DNA from: Anthoceros angustus
Lineage: Eukaryota; Plantae; Anthocerotophyta
NCBI GenBank assembly: GCA_010909165.1
Contig: VJWM01000173.1
Span: forward strand, 124,001 to 188,000
Direction: 5' to 3'
DNA length: 64,000 nt
Numbering within the stretch: the stretch's first letter is position 1; each line of letters begins with the position of its first letter. The notes beneath the pieces are model-generated. The model was not told where the DNA came from. It worked only from the letters and a program-made list of their open reading frames with translations, and made no database searches. This document shows positions 1-64,000 of this stretch, piece after piece. Made by a program: the position numbers and the translations under genes.

Positions 1-3000
1 CCTCTATCTCCCGAGGCCCCCTGCTCCATAGTCATGGGCCTTCGAGTTAGCCTCTGCCGGCTGCCTCTCCACCGGCCCGATCACGTCTGTAGTGATCCCG
101 GCCTTTGCCGCGGCTTCCGACTCCTTCGCCGCTTTACGCCCCACTTGGCGCCGCTTAGGGCCGCCTCCGCCAGTCCCGAGCTCTCGCTTGTGCCCGGCCT
201 CTTCCGCCTCCTGCGCTTCCCCGCAAAGGTCCTCCGCCCGCTTGGGCCTCCTGAGCTTGCTTCACTGCTGACAAGAACCTTGGCCCGGCCCGCCGAACCG
301 GCCTCGGCCCGCCAGGCGCTTCCCTTCCTCGATCCGAGCGAGGGACTCCGCCTTTCCTTTGCTCCTTCACTTGCTCTTGGAGTTCCACCATCCTCCTCGG
401 GTGGCCTCCACTTCGGGTCTTCTCACTGCACCACAGAGACCCCAAAGCATTCCGTCCATGACGAGCTGAGACTCGCCGTGTTTCTTCCACGGCCGGTGAG
501 AGGCCCCACAAAGTCCGTAGTGGAGCCGGCATTTCTCGGTCCGCCAAGGACCTCCATACCGCATCCGAGTAAGTCCGATGGGTTCTCGGACCTAATCAGG
601 GACCCTCGGGGTCCCGAGTGGTGAGGTCCGAGTCTCACCCTCTTGGCCCTCTTGGCCTCTAACTCCTTTGTGCCCTCTTTCTCGGGGCTCGGAGGAGGTG
701 AGGGGTCCGGAGCAAGCTCTTTTGCCCCTTCTGCGGAGACTGGCTCGGTGGGGCCGCGTGACCTCCGCCTCCTTGGGCCCCCTTCTCGCCTCCTTACGCC
801 TCTTGACCTCTTGCCACTCCGCAAGGGGGTAAGGGTACCGCACCTTCCGAGGTGCTGCGTTGGTAGGCACCGTCTTCCGCCTCTTGGCCCCGCCGAGTTC
901 GTCGGGGCTCGCAGCCCGTCGTGGTTGTTGGTCGCTGTCTGCCGGGCCGAGCCGCCAACGCCCCAGATCGCCTCCTCCCGTGCCTACCGCTCGGAGGGCA
1001 CCAAAAGGAGGAAGGGGAATCGCCTCCAAACTTCCTGGTGGTGAGGGGTTCGCTGAGACGTATGGAGTCCGGAATCCTCCTCCTCCTCCGAGTCCGCTTG
1101 GTCTCAAGGACGACCCCCACCTCGGCGCCCTTGCACGCCCTACTTGGCGGCCTCCAGCCCCTTCCCGAGCGCTCAAGCTCTCCCTCCTTCAGAGCTCGAA
1201 ATGTCCCCATACATGAATCGTATGGGGTCACCGATGGCGAGGGCTTCTCTCCTTAGCTTGTGCCCGATCGAACCGGCGAAGATAATCCTTCCCACCGCTC
1301 TTCCCACTGAGCGCATGTGAATACTAACAGTTATCACCAAGGTGATCCACCTTGGTGAGGTGTTCCAATGGACAATGATCCGGGCTACCGCCCTTACTCG
1401 ATCCGCCAGATCGGATATCAACCATCCGTTGGTTGTCGGCTCCAGCCTCAACGCCACGTGGTCGGGCCCTATCTTCCCTTCGCCTTAAGGGCCGCACCAC
1501 GCCCCTTCTTCCTCCTTCGGCGGTTGTAGGCCATCCTCGGGACCTCCAAGGTCCATCGCCGGGTCCTCCGGACACTGCTACCTCCTTTGAGGGAGTCGGG
1601 TCCGGTGGAGCTTCTCGGACGGTCTTGGTGTCACCACCTCCTTCTTACCACCTTCTTTTTAGCGGGCTTTCTTGCTCTTCTTCTTGCGGGATACTCTTCC
1701 TCGCTAGAGACCTCGTCTCTTCTTGGACGGCTCCTCCTCGAAGACACCTCCGATTGGTCTTCCTCCTCCTCTCAAGACTCTTCCTCCTCAGTCCCGAACC
1801 CGTTTCTTCTTCTTCTTCTTGCCTCCTTGGGATTTCTTTATCCTCGATGTAGCGATTCCTCGTAGTTTTCGGCCGCTCGCCTTGCCCACGTCCTTCTCGG
1901 CCGGGGCGTGCCATGGGTTTGGCTAGACCGGCGCGAACCACCGTCTGCATCGTGGTATGGGTTGGATGCCGATCCTCGGGGCATAGAACCGCTCGATGTC
2001 TGAGCCGCTTCTCCTTCTTCCCCGATTTTCCAACTTTGATAATACATACCCCTCACGGTCGATCCCTCGAAACCGTTCTAAGAAGGCATTTTCAAAGCTT
2101 CAAGCGAGGCGGGTGGGGCATTCTCCGTGGTCTGTACTTTCTCCGATACCATTGAGTTGTCCTCGGAGAACCCCTTGGAAAAGCTGGATGAGTGCGTCGA
2201 CTCCCTCTCCGTTGAAGTTGGCTTTGGACACGAAGTCCTCCACAAAGGTCTCGCATCCGCTCCTTCTTCCCTCCGAATATGGAGATGCGCTTGTTTGGTC
2301 GAGGTAGGGGCCATGGCTGCGCCATCGATTGGGTTAGGCGTGGGGTCCTACCTTCTTCCGTTGGCGTCCCTCGTACCCGTACTCGTCTTGGTCAATTCGA
2401 CGTTCTCCCTCCTCGATCGGGTGCCTCTCGTTGGGTTTGGCGTCTCTCCCTCTCCAGCTCGGAGAACGCGAGTGACCACGTCCGATCCTCGGCAGTTCAC
2501 TCTTGGCCGTCGCTCGACGCATTCGCATTACCTTCTCTTCCTAAGGCGCACTGCGGCACCACGACCGATTTCATTCCCAGCGCCAAAATGTGGCGGGACT
2601 TTTCGATGGCCGGCGCGCCGCGTGTCGTTGTAGGAAGAAGTCCGTTCCCAAAGGGAATGATAGGCCCGTTTACGCGTTTGGTGATTCTTACCGTCCTTAG
2701 CGCTCGTTCGGTCTCACACACATACTCCTAACTACTCACGTTCCGTCTGAGCCGGTATGGCCAAGCGTTTAGACCCGTTCGCGTCGTATCGTTCACATCC
2801 TCACGCATCGATCCTTTCCTCTCTCCTCTCACGCTACACTCTTGATCTTAGAAAAGGCCGGTTCTGTGATCCGGACCTCCTCCGTCGTTCGCGGGCCTCT
2901 CGTCCGGGCTCTACACACCCTCCGGAGTTCCTCCGGCTCACGCGTTCGGTCCGTTGGTGTGACGGCTCCGGACGACGGATCACGGTCACCCTTCCACACA

Positions 3001-6000
3001 CACAGCGTTAAAAGTCCCGGGACCTTGATCAATCTCCCGGGGTGCGCTCGGTGACTCGGGACTCACGTTAGCAAGAAGACTCACAAAGGTGCAAGGCGGC
3101 ATCAACACCAAGAGAAAGATGCTTTACTAGACCTCGGCCCTCTTATCTGCGGTGGCGTCTTTATTACACCCCTATTACGGTGATAGCCGGTATACCCTAA
3201 TCGGCCTACCATTATCCCCTATCTCCCCTTGTGTAGGTGGGAAGGTCACAGGCCCCTCGGAATGGGTGGTCCAATCCCCGTCAGCGTTGTGGTACCCAAT
3301 CGGATGATCCGTGAGGCCCTCCTCTCCCGGAATCACCGGGTTGGGCTCTGGCGGTCGACAAGCCTTACCACGGCGTCATCCTCCTGGCCTCCACAGGTCC
3401 CCGCGGTGGGGCCACCCTATCGGCTCCCCTAAGCGTAAGTCGAGGGGCTCCTCCTTCTTGTGCGGTCCTCGAGGTCTGTCTCGACTCCGAACTTGAGTCC
3501 TTATTCACAGGTCCGGTAGGCTGGGTCCAGGCCTTGTCTCAGGGTCCGGACCTCGGTCCGGACTTATTTCAGGACTTGGTCCGGACTTATTCAGGACTTG
3601 ATCCGGCCTCCCTGTCCGGACAAAGTCCGGACTCCACCGGGTTTCCTCCCTCACGGGACTCCTCCGTGGCTCTCCCTCGAAGTCCTCCTGTTCCCGATCG
3701 CCCGTGACTCCCGTTGGCCCCTCCTTCCATGGTGAGGTGCGGGGTGCTTACCTCGATCGCATCGCGCTCCTCGTTGCTCCTCGGTTGCTCCTCTCGCGCT
3801 CCGTCATCTCCAAGCAGGGGCCACTAGGGTCCCTGTCGTCCGTGGCCTTCATCTCCTTGAGCCTTCCAGGTCCGTTCTGCGTGAGTCGAGGCTTCTCGCC
3901 TTGAGCTCGGCGTGGTAATAGGCAAAGTCAGATCGACTTGTTGAATTGCCTCTTCCACGTGTGCGGGCGATACTCCCTCCGCCATAAGTGTTTGGCGTCT
4001 TTGCTTGTTGGGCCACCTCTCTGCCCGGTTGGTGGGCAGGCATATCACGAGGCTACAAGGCGGCCTCGGTCACCTCCTGCAGTGCCCATTTGCTCACGCT
4101 CCGGCTCCGTCGTTTCCTTTCCATTGCCGACTTACCGCCATAGCGGCGTTCCCTTCCGCCTTTCTCATTTGGACCCGGCTTCTTTTACCTTCCGGTGCTC
4201 GCGCTCCTCCGTTCATTCGGCCTTTAGCTCAGACTCCCTCTCCAGTGATACCTCCGTCCAGGCTCGGGACTTCCTCCGGCTCATAGCAGCAGCAGCGTCC
4301 AACTCCTTGGATAGTCGATTTTCCTCCGTCTTGAGGAGGCCGGGCACTCTGTTTCGTGCTCAGTCGTGGATTCTCTCGTTGAGAATCACTGCTTTCACGC
4401 ATCTTGGGTTGTAGCTCGGCGTGTCCTTCTTCCTCCATCTGCCGCCTCCCTTCTACCTCCTGCCTTGTGAGATCCTCTATCTCCCGAGTCTGGCCTTGCA
4501 CTGCTCCATAGCACTTTGTCACGGCCTTGAGTTAGCCTCGGTACTGTGACTCTCTCCACGGTTCGATCTGCGTCGTGATCCGGTCGCTCTTTGTGACTTG
4601 CTCCTTCGCCTTTACTCGCCCATTTGGCTCTGGGGCCGCCTCCGAGTCCAGCTCTCTGCTTGTGCCGGGCCTCTTCCGCCTCTGCTGCGCTTCCCTCTTC
4701 GCTGCAAGGTCCTCCGCGCTTGGGCCTCTGAGCTTGCTTGTGCCGGTGAAGAACCTTGATCTGCTGAACGCGCCTCGCGCTCACCCGGCGTTTCCCTTCC
4801 TCGATCCGGGGACTCCGCCTTTTTTGCCCCTGGGCCTTCACTTGCTCTTGGGTTCCACCATCCTCCTCCGGGTGGCCTCCACCTCAGGTCTTCTCATTGT
4901 CGAGACCCCAAAGCATTCCGTCCATAGTGGCAGACTCGCCGTGTTTCTTCCACGGTGTGAGGCCCCACAAAGTCCGTAGTGGAGCGGCATTTCTCGGTCC
5001 GCCAAGGACCTCCATACCGGATCGGGAGTAAGTCGGTGGGTTCTCGGACCTAATCGGGACCCTCGGGTCACAGTGGTGAGTCTCACCTCTTTGGCCCTCT
5101 TGGCCTCTAACTCCTTTGTGCCCTCTTTCTCACAGGGCTCGGAGGAGGTGAGGGGTCGGGAGCAAGCTCTTTTGCCCCTTCACAGGGGGCAGGCTCGGGT
5201 GGGGGGCTGCGATGACCTCCTGCTCCTTGGGCCACGTCCCTTTGCCCTCCCGCCTCTTGACCTCTTGCCACTCGTGGGGGTAAGTCGGCACCTTCGAGGT
5301 CTTTGCGTTGGTAAGCGGCACCGTCTTCGCCTCTTGGCTCCGTTGAGTTCGTCGGGGCTCGGCGTCGTGGTTGTTGGGCATTGTTACTCGGTCAGCCGCG
5401 CCCTCCGGCATCGCTCCCTCACTTGGCTCGGAGGGCACCAAAAGGAGGAAGGGGAATCGCCTCCCAAACTTCAGGTGGTGAGGGGTTCGCTCAGGTATGG
5501 AGTCAGGAATCCTCCCGGTCGTCCTCCTCCAGTCGCTTGGTCTTGAAGGGCGACCCCCACCTCAGGCGCCCTTGCACGCTCTACTTGGCGGGCCTCCCTT
5601 AGGGCGCCCGCTCAAGCTCTCCCTCCTTGAGCTCGAAATGTCCCCCATGAATCGGTATGGGGTCGCCGATGGCGAGGGCTTCTCGCTCCTTAGCGTGCCT
5701 CACGGTGAGCCGAAGATAATCCTTCCCGGTCGCTCTCTTCCCGGGGCGCATGCGAGAATACCAGGTTATCACCAAGGTGATCCACCTTGGCGAGTTCAAT
5801 GGACAATGATCCGGGCTACCGCCCTTACTCGATCCGGCGGATCGGATATCAACCATCCGTTGGTTGTCCTGCGTTCGAGCCTCGCGCCGTGGGCCCTATC
5901 TTCCCGCCGCCTTAAGGGGCTCGGCACCGCCCCTTCTTCCTCCTTGGGCGGTTGTAGGCCATCCTCGGGACCTCCAAGGTCCATCGCCTCGAGTCCTCCG

Positions 6001-6002
6001 GA
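1..6002. repeat. Direct segmental duplication: 1-1572 is homologous to 4474-6002
   Basis: Shared anchors include cctctatctcccgag at 1 and 4474, and gccatcctcgggacctccaaggtccatcgcc at ~1530 and ~5958. The copies differ by many small indels. Confidence 0.95.
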
Positions 6003-9000
6003 GGTTCTTGGATCGGACCTCCTTGTTGATCGCCGCCCGGCATCTTCGGGCAAACTCCGGACTAGGTAGCGTTGTCAAAGGTCCGGACCATTTGGAACAC
6101 GTCCGGATGCCACTCTGCACCAATTCCCCACTTCCTCCGGGCCGGTCCGGATGGTCACAATGTTGCGCTCCACGGTCCATGGCTCCCAGACTTCCGTCGG
6201 CTTTTGGGTGCCATTGCTTTCTCCTCCTCTTGTTCTTTGCTGGCGAGTCCGGGCACGATGTTCCTCCCGCGTTCGTTGCTCCAACCAGCGCGCTCTAAGG
6301 CGCCCAAAAGATAGCCGAGCGGATTGAGCGCAAGGTGAGGATTATGCGGGCGCTGAAATGACCTCCTCCTTGGCGCGCTTGTGGAAATGCTGCTGAAGGC
6401 GCCTCTTGTGTATGCGCGGGCATGGCGTACTCGACTCGCCACTGCGGCCTTACGCGCGCGCGGCGTGAATACTGCCTGCGGCCTGCAGCAGGTTACGGTC
6501 ACAGCCTGCATGCCCGACCTCCACTCGGGGCCGTCCGTGGCGCCGCCTCGTCATCCTCACGCCTCGCTCCTAGGTTACTTTCCTGGCGTACTTATCCTAT
6601 TTTGACTGGGTGGGTTCGGACTTATCCGTTACTCGGGCAGTCGGAGCTTGCCATAGTGGTGCGGGGTCCGTTGTTCACTCAGTCGGAGTATACTCGGAGC
6701 CTCGTCCGCTACCCCAATTTATTCCTCCTTTTAGCCTTATTTATCCTTCAATCCTAAAAAAAAACCCTACTTATTTCCTAACTCCCGGGGAAGTGCATAG
6801 CCACAGGCACCACCCTGTCCCTATGTGCCACTGAAGGAGGGATGCTAAATGTCCTATAGCCTCCTCCTCTGCCCAGCCTTGCCTCCACTTTGCTGCCCAT
6901 GGCGGCGAGGGCTGTGCCCTCGCCATGGCGCTCTTCCTCTCCCGTCGCCCGCCGCCGCCGCCAGCGCACGGGAGAGTGTCCTCCACCCTTCCGCCCCTTG
7001 GCCATGCCTCCGCCCTCACGCTCCGCCACCACCGCCATGCTTTTGTCCTCCAGTAGTCTTCCCACGATCGAGCAGTAACCTTCCCCCCCATGCGCCTTCC
7101 CGCCTTTATACGCTCCCAAATTTCAATTGCCCTACACTTGTGGTTGGCGGCCGAGGTGTCTCTGGTGGCAGGCGGCACCCGTTCGCCTCCGCATGTCCTC
7201 CCGGTGTTGGGATTCATATCGCTGCAACTGCTCGCCATACTCGCCTGGTGGCCGGCCGCCCAATTTACACCCCCGCAAAACTTCTCGTGCAATCGCCGAA
7301 TGGGCACAGGCTCGTGGGCGCTGCGTCACACTAATCGTCATGGACACCAATTGTCCAAAGACCCCAGCCTGACCGCACAGAACCACTTTGGCAACCATGT
7401 GACACGGACGTCTCACCTTACAACCCTTTTGGCCTACCTTGTTTGTAGACGTAACCGCCAACCCTTCCCTCCCACAGCCGCAGAGACTGTAATCGAGCCA
7501 AACACCCGGGACCTTAAAATCACTATCGGCTCTCACACCAATCACGTATATACTTTGTCCGGCCCGGGTCTCGTCCACGCAACACAGCGCAGCTGCCACC
7601 GCCACTACTACTACTAATGCTACAATTGTACATGGCACATAATCATAACCGTGGATCCATAGCGAAAAAGCAACGAAAACGTAGCTCCTCCTTGCACTTC
7701 CTCATACCACAGACCTGCTGCATCGAAATAACGCCCGCCTGCACCATCCATGGCACTCCGCCTCCACGACCGCCTTTTCCTCAAGCCCCACGCCATCCTC
7801 GGGACCTCAAGGTCCATCGCCTCAGTCCTCCGGAGGTTCTTGGATCGGACCTCCTTGTTGATCGCCGCCCCATCTTGGGCAAACTCCGGACTAGAGTAGC
7901 GTTGTCAAGGTCGGACCATTTGGAACGTCCGGATGCCACTCTGCACCAATTCCCACCGCCTCCGGCCGGGGGCGTCGGATAGCGCGGGTCACAATGTTGC
8001 GCTCCACGGTCCATGGCTCCCAGACTTCCGTCGGCTTTTTGGTGCCATTGCTCTCCTCCTCTCTTGTTCTTTGGCTAGTCCGTGGCACGATGTTCCTCCT
8101 TCGCGTTCGTTGCTCCAGCAGCGGTGCGCCGCTCTGCGCCCAAAAAGCGGCGCGGCGGATTGCGGGCGCAAGGCTGAGGATTATGCGGAAATGAAATGAC
8201 CTCCTTGGCGCGCTTGTGGAAGTAAGCTCTGGGCGGAAGGCGCCGTTGTCCAGCGCGAGTGCATGGCTTACTCGACCCTCGCTTGCTTACTCGGCCTTTG
8301 CGCGCGGCCGCGGGCGTGAATACTGCCTGCGGCCTCACGGCAGGTTCGGTCACCCTCTGCATGCCGACCTCCACTCGGGGCCGTCCACGTGGCGCCGCCT
8401 CGTCATCCTCACGCCTCCGCTCCTGGTTACTTTCCTGGCGTACTTATCCTGTTTTGACACAGGTGGGTTCGGACTTATCCGTTACTCGGCGTAGTCCGAG
8501 CTTGCCATAGTGGTGCGGGTCCGTTGTTCACTCAGTCGGAGTATACTCGAGCCTCGTCGGCGCTACCCCAATTTATTCCTCCTTTTCACCTTATTTATCC
8601 TTCAATCCTAAAAGCGAAACCCTACTTATTTCCTAACTCCCGAGGAGTGCATAGCCACAGGCACCCTGTCACTGCCCTCGCCACGAAGGAGGGATGCCGA
8701 TGTCCCTGCCGCCTCCTCCCCTCTGTAGGGCGCCCACAGCCTCGCTGCGCGCGCGCCATGGCGGCAGATCGTGCCTCCGCCATGGCGCTCTTCCTCCGCC
8801 GCCACGCTATCGCCCAAGCACAGACGGGAGAGTGTCCTCCACCCTTCCGCCCGCCGCCCGCGTCTCTCGCCCTCACGCTCCCGCCACCACCGCCATGCTT
8901 TTGTCCTCAGTGGTCTTCCACGATCGAGCGCAGTAACCTCCCCACGCCGCCTTCCCGCCTTTATACGCTCCCAAATTTCAATTGCCCTACACTTGTGGTT

Positions 9001-10740
9001 GGCGGTAGAGGTGTCTCACAGTGGCGGCACCCGTTCGCCTCGCATGTCCTCCCAGTTGGGATTCATATCCGCAATCCGTTACGCCATACTCTGCACCAAT
9101 TCCCCACTTCCTCCGGGCCGGTCCGGATGGTCACAATGTTGCGCTCCACGGTCCATGGCTCCCAGACTTCCGTCGGCTTTTGGGTGCCATTGCTTTCTCC
9201 TCCTCTTGTTCTTTGCTGGCGAGTCCGGCACGATGTTCCTCCCGCGTTCGTTGCTCCAACCAGCGCGCTCTAAGGCGCCCAAAAGATAGCCGAGCGGATT
9301 GCGGGCGCAAGGATGAGGATTATGCGGGCGCTGAAATGACCTCCTCCTTGGCGCGCTTGTGGAAATGCTGCTGAAGGCGCCTCTTGTGTATGCGCGGGCA
9401 TGGCGTACTCGACCCTCGCTTACTGCGGCCTTACGCGCGCGCGGCGTGAATACTGCCTGCGGCCTGCAGCAGGTTACGGTCACAGCCTGCATGCCCGACC
9501 TCCACTCGGGGCCGTCCACGTGGCGCCGCCTCGTCATCCTCACGCCTCGCTCCTAGGTTACTTTCCTGGCGTACTTATCCTATTTTGACTGGGTGGGTTC
9601 GGACTTATCCGTTACTCGGGCAGTCGGAGCTTGCCATAGTGGTGCGGGGTCCGTTGTTCACTCAGTCGGAGTATACTCGAGCCTCGTCCGCTACCCCAAT
9701 TTATTCCTCCTTTTAGCCTTATTTATCCTTCAATCCTAAAAAAAAACCCTACTTATTTCCTAACTCCCGGGGAAGTGCATAGCCACAGGCACCACCCTGT
9801 CCCTATGTGCCACTGAAGGAGGGATGCTAAATGTCCTATAGCCTCCTCCTCTGCCCAGCCTTGCCTCCACTTTGCTGCCCATGGCGGCGAGGGCTGTGCC
9901 CTCGCCATGGCGCTCTTCCTCTCCCGTCGCCCGCCCGCCGCCGCCAGCGCACGGGAGAGTGTCCTCCACCCTTCCGCCCCTTGGCCATGCCTCCCGCCCT
10001 CACGCTCCCCGCCACCACCGCCATGCTTTTGTCCTCCAGTAGTCTTCCACGATCGAGCAGTAACCTTCCCCCCCATGCGCCTTCCCGCCTTTATACGCTC
10101 CCAAATTTCAATTGCCCTACACTTGTGGTTGGCGGTAGAGGTGTCTCTGGTGGCAGGCGGCACCCGTTCGCCTCGCATGTCCTCCCAGTTGGGATTCATA
10201 TCAGCAATCCGTTACGCCATACTCGTCTCTGCACAGGCGGCATGCCAATTACCATAAAACTTTCCTGCATGCATGCATTTGGAATGGGCGATTCGCGATT
10301 CTCGTGGCGTGCACCGCCACTAGCATGGACACCAATTGTCCGGCACCCGATTCGACCGCGAACCACTTTGGCAACCATGACACGGGCGTCCGGCCTTTGT
10401 CCTTTTGGCCTACCTTTTGTTTGTAGGCGTAACCAACTCCTTTCCCTTCCACGACATTCGCGGATCGGTGTCTTTGGGCGCGGCCGGACTCTTAAAATCA
10501 CTATTGGTTTCTCACCAATTCGGATATACTTTGTGGGTCACCCGTCTGTCCATAAACGCACGCGTAGCACTGCCACTACTACTACTGCCACCTTGCACGG
10601 CGGCACCGTCATAGCTTGTGGCGCAGCCGAAAAAGCAACAAAAACGTAGCTCCTCCTAGACCCCTTCCTCATAGCGTTGCACCTCACAGATCGAGTGCCA
10701 ACGTCCTGCCCGCCATCCATGGCACTCCCCGCCTCCACGA
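5958..10740. repeat. Three copies of a ~1.1-1.3 kb unit (5958-7215, 7792-9085, 9088-10200) plus two diverged copies of a ~0.5 kb unit (~7240-7780, ~10250-10740)
   Basis: The anchor cgcctttatacgctcccaaatttcaattgccctacacttgtggttggcgg occurs at ~7101, ~8956 and ~10086. Copies 1 and 3 are near-identical and copy 2 is more diverged. Confidence 0.95.
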
Positions 10741-11015
10741 CCGCCTTCCTGCTCGGCGGCCATCCCGCTTGGGCCACCACCGTCCTTTCCGATTGCTTGC
10801 CTTTGTCCCGGAGCTTCACCTCCTTGACATCACCGGCACAGCGGGCGACAAGTTCCTTCTGCATGCGTGTGTTTGTGATCGTTAAGTACACTGTATGTAT
10901 TACCTTGACATTCGCACCACCTCTTACGTTTCCACTAGCCACTCGCAATGCAAACTCCTCCTTCCATTCCAAGGAGTGCGGCGCGGAAAAGCGATTGCAT
11001 CGTCCTATCGGTGAG

Positions 11016-11540
11016 GAGCATGCGCACCACAGTCGGCTCCTTCCTCTCCATCCATCACACTTGCAGCGTGTTACGTCGTCCCGCTGCGGTTCCTACACCC
11101 ATATACAGCCAGGGAGGTGTCACGCGCAATATCACCTCCACCACGCCCTTACAACACAGTGGCAGCGGCCCCTGCCACCGTTCTATGCGATCGTCCGCTT
11201 CCTTGTCTCACTTCCCCTCGCCATTCTTAGGTACTTCCTCACTCTTTCCTTGGTATGGCCAAGTTCGTTCCACCCATCACAACAAGTTCCGGATTGGCTT
11301 CCCAAGGTTCACCTGCGCTTCGTTGTGGAACCCAGCGGACGGGACGGGTTTGCCGCTGCCGTTCCTTCGCGCTTGTGACTCGAACTCCACAACCTTGAGA
11401 ACAATTTGTCATGTACCTGCCCAACCGCGTGGGGTGCAGTGATAGTGTCGCCGCATACATTCGGGCTATTCCAGGTGATTTATACACCACCCGATCCCCG
11501 TATGTCCTTCCGCCATGGCGGAAATCGCATTGGAAATGCC
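11016..11540 (-). mobile_element. Possible Mutator-like (MULE) transposase relic
   Basis: Minus-strand GISNAISAMAEGHTGIGWCINHL (11472-11540) resembles the MULE G-I/L-x2-A-I/V...C-x2-H segment. A frameshifted CKCDGW...C-x2-HA (11016-11068) downstream resembles a SWIM finger. Stops and frameshifts are present. Confidence 0.4.
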
Positions 11541-11571
11541 GCAGGTAACCTACCCTCATCACAAAGCTATG

Positions 11572-11822
11572 GAATTTTCAAAACTTGCGGGTGAGTTGGT
11601 AAACCAAGAAAATGAATAAGATAAAAGAAGTCTATCCTAGACAACTTGGATAGAATTTTCAAAACTTGCGGGTGAGTTGGTAAACCAAGAAAATGAATAA
11701 GATAGAAGAAGTCTATCCTAGACAACTTGGATAGAATTTTCAAAACTTGTGGGTGAGTTGGTAAACCGTGAAAATGAGTAAGATAGAGGAAGTCTATCCT
11801 AGATGACTTGGATGAAATTTTC
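11572..11822. repeat. 81-bp tandem repeat, ~3 copies
   Basis: Unit gaattttcaaaacttgcgggtgagttggtaaacc...gacaacttggata starts at 11572, 11653 and 11734. Confidence 0.97.
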
Positions 11823-12548
11823 CTATCACAACCTTGCTACTTGATAATTTGTACGATAGTATTCCTAAGCTACCGGAACCAAGGGCATTCATCCCTCTAG
11901 GCACCCCATCTAAAGCGCAAGATGTTTAACACATTCTAATAAATGTGTGTCCATTTGGCCTAAGCAATTTGGATGCACATTTAGCCACACAACTTTCCCT
12001 GATATTTTTTGTGCACTTGTTTGAGAATTTTTCACTAATAGTGAAAAAACTGAATTCTAATAAGAAATTCAGTTTTCTATTTTTAAAATTTTAAGAATTT
12101 AGTTTTCTATTTTTAAAATTTTTAGTTTTTTCCAAGTTCAATAATTAGATAAAACACCATTCTATACACAACCTGCAAAGTGAAGGAAGAACGAGAATAA
12201 GATAGAGATTCTGTTGACTTCCTTGATAATTGAGCACCGATGAATTAGTTAGATCATGGGAAAGGAAAGGAAACTAGGTTTTTGGTAGTGTGCTATTTGT
12301 TTAGGCAACAAGGGATCTGCAACACCAATGCTACTAGCACTTGCCTCAGATCAACACCACAACTCCATGGGGCCCCTCAAACCTAAGGGGCTGGACAAGT
12401 TGCCGGTCAAGGCACACGACGAGGCCCTCACACCGGTTGCCTTTGCTAGTGCAACTGTCATGAGAGCAAGGAAATCCACAACCATGAGAACGTAAGCACC
12501 TGATGAGGCCCCTACGGGTTGGCTCGAAAGTAGCAGGACTCAACCTCA

Positions 12549-12777
12549 TCGTGCGTTAGGCACATAACGAAGCCACCTCTTGGCTGCTTGTTGAACAATG
12601 ATTCATGTCAGACTCACAAACTCCTCGTGCGTCAGGGACATAACGAAGCCACCTCTTGGCTGCTTGTTGAACAATGATTCATGTCAGACTCACAAACTCC
12701 TCGTGCGTCAGGGACATAACGAAGCCACCTCTTGGCTGCTTGTTGAACAATGATTCATGTCAGACTCACAAACTCCT
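12549..12777. repeat. 76-bp tandem repeat, 3 copies
   Basis: Unit tcgtgcgt...ataacgaagccacctcttggctgcttgttgaacaatgattcatgtcagactcacaaactcc starts at 12549, 12625 and 12701. Confidence 0.97.
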
Positions 12778-13186
12778 AGCCTGGACACATGATGAGGCCC
12801 CGCAGGGGCTGCCTTAGCCTAGTGAGTGCTTGCGTTATTGATTGCTTGTTGGTTGACGTCGTTCCTTTGTACAAGGCATGCTGGGATTCCTCGTGCAGTT
12901 CATTCTATGTGCACAAGACCACCTAAAGTAAAGTAAATTAAAAAAAAGTACTCCCCACGTCAAGACATGCAACAATCTTCGCTACACGAAACTTTGAATC
13001 GGCCTCAAGAAGCCGCCTCCATCTCACATTCTTGCTTCCGAGGATTATATCCTAAATCGAGGAAGTTATCTATGTCTTTTTCTCCTTCTTCTTCACTCTA
13101 ACAGTTGAGTGGTGCTACTTTAGGCAGGAAATACGTTAAAACCATCAATTTAACAAACCTACAATAACCTCACCCCTAAAAATTAT

Positions 13187-13473
13187 GATTAAAAATTTAG
13201 TTCAATTACGTTTGATAAGGTAATATATAGTATATATTTCAAAGCCTTAAGAGAAAAGCCAGCAGCCAAAAGGCCCCGAAATAACCTATTCCCCAAACTT
13301 ATAGAATGACAACTTAGTCCCACTATGCTCGATTAAAATTTAGTTCAATTACGTTTGATAAGGTAATATATAGTATATATTTCAAAGCCTTAAGAGAAAA
13401 GCCAGCAGCCAAAAGGCCCCGAAATAACCTATTCCCCAAACTTATAGAATGACAACTTAGTCCCACTATGCTC
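13187..13473. repeat. ~144-bp tandem duplication
   Basis: gattaaaa(a)tttagttcaattacg...gtcccactatgctc at 13187-13330 and 13331-13473, identical apart from one A. Confidence 0.97.
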
Positions 13474-14680
13474 AGTAAAATGCACTATAATCCAAAGCCT
13501 TAATAATAAAACCTACAACCAAAAGCCTTAAAAACTTGCTTGGAATCTTAAGCTAAAACCCATAGTTGAACCCTTTAGCAAAAACGCATCTAAATAACTC
13601 AAGTATACAAAGAACACCTAAAAAACGCATGTGCTCAAAGAACACCCAAAAACCTCACATGTTCAAAAAAGAACTCACTAAAACCGAGGACCTTAAAACT
13701 ATGAACCCTCTTAGAGTCTTTTGTATTGAAAATTCTTATATTCCTCGTGTGTTCCCTGCCTCTCGTCCATCATTTTCCTTTGACGCTGTTGGCCCGCTTG
13801 TCATTTCAAATTCAATTGAATGGCCTACATACAATCATGGAGATTGTGGAGGTTGCATCTCTAGCTATCAAAAGGCTATTTAATCTTTATATCGCAAATT
13901 CATACAAAACTATTCCCAGATTTTTTGGGCTATTCCGAAAGACATTGGGGTCTAAGTAAGAATACATCCGGATGTATAAGACTCTTAACAACAAGTTGAA
14001 TGAACTACTTGGGTATCTCAACAAGGGAGACTTGAGTTTAATTGCTTCTGCGTACCGTGACCCTTGTGATTCCCCTTGAGGCAGATGGGCTTGTCCATCT
14101 CTCGAATCGCAATAAAGTGCGAATCGATCCTTGGAGCTGCCGGTGTCCAAGTTCACACTTAAACCACATTGAATAGTAATATCTATCCATCGAAACTCGA
14201 AAGAGTTCGACACAAGGAGACTCCTCTGCCCTTTCTCCAGGGGAACTCTGACCGATCAACCAGGCACTGTTAGCAGATGGATGCAGCAAGATCTGAATTG
14301 AAATGTTTGAGGCTGAACATTGGGGTTGATCTACTGTCCTCCGCAACAAGGAGAAACATCAAACCATCAAAAACTGGCATAACCTGCAGAACAACAATTT
14401 GTGAGGACAGGTGGGCCGTCTTCATTTGCTCACCTGGTGAAGGTAATGCTCGAGGAGGAGCCACGTGTGACCACAGTGCATAAACAGCATGGAAGGAGAG
14501 GCAGAACAGGCAGCTGGCCGACTGTGGACCTGGTTTGCAGCAGGATGGAATCCTGATTCCTGTCTCGGTTCGCGTTTGCACTGGAGAGCTTGATCTTGGA
14601 GAAAGCTGATTGGAGTCTGACTGCTTCAATTCCAGCAGCAGAGGCGAGAGGGAGCGAGGAAGCAGCACTAGGGCGGGGGC

Positions 14681-15462
14681 ATGTCTGGAGCAAGCACCTC
14701 GAGGATCGATGAGGAGCAGCCGCTGGAGTACGCGGCCCTCAAGTCCGCGCCTGCCGCCCGTCCCCGCAAGGTGACTGCGGGGAGAGCGTGCCGCGCCTTC
14801 ACATCGGCTGTGTTGCTCCTGGTTATTGCGTTGCTTCTGGGAGGGATCGTGTTCCTGCTCTGGCCTACTTCCCCCGATGTGGAGGTGACTAGCATCAAAC
14901 TGGACGGCATCGACATCGAGAAGGATGACGAGAGCTCGTCCATCATCCCTTCTTTCTCCCTGAACGTGTCCCTCAAGCTCCTGCTTCAGATCACCAACAC
15001 GAACCTCTTCGGGCTCCGGTACGACACCATTCTGGTGCACATCTTGTACAGAGGGGATGAGGTCGGGCAGGTGGAGTCCGCCGGAGGCTCCGTGCCTGGG
15101 AAGAGTGTGAGCAATGTGACTGCCACGCTGGATCTCCAAGGGAAAGAAATTTTGGATAATGTTGGAGACCTCTGGGATGATGTCTCCAACAACTCTGTCC
15201 CCTTCCGAACCATCACAGAGTTCTGCGGCACTGTGGATCTCCTTTTCTTCCACCCTACCGTGCGGGTATTTCTCCTCTTTTGGCCCAGGCCTGTTTTCCC
15301 TTGCTCTTTTGCCTTGCTTGTCTGAAGTTGTTCAGACAACATTCTGTGTCCCGAGATGTTGACTGTTCCCAATGTTGGCTGCAGGTGAACTCAACTTGTG
15401 ACCTGGTTGTGGATCCTGACGAGAAGGTCATCCTCAGCCAGGAGTGTGACCTTGATTTCTGA
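14681..15462 (+). CDS. LEA_2 / NDR1-HIN1-like membrane protein (exons 14681-15265, 15385-15462)
   Basis: N-terminal TM helix ending FLLWPTSPDVEV, the ITNTNLFGLRYD motif and a C-terminal C-x-L-x-V-D-P...Q-x-C. The GT-AG intron preserves the frame. Confidence 0.88.
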
Positions 15463-15660
15463 GCATCTCCTGTAGCTTTCTTAGGACGGGGCTTTCTTAA
15501 CCTTAACATCATCATCATCACATGCTTAATGTATGACACATGGGTGGAATTTCCTAGCCTTCCTCCTTGTAGACGGGGCTCAACCAGCCCTTCACCATCT
15601 TTTCACCCTCTTGTATTCCCACTTTGTGAAATATTCAGGTTATGCACTACGTTGTATTGG

Positions 15661-15696
15661 ATGCCGATGCCGATGCCGATGCCGATGCCGATGCCC
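15661..15696. repeat. (ATGCCG)n microsatellite
   Basis: About 6 consecutive ATGCCG units. Confidence 0.95.
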
Positions 15697-16202
15697 TCAG
15701 TGATCAAACTTGTGATGTCGGTCCTTGTCACAAGAGGTTTCTAAAACCTAGTTGCTGCCTTTTGGTCCGCTTTCCCAGTCATCCGGTATAGGGCGCCCTT
15801 GCCTTGGATGGAAGTGGCAAGCTGGATTTCACGAAGGATCTTGGGTTGAGTTGAGCTCATTTGTGAGATTGAAGCAAGAGCAATTTGAGATTGAAGTAAG
15901 ATCATTTGTGAGATTGAATTCACGTATTGGTGAGCTTAACTCACTTCACTTAGGATGGTGTTCGACTCATCAGTGCAGTCCAACTCATTTGCGCTCAACT
16001 ACTTTTGGAAGGCTCATTTATGCAAGACGCTCCTTGGTTGGAAACACAAATGCGCTTCGGAAGCCCCTCGAATTGAGGTGCAACGTTTCCCGGTGAAACA
16101 GGACCATCCTCAGAGCCCGTGTGGGTTCTGATATGTCAGGAAGCCGCATTCCGGGACACTCTGCTTCGGCTGGAAACGAGGAAAGGGATTTTGCAAGATC
16201 AA

Positions 16203-18755
16203 ATGGCGATGCAGTTGGAGTTACGCCCGGTGGCCCAAGACAAACAGTCTGCCATCCATCCTATGCGCAATTTGTTGGCAGCAAAGTCGAGCTCGTCGTC
16301 AATGACATGTGGCTGTGTGGTACGGAACGGCCCACCATGGAAAGTGGCAGGCATATCGCAGGATTCAAGCCCAGCAGCCAAGAGCATGACGCACAAAGAG
16401 CGGCAGGAGCTCTTATGGCAGCAGTTCTTCTTGGATCCCTTGGATTGGTGGGACAACAGGGTCGATAAGCAAAGCCCCCGGCATCCCGACTTCAGGCACA
16501 AGACCTCCGAGGAGCCCCTGTGGCTCAACAGCCCTCGCAAGCCGGCTTGGGTGGATTCTGAGCTGGCCAGGTGGGATGTCGAGATGAGGGGGCTCCCGGC
16601 ATCAAGTGCAGGAAACGTTGATGATGAAAATTGGGTGAAGTCCCTGACCAAACGTTGCGAGGAGGCGGAGCTGGGTGAAGCTGTGGAAGCATTGAATCTT
16701 CTGGTGCAGCGGGGATATCATATCAGCCACAGTATCTTCCATCGAATCCTCAAGAGATGCATGGCAGAAAGGGATCTGGGTTGCGGTAGGCGAATTCATG
16801 CTCTTGTTCAAACAGGTGGGTATGGCTCTGACGCATTCGTGGCCAACCACATCATTGGCATGTACGCTTCTCATGGGGAGTTGGAGGATGCTGTGCAGGT
16901 CTTCAGGAATGTGATTGCACCCAGCGTACATATGTGGTCCTCTATCATTCTAGCGCTTGTCCGACATGGACAGCCAGCACAGGCTGTACAGCTCTATCAG
17001 CAGATGAGGGAAGCAAGCGTCAAGCCAGATAACCGTATATTTGTGGCAGCTCTCAAGGCGTGTGCCTCGGCAGGGGACCTAGTTTCTGGTAAGCAGGTGC
17101 ACGCTGATATTCCAGAGGGTGCCGTGCAGGAAGATGTTTTCGTGGCTACCAGCTTGGTGAATATGTATGCTAAATGCGGTAGCCTGGTGGAAGCTCGCAA
17201 AGTGTTTGACGGTCTACGGAGGAAAAATGTGGTGACATGGAATGCCATGCTCGCTGGGTATTCTCAGCAGGGCCTGGGCCGAGAAGCCTTGGCTCTGTAT
17301 GAAAGTATGCAGCATGAGGGCATGACTCCAGCTGATCATATCACGTTTGTGTGCCTTCTTCAAGCATGTGCCAGTGCGGGGGCGCTGCAGCTGGGTAAGC
17401 AGCTTCATTTGCAGATTCGTGCAAGAGGGCTCGAAGCTGATGTGCGAATGGGCAACTGCTTGGTGGACATGTATGCAAAATGCGGGAGCTTAGATGATGC
17501 TCGAATAGTATTTGACAGTTTGCCGACAAAAGATGTGGTGTCGTGGAATGCGATGATCGCAGGATATGTGCAGCAGGGTCTTGGTCACTATGCTCTGACT
17601 CTCTATGCCTCTATGCGCAAGGAGGGCATAACTGTTGCCAGTCTTGTGACATTCTCGTGCCTTTTACAAGCATGTGCCAGTGTGGGGGCGCTGCAGCAGG
17701 GTAAACAGCTCCATTCGGAGATACGGGAAAAGGGCCTCGAAGCTGATGTGTTTATCAGCAGCTGCCTTGTGGACATGTACTCCAAATGCGGCACTCTGGA
17801 AGATGCTCGCAAAGTTTTTGACAGTTTCCCAACGAGAGATGTAGTGACCTGGACAGCCCTGCTGAATGGGTATGCAGAGCATAGCGATGGCCACAAGGCA
17901 ATCCATTGTTTCGAAGAGATGCTCAAGCAAGGTATCAAGCCAAATGACACCACTTTCCTTTGTCTTTTGGTAGCCTGCAGTCACTCAGGCCTAGTACAAG
18001 AAGGCCAGGAGTATTTCAACAAGATGATCAAGGACCATGGGATTGCACCCACCGATTATCACTACAGCTGCATGGTTGATCTTCTTGCCCGGTCAGGCCA
18101 ACTGGACGAGGCTGAACACATGCTGCGGACGTCAGCGTTCGTGAATGATGTAGTGGGCTGGAAAGCTTTGCTGAGTGCCTGCAAAAACCACGGTGATGCA
18201 GAGCGCGGGAAGCGATGCTTTGACCATCTCGTACACTTGGACCCCCAAGATGCGAGCGCATACGTGCTGCTGGGGAACATGTATGCCAACGCCGGCAGGT
18301 GGGATGATGTGACTAGGCTAGAGAGCTTGAGAAAGTCAGTAGGTGCATGGAAGAAGGCTGCAAAGGCTTGCATTGAAGTTAGGAACGAGGTGCACGAGTT
18401 CACAGTAGGAGAAGACAGGTCTGACATCTCATCCAAGCTGAGGAGCGTGAACACAAGGCTGAAGGAGGAAGGGGGCCACGTGCCACGCACAGAGCTAGTG
18501 TTGAAGGCTGCCTCTGAGCAGGAGAAGGAGGATGCCTTATGTGGCCACGCAGAGAAGCTAGCCTTGGCTTACGGTCTGCTGAACACGCCAGATGGTGAAA
18601 CTTTGCTGGTCACCAAGAACCTTCGCATGTGCAATGACTGCCACAGTAGCACCAAGATCATGTCCCGGCTTGAAAGTCGCGAGATCATTGTGCGAGATGC
18701 ACATCGAGTGCACCGCTTCCTGGATGGGTCGTGTTCGTGTGGGGATAGGCATTGA
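16203..18755 (+). CDS. PLS-class PPR protein with E1/E2 and DYW:KP (DRH-type) domain; N-terminal OSB-type PDF motif; candidate organellar U-to-C RNA-editing factor
   Basis: Uninterrupted ORF, open from 16119 with the first ATG at 16203; an upstream exon is possible via an acceptor at ~16139. It has P-L-S triplets (MYAKCG...A...FD...VV.WNAMI), KKAAKACIEV in place of the PG box, HAEKLA, CNDCH and a terminal CSCGDRH. Confidence 0.95.
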   Translation: MAMQLELRPVAQDKQSAIHPMRNLLAAKSSSSSMTCGCVVRNGPPWKVAGISQDSSPAAKSMTHKERQELLWQQFFLDPLDWWDNRVDKQSPRHPDFRHKTSEEPLWLNSPRKPAWVDSELARWDVEMRGLPASSAGNVDDENWVKSLTKRCEEAELGEAVEALNLLVQRGYHISHSIFHRILKRCMAERDLGCGRRIHALVQTGGYGSDAFVANHIIGMYASHGELEDAVQVFRNVIAPSVHMWSSIILALVRHGQPAQAVQLYQQMREASVKPDNRIFVAALKACASAGDLVSGKQVHADIPEGAVQEDVFVATSLVNMYAKCGSLVEARKVFDGLRRKNVVTWNAMLAGYSQQGLGREALALYESMQHEGMTPADHITFVCLLQACASAGALQLGKQLHLQIRARGLEADVRMGNCLVDMYAKCGSLDDARIVFDSLPTKDVVSWNAMIAGYVQQGLGHYALTLYASMRKEGITVASLVTFSCLLQACASVGALQQGKQLHSEIREKGLEADVFISSCLVDMYSKCGTLEDARKVFDSFPTRDVVTWTALLNGYAEHSDGHKAIHCFEEMLKQGIKPNDTTFLCLLVACSHSGLVQEGQEYFNKMIKDHGIAPTDYHYSCMVDLLARSGQLDEAEHMLRTSAFVNDVVGWKALLSACKNHGDAERGKRCFDHLVHLDPQDASAYVLLGNMYANAGRWDDVTRLESLRKSVGAWKKAAKACIEVRNEVHEFTVGEDRSDISSKLRSVNTRLKEEGGHVPRTELVLKAASEQEKEDALCGHAEKLALAYGLLNTPDGETLLVTKNLRMCNDCHSSTKIMSRLESREIIVRDAHRVHRFLDGSCSCGDRH

Positions 18756-19657
18756 TCATTGATCATACGTAAACATACGTGTGTTACAACATGCTAATAA
18801 GCCTCTTTTTCCTGCTGGTACATTTTCTCATTGCCGACATGGGTACTGTCTGTTTCGATGGTGACGGAGTGGCGGAATCACCAAACAAGTGCGGACGGGC
18901 CTGGCCGGTCCTTGATTGGCATGCCGGAAACGACGATTGCCTATTCGATTGTAAAGAAAGAACAGAAAAAAGAAAATGTCCTTGTGCACAGTATGCTATT
19001 CTGAGAGTCGTAGGTCTCTATAATTGAGGAATAAGAGCTGGCAATGCGCTCAACAAATAGGTGATAACCGAGGCAGCTCTAACGCACATAAAGCTCGCTC
19101 TGGACGTTCAAGCAACTCGGCACATTCTACTGGAACGTCCTGTGGGGCCCATTTCCACCTGCTGCGTCGTTACAAGTTGGCTTTCTTCTTCGTTTCGGAT
19201 CCGCGGCTCTGCCCGGCCAGGACTGCGAGGTGTCGAGGGAATCGAGCGGGAAGGTGCGCGACCGTCCCGCGTGTTCCTCCTGCGTGTCACCTCCTGCTCC
19301 TTCCCGCGCCGGGTCGTGCGTCTACTTCTTGCTCTTTGCCCTGCGTTGATGTTGCCTTGTCTAACTGCTTGATTGCAGCTCCCAAAACCTGCTTCTACCT
19401 GCGCTCTTGGATTTCACGGCTCTTTGTCCAGCTGCTTCAGGTTTTCATAGTGTTGCGGATGTGTAGTTCTGCGTGAGGATGTGCTTTGTGGATGGGCGTG
19501 TTAGCTGGATTCGCGTGCCTCTGTTCCATGACGTTGATGCATGTCGACGCTCGAAGCGTTTTGGCCATGGTTGGCTGATGGCTACTTTGGACCTGGCAGT
19601 TTGAAGTGGATTTCTGACGTTTGTGTCCTCAAGGGAGTGTAGCAAGTGGTTTCCAAG

Positions 19658-20123
19658 ATGTCGGACGGCAAGTATGCGCAAGGGTATCCCCCGCAGGCTT
19701 ATCCGCCCCCGCCGCCCTATGGCTATCCCCCTCAAGGTCGGTGTCGTTTCCTTTGCTGTGGCCGGTGATGGTGGCGATCCGTGTGGTGCACTCTGTCCTG
19801 GACTCGCGATTGTGGAGCTCAATTTTCTTCTGACTGCTTGCCAGGTTACCCGCCACAGCAGCCTTATTACCAGCAGGCGCCTCCTGTGCAGCCTCCTCCG
19901 CAGTATTACCAGCAGCAACAACAGCAACCACAACGGAGTGGAGGGTTTCTCGAGGGATGGTGCGTACTACTTCTTGAAACCTGTTCATATTGCTTGTAAC
20001 TTATTGGTCTCTTCCTTTCTTGGGTCTTACTAGCGGTACTTGCGTTAACCTCGTGTCATTCATCGTCTCCTGTGCAGCTTGGCAGCAGTCTGTTGTTGCT
20101 GTTTGCTGGATTGCCTCTTCTGA
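19658..20123 (+). CDS. CYSTM (cysteine-rich transmembrane module) protein; exons 19658-19736, 19845-19959, 20078-20123
   Basis: Spliced product is MSDGKYAQGYPPQAYPPPPPYGYPPQGYPPQQPYY...GGFLEGCLAAVCCCCLLDCLF. Confidence 0.93.
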
Positions 20124-21864
20124 GGATTTTAAAGATTTTGCATAAGTGAACTTGGTCAAATTCTTTGGGCCTAATGCCCCGATTGTGTTGTGTACAGTTT
20201 GGCCGCACTATGTTGCTGTTGTTTATTGGATGAATGTTGCTGCGATCCGACTATCATTCTCGATAGCTAAAATTGAACGAAGAATCTGTAATACGCGATG
20301 AGGGTGAAAGACGATGTATATACTGTACGCGGTATGGTGGGGAGATCGTGGCTAGGGTACAAAATGGTGCACATCGCATGTTGGTAGCTATCTGTTGCCA
20401 TTGCACGGAGCTGTCTATATGTAGCCTACAGAAAATGCGAACTTTTTTGCGACTTTGCCGGCACAGGAGCGGATATTTTACGCTAGGGACATGATAGACT
20501 TGCTGTGTATAGCCTTAAAACCCGGGGACCTGTATGGTTTCAGGAATAACGCGAGTATACTGTTAGGCAGTCTGCTCTGAACGTTGTTACAGTAAAGGCA
20601 AACTTTGGATGCAGTCTGTTCTCAGATGTTTGCGTGATCAGTGTTAGCCTGTTCTCACCAATAACATATGTTTGCGATCTCATTTTTTATCCGTACTCAC
20701 AAAACGCATTCATAGTGTTCCTATCTTTGAATCCTACTTGTGACACACTTGAAAGCTGTGAAATCCAGGAACGCACACTTGCTGCGCAGTCCCATACCAC
20801 GCGATCGATCGACACCATAGATTTTCAGCAACTTCTGTGAGTAATTTGACACGAACACCTGCTAACCTCTCACCAGCTGCACGATCAAATTACACACACA
20901 TCACTCTGACTTTAAACTTCTGCTTCAATAGCTTCTGCTTCATCAGAAGGGATTGCCAGCATTTCCCTCAACTGGAGCAACCTTCCATAATCCAATGGAT
21001 ACCCGTCCAACCAAGACTTCAACGCTGACCTATTGAGCTGTGACAACTGTCATGCACAGAAGCCTACAATGTCGAGACGAGTCCCAGCAACCATGACAGA
21101 GCTCTGGAGAGCGGAAAACAGAGACTAAGAAGTCATGTCCACATTCATTTGTTACCTCTCCTTCTTCATATAAGTCCGGTGTGATGGTACGCCTGGCTGT
21201 TCTGTTTTGATCCAGCGTAGGTTCTATCTCTATGACTCCTCTGGCAACAAACGCGGAGATAACAGATGTCAGTTGTAACCTCTACGAAACGCAGCTGAAC
21301 CAACGAAGACACCCAGCGCTTGCGGAAATTGGCAAACATAGCTGAAGCAACTGCAAAAGAGTACGATGAGGGAACAAACAAGCGAAACCCGTAAGCTGAA
21401 CGGTGGCCCACCGGAAACTAGAGCTGTCTCAAGCGCAGCGTGCAGCTGAGGAAAGAGAAAAGGAAGGCACAACTGAAAATCTACTACTGTCCACTTACCT
21501 GACAAAATTATTGTTGCGAAGAGCCCCCACAGCCCTATTACGCATCCCCGTTTGCTCAGCAGATGCCAGTGCTCTTTCATGGCGTTCAAGAATTTCTGGT
21601 AATGGCGGGGGAGTGATCACATCCTCGGTCCGCTCGTCCAGGATTTGCTCCCGGACATATGTCTTTGACTAGTGGATTAACCAAGCAATCCCAGCCACAA
21701 CTGCAAGCAAAACCCCACCTGTCACAGGCTAGGTTAGGTAGGATAAGTTGTGGTGCTACCTGTAATCTACCCATGGCAATGGATGCATGAACTGTGGAAC
21801 ATATTGAACAAGCACATGGAGGTTGCAATTTCTTGCAAGGAGGGAAGAATTAAGGAGAGGAATT

Positions 21865-22371
21865 CGTACTTGACAAGCTGCGAGTCCTCCAGCACTATCA
21901 TCTCCAATCCCTTGTCGGCTCGTTCCATTTTGCGAGCCATCTGCTCTAGCACCTCCTTCCAGGATGCTCTTTCCCAGGGGCTCATCTTCCCACTTCCGAC
22001 CACAGCGAGCACCCTTGCCTCCGCCACTGCCGAGAATTCTGGTTCCCCAGACGGCGGCGGGGATGGTCCGGATCCAGGAGCTGCCATGGTACAATCAGCT
22101 GCTTGAAGTTGCAATTCGGGGACAACGGGTACACCGCTGCCTACAGACATCCTCACCACTCCGGATGCTCTTGATGTTGTCCAGCGCTGGACTTGATTGT
22201 CATAGCCGTATAGTACGCACCGCGACTGCCAGTGCTCGGGCTGGGCGACGTGCTTCGCAGGCTTCCGATCATCGCCTTGGTACAGCCCTTGCCTCCCGGC
22301 TGTGGCCAGCCTCCTGCTGGATGCATCAACATCAGGCCTGAAGCGGGGGCATTCCCTGCTAGCATCTTCAT
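21865..22371 (-). pseudogene. Violaxanthin de-epoxidase-related (VDR) N-terminal-like fragment, apparently truncated
   Basis: RVLAVVGSGKMSPWERASWKEVLEQMARKMERADKGLEMIVLED resembles the plant VDR N-terminal block as I recall it (RIVAxVGxGxxSPLxxAxWxEVxxHxAKRLxWVDEGYEM). No lipocalin domain is seen downstream. The putative transit-peptide ORF (22153-22371) is in a different frame. Confidence 0.5.
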
Positions 22372-22869
22372 CTCCTCAGACGAGTACTAGCGCAGCGAGA
22401 TCTTGCGCCTCCGAGTCAGCCTGCTAGGGATGCGCTTAAGATTTCAAGGAGGAGCGGCTAGGATTGTCCACTCAGATTTTGTCCCTACTTCACCAGCAGG
22501 TCGTCGGGAATCCCTGCCAGGGATTTAGCTGCCAGTCCCGAGCATCGTCTCATCGTAACCACGTGCTCGACACGAGCTTGCGGAACCCTTCTCCACTCGC
22601 CGACGCGGCCGTCGGGTCTTCCTTCATGAATTCGTGAAGACGGCCATGTATAGTCCAAGAGGTCATTCATCGGCGGTGTCCTGCTGGGATCGGACGTGCA
22701 AGAACGCGGGCCCGGGTAACCGGAAAGGAGTCGGGGACTGTGGGCGATTCAATGGAGTGGCCAGTTCAATGTTGTGTCTGCTGGCAGAAACCCCACAGGG
22801 TACAAGCATGGTTTGGTGCATACATCAGTGAGAAACGGCTGAAACGCTGCTCTTTTGTGATCGCATAAC

Positions 22870-23280
22870 GTTAATACGCCAACCGAAGGATCCATGAAGA
22901 ATGTGCTTGCCAGAGCCAGACCAAGTAGACTGTTTTGCATGCCTGTCAGGTAAAGACTTTGTGAGACCATCGAACCGTGAGATTTCTTCCCCAAGGGAGA
23001 GAAGCCCCTGGAATCCTCGATCTTACCTGTCTCAAGAGAGATGGCTTTCGAAAGACCATCCAAATCTGGAGCGGAAGGGAAGACAACCTGAGGTAGTTTG
23101 TAGCCAACTACAAATGCAACTGCACGGAAGCCGAGCACCGGCACCAGCAGTGCCAGTCCATTCCAAGAGCGAAGTATGTGGATGTTGCAGGCCAAGGGAG
23201 AACCAACACAGAGGCATGTAACTACCACCGACAAAGCTGGCAAGAAGAGCTTGATGGACCCGGTGAGACGAGGGATGAAT
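22870..23280 (-). pseudogene. BASS5/6-like bile acid:sodium symporter, C-terminal fragment (exons 23280-23027, 22942-~22870)
   Basis: FLPALSVVVTCLCVGSPLACNI...AFVVGY...APD...AISLETG|MQNSLLGLALASTFFMDPSVG matches the plastid BASS5/6 C-terminus. The N-terminal TM half and the final helix were not found, and conserved FH has become FR. Confidence 0.7.
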
Positions 23281-26081
23281 CTGCATTCAGAGTGATGCGA
23301 CCACCTTAGCATCTCCTGAAGAATTCTCGGAAAGCAGAGCTCTGATGGTTTGATCTGAGAAACAACTAGGCTTCCATGCAGTTGTATTTGTAGTTGGCTA
23401 CAAATACATGCATAGTTGTTTACAAATCCTGCACAAGATTTGTAACCCTTCATTAGCACTCACAGCTATATTGTGGAAGTACGGGGCTCCCAACATTGGT
23501 AGTAGCACATGCAGCCCAAGTCCGATCCTGCCAGCTAGCTGGTGTCCACCTCTCAGGCACCTTAAAGGCTCCTCAGCCTCGACCTCTGCTTGGCACCTCT
23601 TGCACTCTCTGTTGACCTCACCGCTGCAAACACCAAAAAAACACCACACCAATCCCACACCATCATTTCCCAGGCTGCAGCGCTTGGAACAGGACCAGCG
23701 CCAGACTGGCAGATGCATCAGCGGCAGCAACGGAAGACACTGTGCAAGCTAGTTTTCTGTGCAACAAACCCTCCGTCTCTCACTCTGCGCTCTATCCTCA
23801 ACAGAAGAGAAGCCCTCGAACACGATGCTAGCTATTTGGTTTGCCTCAAAAGCCGATGTGGCTGGATACTGGGCTCTTCGCTTTCAAAGCGTCTCAACCC
23901 GAGTCCGCTTCCTCGCAGCGAGCAACGTGCCGCGATAATTTAGGCCGTTCACTTCCACGCTGCCGATCCGGCTATCCATATTCAAAGTTTTAAAAATTGT
24001 TTTGAACTTACGCTCGGGCAGGCAAGTTCCAGGGTTCAAATGGTTGCTTCGTGAGACAATGCCCATCCCAAGCAGTTTCCAAATTCATAACTTAATTTCG
24101 GAATATTATAATGATTAGTTTAATTTTAAAATTTAACTTAAGATAAAAATAATTTATTTTTGTAACCTGTAAAAAAATTAGATAGTTTGAAGAAGAAATA
24201 AACTAGATACAATATCTTGCAAAAAGAAAAGGCCTTCTTGGGAGATTTTTAGAATGATGAAATTTTATTTTTTTAATAAATTTTTATATTGACGATAACA
24301 TGATCATACTATTGATTAAATATTTAACTAATTATTAGTAACATTTATGGTCTCCCGCATGATGACTTGGCTTGAGGAAGTTTAACTCTAATACAAAGCA
24401 AATCAAATGCTATCTCCAACATACACTCAGTAATGTGATATTGAGGTGTGGAAGTATGGGAATCAGCAAATAGGTGAGCATGCATACAAGTGTTAAGTAC
24501 CAAGTCCCATGACACGAAATTTTGTCCAAGTGGACTATAATAGACTTCTTTTTGTCCAAGTGGACTATAATAGACTTCTTCTTCTCCTTCTTCATACTTC
24601 ATGTGAATATAGCATTACATATATGTACCTATATATACTTTTGCATGTTATTCGAGGGAATTCATAAGATAGTACCTATTACACCTCATGTGCTCCAAGA
24701 GTTATCAACTATTTATTGGATGATGTGTCTTCAATCGTAGTGTACAGACCAGAAAAGCTATTCATGAAATAGAAAAAATACAAGACAGTCTCATGAGAAG
24801 TTTCATTAGAAACTCAATGAACTATGCCTACACTAATTTTGTCTTATGTTACCATGATAGCTAGGTTCAATATAGGAGTATATAAGGTAGGCCTTGGTCT
24901 TTTAGGGGGTCCCATTCGATTAGGGACCACCGATTCTCCATCAAGGCCAGTCCCCATAACAACCAGTATTCCCGTCCAAGATAAGGACCACACACATCCC
25001 TAGCCCAAACACTTAGACGGTCGAAAACATAAATGCAACAAAAGATTACACCATAATGAGCTTAAACCAAATGCTCTGCATCACACCCAAAGCTTAAAGT
25101 TAAGAGTTTGAAACAACACAACAAGAACACAAACTGACATGTGGGACGGCCCCACAAATACCAGCCCAACAAACATCCCCGTTGGAAAGGAGAATGGCTA
25201 TATTATTGTTGCCAAGAAGCGTGAAGCTAGTGCAACCAATAGTAAAGCGAGCATGTATGCAAACAATTCCAAAAAAAGGAAGAATGAGTCCTAGTTGCAT
25301 TCACTCTTTTTGCCTATAATGTTGTGGATCTCTTCCTCATTCAATATGGCTTCCACAAACCTAGCTACGGCTCTATCTCTCTCTCCTGTCCATATTTTGT
25401 AATCCGGTCATTGCATTTTTTTTTCCAGCCTGTAGTGCATGGATTTGTGCCTGCTTTGAACTAAATTGAAATACGAAGTCAGCGCCATATCCCTCTGGAT
25501 ACACTCATTGCGGATCAATTGAAGCTTGGTCTTGGTCAGCTTTTCCTTCAATGCAACCTCCACGAACTGAATAGACGTCAACCACTCAGAGTGCGTGCCG
25601 AATAGCCATTTTTTTTTAGCCAAAACCGCTAGTACGGCCTTATAGTGGGTCAACATGTTTTCTTGTTCTTGGAACATCTCCTCAAGCTCCTTGGTAGACA
25701 ACGACTTCAGGTGCATCCGCACAACTAGCTTTCTTTCCTTCTCATCTGCCATTCCTCCTATGTGCTCACAATGCATCTGGTTGCAAGCAAAACAGAGGTA
25801 GAAAGCAATTTTGAAGACTCTACCTGTGTAGTTCAAGTAAGAACTTAGACATGCAGATAAGAGAACCCAAGTCAATATAAAGTCGCTAGGATCACAACTT
25901 TAAAGAGTTTTATAGCATGAGCAAAGAATAACATACAAAACGTACCATGGAATCCTCAAAGTAGGACATGAGAGACTCAATTTCAAAGTCCTTTATATAA
26001 GGGAGTGAACAACCCTACTTAGGAAATTTACTATAATAAAAAATAGCATGGGTCCTTATATAGTACTTTATATCTATATCC

Positions 26082-26310
26082 CTGAGACCATTTCACCTGG
26101 TTCACACCTCATATTAAAAAAATCATATTTATTATATATTCTATATCCGGCTGGCATCGATGAGTCCATCTCACCTGATTTGCATCTCATATTAAAGAAA
26201 TCATATATGTTATTTATTCTACGTGTGGTTGGCATCGCTGAGTCCATCTCACCTCGTTCGCACCTCAAATTAAAACAATCATATATACCATATATTCTAC
26301 GTGTGGCTTT
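26082..26310. repeat. 78-bp diverged tandem repeat, ~3 copies
   Basis: (c/a)tgag(a/t)ccat(t/c)tcacct...tcatat...ggcatcg units at 26082, 26160 and 26238. Confidence 0.9.
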
Positions 26311-28484
26311 CTCGGCTCTATCAATACATGGCATTATAGACCCGCAGGGTCTATGATTCTAATTTCACTTTCCTTTTGTCAGAATATAGCATATGTACTC
26401 GAATTTGGAGAAACGTAATCAGCAACCACAGCAGTCCACACAATTAGTGAGACAATAATTTTATCACCAACCAAGGTGGTGGTGGTTGCTAAATAGAGTC
26501 GGCCCTCCCTAATTGGGAACTCTCTAAATATGATTCCTTCCTTATTGAGACCTCTGATCATACTCCTTTCAACATACGTTGTAAAAAATGGAAAATTTTC
26601 CCTAAATGGGTAAATGAGATAAATTGAAAGACTAGATTAAAATATTTTACATTGTTGTACCTCGTTAAATGGGATTATCAGTTTTTAATAAAAAAATTTA
26701 ATAAAAATAATGGATAATAGGAATCGCATAGGTATACTTTGAATTCTATCATACAAGCACATGGCGATCAAGAATAGGTTTATAATGCTTGACATTATGC
26801 CAAACTTAAAGTTTATACATGTAAGCTACTACACACCAATTATTGTACCATTAGAAGTACCTTGTCTTGGAAGGTTGATCTATTATTTAAGTTGTTCTCT
26901 TGGAATAAGTTGTTTCTTACTATTCATAGAGATAAGAATAATGCCTCCAAGTAAGTATCACACCTTGAAGAAAGGGTAGAGGAAAGAGATGGCATATTGC
27001 TCATCCAAATGTGACACAAAAAGAGTTGCTTGCATGGGCAAGTGAGAAGTTTGGAATGCCAATGTCCAAAAGTGTTATGACTGGACTTCCTCAAGAAAGT
27101 GTATCTCATTTGGACCCTCCCGCTATTCAAGCAGCTAATACGGAGTCTTCATTCACTCCTAAGTGTGATTGAAGACTCCTAAGCTTAGCTTTTTCCTTTA
27201 CGATAGGTATAGGTTTTTTAATGTCGCTTAGAGAGAGTGCTAGCTCTGAAGCAGCTAGGTAGAGGAGTAATAAAAAATATTTAGGGTGAAAATTATCCAT
27301 TAAAATTTTTTATTTAAAATATATTTTTATTTTATAAATTAGAAAAGTCTAATTGGGACACCTCTCTTAATAAGACCTCTAAAGCGACTCCAATATACTC
27401 CCAATTAGAGAGGGGCCACAATAACTTGCACTTCGGTAGATAACTAGAGGTGCCTCTGTGCTAGTAACTTAGACACAACATGGTACAAGTTGTTAAGTAC
27501 CAAGTCCCACATAAAGGAAAATTCCATCCAAGTCGACTATAGTAGACATTTTCTTCCACATCATGACCGTGGAATGGCATGGAACGGGATGGATTTGCTG
27601 CCTTAGGGAAATGGCTGTTAGAAAGAATGGGGTCAGAAAGGATTATTTTTTATTGAGGGAAAAAACGATGGGAAAAAACCCATCCAGCAGGACACAAGGT
27701 GGATCCCGAGGACCCCGAGGATCAAGATGAAAAGAGCGACTAAGCTCCTTACCTAAAGGCTACCTGTTGCTCCCAGAACATAAAATGCCCTACAAACTAC
27801 AGAGGAAGAGGAAGAAGCATCACATGCCGTCGCCGCCTTGTGAAATATTGCCGTCCAAAGGGCCCTTTGAAGGGCAATAGAGACTCACTGTCTAAAGTAA
27901 GCTGTGAAATAAGAAAATAAACAACCCCGTGACATGCCTGCGGACGTGGTAAAATTTGGCACATGACTTGAGAAATTTATCAAAGTCAGCAACCTAATGA
28001 TTGCCCCTTTGGAGTGGGAGCATAATAAAGAAGTGGCTCGCTTGCATCCCGTTGTACTTCCTAACCTCGAGAGCCGTAGCATGGACGATAGCCCAACCAG
28101 GACGGGAAGTGATAACCTGAACGTGTATCGAGTGTATGTACTTCCCTCGAGAGCCGTAGCACGGGCGATAACCAACCAAGACCGGAGTGATAACCTAAGT
28201 GGAGATGGTGTATCGAGCACGTCGATAACCACGACGTCCGCCACCAAAAGCTGTGAGGCATAGGCGGATGAGAAAGCGGGTGAGGCATAGGCAGGATGGT
28301 TGGGGTTTACCACAAGGCAACGTGGACGGAACGGCTGGTAAAGATAGGCTCGGAGTATGATTCTAGAAAAGAAACGGCAGTCCGTCAGAATCGGGTTAGG
28401 CAGACGGTGTGGAAATGGATATGGCTTTCTGGATGTCGCTCATGAGTTAGGGCACGCTAGACTCCCTTGGTCGAGTTATCTGGT

Positions 28485-28528
28485 ATTGAATTGAATTGAA
28501 TTGAATTGAATTGAATTGAATGAATTGA
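28485..28528. repeat. (ATTGA)n microsatellite upstream of RPL13
   Basis: About 8 ATTGA units. Confidence 0.95.
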
Positions 28529-28691
28529 CGCTTGCAGGTTGGGCATAACCTGGCCGTCGAATTGCACATCACATACCAAGGCTGGTTTTATGATTATCCG
28601 AAAGGGACGAAGTAACGCAACTAAGGAACAGCAAGCGAGGGCAGCAGGGCAGCCTGAAGCTTCAAAGCTCGCCCTGTAGCCCAGTGCAACC

Positions 28692-29858
28692 ATGGCGGGT
28701 GTGGCCTTGCAGTCCAGCGCCTGCTGCTATGGCGCTGGCCTGTGCTCCTCCTCCTCCTCCTCCTCGTCTGCTTCCTCCTCCGCTTCCTCTTTTTTCGCAG
28801 GCCAGAAAATGCAGGTCTTCTCGATGCGAAAGAGAGTGGCGTTCGCACCCGCAGGTCTGAGCTCCGTGCGGGCCTCCACCGCGGAAGTTCCAGCGGAGAG
28901 GACTCCGTTGCATCCGTCTGCTCTCTCGGGGGCCTCCCCTCACAGAGCCGGCGCCTTCATCCCCGCGCAGCACCGCTGGATGTACGAGGGCATTGAGAAG
29001 CTGGGACCTGTGAGCTGGCTGCACCCGCCTGGCCTGCTGCTGCCGTTGCTGCTGGTGTGCTGGTCTGTGGCTTGCCGGAGCTTGAGGTTGCGATTCCCTT
29101 GCAGGATGTGTGGAACAAGACCTGGTATCCCAAGGCCGCAGACCATCTGAATGTGGAGAAGAAGTGGTACATTGTGGACGCCACCGACAAGAGGCTAGGG
29201 AGGCTTGCATCCACCATCGCCATCCACATTCGCGGCAAGGACATGCCCACCTACACTCCCAATGTGGACATGGGGGCTTACGTCATCGTGGTAAGTTGTC
29301 CGCATTCCGGCTTCTGGTTGGATGCTCCTGCGATCTGACAGAGGTGCGGAACAGGGCAGAGAAAGCTGCCTGGTACCTGCAGCTGATCAGGATTTCCTCT
29401 GCACATACATGCGTTGGTTGGTTAGTTCACGCAGGAAAGGACTGTCATTGTTGCCTGACGGAGGGTTTTGTGGAGAGCAGATTAATGCAGAGAATGTTGG
29501 TGTCACTGGGAAGAAGAGAACGCAGAAGCTTTACCGGCGGCATTCCGGAAGGCCAGGAGGTCTGAAGGAGGAGACTTTTGACCACCTGCAGCAGAGAATT
29601 CCAGAACGCATTGTGGAGCATGCTGTGAGGGGGATGCTGCCCAAGGGAAGGGTACGTGTTGTGGCATGTCCAAATTGGCTGCAAGGAAGTGGTCGAGTGC
29701 GAAAACATTTCTAACCCCTTGGTTCGGTGTGCCTACAGCTCGGAAGGCGCTTGTTCACGCACCTCAAAGTGTATAAAGGAGCAGAGCATCCTCACGTGGC
29801 GCAGAAACCTGAGGAGCTACCCATTCACGACAAGAGGATTAATCTGACCTCTGACTAG
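28692..29858 (+). CDS. RPL13: Plastid 50S ribosomal protein uL13c (exons 28692-29009, 29105-29290, 29481-29651, 29739-29858)
   Basis: Ser-rich transit peptide, then [51 protein letters not shown] and [11 protein letters not shown]. Confidence 0.97.
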
Positions 29859-30476
29859 CAGCACATGTAGTCTCCTGAGTGTCCTTACCTCCGTCCAGGC
29901 CTATGACGTTATTGTGAATGGGTGCCTCGTTCTGCTCAAAGGGATCAGCTGCCCTAATGTTCAAGACTGAAATGTACTACCGACATGTTTCTGGTGGTCT
30001 TGTGAGGTGGGCCAAGACAGTAAACCTGATCCCACACCTTTGTGGTGACCTCGCGCTCATTAGTCATTTGGCAAACCTAGCAACCGCCCAACTGAATTCG
30101 CTTCAGAGCGTTCTCATGGAACGCACTGGTTGTTTTTTCCTCAGCGGCTGCACAGCTGCTGCCCTTCTTGTCCCAAAGATAACGTAACGCAAAAAGTGTA
30201 GGAAGATGGATAGCTAACAAGTTTCTGCTACGCCGGAATTTCCCCTCCGAGCTCCAGCTCGATGTTCCTCAATGCTCAATACTCATGGACTTACGGCAAG
30301 CTGCTTTGGTGCCATCTACATAACACCGATGCCATAAAACCCTAGCTGAAACCTCTCAATCTGCGTAGCAAGAAGTGGCACAGCAAGCAGAGCGTCCTTG
30401 CCACGCCCAAATCACACAAGATCTATATCACTTGAGTCTGAAGGAATAGCAGTCTGCGGTAACAAGAGAATTGTCG

Positions 30477-30827
30477 TCAGTGATGCTCTTCGCTTTTGCT
30501 TTGCGTCTTGCCTTTCGCTTTCTCAGCTGCCTGCCGCTCCCTTTCCTTGTTGATTGCATTGATGCGCAAATACTGCACTCCCGATCCATATCCAGGTCAA
30601 TCACTACAAGCTTTCCTTCCAAAAGACATCAAACCTAGCATGCCTTCCTGATCCCCCTCCAGGAGCTTGAAACAAACCTCTTTGCGATGATGCAGGCACT
30701 CGAAGTAATCCTCCCGCAACAGTGTGCACTCCGCAGGCCAGTCGCATCGAGACATACAGTCGCTGAAGTCCATCCACAGGTTGAAGCAGCGCCCCTTCCC
30801 ACCGTGCAGGCCAAACCCTGATGCCAT
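30477..30827 (-). CDS. NDUFS5: NADH dehydrogenase (complex I) 15 kDa subunit / Fe-S protein 5 (exons 30827-30678, 30572-30477)
   Basis: MASGFGLHGGKGRCFNLWMDFSDCMSRC...CTLLREDYFECLHHRKE contains a twin CX9C motif; exon 2 reads YLRINAINKERERQ... Confidence 0.95.
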
Positions 30828-31298
30828 AGCTCCGATCACAACAAACCTGAATTTTCCGGTGAATACCTCCTTTGCCTTTCCTCGCCGTGAAGGAAGTTGA
30901 AGAAACGTTAATATCTACCTGCTTTTTATTAGGGAAAGAACTTATCATCTCACGTCGAAACCGGGCGCTGTATTGTACAAGTAGAGATGGGATACCTACT
31001 ACAGATGGGGCACCTACATTACTTCTTATGTAGCGCATGCGGTGTGCATACACCTTATGTGCGGTGTGTTACTTATGCTTGCCCAAGTTTTCATATCACT
31101 CATTCTTGTTGCATTCCCATTCATGGGCCAATCACACGGTTTAACCCATTGCCTCTGAGTCCCTAATGTTGCCCGAAAACTGGGTCAGGATGCTGATGCT
31201 CCTCAACTGGAGGCAAAGCTGTACAACATACACTTACAGATTATGCAACCCCGAAAATGGATGTGGCTGAGGTACTACGAATTAGTGACGACTACTCC

Positions 31299-32490
31299 CT
31301 AAGAACAGACTTTGCCTATGATTTTGCGTTTGTAGGACCGGTCCTCTGTGGTGAGCGGGCTGCTTCGGGTGTAGAAAAACCTCTTGTAATTGGGTGCTCC
31401 GGAAGCGGCTTTCAGCTTGGAAAGCCCCTCTTCTACTCTCCCATGGCTCAGATCTTGATTGTCACCCTCTGCTTCGATTTGTTTTTCCACCTCCCTCTGG
31501 AACTCCTCTTCCTCGTCCTCCTGGAGCACAGAGCAAGGAGAGGTTCAAATTGGACAGTGAGAAGGGGAACCCTATGGGCTGGAATTAAGGCACCACCTGG
31601 ATGGATTGCCTACCATCATCTTCATCTGGTCTATAAACCACGGTGGCAGAGACTCAGGTAACGTGACCAGGTCTTCGTCGAAAAGCTCCATGAACTGCTC
31701 GTTAGCATACCGAGCTTTACTACCCGCATACCGCCTGTACTGGTCACACAATCACTTATTTGAGTCCATGGAGACTAGACGGCAAAACCCCACATGAGCA
31801 TGCCACAGATGTCACAGTTCTTCACCTCCTCCAGAAGGGATGTCAGATTCCACTTCTGGAGCCTGCGAAGGCATCCTACAACTGTGCCTGTCACATGGAC
31901 CCCAGTCCTGCACAAAGTGGAACTCCGTTCAAGCTATGGAATTCAAGGACTGACCTCACCCGAACCCGAATCCACAGTCATGAAATGGCAAGCACAGCAA
32001 AGACAGCACTCCAGCCCCGAGGAGCAGGAGTGAGAGTGGGAAAACTTACTGGCACATGATCATAATCGGATGAGTATTAACGTCCAACACCACCTCCAAC
32101 GCATCCTTGATAAGATCCTCGCTGATGGGCTTCCACGTCACTGTCGGTTTCTCAAATTTGCAGCCCATGTGCAGCTGCAAACAGAGCAAGTAGTCATCCA
32201 CTGACCCACAATTCTCAGTTTCGCCACATGCCTTCATCGCTTCCAAACCGGAGAACAGCTCAGACGGAGGAGGGTAAGAAACCCACAAACGCTATTCCAT
32301 TGTCTCGGAGGTAATCCGTCAAGTAGGGTTGAGGTGGATCCGGCGACAGATACACCACCGTGCGAAGATGGAGATGCAGGAGGAAAGGCAGATTGTGTGG
32401 TGCCAGTCCATTGGATCGATACACTCCGGGCTCCACGATGCCATACGCATCGGGCACGCTCATATGCACCAACAGCGAAGTGCCCGCCAT
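31299..32490 (-). CDS. PFA-DSP/Siw14-OCA family (Y_phosphatase2) protein with a degenerate catalytic loop; multi-exon, start codon uncertain (32511/32490/32463)
   Basis: [42 protein letters not shown]...HPIMIMC|[28 protein letters not shown]|[21 protein letters not shown]. Confidence 0.88.
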
Positions 32491-33140
32491 AGCCCTCCTT
32501 CCGCTATCCATCACAGCAAGCCCGCCACTCCCAGGTGGATGCCATCTCAGTCATGAACCAAGCTTGTCCCTCCTCGAAGAGCGGCCGCCTCGGAAGGAGA
32601 CTGTCGAAACGGGTCGGTTCGGGCCGGGCCCCGAAACGGGACGCCGTTATGGCCTCCTCTGTAAATGGTCTTATTATGCATATGGGCTTCTGCCTAGATG
32701 AGATCATCTGCACATCCGCAGATCAAGGACTCCGATTTCATCTATCGTTACACAAATCCAAGGGCGCTGGCGCAATCCATAGATCTGATACTTGAAGATG
32801 ATCGTGGAAGCCGCACAGGGGCCTCGCAGATGATGCTCATCGTCGGGGATGCGGGATCGGGGTTGCGTGTCATACTGTGCTAATGTCCCCTGCCTACTGT
32901 GTGTGCCAGGGGTATTAGATGTTTCCCACAGGAAGGAATCCGATGCTCTGGTTGGAGGAAGCTGTTGCTGTGCTTGTGAAGGGTTTGCGAGGAGATCCGA
33001 CAGTCAGGAGATCCGAACTGCAGAGCGCGTTGCCTGGAGAGGTGTCCCATGGTTTGCCCTAGAGAGGTGGCCTTGGCTCTCTTTTTTTTGGTCCTGTAGG
33101 ACGTGGTGGTGGAAGGTGCTTTAGCTGGAGGAGGCTCTGG

Positions 33141-34103
33141 ATGCGGGAGGGAGGAGTTTGCAGGCAGATGTCTGAGAGTGGTGTGAGGAAAGGCCGCAAC
33201 ATGGCAGACGTGAAGGCAGGTACAGGTTCTCTTTGGAGGACCCTAGTAGGAAAGGTTTCGTTCAGTTTGCGCCGCATGATGCTGCAGATTTTGTCAGCTG
33301 GCCCGATTCCCAGGCACGTAGCCATAATCATGGACGGGAACAGAAGGTTTGCGGACAGAGCTCAGATGGATAGGACAAGCGGGCATCTGTTCGGGTATGA
33401 CCGGTTGATCGAGACGCTGGAGAACTGCTTCGAGCTGGGAGTGAAGTACATGACAGTGTATGCCTTCAGCATAGACAATTTTAAGCGCTCGCCGGAGGAA
33501 GTGGCTGCTCTGATGGATCTTATGCAGGAGAAACTGGAGACGCTGGCGGAGAAAGAACGTTTGCTGGAGGATTATGGTGTGAAAGTGCAGGTTTGCGGCG
33601 ATTTATCTTTGTTACCTGAACGGGTTGTCACGGCAGCACAGCGGGCCATGGCTGCCACCAGACACAACGAATCGGCGGTGTTTAACATCTGTGTGGCTTA
33701 CACGTCTTCTCATGAGATGGTTGAGGCCATTCAGCAGATAAGGGATGGGGTTCTCGCCAAATCGATGGATGAGTTTGGCAGAAATGTGACCTTGAGCTCG
33801 CAGAAGGTTAGGGATATTAGCATGAGACCTGCCAAAAATCTGAAGGTGAGTGACATCTTGGAGGGGATCACGGAGAAAGACATTGATCAGCACTTGTACA
33901 CAAGGGGCTGTCCTGCTCCTGACTTGGTGATTCGAACATCCGGGGAGACTCGCTTGAGCAACTTCCTCATGTGGCAGAGCTGTTTTTCACATTTAGCTTT
34001 CTGTAGGGTGCTGTGGCCCCAATTTTCCCTACGGCACCTGTTTTGGATATTATTGGACTGGCAAATTGCTCACCCTGCACTCCAAGCTCAGCAATCCCCA
34101 TAG
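33141..34103 (+). CDS. cis-prenyltransferase (dehydrodolichyl diphosphate synthase-like), single coding exon
   Basis: IPRHVAIIMDGNRRFA, YAFSIDNFKRSPEEV and PDLVIRTSGETRLSNFLMWQ. The lack of a C-terminal RxG motif fits a heteromeric DHDDS-type subunit. Confidence 0.96.
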   Translation: MREGGVCRQMSESGVRKGRNMADVKAGTGSLWRTLVGKVSFSLRRMMLQILSAGPIPRHVAIIMDGNRRFADRAQMDRTSGHLFGYDRLIETLENCFELGVKYMTVYAFSIDNFKRSPEEVAALMDLMQEKLETLAEKERLLEDYGVKVQVCGDLSLLPERVVTAAQRAMAATRHNESAVFNICVAYTSSHEMVEAIQQIRDGVLAKSMDEFGRNVTLSSQKVRDISMRPAKNLKVSDILEGITEKDIDQHLYTRGCPAPDLVIRTSGETRLSNFLMWQSCFSHLAFCRVLWPQFSLRHLFWILLDWQIAHPALQAQQSP

Positions 34104-36301
34104 TTGCGTTTGCTCATCCATGTTACGGATTATATAGAATGGGGAAATGTAGATAGGAAGTTTAGTGATGATAAAGGTGCAATATCCTAGGTGAAAATTG
34201 TCACAGAAGAATTTTTGAGCTAAAAGCTCGGTATTCTTTCCCGCCTCGTACGCTTGTCTTTTTCCATGGTACTCTTGGAATTTTGTGAAGGGAGAGCCTG
34301 AACGTAGCTGATGAATGTGTGGTCCTGCCAAGCCGTGCACAGAATTGGGTCGCTGTGATCTCGATATCCTCATGTGTTAACAAAGTCAGCAGGTGTGCAG
34401 GGTCTTCTTCTCATGGCACCGACGAAATCCAGCATCTTCCATTTCTGTTGGGAGACGAGGTAGGTTCCAAAGAATTTTTCTTCTTGCCTTCGTACCTCTC
34501 TCGTGAAGTGGGCATGTTCACGCAGGATCTTCAAGGGCATTGGGAAGAGAATTTGTTGGTGGCCCAGGCTGATTGCGGAAATAAAACTTTGCCCCAGTGC
34601 ACACATACTCGGTGACACAGTGTTCAAAAGCATGTGGCAATTGTGTGGGCTTCGATGTGTGGAACGCAGAAAGCCAGGTCTCTATTGGTTTGCCTCCGGG
34701 GGACCGCGACTATATCGGTGTGCCTTTTGATGGATATACCTCTGTAGAAACCGCCGTGCTACAAGTTACAACGGTACTGCGGCTGCCGCTCTTCCTTGGG
34801 CCTCATAGGCTGTGCAGTCCTGGAGCATCTTTTGGAAGTCTTTCCGACATGATATTCATCAGCCCGCTGCCATGGCATTATCGCCAAATGGAAGATCGTG
34901 CCGGCCAACGCATCTACCCACTGGCAAAGTTGACATGTGGAGGACGGAGAGGAGTGAAACATTGGCGACCCCTACTTCTTCAGATTCAAAAAGGCGGCCA
35001 GATTCATGAAGAAGGCGGCTGACGAGATATCATTGCCGTCGGGAAGGATGTGACGGCGAGAAGGTGAGACAGGCACAACAGCCCATAAAATATCCCACAT
35101 GGCAATGAGGGCGAAGGCGAAGGGCAGCGGGGGCAAGATCAGGGTTGGTGCATGGCCTGCAACGCCAGCAATTCCTGTCGCCCTCCTGCCACATGGTAAC
35201 TAGCTGTATCTACCTGATTGCACGACCTGAACTGTGTCCCATATGTATCATGGTAGTGGGCCGTGGCACACCCATTAAGTGGGGTCCTGGTGGCACGCTT
35301 CCACATCCTGTCAACCTTTGTGCAAAGGTGAAAGAGCCCCATCTCCCTTCTCAACCCTTTTGTCTTGAAGCTCTTCAACAGTAGATTCAGATCCGTCCTA
35401 TGGATTTGTTGTCAATCCTTGTTCCCGAATTCCATGATACCGCCTGTGTGGGTACCTGTGCAGCTTGGATCATTGTACTTGAACCGCAAAGCCGGCCTGC
35501 TTGCTACAGGATCTGTGCCTTCCCTGCTGCTGTGGGTGACGAGGGTTGTGGGTCATCCTTGGTCGGTCAGTTAAATATATGTACATCCATTGTAACTCGA
35601 CATGCAGGCCCAGGGCCATCCATCCTACTATTTTATACTCCAGGCCAATCCGAACCTGATATACCGCCGCTTCCTCAGATCCGGGACATGAAGGGGCGTG
35701 GGTTGATCAGCCAGTTGGCAGCTTGTGCATTGACTTGTGAACAAACCACCCTGGCTGTAGCTGTCGGGTCTGGTTGTAGGCCCGTTTCACATGGCCGGTG
35801 CTATTTCCAGATTCACAACGGATCAAGCATGGGACCGAGTCTATGCTCTGGCGCACCTGCGTCCAGCATCTGAGAATTAGGTACGAGCCGTTTGAACGCT
35901 TGTCCACCTTTTGCAATAGCAGACTACGTCTCCATGTCTTAGTGTGGAATCATGCCACGCAGTCCATCAGCAGACTACCAATGTGACTGGCAACACCAGC
36001 CATCGTAGCTCCTGTCGGCCATGGCACATTCAGGGAGAGGGGAACCCGATTTCGATGCAATCAGAAGTCTGAGACTCAGGGTAGCAGCGGAGAGTGCAAC
36101 AAGAACCATCGGCCCAAACCAAACCCTTTTGACCTAAACCTGTTCCGATCTCCCAGTGCACCAGCCGATTGAGAAGAGCACAGAGGAGAGCAGGCCGCGA
36201 GCAGAGCAGACAGCCCTGCGCCCGCGCAATTGGTGTGGAGTACTGGAAGTGGAGAATGCTCACCTGTTCTCTAATTCCTCGTCTCAAGCTGCAGGGACAG
36301 G

Positions 36302-39300
36302 ATGTCGGAAGAGAGGGAGAAGCCAGTGGAGGAAAGCGCAAGCTCCTACAACACATACCGCCCCTCCCTCGTCGACCCCTTCCCACCCTTCCCGCTCCTT
36401 TCCCTCCACGGCATCCAAGCCAGCAGCTTCCTGGGGCCCCGCCGCCCTACGAGGAAGCCGCATTCCCCAGCCAGCCCTCCTTCCTGATCCCCTGCACCCC
36501 GCGGCTGACGATCACCAGGCCCAGGCCTCCTCCAGATCCTCCTTCTCCTACGCCCCTCCAGCAGAACCTCCCTCTCCTACGCCCCTCCCCAAAAGCTCCT
36601 TCTCCAACGCCCCTTCCAAGGACCATCCCCGGACCCCGGCACCGGCGGGAGCGCGCAGCTGGTCCCGGCCTCGCCTTCGAGGGCCTGTCTCTGGAGACTT
36701 CCAGCGGCGAGCAGGAGCAGAGGAGGTCCGTCCTGAGAGCCTCACGCTCCCACATTGGAGCGGCGGTCCTGCAGCCAGGGGGAGCCCGGGAGCCTGCGGG
36801 GGAGCGCGCGGAGCTCCTTCGTGGACAGCCTCCCGCCTTCCGCCAGACGCTCCTTCTCCGAGGTCCCGGACATCAGCCGCAGCACGTCCATCATGGAAGT
36901 GGTGTCCTTCCTCCCCAGCGTGGTGCAGCCCGGGGTGGAGAGCCTGAGCGGGTTCGGGCTGGGAGACGGCGGGAGCAGCAGCAGCAGCAGCAGCAGCATC
37001 CCTCCCAAGAAGCCGAGCTTGCGGGGAAGCTTCGGGGCAGGATCCGGGGAGGCGGAGCCCGAGGGGGAGGTGGTGCAGCTTGTATCCGGCCCGGCGTCCT
37101 CCGCTGAGCGGCGGTCCATCATCGACGGCATCCCGTCCCCGCGCACTGCCGTGCTCCGAGCCGGCTCCTTCTCCGCGGACCATGGCTCGGCCTCCAGGTT
37201 CCCGGACAACCGCAAGTCCTCCCTCTTCGCCTTCGACCGGGTGTACTCCATCGACGAGGAGGATGCCGGGCCGCCCCGGGCTTCGCACGACGGCCATGGC
37301 GGGCACCAGGCCACGAAGCTGCTCAAACCCCCGCTCGTCATCGGCGCCAAGCGCGACGTGCATCTGCTCAGCACGGCGCAGCTGGTGGCCATCACCTGCT
37401 TCGCAGTCGCCGGGGTAAGCAAAGCATTCATTTCCTGTGCAGCCACGGACGGTGTGATTGTTTGTGATTGTGATTGTGTCTGTGTTTGTGTTTGTGTTTG
37501 TGTCTGTGCTGTGTTGATTGATTGCAAGGAAGGAAGGATGTAACTGACGTTGCTGGCATCCATGGCAGGGGCCGTTCGGGTTCGAAGACACCATTTTGGC
37601 AGGGGGAGCGGCCCTCACTCTGCTGGGATTGTTCATATTCCCGGTCTTCTGGTCGGCGCCCATAGCGCTCATGACAGCCGAGCTGTCCTGCATGATCCCC
37701 GAAAGCGGGGGCCATGTGCTGTGGGTGTACCGTGCTTTCGGACCTTTCTGGTCCTTCGTCAACAGCTTCTTCGCCTTCACCTGCAGCGTGCTGGACAACG
37801 CGCTCTACCCCGCCCTGTTCGTGGAGTACTTGGGTGTGGTTTTCTCACACCCGGTGAGCTACGGGTGGGCCGTCGCCTTCAAAGTTTTCGTCGTTGCGGT
37901 TGCAGCTGGGATCAACATTCGGGGAGTCGACATTGTAGGTGCGTCTGCTTTTTCCTTGCCCGTCTGTTTCGAATGAGCATCCGACCTTGATCTCTGCACT
38001 CACTCGAGTCCTCGTCCTCGTCCTCGTCCTGCAGGTACGTCTGCCATCGTGCTGGGAGTGGGAGTTCTGGCTCCTTTCGCAATCATGTGTTTGCTGGGCG
38101 TTTTCCATCTCAATTTCTCCTGGACGTCGTCTGAAAACATCCCCGCTTCCATTAACTGGGGGAAGTTCATTACCGTGTTGCTGTGGAACACGTCCGGGTT
38201 TGTGCCTTTGTGCCCATTACCGTACTGTCTTTGCCCGTCGTAGATTGTCTTGTGTGTGTTTGCATCTTGTGTTAACCTGTCATAATATTAGTTTGCTGCC
38301 AGCTTTGATGCAGCTGGAACTTGCGCTGCGGAAGTGAGGAACCCCGCTCAATCATATCCAAAAGCTTTGGGTGTGAGCGTAGGCCTTATTCTTGGAGTGT
38401 ATTGTCTCCCTTCCTTGATAGGAGCTAGCGTGATTCCCAACTATCAGCAATGGACAAAAGGAACCTACATCATTGCCGCAAAAAAGATTGGAGGTCAATT
38501 CCTCAATGTACGTCTTTGTTCTTCCCATGATCAAAGGAATTGGATAATGGATAAGGAGCACTTTACTATGCACAAAATCCGTTACCTTTTAAATCCAAAA
38601 GCTAATTATGTATTTCATGCTAACAAGGTTTTAATAGGAATTTCAGCAACGCTAAGTGCTTTGGGACTACTTCTTACAAGACTTTGCACCAACTCAAGAA
38701 TTATCTATGGCATGGCATTAGTTGATCAAGTAAGGTTTTCACCACTTGAATATAAAATATTTTTAATTATTTATATATTATTTTGATTTACTTTGAATAT
38801 ATACCTACTAATTTATACTTCATTGTATGTCATTGTAGGTACCATAAATGGCTTCCATTATTTTTGCTAATGCATGTTTGGTATTCACAGTTGCCTCCTG
38901 TGTTTACTAAAATTCATCCTAAATATGCAACGCCATGGACAGCCATTACCTTAACATCAGTGATTACTCTTTTTTTGAGTGGTTTCAGCTCATTTTCACT
39001 TTCTGAGGTACCCCTTTTACTTCTTGATAACTTTTTAATTTGATAGACAAATTACCTTGTTATATTTTGATATTATCCAAAAGTTATTCATATATGCAGG
39101 CCGATATGTTATTTTATGCTTTATCAACTATGCTTAAGTTTGGTGCTCTCATACAACTGAGAGTTACAGAGCCAGATGCTTTTAGAGCATACAAGATTCC
39201 ATTGGAAACTTGGCAAATCACAGGTACATGTGTTTTCATGCAAACTTGTCTACATTCTTTTAATCAGAATGAATTAAAATTTCTAATTTTTGCTCCGACT

Positions 39301-39924
39301 TATTCATAATATTAATCATGCAATGCAATATATTCTAACAATGTTAGTCTCCAACAGCATTAGCATCAATCCCAATCACATTATGTATTTCGATGATCTT
39401 TATGTCATCGGAACGTACTCATGGTATTGCTCTCATATGTAAGTTCTTATTCTCTTGATGAGGAATAAGTCTTTGTTTATTTATCATAAATATTAATAAT
39501 CTATTTTAAATTTTAAATTTATTATATAGGGTCCACTTGTGCAATACTGGCCTACATAGGTAAAGAATTAGCCACTCAACATGGAATACACCCTGATGAA
39601 GTTGTACAACAAAGAATGCAAAGAGTTCAACAAAACATAAACCAAATGCAAAAAAGAATCGATAACATAATCGATAAAGAGGTTAAACCATCCATGGAAA
39701 CTATTGGACATGCTTTGCATATTCATAACTCCAACTTCATAGGGCAAGCTCGAACTCAAAGTCTTAAAGATGATGGAAGACAAGTCAAATTTCAAGATGG
39801 ATCACAAACCTTAAGTGAAAATTCACTAGAGTTAGCAAGATCAGTTATTGCTGAAACAAATACTTTACCAAACTCAAGGCAAACAAAACAGAAAAGTCGA
39901 TTTGGAAGTTCAAGTTCATCATAG
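36302..39924 (+). CDS. APC-superfamily amino acid/polyamine permease (PUT/LAT-like) with long N-terminal extension; multi-exon; 5' part frameshifted (first safe in-frame ATG 36893)
   Basis: LVAITCFAVAG|GPFGFED...PIALMTAELSCMIPESGGHVLWVYRAFGPFW...LDNALYPALF, EVRNPAQSYPKAL and LRVTEPDAFRAYKIP. Confidence 0.9.
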
Positions 39925-40599
39925 TTTTTCCACTCCGAAATAAGAAGTTTTACAGCCTCAATTTTCTAGAGAGAACGTGATCAAGTCATGTTGCCTCAAA
40001 AGGCTATGTAACTTTAACTGGTATTAGAGTTTATATTTATCTAGAGGTTCCATGCAGCTTTTTCACAAAGTGTACATTTGTCACGTAAAAAGATATGAGG
40101 AGACTTTATTCAATACGGAGATATGCGTAGTCCCATCTACACCAAGACATTGGGAAACAATCCTTGAAGAGCATCAAGATTAGGACGTACCCTTCACGAA
40201 ATCACCTATCGCTTCTACAATGTTAAAATTAAAAGAACCTAGGCCTACCACCGGATTTGCAGAGGAAGCATCCCATCCACGTAAAAAATGGAATTTGGAG
40301 TTTTCCTCTAAGTCGAGTTATTACTATTTTTTGAAAACCATTAGAGAGATTTAGTTAGGAGCATGATAATTATATAGCATAGCACTTTACAATAATTCAA
40401 GAAGGAGAAATGGGGTGAGCCCTTTGACCAAAAAACGTCATAGGGAGTCCCCAAGGGTCGCAACAAAAATGAGCAGCCAAGGTCCATGCCTAAAATCACC
40501 AATAGCACCAATATGATGGTATGATCAAGGAGATTGAATAAACTACATATAACATGGTCAAGTTATCGAGGATGCATCTCCAAATGAAGTAGACATCCC

Positions 40600-40990
40600 A
40601 AGGATAGACCCTACAAGTACCATTTGGAGGGCAATGGACATGCGCGGTCAAAACAATGCCATGAAATAGGAGAGAGGTAGTCTCGCTCGACGTCTTGTGC
40701 ATGATATGCTTTGGCATAAGATCGGACTTGATAAATTTATCAAAGTCCTTAGCCAACACTCCATAAGTTTCCAAGGCAAAAAGATGCCTTGCTTGTATTC
40801 CCCTATACGTAGTGACCTTAGATGCAATAGGTTGCCACTTCTGCCTTGTTTGCATTCCCCTATATGTAGTGAGCTTAGGTGTAGGTTGCCACTTCGGCTT
40901 GCTTGCATTCTCACATCTATTATCGTTATATGCTCGGAAATGAAGTTGGAGGGTTGACAACCTCACGGCCAGGGTCCACATCCCACCCAT
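40600..40990 (-). mobile_element. Non-LTR retrotransposon (restriction-like endonuclease class) 3' relic
   Basis: Minus-strand KVTTY...LFALETYGVLAKDFDKFIK, followed in another frame by RMSIALQ, resembles the K-x3-Y...F-x2-ET-x-G...R-x-S-x-ALQ C-terminus of RLE-type LINEs. It contains a ~57-bp internal duplication (~40800-40910). Confidence 0.55.
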
Positions 40991-43290
40991 CAAACAAATA
41001 GTATGTACAATAACTCCTTATTCCATCCATCATCATAGCTAAAATAACGATGCTTGAGAAGAAAGAAGGGATAGTTGAAAAGCCATTCATATGGAAGTTG
41101 CAAAGTTATTAACAACGGTGAATGAGTAAGAAGAAGGGAAGGATAGTTCAAGCTTTGAATAATAAACACATGTATATGTAGTTGTATGTTATCATTAAAT
41201 GTCTTGTGTAAGATATAAGTGAATAAAACATTATATTGTATATGTAAAGATGAGACGAACCCATCCACCATAAGACAACCGGGAGCAATGGTGAGACCAA
41301 GGATCATAACGAGCACGGGGAAAAATGCTCATACCAAAGTTACATATAACACCCGGATGCAAGTGAAGACGAAGAAAATGAATTGGATACATGTGAATAG
41401 GTCAAGTGTGGTTTGGTGCAATCTAGGTGAGACATATAATTATAGCAAGTAAAGTATGATAATGTGATAAATCAAGTTTGGATAAGTATAATTTAAGTAA
41501 GGTATATGATGTTAGCAAAATAAAATATATAAAGTTTGAAGATCACTTTGGTAAGATATGATTATTTCAAGTACACATTAGGAAGATAGACAATAAGTTC
41601 TTTGTTGATCTTTTATTTTGAGAGGAAAGTATTCATATTTTTTTGAATATTTAATAAAGTTTTATTTTATATGAAGTGAATTTAATATTATTGATAAATA
41701 AATTAAATATAAATGTGATCTATCCTGGCAATGATGACTAGTAATGTTGTCTTGTTTTTGTAGAAAGCAAGAGGACTGACTCTATTTTTAATAATTATTA
41801 TATAATATTTAGATATTGAATAAAGCAGATGACGTATTTCGTGAAAGAAGAGTTTCTCGGGAGCAGGAAAGAAATGGCGGGAAAAAATGGGTGTGTGAAG
41901 GTTGGGAAGGTAAAAAGGTGAAGGTGCGAGACGGTTTGGGGTCGGCGGAGATAACCCGAGCCCTGTAGTTACGGTGCAGCCAGGCCGAGAGGGTGTCAGC
42001 CCAAACGCAGCAACGGGACGAGCAAAAGGAAAGGACTCTCGACTCTGTCACCACCCGGCGCAGAGGAGCAGAAGAGAGCACAGGGGAGAGCAGGCCGCGA
42101 GCAGAGCAGAGCAGCCCCGCCCTGCCCCCTGCGCCCTGCGCCCTGCGCTTGCGCCACGCCAGTGCCAGCAGCGAGCCCTCCTGCTCGCCCGATCGACGCC
42201 GCGCCGGCTCGATCCAGCGCACGCCAATTGCGCCCGCCCGGCCCGCCATGCCTGCGCGCACCAGGCTGCAGCAAATGCGGTGAGCCTGCCCTGCCCTGCC
42301 CTGCCGTGCGGGATGTGCGCAATGTGCGTGCTGGAAGCGCCGGGATGTGAGCCGCGGCGACAGCTGAAGCGCCTGGAGGACGACGCGCATCGGGCCGGTA
42401 ATGGCCGCAGAAGAGGCGCCTTGACTGGGATCTGCTAGGCTGGACTCTGAGGGCCTCGGCCTCCACCTCCAGATCGGGGCTGGAGATTGGACTGGTCCGG
42501 AATTTCGCACGGCAATGTAGCCGGCGCATTGGAGTGGACGAGCGCGGCCTGGGATAAATCTGCCCTGTAGCTGCGGTGCAGTGAGGTGGTCGGATGCGTG
42601 CTGCTCTAGGGAGCTGAGATTTGTGAGTTTAGTTTGCGAGGGAGGAGCGGGCGTGGAGATCGAAGGTGCACGGAACGGGATTTCTGGCCTGCAGGCGGTT
42701 AGCTGTGCTAGATCCGGGGCCCGGTGGCGTGCAACGTGGTGGAGTCCTCTCCAGCGGTTCTATCAGTCGAACTGACGTCCGGGAAGGCCGCCGAGTGTAA
42801 GTGGAATTGGATGTAATTCTGGCGCGTTGGGACGATTTCGGTGCCGTACAATGCGTGGGAGGGAAACTCGTGAGGCTTTAGTTGGGAGCGAGGGGATTGA
42901 TGTCGTGTAGGAATTGTCAGCGTGGCTTGGGAAGGTGCTGCTGCTGGAAGGGAGTGTGGAAGGCAGTAGGACAGGATGGTTGGATGGACTAGGGTAACGT
43001 GGTGGTACTGGACTTGTGTTACAGATCTGGTGCCGTGTGAGGTATGGCTGGATGGTGAGAATGCTGCGACTGCAGCTGTGGGTGACGAAAACAGTCACGA
43101 CCAGGTAAGAGCGTGCAGTTGCATTATTTCTGCTGGACCAGGTGCGAGCTCAGGAACTGGCGTTTTTTGATCGGGTAGCTCCTCTTGTATGCTTGCTTGT
43201 TTGCAGTAACCCGCAGGAGAAGCGCAGGGAGAAGCGGGGTGGAATCCTGCTGATGTCTCGTTCGCAATGCGACAAGCTCTATGCGGTACA

Positions 43291-46200
43291 ATGATGCGTG
43301 CCATACGGCCTCCGGAGTCCAAGCAAGCCACAACTCTATTGGTACGCGTACTCTTACAGCTCAGGCACCTCAGCCTTCCTGGTTTTTCTGGGGGTTTCCT
43401 GGACATCGTGTGTGGGGCGATTTAAGCTGCTCTTAACACGTTTTTGGGCTTTTGGGCGAACCTTAGGTAGCTGTGAGATGCAGACCTCTCACACCAAAAG
43501 AGCAGACCAAAAGTCGGGACATCCTCCGTGTAGTTGATGACAAGGTTAGGGAATACTTGATGGATTGGATCATATGATGCATGCTTAAGCATGAGGTCGG
43601 ATGGTGCCTTATTTCCCATACATGTGGTTCTTGTGCAGGTTGTGGTTGTCCTTGACCCGGATACTCAGAAGGATTACTTAGATCGTGTACAGAATAGGAG
43701 CAAGGAGAAAAAATATGTTTTCGATGTTGCCTTTGGTCCGGAGGCAACAAACCAGGTGAGAAAGCAAAACGGCAATGCTAAGCTTTGGACCTGGGAGGGT
43801 TTGTGTTGATTGCCCGGGCTAGCAGTTCTGTTTTTCTCTTATTCTGTGGTTTCTTGGGCAGTCACTGTTTGTATTCGACGTTCTGCTGTGTGATTGAACT
43901 TTTTGCAACGACAAGCCTTAGTAGGTTGAAACAAAAGGAGGATGGTCAGAGTTGGATGCTTAAATTTCATGTCAAAGTTGAAAAGTCTGCTCACCAAAGG
44001 GAGAATGTCCGGGGCAAATGACTACAGGATGTCTACAAGAACACCGTTGGTACTATGGTTGAGGGTGTTGTCCGGGGCCTCAATGCCACCATTTTTGCGT
44101 ATGGCGCCACCGGAAGGTAACACACGATTCTCTCATGGAATGACGGGTATCTGATATATTGTTCATGGTTCAGAAGCTGACAGTTTGCAGAAGGGCCAGT
44201 CTGATCGATATTTGATCTTGTCTAATTGCGTTTTGCACCAATTGTGTTTCCAGTGGTAAGACACACACAATGGCTGGCACTACCGAAGATCCAGGCCTGA
44301 TGGTCCAAAGCTTGCAGGCAATTTTTGCCCTGATATCTAAAAAGGACAACGAACATGAATTTGAAGTTACTTGTTCGTATCTCGAAGTCTACAATGAGGT
44401 GGGAACCATGACCCATACATCCTAGGAATTCTCTGGGATGGCTCCTGTGTTGTACATTCTGGCACCACTTGCCATGACTCTGTTCACTGTGATGTGCGCA
44501 GGTGATATATGACCTGCTTGAGAAATCATCAGGCCACTTGGAGCTTCGTGAAGATCCTGATCAAGGAATCACGGTGGCTGGCCTCAAACGCATACAGGTA
44601 AGCTTTCCTCTTATGTCTTTTGGTTGATGCATGGTAGTTCTGTGTTGGAGCTGTTTGCTGAGTTATAAGGCTCGTTGTTGTTTGGACAGTATTTGAGACC
44701 TCTCTCTCTTACCAGCTGTATCTCCTGCTCCTGTAACTGCTGCTAGTGCAGAACTGGTCTGACTGGACCAGGTTCACTGCATACAGGTCAGTTCTGCTGA
44801 GAAGATCTTGGAGCTTCTCAATCAAGGGAATAGTAGAAGGAAAACAGAAAGTACAGATGCAAATGCTACCTCGTCACGGTTAGTCATGCTCCTAATTTGA
44901 CGACGTGGTCAGTACTATTCGAATCACCAGCCATGTAGCTGGAGTTTTGTGATAGTGCCTTTGCTGTTTGTGAGCTTGGATTTTTTCTGTCTGCAGTTCA
45001 CATGCTGTTTTGGAAATCATTGTCAAGAGGAAGCAGAAAAACCAGTATAGATCCCAGGTGCTGAAAGGCAAGCTGGCTTTGGTTGACCTTGCAGGCAGGT
45101 GCGTTTTTTAAACAGTAGCTTTTTGTTGCTTTCTTAACTTCGGGCCATCAGCCGACCTAGTGCCCTGCTCATGAGAGTCTCGTATGGCTTGCAGTGAGCG
45201 GGCTTCAGAAACAAATAATGCAGGACAGAAGCTCAGGGATGGCGCGAACATTAACCGTTCGCTGTTGGCTCTGGCAACCTGCATCAACGCACTCGGCAAG
45301 CAGCAGAAGAAAGGGCTTGCTTATGTACCATATCGTAACAGGTTTGGACACATGCTGAACGTGTTTTACCGAATCACATGCCGATTGTCACTTAAAGAAA
45401 AGTCTACGTCGAGTAAGTAACGTTTGTGTGGTAAGTGCAGCAAGCTGACACGGCTTTTGAAGGATGGCTTAAGTGGGAATTCGCGGACCGTAATGGTCGC
45501 CAATGTATCGTCTGGAGATGATCAGTACCACCATACTACTAACACGTTAAAGTATGCTGACCGGGCGAAGGAAATCAAAACTCACATTCAGGTAATCGGT
45601 TATGCTGAGGTTCACCTTGGTGGCTTGTATTATGGGTCGCCGCGTGGAGTCTTATTGAAGTCGTTGGTGCAGACTAATGTAGGCACGGTGGATGCTCACG
45701 TTGCCGATTATCAAAGGATGATTGACAACCTTCAGGTACACTTAAGCCCTGGTACTCGCCTGCCCTGTTTACTTGCTGGAAGCAAGAATTTTTGTTGGGT
45801 GCTTACCATTCATGACTATCATTGCAGGTGGAGGTAAGTCAGTTGAGGAGAGAGCTGGCAGAGAAAGATACTCAATTGAGTGCTCGAACGGCAGACAAGA
45901 CAGCCGATGATGAACTTTCATGGCTAGATGTTTTGAGTAGTGATATCAATGAAAATGTGGAGGAGCGAATCAACCTACAGAAAGCCGTTTTTGAACTCGA
46001 AGACATGAACACCCGCAACAAAGTTGAACTTCAGCAGCTGGATGAACTAATCACAGGAAAGCAGGTATTTCTCTCTGTCTTGCTACCATACACTTCAAAG
46101 GCTTGTACAGTGTAGGGACTCCATTTGAATTTTCTTCTTACAAAACTTGGAACGTAGTTTTGTGTTTGAAGATGGCTTGCTTTCTGACAGAACACTGACA

Positions 46201-48254
46201 AACAAGAAATTGAGTCACTGGTTGAAAGAAGGCAAGTAATACTTGACAACATTCGAGATAATGATGAGGCTGGTGCACATTACAGACAGGTACCCAATGT
46301 GGAATTTTTAGCAGAAACTGTCTGGACTGAAAGGATGATGGACAATTCACGATGGTGTTCGTTCTGCTTGGAATAGGACATCGAGGCCAATGAGGCGCAG
46401 CGGAAACAGTTGCAACGACTGATTGATGAAGCGATTGCAAGTGACCGTAACAAAACGTTTCTTCGTATTCTATCCCAATACAGGTTACTGGTGAGTAATT
46501 CCCTGCTTGGTTGTTTGACATTGTGTGATTTTGGCTCACGGGAAGGGTAGGTAGTCTTGTAGCAGCATGTTCACTTCTCATCTCACGCTATTGCAACCTT
46601 TCCAGGGTATGACAAATATGGAGCTTCAGTTTCAGATGGCTATCAGGGATCAAATTATTCACGATCAGAGGGAAGCACTCAACAACCTGTGGTTGGTTCT
46701 GGAAAGTTCTGGGTTAGATCAAGATCAGATCATGGAAATTGCAGCTCAAGAAGGAATTATGATAGAGGATGGATTGATGGCCCAGAGTATGGGGTCAAGT
46801 ATTGCTCCGACTATCAGCAGAGGTCATGTAGCCCCAGCACCTGTGCCTATTTTGCACAACCAGACTTTGACAGCTGCTGGTTCGAGATATTCGAACCTCA
46901 TTCAGCTTCAGATTCCTGCTGACACGGCGATGAGCAGTGAATACAAATCCAAGTCTGATGGTTATCCTTTTGACGAAAAGGATACTGCTAGTTCGTACAA
47001 AAGTACGGTGGAGGATTGGAAGATGCAAGAAGATAAACCTTCAACAATAGCTGGGGACGCAAGGCCAGAGAGTGTAAGTTGCAGCAGGCTTGATTTTGAA
47101 GTTAGTGACGATGGTTCCCGTGACAGTAATGGAGTCCGACCCACCGAAAAGTGCAGGGGCTCTAATGTTACTAGACTAACTGGCTTCTTTGAAAGTAAGC
47201 TCAGCCCCACAGCTGTCGATCAGTCGATACCCTGTACAACCAGAGGCAAGTCTCCCCCTGAGGTAGCTGCTGCTAAGGTAAGTTCGGTTACCAAGCAAAG
47301 ACGGCGACCTCGATCTGGAGAAAGCCGTCAACGGCATAGTTGGTCTCTTGAGATAGGTGACGGTAGCACCACTGGAGTAGATGCTGGTAGTGAAGGCAGC
47401 GAGACAGATGAGTCGGACAATGGGTGGAATGATCCCAATAAGCGGCTTTCAGACAGGGTCACTGAATCTTTACAGGGTGTCACAGACAACGAAGTGCTCC
47501 GCAGTACAGTCCTCTCAACCATTCATCATAAAAGCTGCTGTTATGATCAAAGATATGCTTTGTAACTTTTGGAGCTCAATTAAATGGCGTGGAGGCTGTA
47601 GGTCGTCGGAGTTGCCCGAGGTGCTGGGGGCAAGTTGCCCCTTCCTGTTGTCTCATTGCCTGTGATGTTGTGTGCAGGAACTGGCCCGGTTGGAGAGTGA
47701 ACTGCAGAACTTAAAGAAAGGATTGGATAGGAGTAGTGGAGCACACTCCTATGCTGTTAGTGCCAACAAACAGGGGCCAGTGACGACTGAGAGTGAGCTT
47801 CAGGACCTGAGGCGGACTATCTCCAGGAACTGTAGCGAGCTTCAGGATCTGAAGAGAGCTATAAATAGGAACGTGATGAGTTCTGGTTTGTGCGGGGTTC
47901 GAAGGTGTGCATAGTTTCCAATGGAGCCCAACCTCTGTCAACTCATGCTCTCATAATGGAACTGTAACTAACGGTGCCAGTAACGGTCACGGGTGTCCAG
48001 TACATCCACCGTTCTCCTCACCATCTGCCGACACTCGTGCCTGGGGAAGAGTGGGGACGCCTGACACAGGTATTGTGCTTGAGGTGGCTTCCAGGGGATC
48101 TCCAATTGTTCCAACAGAGATACTGGACAATCACGGTTACACAGGTATGAGTTGCAAATCCAAAGTTCTAAGAGACAGACGCAAGTCTAAGTTTGATTCG
48201 CCGGTTGGACGAGCTAGACAGTTGTGGCCAAGAAACATAACGGAATGGAAGTAG
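43291..48254 (+). CDS. Kinesin-8 (KIN8B-like) motor protein, multi-exon; 3' end uncertain (47914 or 48254)
   Basis: [17 protein letters not shown]|VAVRCRPL...|[30 protein letters not shown]-loop [35 protein letters not shown] and [22 protein letters not shown]. Confidence 0.95.
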
Positions 48255-49418
48255 TGCAGAACTTGGACTGTGAGGTTTATACCCCGGCCAAACTTTTTGA
48301 TGAATGTAGATTGCTAGATACGACTTCTAGGATTTTGTACAATGCAAGCTTCGGTACGATTGGCGTTGGTGAATATCCTTGGGTGGAGTTCGGATGTTGC
48401 AGGGCTGACTACTCTAGATTCTTGATAATGTAGCCGTGTGATTAACGTGACGTAGAAAGCTGTAACCCACCCTTAACATGTTCCTCCTGGGCTGTCCTGT
48501 CAAACTGTTGAGTGGAGAGGAAGTGTATGCTGGTTTTTGGGTTTTTGGGTTTTTGGGTTTTTTTTTTCCCCCCAGAGGCCCGCCTGATTCAAATTGCTCC
48601 TTTTTCTTTTCTGAATTGCCAGCATCTGCCCATCGGCATGGGAAGGGCTATGCAGTGCGACCCAGTGATGGCTCCTACCCGAGAAAGGGGCAAGCACAAG
48701 TAGGAGGATCAAGCATGAGTCCTCCTTCCAGGCTTACCCAGGACAAGAAACTGCAGTGTGAGCGATCCACAATGCGCGACCGGCAACGGCCTGCAGTCAG
48801 TCGGAAGTTGTTGTGCACCTAAAGCTGGTGGTCTTGTTTTTTTCTGTTGTCGCTTGTTCATATCATTTCCTTGCGGGTGGTGTGCTAAGCCGCGTCATTG
48901 AAACTTCCTCAGCAGTCTGTGCCGATCCTTGGTCCACTCTTGGCCCAGGCTTGTACATGACCCTCTGTTTTTGGTAGGCAGCTAACTGTGATCAACCCGT
49001 GGCAAGTCACCACTTACAACACGCAAGGTGTTCATTCTTCGAACAAATAAAAATTGTCAGGTTTCAGGAAGGGGTGGGATTATAACGGTTAAAAACTGTT
49101 TAATCAAACGATCTCATCCCTTCCTGCATCCATGCATCCATGCTCACAGCCCTCTGCAACTATTGTGACTCTGGCTGCCATCTTGGATGCTTTCGAGGGC
49201 AGCTATAAAGAACGCCCTGCTGTTCGTGGTTGCGAAATCGATGGTACAAAACATGCTGTATCAACCTGGTTAACATGTTGTATCAACCTGGTTGTTTGCG
49301 ACAACTTTACGAAAATGCCTCGAGTCCTTATGGCTTCAGGCTCACAAATTTCACCATCTGGCAAAATAATGACTCCCATATTTGGTGAACACATAAATGA
49401 TCGAGCTAGTCGGGTTCC

Positions 49419-51968
49419 TCATTCTCTAAGGAATACTGATTTCAGCAGGTCTTTCAACGGCACCAGACTACATGAAAAAACGGTGTAAAAATGGAAGAGG
49501 TGGCCGCGGACCCGGTATGTGTATAGAGCGTACAGGATGGCTGCTGCGGTTACTGCCAGATATGATACGGAAATAGAAATCCAAAAGTCCTGCAATAGAC
49601 GACATACGGTGAGGGCTGAGGTCTAGCAACTTTTGTGAGTACTAGTTCCCAACGAGGACTCACCTGAGGATCTGGAATGCACATGGTAACAATGAATGGG
49701 AGCATGTTCATGAAGGACTGTACAGAGCCTTGAACCCCACCAACAACCCCTCGTTCTTGCTCTGCTACAGATTCCTGCAGTTAGGTACAGTTGTGTGAGG
49801 TTTGGTTAGCACAAAGGTATCTCTCGCTTCAAATGGAGAAAAAGAAGGACGATCACACCTGCATCACTTGCGTTACGGCCAAGTCAAACAGCCAGAGACC
49901 AAACCGAGAAGCAGAAACTCCTCCGATGAGCAGCCCAGCTGATATGGTTGGGCTGGAGACCAGGATGGAAGCCACACTGATGGCAAGAAATGACCACTGT
50001 TCCATAGAAAACGTCAACTGCTGGCTCTAAGTTTGACATGATGAGATGTGGAGGTAACGAGTTGGAAGGAGGAACAATACCTGAATCCAAATTGCCCACA
50101 ACCCAGCCCTTACTGATCCAAGTTGTGCATGCACTGCAGGGTAGGCAACAGTGGCAGCAATACCCACAAGAGATGCCACGCCACGCGCCAGGCCCAAAAC
50201 ATAGGGAGGCACGCCTTTCAACTGGAGTACTGAAGTCATCAGGGGTCCGAAGCTGTATGGATAGGCGAAGAATGCATGTTACCCATCACAAATCTAACAA
50301 GATGCAAATCTCAACGACATGACAACCTTCTATAAGGTGAACATGCGCATTCAAGTACCTCAGGACCGTGAAGTACAATAAAGCGAGGGCAATCGCCGCA
50401 AGCACAACCTCCTGCCTCAAGTAAACCCTCCATCCCTTGATGAAGGAAAGCTCAGATAGTTTCAGCAACAGACTTTGGCTGGATGATCTTGTTGCATGTT
50501 CTGTGTCATCCTCAGTGGCCCCTTCTGCATCATCCATGCCTACCATTTGGTATGTGGAGCTCGAGATTTCTGTTCGATTGTCAGAAGAAGGATGATTGAC
50601 TTGCAAAGCAGTTATGGACCGGTACACCCAGAAAAGAAGATGATACTGTACCCCAACAGTGAGCAGGTTCCAAGCAGCAATGACTATGGCGGTGGCCACT
50701 AAAGACACGCTACTCATGAGAAAACCGACAGCTACAGGACCAAGCAGCTTGCAACACAGATCAATTCTACGCATGACAGCATTCATTTTGCTAAGCAAGC
50801 TTGATCCATTCTCTTTGTATTGCTCGGAGATCACAACCACCCTGCCAACAAACCAAACGAAGTTCCTTGTCAGACAAAAGCTCAAATGGGAGAGAAACCT
50901 TCAATACTATATCATATGTGTCTCACCAATCCCTCTCAACAACAATGTCGGTTGCAAGAAGCCCCAGTTTAGAAATGCCTCCCGCAATGTCTGCGAAGCT
51001 AACAAGGGCAAAGAATGCAGCAGAGCCACCCGGGGTCGCACCAGGATGCAACAGCAAAATCAAGACAGCAATGGCTCCTGCCATGATTGATCCATTTCCC
51101 ACTGCTAGAGATAATCGCACTACCTGAACAAAAATGCAGCAGTAAAAGTCAATGATATGTGGTTGATTAGTTTGAGAACAAGCTCAAGAGATGGTGATAT
51201 CAGAACACGAAGAACGAACCTTAAGGCGTGGTGTGTTATCTACCCAGTTGCCAACCGTTACACCAAGGCTTACAACAATTGCAGATTCCACTAAGCCATA
51301 TATGGCTCCCAGCAGAAGTGACTCAGGCCAGATATCTATCATGAACAGTGCAACTGCAAAGTCCCACATACTACACGCCAAAATGAGACGAATTAATTGA
51401 AAGTACAAGGTTTCCAAAAATCCATGTCAATACAGACATTTGCTACTCTTGCTCCCACTCTAGGGATGATTTCAGCCACGAAGGCCCCCCATATCAGACG
51501 CTAAATGTCAGAAGGACGCAAGTAAAACTTGAAATCATCCATAGACACTGCTGCTTCCAATGCTCTGTACTCTGCGGAGCCTTCTAAATTTCCAGGCCTG
51601 AGAATCTTATCCGTGTCCCACGCATAAACGCGGCAGGCAGACATACGATGGAAGTTCACCCTAAGTGACTTTTGTAAAACCATTTCTGCTTTCAAGTGGT
51701 ACAAGGAGCTGTTGTTTTGCAGGACGGACCTGTTCCCCCATCTTGCCAGGAAATGGCTGCAGTACAGGGACACCAGCAACCAATAAATCCCGTCGATCTC
51801 TTCTTGCTCTTGCTGCACTCTGATCAACTGTTCTGCCGGCTGCTGTTCCGCTATGCCTTGGCAGCCCTCTTCAACCGGAAGGCCTTCAATCAGGGGGCGG
51901 GCTTCGCATGTCGAATCCAAAGCACTCTCCATTTCCAGCTGGCTAGCTTGCCTGACGTGCTCCATCAT
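49419..51968 (-). CDS. Ferroportin / IREG (SLC40) metal efflux transporter, multi-exon
   Basis: LYCSHFLARWG|MWDFAVALFM..IWPESLL, IVVERDWVVV, MNAVMRRIDL.CKLLGP, LALLYFTVL|SFGPLMT, VSRFGLWLFDLAVTQVMQ and RVRGHLFH. Confidence 0.95.
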
Positions 51969-53597
51969 GCCGTCATCTCCACTGCTAATCCACGGGTGCC
52001 TTGCGAGCCAGAGTGAAGACCTTTCGCGTGAAGGTAAAGAGTTTCACCAGCAGCTTCTTCTTCCGCCATCATTTTTTTAATAGCGATTTCGGAGATTTTT
52101 AATCTATTATTATTTTATAACGCCTTATAGATCTATCAATTAGATGGGAGCCCCGCACAAGGATTCACTCAGTATGACACTTACATCGGTCACGCGACCC
52201 CGCACACCAAGGGGACGAGGGCAAGAACTGGAAACGAAAGGCACCCCATCTTAATCCGTCCCCAGGGGGCTTGACTGTGAGGATCCAATGAACTCAGGTC
52301 TGGACGTGATTCCGTGGAACCATCAAACGGCAGACGAGAGGCACCCCATCTTAATATTGATCCCCTCAAGTGGGGGCTTGCCTGTGGAGTTCCAATGAAT
52401 CCGGAGTTCCAATGAACTCATGTCTGGATGAAAACTTGGCTTTGTCGCATCTCTGTCTCAACATCCGGCCGAGTGTGGGTGGCCCGAATCGCTTCCTTCG
52501 GGTGCAGTTCTCTTCGCAGGAAGTGCGGTTGAATACAATGAAAGAGCTGGCCGATCCCGGTGCTCGGACATTGTTAAACGCACACACTTTACGCAGAGAA
52601 GCAAGCTTACACGTGAGTTCAATTCACATATGCCAAAGACGAAACAAACAGTCGACTCGCCACCTAAACACAGATGTGCACCTGGCGCTACCTAACACGT
52701 CCCAGTCTTCAGAGCGCGTTTTTCGAACAGATCTCTTTCATAAACTTGAAAGAGGAGTCAGTCCCGCGACAGAAATTCTTCCTTTGTGGAATTCTTAAAA
52801 GTATGGCATCGTCTTGTGTCTCGACTTAACACTTGCCTGCATTAGAGCTCTCCACACTAAGGCTTAAGGGTCCAGTTGTAGGCTAAAGCCAACGGGGTAT
52901 TCCACAGAGGGATGGTTCTAAACTGACTACTCAAAGCAGGTCTGGACATCTTGCAGCTTCCTCCATACCAGCTGCAACTGCTTCGCTGGTATCGGCCCAT
53001 CGTTCTGGATGATGGACTGCAGAAAAACGTCTCTAATAATCTGCGAGCTTGCTCGATCCATAGCTTGCAGGCTCGTGATCTGCAGGTACAAGTGCAAGCA
53101 TCTAATTTCGCAGACAGGATCAGTTGCAGCTGCAGCTCGAGCTCTTGTAATTGCATGTCTCTGCCCTGTAGCCTCCATCACTCTGTAATCCTGCGGCTCC
53201 ATGGCGAGAGCAAAGTGGAGTATACAGCCCGCACGGGCCATATGTCACTCACTCCAAGGGGGAAGTGAGCGACATATGGACCGAACGGGCTGCAGGAAGG
53301 TCTCAAGCATAAGCTACATCGACATAGTCTAACAAGCCATGCTTTTCTTGTACGTGGTACCGACACATGAGCCAACTTCTATTACAGCATGTCATCACAT
53401 ATGTCGCTCACCTGTCAGTAATAAATCGGTATGCGAGCTACATGCGACAGCACGCAGCTCAAAAGGGGGCACTTGTTCCTCGTGAAGAAGGCTAGACCAG
53501 GGGCCTGGCCCTTCCAGCGCTCCGGCTTCACGTCCCAGCTACCATTCCATTACGCTGTCCGGAACTTCCCAGCCTGCCGACCTCCACAATCGCCGCA

Positions 53598-54564
53598 ATG
53601 CGCCTCTCCATGCTCTTCCTCGTAGTGGCCATGGCCATGGCCACTGCGAGTAGTGGAACCCTGGCGGCTGGAGCCTCGCCGCCTGCTCCCAACTGCGACG
53701 ACGTCGTCAACACCCTCTTGTCCTGCTTCGGCTTCGTCACAGGCGGCACGGATGCTCCATCACCAGAGTGCTGCTCCGGGTTTGTATCGGTGGCGACGAA
53801 CGAGCCGACTTGCCTGTGCAGTCTGGCGTCTGGCAACACCGGCGGCATCAACGCCACGCGTGCCCTGGAGCTTCCCGAGCTGTGCGGGGTCACCGGCGTG
53901 GATCCCTCTTCTTGTCCAGGTATCATTTCCATGCTCATAGTATGCGGCTGCTGATAGGCCAATTGGAGACCTGAGATGGTCTTAGTAAGGCTATTGTGCC
54001 GCTTGCCTGTTGGCCTGCCTCTCTTCTCGGCCGTCGCCTCTCCCTCTTGGAAGGGAGGTCTTCCTGGATTGCAATTGCCTAAGCTTGTCCTCCACGAGGG
54101 ACGCCGGGATTTTCTGGCCACGGCAGCAGGATAGTTAGGTTTTCCAGTTTGCTGATGCGCTTGGCCCTGCGCTGGTTTCAAACATGTGTGCTGTCCTGGT
54201 TGCTGATGCTGCAGGTGCTTCACCTCCTCCGACCTTGCCGCCAGCCGAGCCTGCTCCTGTTCCTCCGAGTCCTAAGACTCCAGGTGCGTCATCTTGATCT
54301 CCTGAGCTTTCACTTGTCATTTCTGTAGCTCAGCACTTCCCTTCGTGTAGCTTACAAGACTGTGCGGACGTACTGATGTCAGGAGGAGGACTTGGAGCAG
54401 GACAGCCATCTCCATCGCCTTCTTCCTCACCTACTGGGGAACCAGGTCCTCAGGCACTCGTGGGGGCGCCTGAATCAGCAGCGCAATCCTCCATGTCCGT
54501 GTCCCGGTGGTACGCAGTTTGGGGATTGGCAACCTTGGCCGCTACTGCGCTCCTCGGCTCATGA
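53598..54564 (+). CDS. GPI-anchored non-specific lipid-transfer protein (LTPG); exons 53598-53919, 54215-54283, 54383-54564
   Basis: Signal peptide, 8-Cys motif (C..C..CC..CLC..C..C), Pro/Ser-rich linker and hydrophobic C-terminal GPI signal. Confidence 0.93.
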
Positions 54565-55426
54565 TTTATTCCAGACATCGAGCATCTCGAGCTACAGGCA
54601 GGCGTATGCTCATATTAATTTTGTGACTGCAATCAGCGGCACCAGTCCCCGGTGTATGCATTATTGTATTGCGTTGCAGTAAAGGAAGTCCGATTGGTAC
54701 CGCTCAATTCTTCCGAGCACACTGCTGAACGATAGATCGCCATCTGAACTTGCAAAGCTGGCAATGGCATGTGCTGTCCGTCCCATACACGAGGGAGGTA
54801 GGGCGCTGGCAGCATTCGGCTAGGCCGTGCAGAAACAGGAAGAAGGTGCGTACCTACAGAAGTCTGAATTGACTCTCATTGATATGCAGTGGTCGTGATA
54901 CTGCAACGCTGTACATTCCAGGCCGTAGACCTTGCACGCTGTGCCACATCCCAGCTGGGTATATAAAGAGGCCTTACCTACCTTCACGCCTCGCCCGTCC
55001 CAAGTACTCTCCTACAGTTATGAAGCCGCTCTGGAATGAACGCTGTCTTGCAGGCAGGCCGCTGGTTGGCAGAGGTTGTGGCAGATCACTTCTGAGCCAG
55101 GCACTTCTATCCGAAAGGAATTCACGGCATGCTGTGTCCCATCGAGGACATCGGAGGATGACTGTGTAGGCACCTAGGCACAGTGTGTAGTACAGAAATT
55201 GATGCAACAACGAAGGAACATGAGGGGGCGAGCCTTTTACGACTTTGAGCAAACAGTACTCTCCGCCTTTCCTAGGCTGCTGCTAAGCTCCTGCGTGTGC
55301 ATTATCTTGTGATTATCTTGCACAAAAAGCCTCCTGGTGTCGGTAAGAAAAAGACTCAGGGAGAGACTGGCCGGAAAGCTTCTTTGAAGATAGAATTGGG
55401 TCGGTCAGATTCTTTGTGCGTGAGTG

Positions 55427-58048
55427 TCAATGTCTATCGCCACATGAACAAGAGCCGTCCACGAATCGATGAACACGATGTGCGTCTCTCACAATGATAT
55501 CTCGCTTTTCAAGGCTTGACATGATCTTCGTGCTGCTGTGACAGTCATTGCACATCCGGAGATTTTTGGTAACTAGCAAAGTTGCGCCCTCTGGCGTGTG
55601 CATAAGACCGTACGCCAATGCCAGTTTCTCTGCGTGCCCACACAAAGCATCTTCCTTTTCTTTCTCAGACACTGCCTTCAGCACCAACTGTGTTTGTGGT
55701 ACATGCCCTCCTTCTTTCTTCAACCTACTATTCAAGATCATCAGTCTTGGAGAGATGTCAGACCTCTCTTCACCTACTGTGAACTCATGCACCTCGTTCT
55801 TCACTTCAATGCATGCCTTTGCAGCCTTTTTCATTGCACCTGCCGACTTTCTCAAGCTTTCTATCCTTTCCACATCGTCCCACCTGCCTGCGTTGGCATA
55901 GATAGTCCCCAACAGCACATATGCACTGGCATCCTCAGGTGCTAATTTGACAAGATGGTCAAAGCACCGTCGTCCACGCTCTACATCACCATACCCTTTG
56001 CACGCCGTCAGCAACGCTGTCCAGCCCACAACATCGTTCACGAACGATGCACTCCGCAACAGATGTTCGGCCTCATCCAGCTGGCCAGAACGGCCAAGAA
56101 GATCAACCATGCAACTGAGGGGATAATCAGAGGGCACAATCCCATGCTCTTCCACCATCATTCTGAAATACCTCTGGCCCTCTTGCACCAGGCCAGCATG
56201 ACTGCAAGCCACAAGGAGACATGTAAAAGTAGTCTCATCTGGCTGAACACCTTGCTGCAGCATGTCTTCAAAACACCGAATGGCCATGTGACCATCGTTA
56301 TTTTGGGCATAGCCATTCAGGAGAGCATTCCATGTCACCAAATTTCGTCTGGGCAGACTGTCAAAGAGTTTGCCGGCATCCTCCAAGTCACCACATTTTG
56401 AATACATGTCCACCAGGCAGCTGCTAATGAATGCATCGCCCTCTAAGCCCCTTTCCCGAATCTCAGAGTGAAGCTGCTTCCCCTGCTGCAATGCTCCAAC
56501 ACTGGCGCATGCCTGAAGAAGGCATAAAAACGTGACATGATTGGCTGGAGTGATGCCCTCATGTTGCATGTTTCCATACAGATTCAGGGCTTCGCGCCCG
56601 AGGCCCTGCTGAGCATATCCTGCAATCATGGCATTCCAGGTCACCACATCTTTTCTGGGCAGAGTGTCAAACACCTCACGAGCATCCGCCAAGCTCCCAC
56701 ACTTAGCATACATGTTTACCAGGCTGCTAACAATGACTGCATCAGCTTCAAAGCCTCTTTCTCGGATGAGTAAGTGGAGCTCCTTGCCCTGCTCTAGGTC
56801 TCCTACACTCGCACATGCCTGCAGGAGGGAGACAAACGTAACTCTATTGTCTGGAGTGACACCTTCTTCCTGCATAGCCCTGTAAAGCTGGAGGGCTTCC
56901 TGCCCCATGCCCTGCTGGGAATATCCTGCTATCATGGCATTCCACATCACCACATCTTTCTGAGGAAGGCCATCAAACATGGTTTGAGCATCATCCAAGC
57001 TGCCACATTTTGCATACATGTTTACCAAACTAGTGGCTACAAACATGTCAGATCGAAGTCCCCTGTCTCTAATTTGTGCATGAAGCTGTTTCCCGGTCTC
57101 CAAGGCCGGGGTGCCCACACTTGTACATGCCTGGAGAAGGTACACAAACGTCACGGAATCTGGTGCCACCATACCCTCTTCTTGCATAGCCCTATAAAGC
57201 CCAAGGGCCTTTTGCCACATGCCCTGCTGGGAATATGCAGCTATCAGAGACGTCCACGTCACAACATTCTTCTGGCCAAGTCCATCAAACACTCTATGAG
57301 CGTCTTCCAAGCTGCCACACTTTGCATACATGTCCACCAAGCAATTACAAACAAACATGTCAGGCTCAACCCCACTGGCCAGCACATGAGCATGCACCTG
57401 CTGCCCAGTTTCCAAGTCTGCTCCCCTTGCACAAGCCTGGAGGGCTGCTACAAACACATGGCCATCCGGTTTCACACCCGACCTGCACATTTCATGGTAC
57501 AGCTGTATGGCCTGCCTGTCTTGTCCGTGTTTAACTTGAGCAGAAATTATGGCAGACCATGTGAAGGCATCTGGCTCGGCAACCACTGCAAAGACATCCA
57601 TGGCTTCCTGCAACCTGGCATGAGTAGCATACATCCGCAATAAATGGTTGCACAAGAACGTATCCGACTCATATCCCCCTTTCACGGTGAGGGCATGGAC
57701 ACGGCGACCCAGAACGAGGTCTCTCTGAACCACACAATTTTTTAGCACAGTATAAAACAGAGACTGAGAAACACAAGAGTATGTCTGCACCATAACTCCC
57801 AGCGCCTCAACACCGTCAGTGAGCTGCCCCTGCTGACATAATTGGCTCACAGTTTCAGCCGTTACGCCCCTTTGGTATCCTGCAGGCATGTCAAGATCAG
57901 CCTGCTGGGCACCCACCCAAGGTGGCCTGTAGAACCCGAGGGCCTCCTGGGACTCCCTACGGAGATTATCCCACCAAATTGTCCTTGCGGGATCCAAAGA
58001 CGCTGCTGTGGCCCTGTGTGAATGACGTGCAACGCGCCACGCAGCCAT
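55427..58048 (-). CDS. PLS-class PPR protein with E1/E2 and DYW:KP (DRH-type) domain; paralogue of 16203-18755
   Basis: 873-aa uninterrupted ORF with KKAAKACIEV, HAEKLA, CNDCH and CSCGDRH. The Arg/Ala/Ser-rich N-terminus resembles an organellar presequence. Confidence 0.95.
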   Translation of the reverse strand: MAAWRVARHSHRATAASLDPARTIWWDNLRRESQEALGFYRPPWVGAQQADLDMPAGYQRGVTAETVSQLCQQGQLTDGVEALGVMVQTYSCVSQSLFYTVLKNCVVQRDLVLGRRVHALTVKGGYESDTFLCNHLLRMYATHARLQEAMDVFAVVAEPDAFTWSAIISAQVKHGQDRQAIQLYHEMCRSGVKPDGHVFVAALQACARGADLETGQQVHAHVLASGVEPDMFVCNCLVDMYAKCGSLEDAHRVFDGLGQKNVVTWTSLIAAYSQQGMWQKALGLYRAMQEEGMVAPDSVTFVYLLQACTSVGTPALETGKQLHAQIRDRGLRSDMFVATSLVNMYAKCGSLDDAQTMFDGLPQKDVVMWNAMIAGYSQQGMGQEALQLYRAMQEEGVTPDNRVTFVSLLQACASVGDLEQGKELHLLIRERGFEADAVIVSSLVNMYAKCGSLADAREVFDTLPRKDVVTWNAMIAGYAQQGLGREALNLYGNMQHEGITPANHVTFLCLLQACASVGALQQGKQLHSEIRERGLEGDAFISSCLVDMYSKCGDLEDAGKLFDSLPRRNLVTWNALLNGYAQNNDGHMAIRCFEDMLQQGVQPDETTFTCLLVACSHAGLVQEGQRYFRMMVEEHGIVPSDYPLSCMVDLLGRSGQLDEAEHLLRSASFVNDVVGWTALLTACKGYGDVERGRRCFDHLVKLAPEDASAYVLLGTIYANAGRWDDVERIESLRKSAGAMKKAAKACIEVKNEVHEFTVGEERSDISPRLMILNSRLKKEGGHVPQTQLVLKAVSEKEKEDALCGHAEKLALAYGLMHTPEGATLLVTKNLRMCNDCHSSTKIMSSLEKRDIIVRDAHRVHRFVDGSCSCGDRH

Positions 58049-58880
58049 AGTTCAAAGCAGAAGCATTTGTATTTTGCTTCGGATTTCGGCCCACAGTGGT
58101 GCCAAAACCTGTTCCTCGATCACTCCGAGACGTCGATCGAAACTCTCCTCAATCGTGCCAAGAGCCTCTAGGGTACTCGCTCCTCTGTACCACCTTTCCT
58201 CCAGTACAGGATCTGCAGTGCCCATTGCTCCTTGTAAGTACGTAAGCAGAGGCCCGCGAGGCACATCTCCTCTAGACGGATCCATCTCCAACCTGCAGGT
58301 CAGCTGTAGGCAAATATGAGGCGACAAACCAGTCAGCTTCTATCGCGCTTCCATTTCGCATGTTAGAGGGGGAATGGAGACTTAAGGTAGGAAAACGAGA
58401 TGGAAAAAACCATCTACCCCGACAAAAAGGGGGAAAAGCCCATCGAAGGGTAACAAGCCAGCGGGGGCTAACCCCCATGATTGCTAATTTCGCATCTTAG
58501 AGAGGCAACAGAGGATAGCTATGAGCCTATAATGGCGGCTCAACCTCTCCGATTTCATCTCTTCGTAAATAATTGTTGTTTGAATACATTTGTTCCTAAT
58601 GATCTGTTTTCCTCTGTGTCCATTTGAGAGTACCTGTTAGTTACATTGATCTACTTGGACAGTATTTTACATCGATTCTCAATTTACAGGATCCTACCTG
58701 GACCCTGGACTCCCAGGACAATGCGGATTGCTAAAGTTTCCAGAGATCGTTAACTCTTGTCCGGTTGTGCAATACTGACACAACCGGTGACGATGAGCAC
58801 CCACACATTATATTGCACCTAGGAGTAAGGGCTCAGTGCACCAAAACTTTGCGTGCTGGAAGCATGCTGCCAGGCCTATC

Positions 58881-64000
<5,120 letters not shown>

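Follow-up and report, generated by a model that had tools for sequence, protein, structure and literature searches.

Several PPR proteins are known to carry accessory domains, including PPR-SMR, PPR-RRM (PPR4), PPR-LAGLIDADG (OTP51), PRORP with NYN, PPR-CBS and PPR-SAP. These proteins follow the same plan as the protein described here, in which the array gives sequence specificity and the appended domain adds an activity. In early-diverging plants, PPR-DYW proteins are believed to carry out editing on their own, unaided by the helpers known from seed plants. Those helpers (MORF/RIP, ORRM and OZ) are separate polypeptides with unrelated folds, whereas the PDF domain described below is fused in cis; they may be functionally analogous to it in adding nucleic-acid or protein contacts to a PPR editor. 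PDF does not appear in the list of additional domains of moss PPR proteins (PMC9459714), and a 2026 survey of editing-factor domain fusions mentions neither PDF nor OSB (PMC13386178).

The PDF motif was described in the OSB proteins, which carry one to five copies of it at the C-terminal end, after an OB-fold-like domain. According to three reviews citing Zaegel 2006 (PMC6963530, PMC4166229, PMC6451138), PDF was reported to be sufficient for ssDNA binding in OSB1 and to prefer ssDNA over dsDNA or RNA, and such binding is known only for Arabidopsis OSB1 and OSB2. Since the preference reported in PMC4166229 is for ssDNA over RNA, RNA binding is not the obvious activity of PDF.

Among the DYW:KP editing factors, the DRH subgroup is recognized by a DYW domain 132-133 aa long in which HAE replaces HSE, residues 88 and 92 are Lys88 and Met92, and the chain ends in DRH (PMC9478123, PMC11845758). 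Designer KP2, KP3 and KP6 were active in U-to-C editing in E. coli, and the DRH-based KP1 was not among them (PMC9478123). Given the inactivity of KP1, even the catalytic direction of a DRH-type domain is a matter of inference. In the descriptions consulted of this subgroup (Gerke 2020 and Gutmann 2020 as cited in PMC9478123), whatever precedes the PPR array is regarded solely as a targeting sequence, and a PDF domain goes unmentioned.

The window, a 64,000-nucleotide stretch of DNA from the hornwort Anthoceros angustus, contains at 16203-18755 on the plus strand a transcribed nuclear gene without introns. Its product begins with a 64-aa presequence, followed by a single OSB-type PDF domain, a flexible linker of ~10 aa and an array of ~15 PPR motifs of the PLS class; E1/E2 come next, and the last 133 aa form a DYW:KP domain that belongs to the hornwort DRH subtype. 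The features of the locus, with the evidence for each, were as follows.

15991-16202, plus strand: transcribed leader 5' of the best start codon (same-organism RNA contig)
16133-16468, plus strand: upstream ORF, out of frame, 111 codons, overlapping the start of the main ORF and stopping within the PDF coding region (ATG list)
16203-16394, plus strand: start codon (16203, context GATCAAATGG) and 64-aa presequence (first in-frame ATG)
16395-16577, plus strand: PDF domain, 61 aa modelled, with its core at 16416-16565 (HMM, homology, fold)
16596-16622, plus strand: short flexible linker from the PDF domain to the first PPR helix (low pLDDT between two modules)
16623-18188, plus strand: PLS-class PPR array, ~15 motifs, equal to five P-L-S triplets (Pfam and self-similarity)
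18189-18353, plus strand: E1/E2 motifs (Pfam E_motif PF20431)
18354-18752, plus strand: DYW:KP domain, DRH subtype, 133 aa (Pfam DYW_deaminase and residue features)
18753-18755, plus strand: TGA stop, closing the main ORF
55427-58048, minus strand: paralogous PPR-E-DYW:KP (DRH) gene, 873 aa, with a PDF remnant only (BLASTP)

The uninterrupted frame 16203-18755 (+) encodes 850 aa counted from the best ATG. The frame without stops spans 16077-18752, and the program-called ORF covers 16119-18755 (878 aa). An earlier sequence-only reading had placed a PDF motif and a PPR array in one unbroken ORF, which was borne out by this stop-free frame and by the translation of 16416-16565 (+), identical to the 50 residues it quoted. 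The three-module architecture that it proposed (PDF, PPR, DYW:KP) also stands: the motif shares its reading frame with the PLS-PPR array and the DYW:KP-type domain and lies within an unspliced transcript. Unlike the accessory-domain PPR proteins listed above, this protein carries its additional domain at the N-terminus and a deaminase-fold domain at the C-terminus, giving three modules. We hold the architecture and homology of this PDF-PPR-DYW:KP protein to be very probable. No description of the PDF-PPR architecture was found in the searchable literature, in agreement with the earlier reading, which was not aware of any characterisation of it; the pairing is real, old and apparently undescribed.

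Same-organism RNA assemblies (X1) provided contigs that tile 15991-16502 and 16473-16869 with 0 mismatches and without a splice joint. The sequence-only reading had suggested a comparison of the motif with RNA, and these contigs, spanning 15991-16869, cross 16416-16565 unspliced. An RNA contig from a related species (X6) lies over 16013-16579. The GT..AG intron 15265-15383 of a neighbouring gene was spliced out in four of four runs, and therefore all four represent RNA. Because RNA depth was zero in the intergenic intervals 13500-14484 and 18819-19212, genomic DNA was not the source of the contigs; contamination of the RNA runs by genomic DNA was ruled out by the spliced intron and the zero intergenic depth together. 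The ends of RNA contigs (e.g., 15991) do not mark the transcription start. A LEA_2 gene, scanned by its first exon only, neighbours the PDF-PPR gene.

The Pfam models PPR, PPR_1, PPR_2 and PPR_3 all matched the ORF (PPR, 6.8e-66; PPR_2, 1.5e-67). Self-similarity was greatest when the sequence was shifted by 102 aa, a period that fits 5.1 times (5.1 triplets) into 522 aa. E_motif PF20431 matched residues 691-746 of the 878-aa ORF (E 3.3e-13), and DYW_deaminase matched the same ORF (E 1.3e-34). The last 133 aa contain HAE at 65-67, K88, M92, CNDC at 93-96 and DRH at 131-133, which places the domain in the DRH subgroup, with residue numbering in agreement with PMC9478123 and PMC11845758. The window protein resembles the DYW:KP editing factors of this subgroup in having a PLS array, E1/E2 and a DYW domain of 133 aa that carries HAE, K88, M92, CxxC and a terminal DRH. 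The domain begins with K-A-A-K-A; there is no PG, and the eponymous Pro of the KP box is replaced by Ala, so that the naming box reads KA, unlike in the DYW:KP editing factors.

The 61-aa stretch 16395-16577 was compared by phmmer with 1.84 billion representatives, which gave 658 matches at E<=1e-3 and 175 at E<=1e-10. Proteins named by their sources as OSB1 (Populus, 8.8e-19), organellar ssDNA-binding protein 3 (Euphorbia, 2e-19) and OSB3 (Chenopodium, 4e-44) were among the matches, and some matching proteins carry the Pfam SSB domain PF00436. An HMM was built from 298 PDF instances of non-PPR proteins only, as the sequence-only reading had proposed an HMM test of its motif. With this model the ORF scored 71.6 bits (E=1.6e-21) over model positions 2-60 of 61, while in six frames of the rest of the 64 kb no other segment scored better than E=0.075. 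The claim that the motif is a homologue of the OSB PDF was thus confirmed by the phmmer matches, the named OSB proteins and the HMM. Pfam gave no match over the N-terminal 170 residues of the ORF and has no model for the PDF motif. A word-index protein search with the N-terminus of this protein returned no relatives; this result reflects a limit of the word index, because the exhaustive HMMER search found hundreds of relatives.

In an alignment of 141 motifs, 13 of 13 invariant or nearly invariant columns were kept in the window PDF, including the invariant F33 and W52. The Trp, Pro-Asp-Phe and Trp-Val signature columns of the ~50-aa motif are likewise present in the window copy. The pN value was 0.16-0.18 in the motif vs 0.44-0.50 in the flanks, with pS in the motif at 0.84-1.0 (synonymous sites saturated), a substitution pattern which indicates that the PDF domain has been under purifying selection. 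In a quick, weakly resolved tree of the 141 motifs over 61 columns, the PPR-borne PDFs clustered apart from the angiosperm OSB PDFs, a resolution too poor for counting fusion events.

The AlphaFold model of the PDF domain had a pLDDT of 93.2 and a pTM of 0.77, with a helix-strand-strand-helix arrangement. Compared with Atlas, with predicted models on both sides, it gave a TM of 0.90 (rmsd 1.2 A over 60 residues) to an SSB/OSB cluster (PF00436 98%, Streptophyta) and TM values of 0.89-0.96 to PPR/DYW clusters. In a 209-aa model, residues 68-76 had pLDDT <50 and were flanked by confident PDF and PPR modules, the PPR helices starting at residue 77. The predicted structures indicate that the PDF domain is an autonomous small fold. 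The best Foldseek match in the PDB had an E of only 4.9, the top Z of VIA-align over 48,161 chains was 2.9, and BFVD gave no match to the model; since no solved structure matches it, no known fold is named here. Two phage clusters were found at TM 0.68-0.73 in the Atlas fold search, and the Phage_gp49 lead of the Atlas feature search was weak (0.82); this putative phage relation was set aside.

The window PDF and the OSB proteins thus share the ~50-aa signature, highly significant similarity and the predicted fold (TM 0.90 to the SSB-family cluster). The OSB proteins have C-terminal PDF copies behind an OB-fold-like domain, whereas the window protein has a single N-terminal copy before the PPR array and is without an OB fold. 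PF00436 (SSB) gave no match in the ORF at E<=1, and only 64 low-complexity residues precede the PDF domain. Identity as an "OSB protein" was ruled out by the missing OB fold, one domain being common to both. The window PDF is also mildly acidic (pI 5.6, net charge -2), in contrast to the basic family median (pI 8.07), a charge that does not favour strong non-specific nucleic-acid binding.

We propose that the protein would be imported into an organelle with the PDF domain staying on its mature form, a retention that we consider likely. The PPR array would read a target of ~15-17 nt with its N-terminus toward the RNA 5' side, and the DYW:KP domain would act on the pyrimidine immediately 3' of this target. 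The tethered PDF would be an accessory that binds single-stranded nucleic acid irrespective of sequence. One possibility is that it grips the RNA directly 5' of the PPR footprint, so that affinity rises or the RNA stays unfolded; another is that it holds ssDNA exposed in the nucleoid and so keeps the editor where transcription occurs. Single-strand binding as the role of PDF in the window protein is put forward tentatively, at slightly below an even chance, and tethering to nucleoids or R-loops and action on ssDNA are purely conjectural. The best explanation as a whole, which joins the gene architecture to this putative PDF role, is evenly balanced in our judgement.

The proposed role requires weighing whether the motif belongs to the working protein at all. 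ATG 16203 is the first in-frame ATG and has a strong context, with A at -3 and G at +4. The 64-aa presequence contains 7 basic, 3 acidic, 12 Ser+Thr and 8 Ala residues, diverges strongly from its relatives at non-synonymous sites (pN 0.44-0.50) and is probably an organellar targeting peptide. Two short upstream ATGs precede it in the leader, at 16020 and 16050, and a further, out-of-frame ATG at 16133 has the context TCTGATATGT, which is weaker than that of the main ATG. The ORF from 16133, which is a caveat on the use of the start codon 16203, ends at 16466-16468, and the next in-frame ATG afterwards is 16584. Ribosomes captured by the upstream ORF could reinitiate at 16584 and bypass the motif, which might alternatively be removed with the transit peptide; the RNA evidence consists of contigs, whose ends do not mark the transcription start, which leaves some room for this explanation. 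Against it, the motif is conserved at the protein level while its synonymous sites are saturated, and therefore it must be translated. The better context of ATG 16203 points the same way, as does the position of PDF in 49 annotated relatives, 10-110 residues from the N-terminus and before the PPR array, and a folded 60-aa domain would be atypical of a cleavable presequence. We consider a motif outside the working protein very improbable.

If the PDF domain is part of the mature protein, it might be a protein-protein docking module rather than a nucleic-acid binder, bringing the editor to OSB, to other proteins of the nucleoid or to partner editing factors, or mediating self-association. The acidic window PDF is compatible with docking, and a protein interface could account equally well for the strong conservation of its aromatic residues. 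To our knowledge, the MORF helper proteins of seed plants are absent from non-seed plants, which would leave room for another assembly factor. We nevertheless regard docking as rather unlikely, the sole experimental statement on PDF in the reviews (PMC6963530, PMC6451138) being ssDNA binding by OSB1 and OSB2. The domain could also be a passenger, inherited from an ancestor in which it was useful but now of little or no function in this particular protein; it would be decaying in the hornwort KP family and tolerated since editing is undisturbed. The paralogue at 55427-58048, 40 kb off, fits such decay: it is 65% identical to the window protein over 714 aa (BLASTP) and keeps an intact PPR-DYW:KP frame of 873 aa, yet the middle of its eroded PDF motif is deleted and the PDF HMM found no match in it even at E<=10. 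An eroded PDF in an intact paralogue suggests that the domain may be dispensable for some editors. For the window copy itself, the passenger explanation is quite improbable in view of its 13 intact conserved columns, non-synonymous change ~three times lower in the motif than in the flanks at saturated synonymous sites, and a fold predicted with high confidence. Finally, PDF might bring the DYW domain to single-stranded DNA, so that DNA rather than RNA is edited, the one argument for it being that the OSB PDF was reported to prefer ssDNA (PMC4166229). Targets in this PPR family are chosen by the PPR array, which is an RNA reader, the same PDF occurs on ordinary C-to-U RNA editors of mosses and liverworts, and no evidence for organellar DNA editing was found in the literature searched; DNA editing is thus exceedingly improbable.

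Mosses, a liverwort, lycophytes and ferns share the PDF-then-PPR design, which occurs on proteins of the C-to-U, E and KP types. Another 49 proteins bear the same PDF at the N-terminus; their sources are Sphagnum, Calypogeia (a liverwort) and Diphasiastrum (a lycophyte). Among these, HSE is present in 21 and the C-terminus is DYW in 19, which is the canonical C-to-U type. Fern PPRs also carry an N-terminal PDF. U-to-C editing is absent from mosses and liverworts (PMC4915041, PMC9478123). The link to U-to-C editing implied by the sequence-only reading and by its proposed test for enrichment in KP versus PG proteins therefore fails, because canonical C-to-U-type PPR-DYW proteins carry the same N-terminal PDF. 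PDF as a KP-specific or U-to-C feature was ruled out by the DYW:PG proteins with PDF of Sphagnum, Calypogeia and Diphasiastrum.

A broader, unlikely extension of the single-strand-binding proposal is that the RNA editors of land plants inherited PDF from an ancestral editor as a helper built into the protein. Its fusion to PLS-PPR proteins would predate the bryophyte/vascular split; mosses, liverworts, hornworts, lycophytes and ferns would have retained it, whereas in seed plants separate helpers, MORF among them, would have taken its place. PDF would couple editing to freshly exposed single strands of nascent RNA or displaced DNA at the nucleoid. If this were true, editing in these plants would be co-transcriptional.

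Programmable C-to-U and U-to-C RNA editors draw on the PPR-DYW proteins of early-diverging plants as their raw material, and we know of no synthetic-editor design so far that includes the PDF module. Conserved, predicted to be folded and previously unremarked, the N-terminal PDF is a candidate for a missing accessory function in editing, and its pairing with PPR arrays shows that the range of this domain is not confined to DNA maintenance, as known so far. A compact 60-aa PDF construct is offered for a first structure of the fold, and the window gene, intact and transcribed, provides a practical starting clone.

Homology, predicted fold, transcription and purifying selection show that the PPR gene encodes a three-module protein, as the sequence-only reading had proposed, with a PDF domain, a PPR array and a DYW deaminase-fold domain in one frame and on an unspliced transcript. 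The 50 residues quoted in that reading are the exact translation of 16416–16565 (+), and the frame that contains them is free of stops from 16077 through the TGA at 18753–18755. The relevant features are as follows.

16119–18755, + strand, mechanical ORF, 878 aa
16203–18755, + strand, PPR gene from the best ATG, 850 aa
16395–16577, + strand, modelled PDF stretch, 61 aa
16416–16565, + strand, PDF motif
55427–58048, − strand, paralogous PPR-E-DYW:KP (DRH) gene, 873 aa

Pfam assigned PPR, PPR_1, PPR_2 and PPR_3 repeats to the same uninterrupted ORF, together with an E motif (residues 691–746 of the mechanical ORF) and a DYW deaminase domain (E 1.3e-34), and gave no match across ORF residues 1–170. 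The PPR part of 522 aa has a repeat period of 102 aa, the length of one P-L-S triplet, which corresponds to roughly five triplets, or some 15 motifs. The terminal 133 residues carry HAE at 65–67, Lys88, Met92, CxxC at 93–96 and a final Asp-Arg-His, in agreement with the published DYW:KP numbering and diagnostic residues (PMC9478123, PMC11845758), and fit the "DRH" subgroup, one of two hornwort DYW:KP variants (PMC9478123). These residues agree with the proposed DYW:KP type; the box that gives the type its name reads Lys-Ala in this gene instead of Lys-Pro.

Judged by sequence similarity, the motif is a real PDF domain. A phmmer search of 1.84 billion cluster representatives with the 61 residues returned 658 matches at E ≤ 1e-3, of which 175 reached E ≤ 1e-10 and 14 reached E ≤ 1e-30, including proteins named by their sources as OSB1 (Populus), OSB3 (Chenopodium) and organellar single-stranded DNA binding protein 3 (Euphorbia); in some matched proteins, PDF repeats come after a Pfam SSB domain. 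The check proposed alongside the original claim, a PDF-motif HMM, was run with 298 PDF instances taken solely from matches without PPR repeats. In a six-frame search of the window the ORF scored E = 1.6e-21 (71.6 bits, model positions 2–60 of 61) and the best other segment 0.075, but because resemblance to the window was used to collect the training set, it is the initial phmmer search that provides the independent statistic. The window copy also retains all 13 conserved columns (two invariant, 11 nearly invariant) of a 141-motif alignment.

OSB proteins are described with one to five PDF copies, far fewer than the 13 repeats in a single 1160-aa protein model of Kingdonia uniflora (P0001), in which SSB is matched weakly toward the C-terminal end. 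In gene models of Coptis chinensis (P0052) and Striga hermonthica (P0040), PDF repeats stand alongside a kinesin motor domain or an SSB domain, and the SSB-holding model bears the name "Interactor of constitutive active ROPs 2"; both are probably fused gene models, not real architectures.

Four public runs were compared with window positions 13500–19400. All four skipped the 119-nt GT..AG intron at 15265–15383 of the upstream LEA_2 gene and are therefore RNA assemblies, and zero depth at 13500–14484 and 18819–19212 argues against genomic DNA as their source. Run X1, identical to the window, gave mismatch-free contigs at 15666–15991, 15991–16502, 16473–16869, 16847–17375, 17465–18086 and 18169–18644. 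Since no joint occurs in 15991–16869, the PDF motif lies within an unspliced transcript that reaches upstream of 16565, the point on which confirmation from RNA had been sought. In run X6, from a related organism, one contig spans 16013–16579 with 48 differences from the window. The upstream neighbor is a LEA_2-domain gene at 14528–15689 (+; exon 1 Pfam 3.1e-09), with a (GATGCC)n microsatellite at about 15663–15695 in its 3′ region. Downstream, X1 coverage returns at 19213–19400 and skips 125 nt with GT..AG ends at 19252–19376 (+), which indicates another expressed, spliced gene directly after the PPR gene.

The transcription start cannot be read from the contigs. The earliest in-frame ATG, at 16203, has A at −3 and G at +4, and four further in-frame ATGs precede the motif. 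In a different frame, an upstream ATG at 16133 (+) begins an ORF of 111 codons, which overlaps the main start codons, terminates at 16466–16468 within the PDF coding region and might exert translational control over the PPR gene. Beyond its end, the main frame next offers an ATG at 16584, just past the motif, an arrangement that would suit a mature protein without the PDF. This reading is quite improbable, because the motif has been conserved as protein while its silent sites are randomized, which argues against a motif-free start at 16584. Over the 50 motif codons, pN was 0.175 and pS 0.84 against the relative on Logan contig L001, and 0.163 and about 1.0 against L002, which encodes the PDF-PPR protein P0003; flanking codons had pN of 0.44–0.50. 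The related gene on L001 (2977–5506, SRR33208241), whose PDF is 69% identical to that of the window, has a PDF ORF ending at 3489, a PPR-E-DYW ORF in another frame from 3479, an HVE deaminase box and a degenerate C-terminus; this copy, from another sample, is frameshifted or in decay.

The PDF domain was modelled with AlphaFold2 on the 141-motif alignment (pLDDT 93.2, pTM 0.77) as two short strands between an initial helix and a C-terminal one. Foldseek found no similar solved structure in the PDB (best E 4.9), nor did VIA-align among 48,161 chains (best Z 2.9). In the ESM Atlas, the model matched a 127-member Streptophyta PPR cluster (TM 0.96, rmsd 0.6 Å, 61 residues), two Streptophyta "DYW domain-containing" clusters (TM 0.92 and 0.89) and a Streptophyta SSB-family cluster (TM 0.90), so the same module is predicted in OSB-type and PPR-type proteins. 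A 209-aa model of the PDF, linker and first four PPR motifs, built from 38 PDF-PPR sequences, had high confidence in both parts and pLDDT below 50 at residues 68–76 between them, indicating a predicted rigid module on a short flexible tether to the PPR array. Two phage (Uroviricota) hypothetical-protein clusters in the ESM Atlas (TM 0.73 and 0.68 over 58–60 residues) and weak Phage_gp49 (PF25690) matches at 0.82 in a feature search with the model may reflect remote relatives of the fold or chance; neither BFVD Foldseek nor Pfam supported this lead.

The N-terminal motifs of a PPR array face the 5′ end of the RNA that it binds, and the position on which the DYW domain acts lies immediately 3′ of the bound stretch. 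If the protein is imported, the tethered PDF would be positioned 5′ of the PPR footprint, where it could bind single-stranded nucleic acid without sequence preference, adding affinity, keeping the RNA unfolded or holding the editor on exposed nucleoid ssDNA. We hold this role to be the likeliest, at a little under even odds. For Arabidopsis OSB1, passages in reviews report that the PDF alone is enough to bind ssDNA, which it prefers to dsDNA and RNA (PMC6963530, PMC4166229, PMC6451138). The window PDF is mildly acidic (pI 5.6, net charge −2; family median pI 8.07), which counts against strong unspecific binding. A protein-docking module is a less likely alternative. That the PDF is a decaying passenger is unlikelier still. 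The N-terminus of the paralogue, which is 65% identical over 714 residues, retains only the sequence on either side of the motif; the central part is missing, and the PDF HMM did not detect the domain there. Loss of the domain is thus compatible with an open frame. That the PDF directs DNA editing is extremely unlikely. We infer the catalytic direction of the DYW:KP domain here; this, and the absence of KP1, a designer protein on DRH domains, from the three with U-to-C activity (PMC9478123), count against a settled function. These roles are candidates, but the architecture is solid and widespread.

PPR repeats are present in 17 of the best 150 representatives, and the PDF is N-terminal in these; named carriers are the lycophyte Diphasiastrum complanatum, the ferns Adiantum capillus-veneris and Ceratopteris richardii, and the moss Sphagnum compactum. 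A second search with the PDF of the Sphagnum protein yielded 49 further proteins from seven Sphagnum species, the leafy liverwort Calypogeia fissa and Diphasiastrum. All 49 have PPR Pfam domains and match the non-PPR PDF HMM (E 1e-23 to 1e-27), with the PDF ahead of the PPR array inside residues 10–167. HSE occurs in 21 and a C-terminal Asp-Tyr-Trp in 19, as in the canonical C-to-U-type DYW:PG. Reports of U-to-C editing and of DYW:KP proteins are confined to hornworts, lycophytes and ferns (PMC4915041, PMC9478123). The suggested tie between the PDF and DYW:KP or U-to-C editing was therefore abandoned, and the Sphagnum, Calypogeia and Diphasiastrum proteins with DYW:PG rule out the PDF as a mark of U-to-C editors. 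By their domain content, it goes with PLS-class PPR proteins of the E, DYW:PG and DYW:KP types. A quick tree of the 141 motifs placed PPR-borne PDFs in two groups separate from angiosperm OSB PDFs (0 of 500 label shuffles as clustered), but with 61 columns and most forks unresolved, fusion events are not countable. The named matches of this partial census include no seed-plant PDF-PPR protein.

In the searchable literature, no paper joins the PDF motif with PPR/DYW proteins in this way, which agrees with the earlier remark that the architecture was uncharacterized; the DYW:KP-defining papers, outside that scope, might mention it. A 2026 study of OSB evolution took the presence of both OB-fold and PDF domains as its criterion and does not mention PPR (PMC13393729), OSB and PDF both go unmentioned in a 2026 survey of fused domains in editing factors (PMC13386178), and a review of additional domains in moss PPR proteins lists RRM, LAGLIDADG, SMR, NYN, CBS and SAP only, the PDF being absent (PMC9459714). 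Within that literature, this is a PPR editing factor with a previously undescribed accessory domain. New here are an intact and transcribed copy, the presence of the domain in liverwort and many Sphagnum C-to-U-type editors, and the short flexible linker to the PPR array. Elsewhere in the window, a 320-aa ORF at 33141–34103 (+) has a cis-prenyltransferase (undecaprenyl/dehydrodolichyl diphosphate synthase) domain (Pfam PF01255, 5.9e-71).
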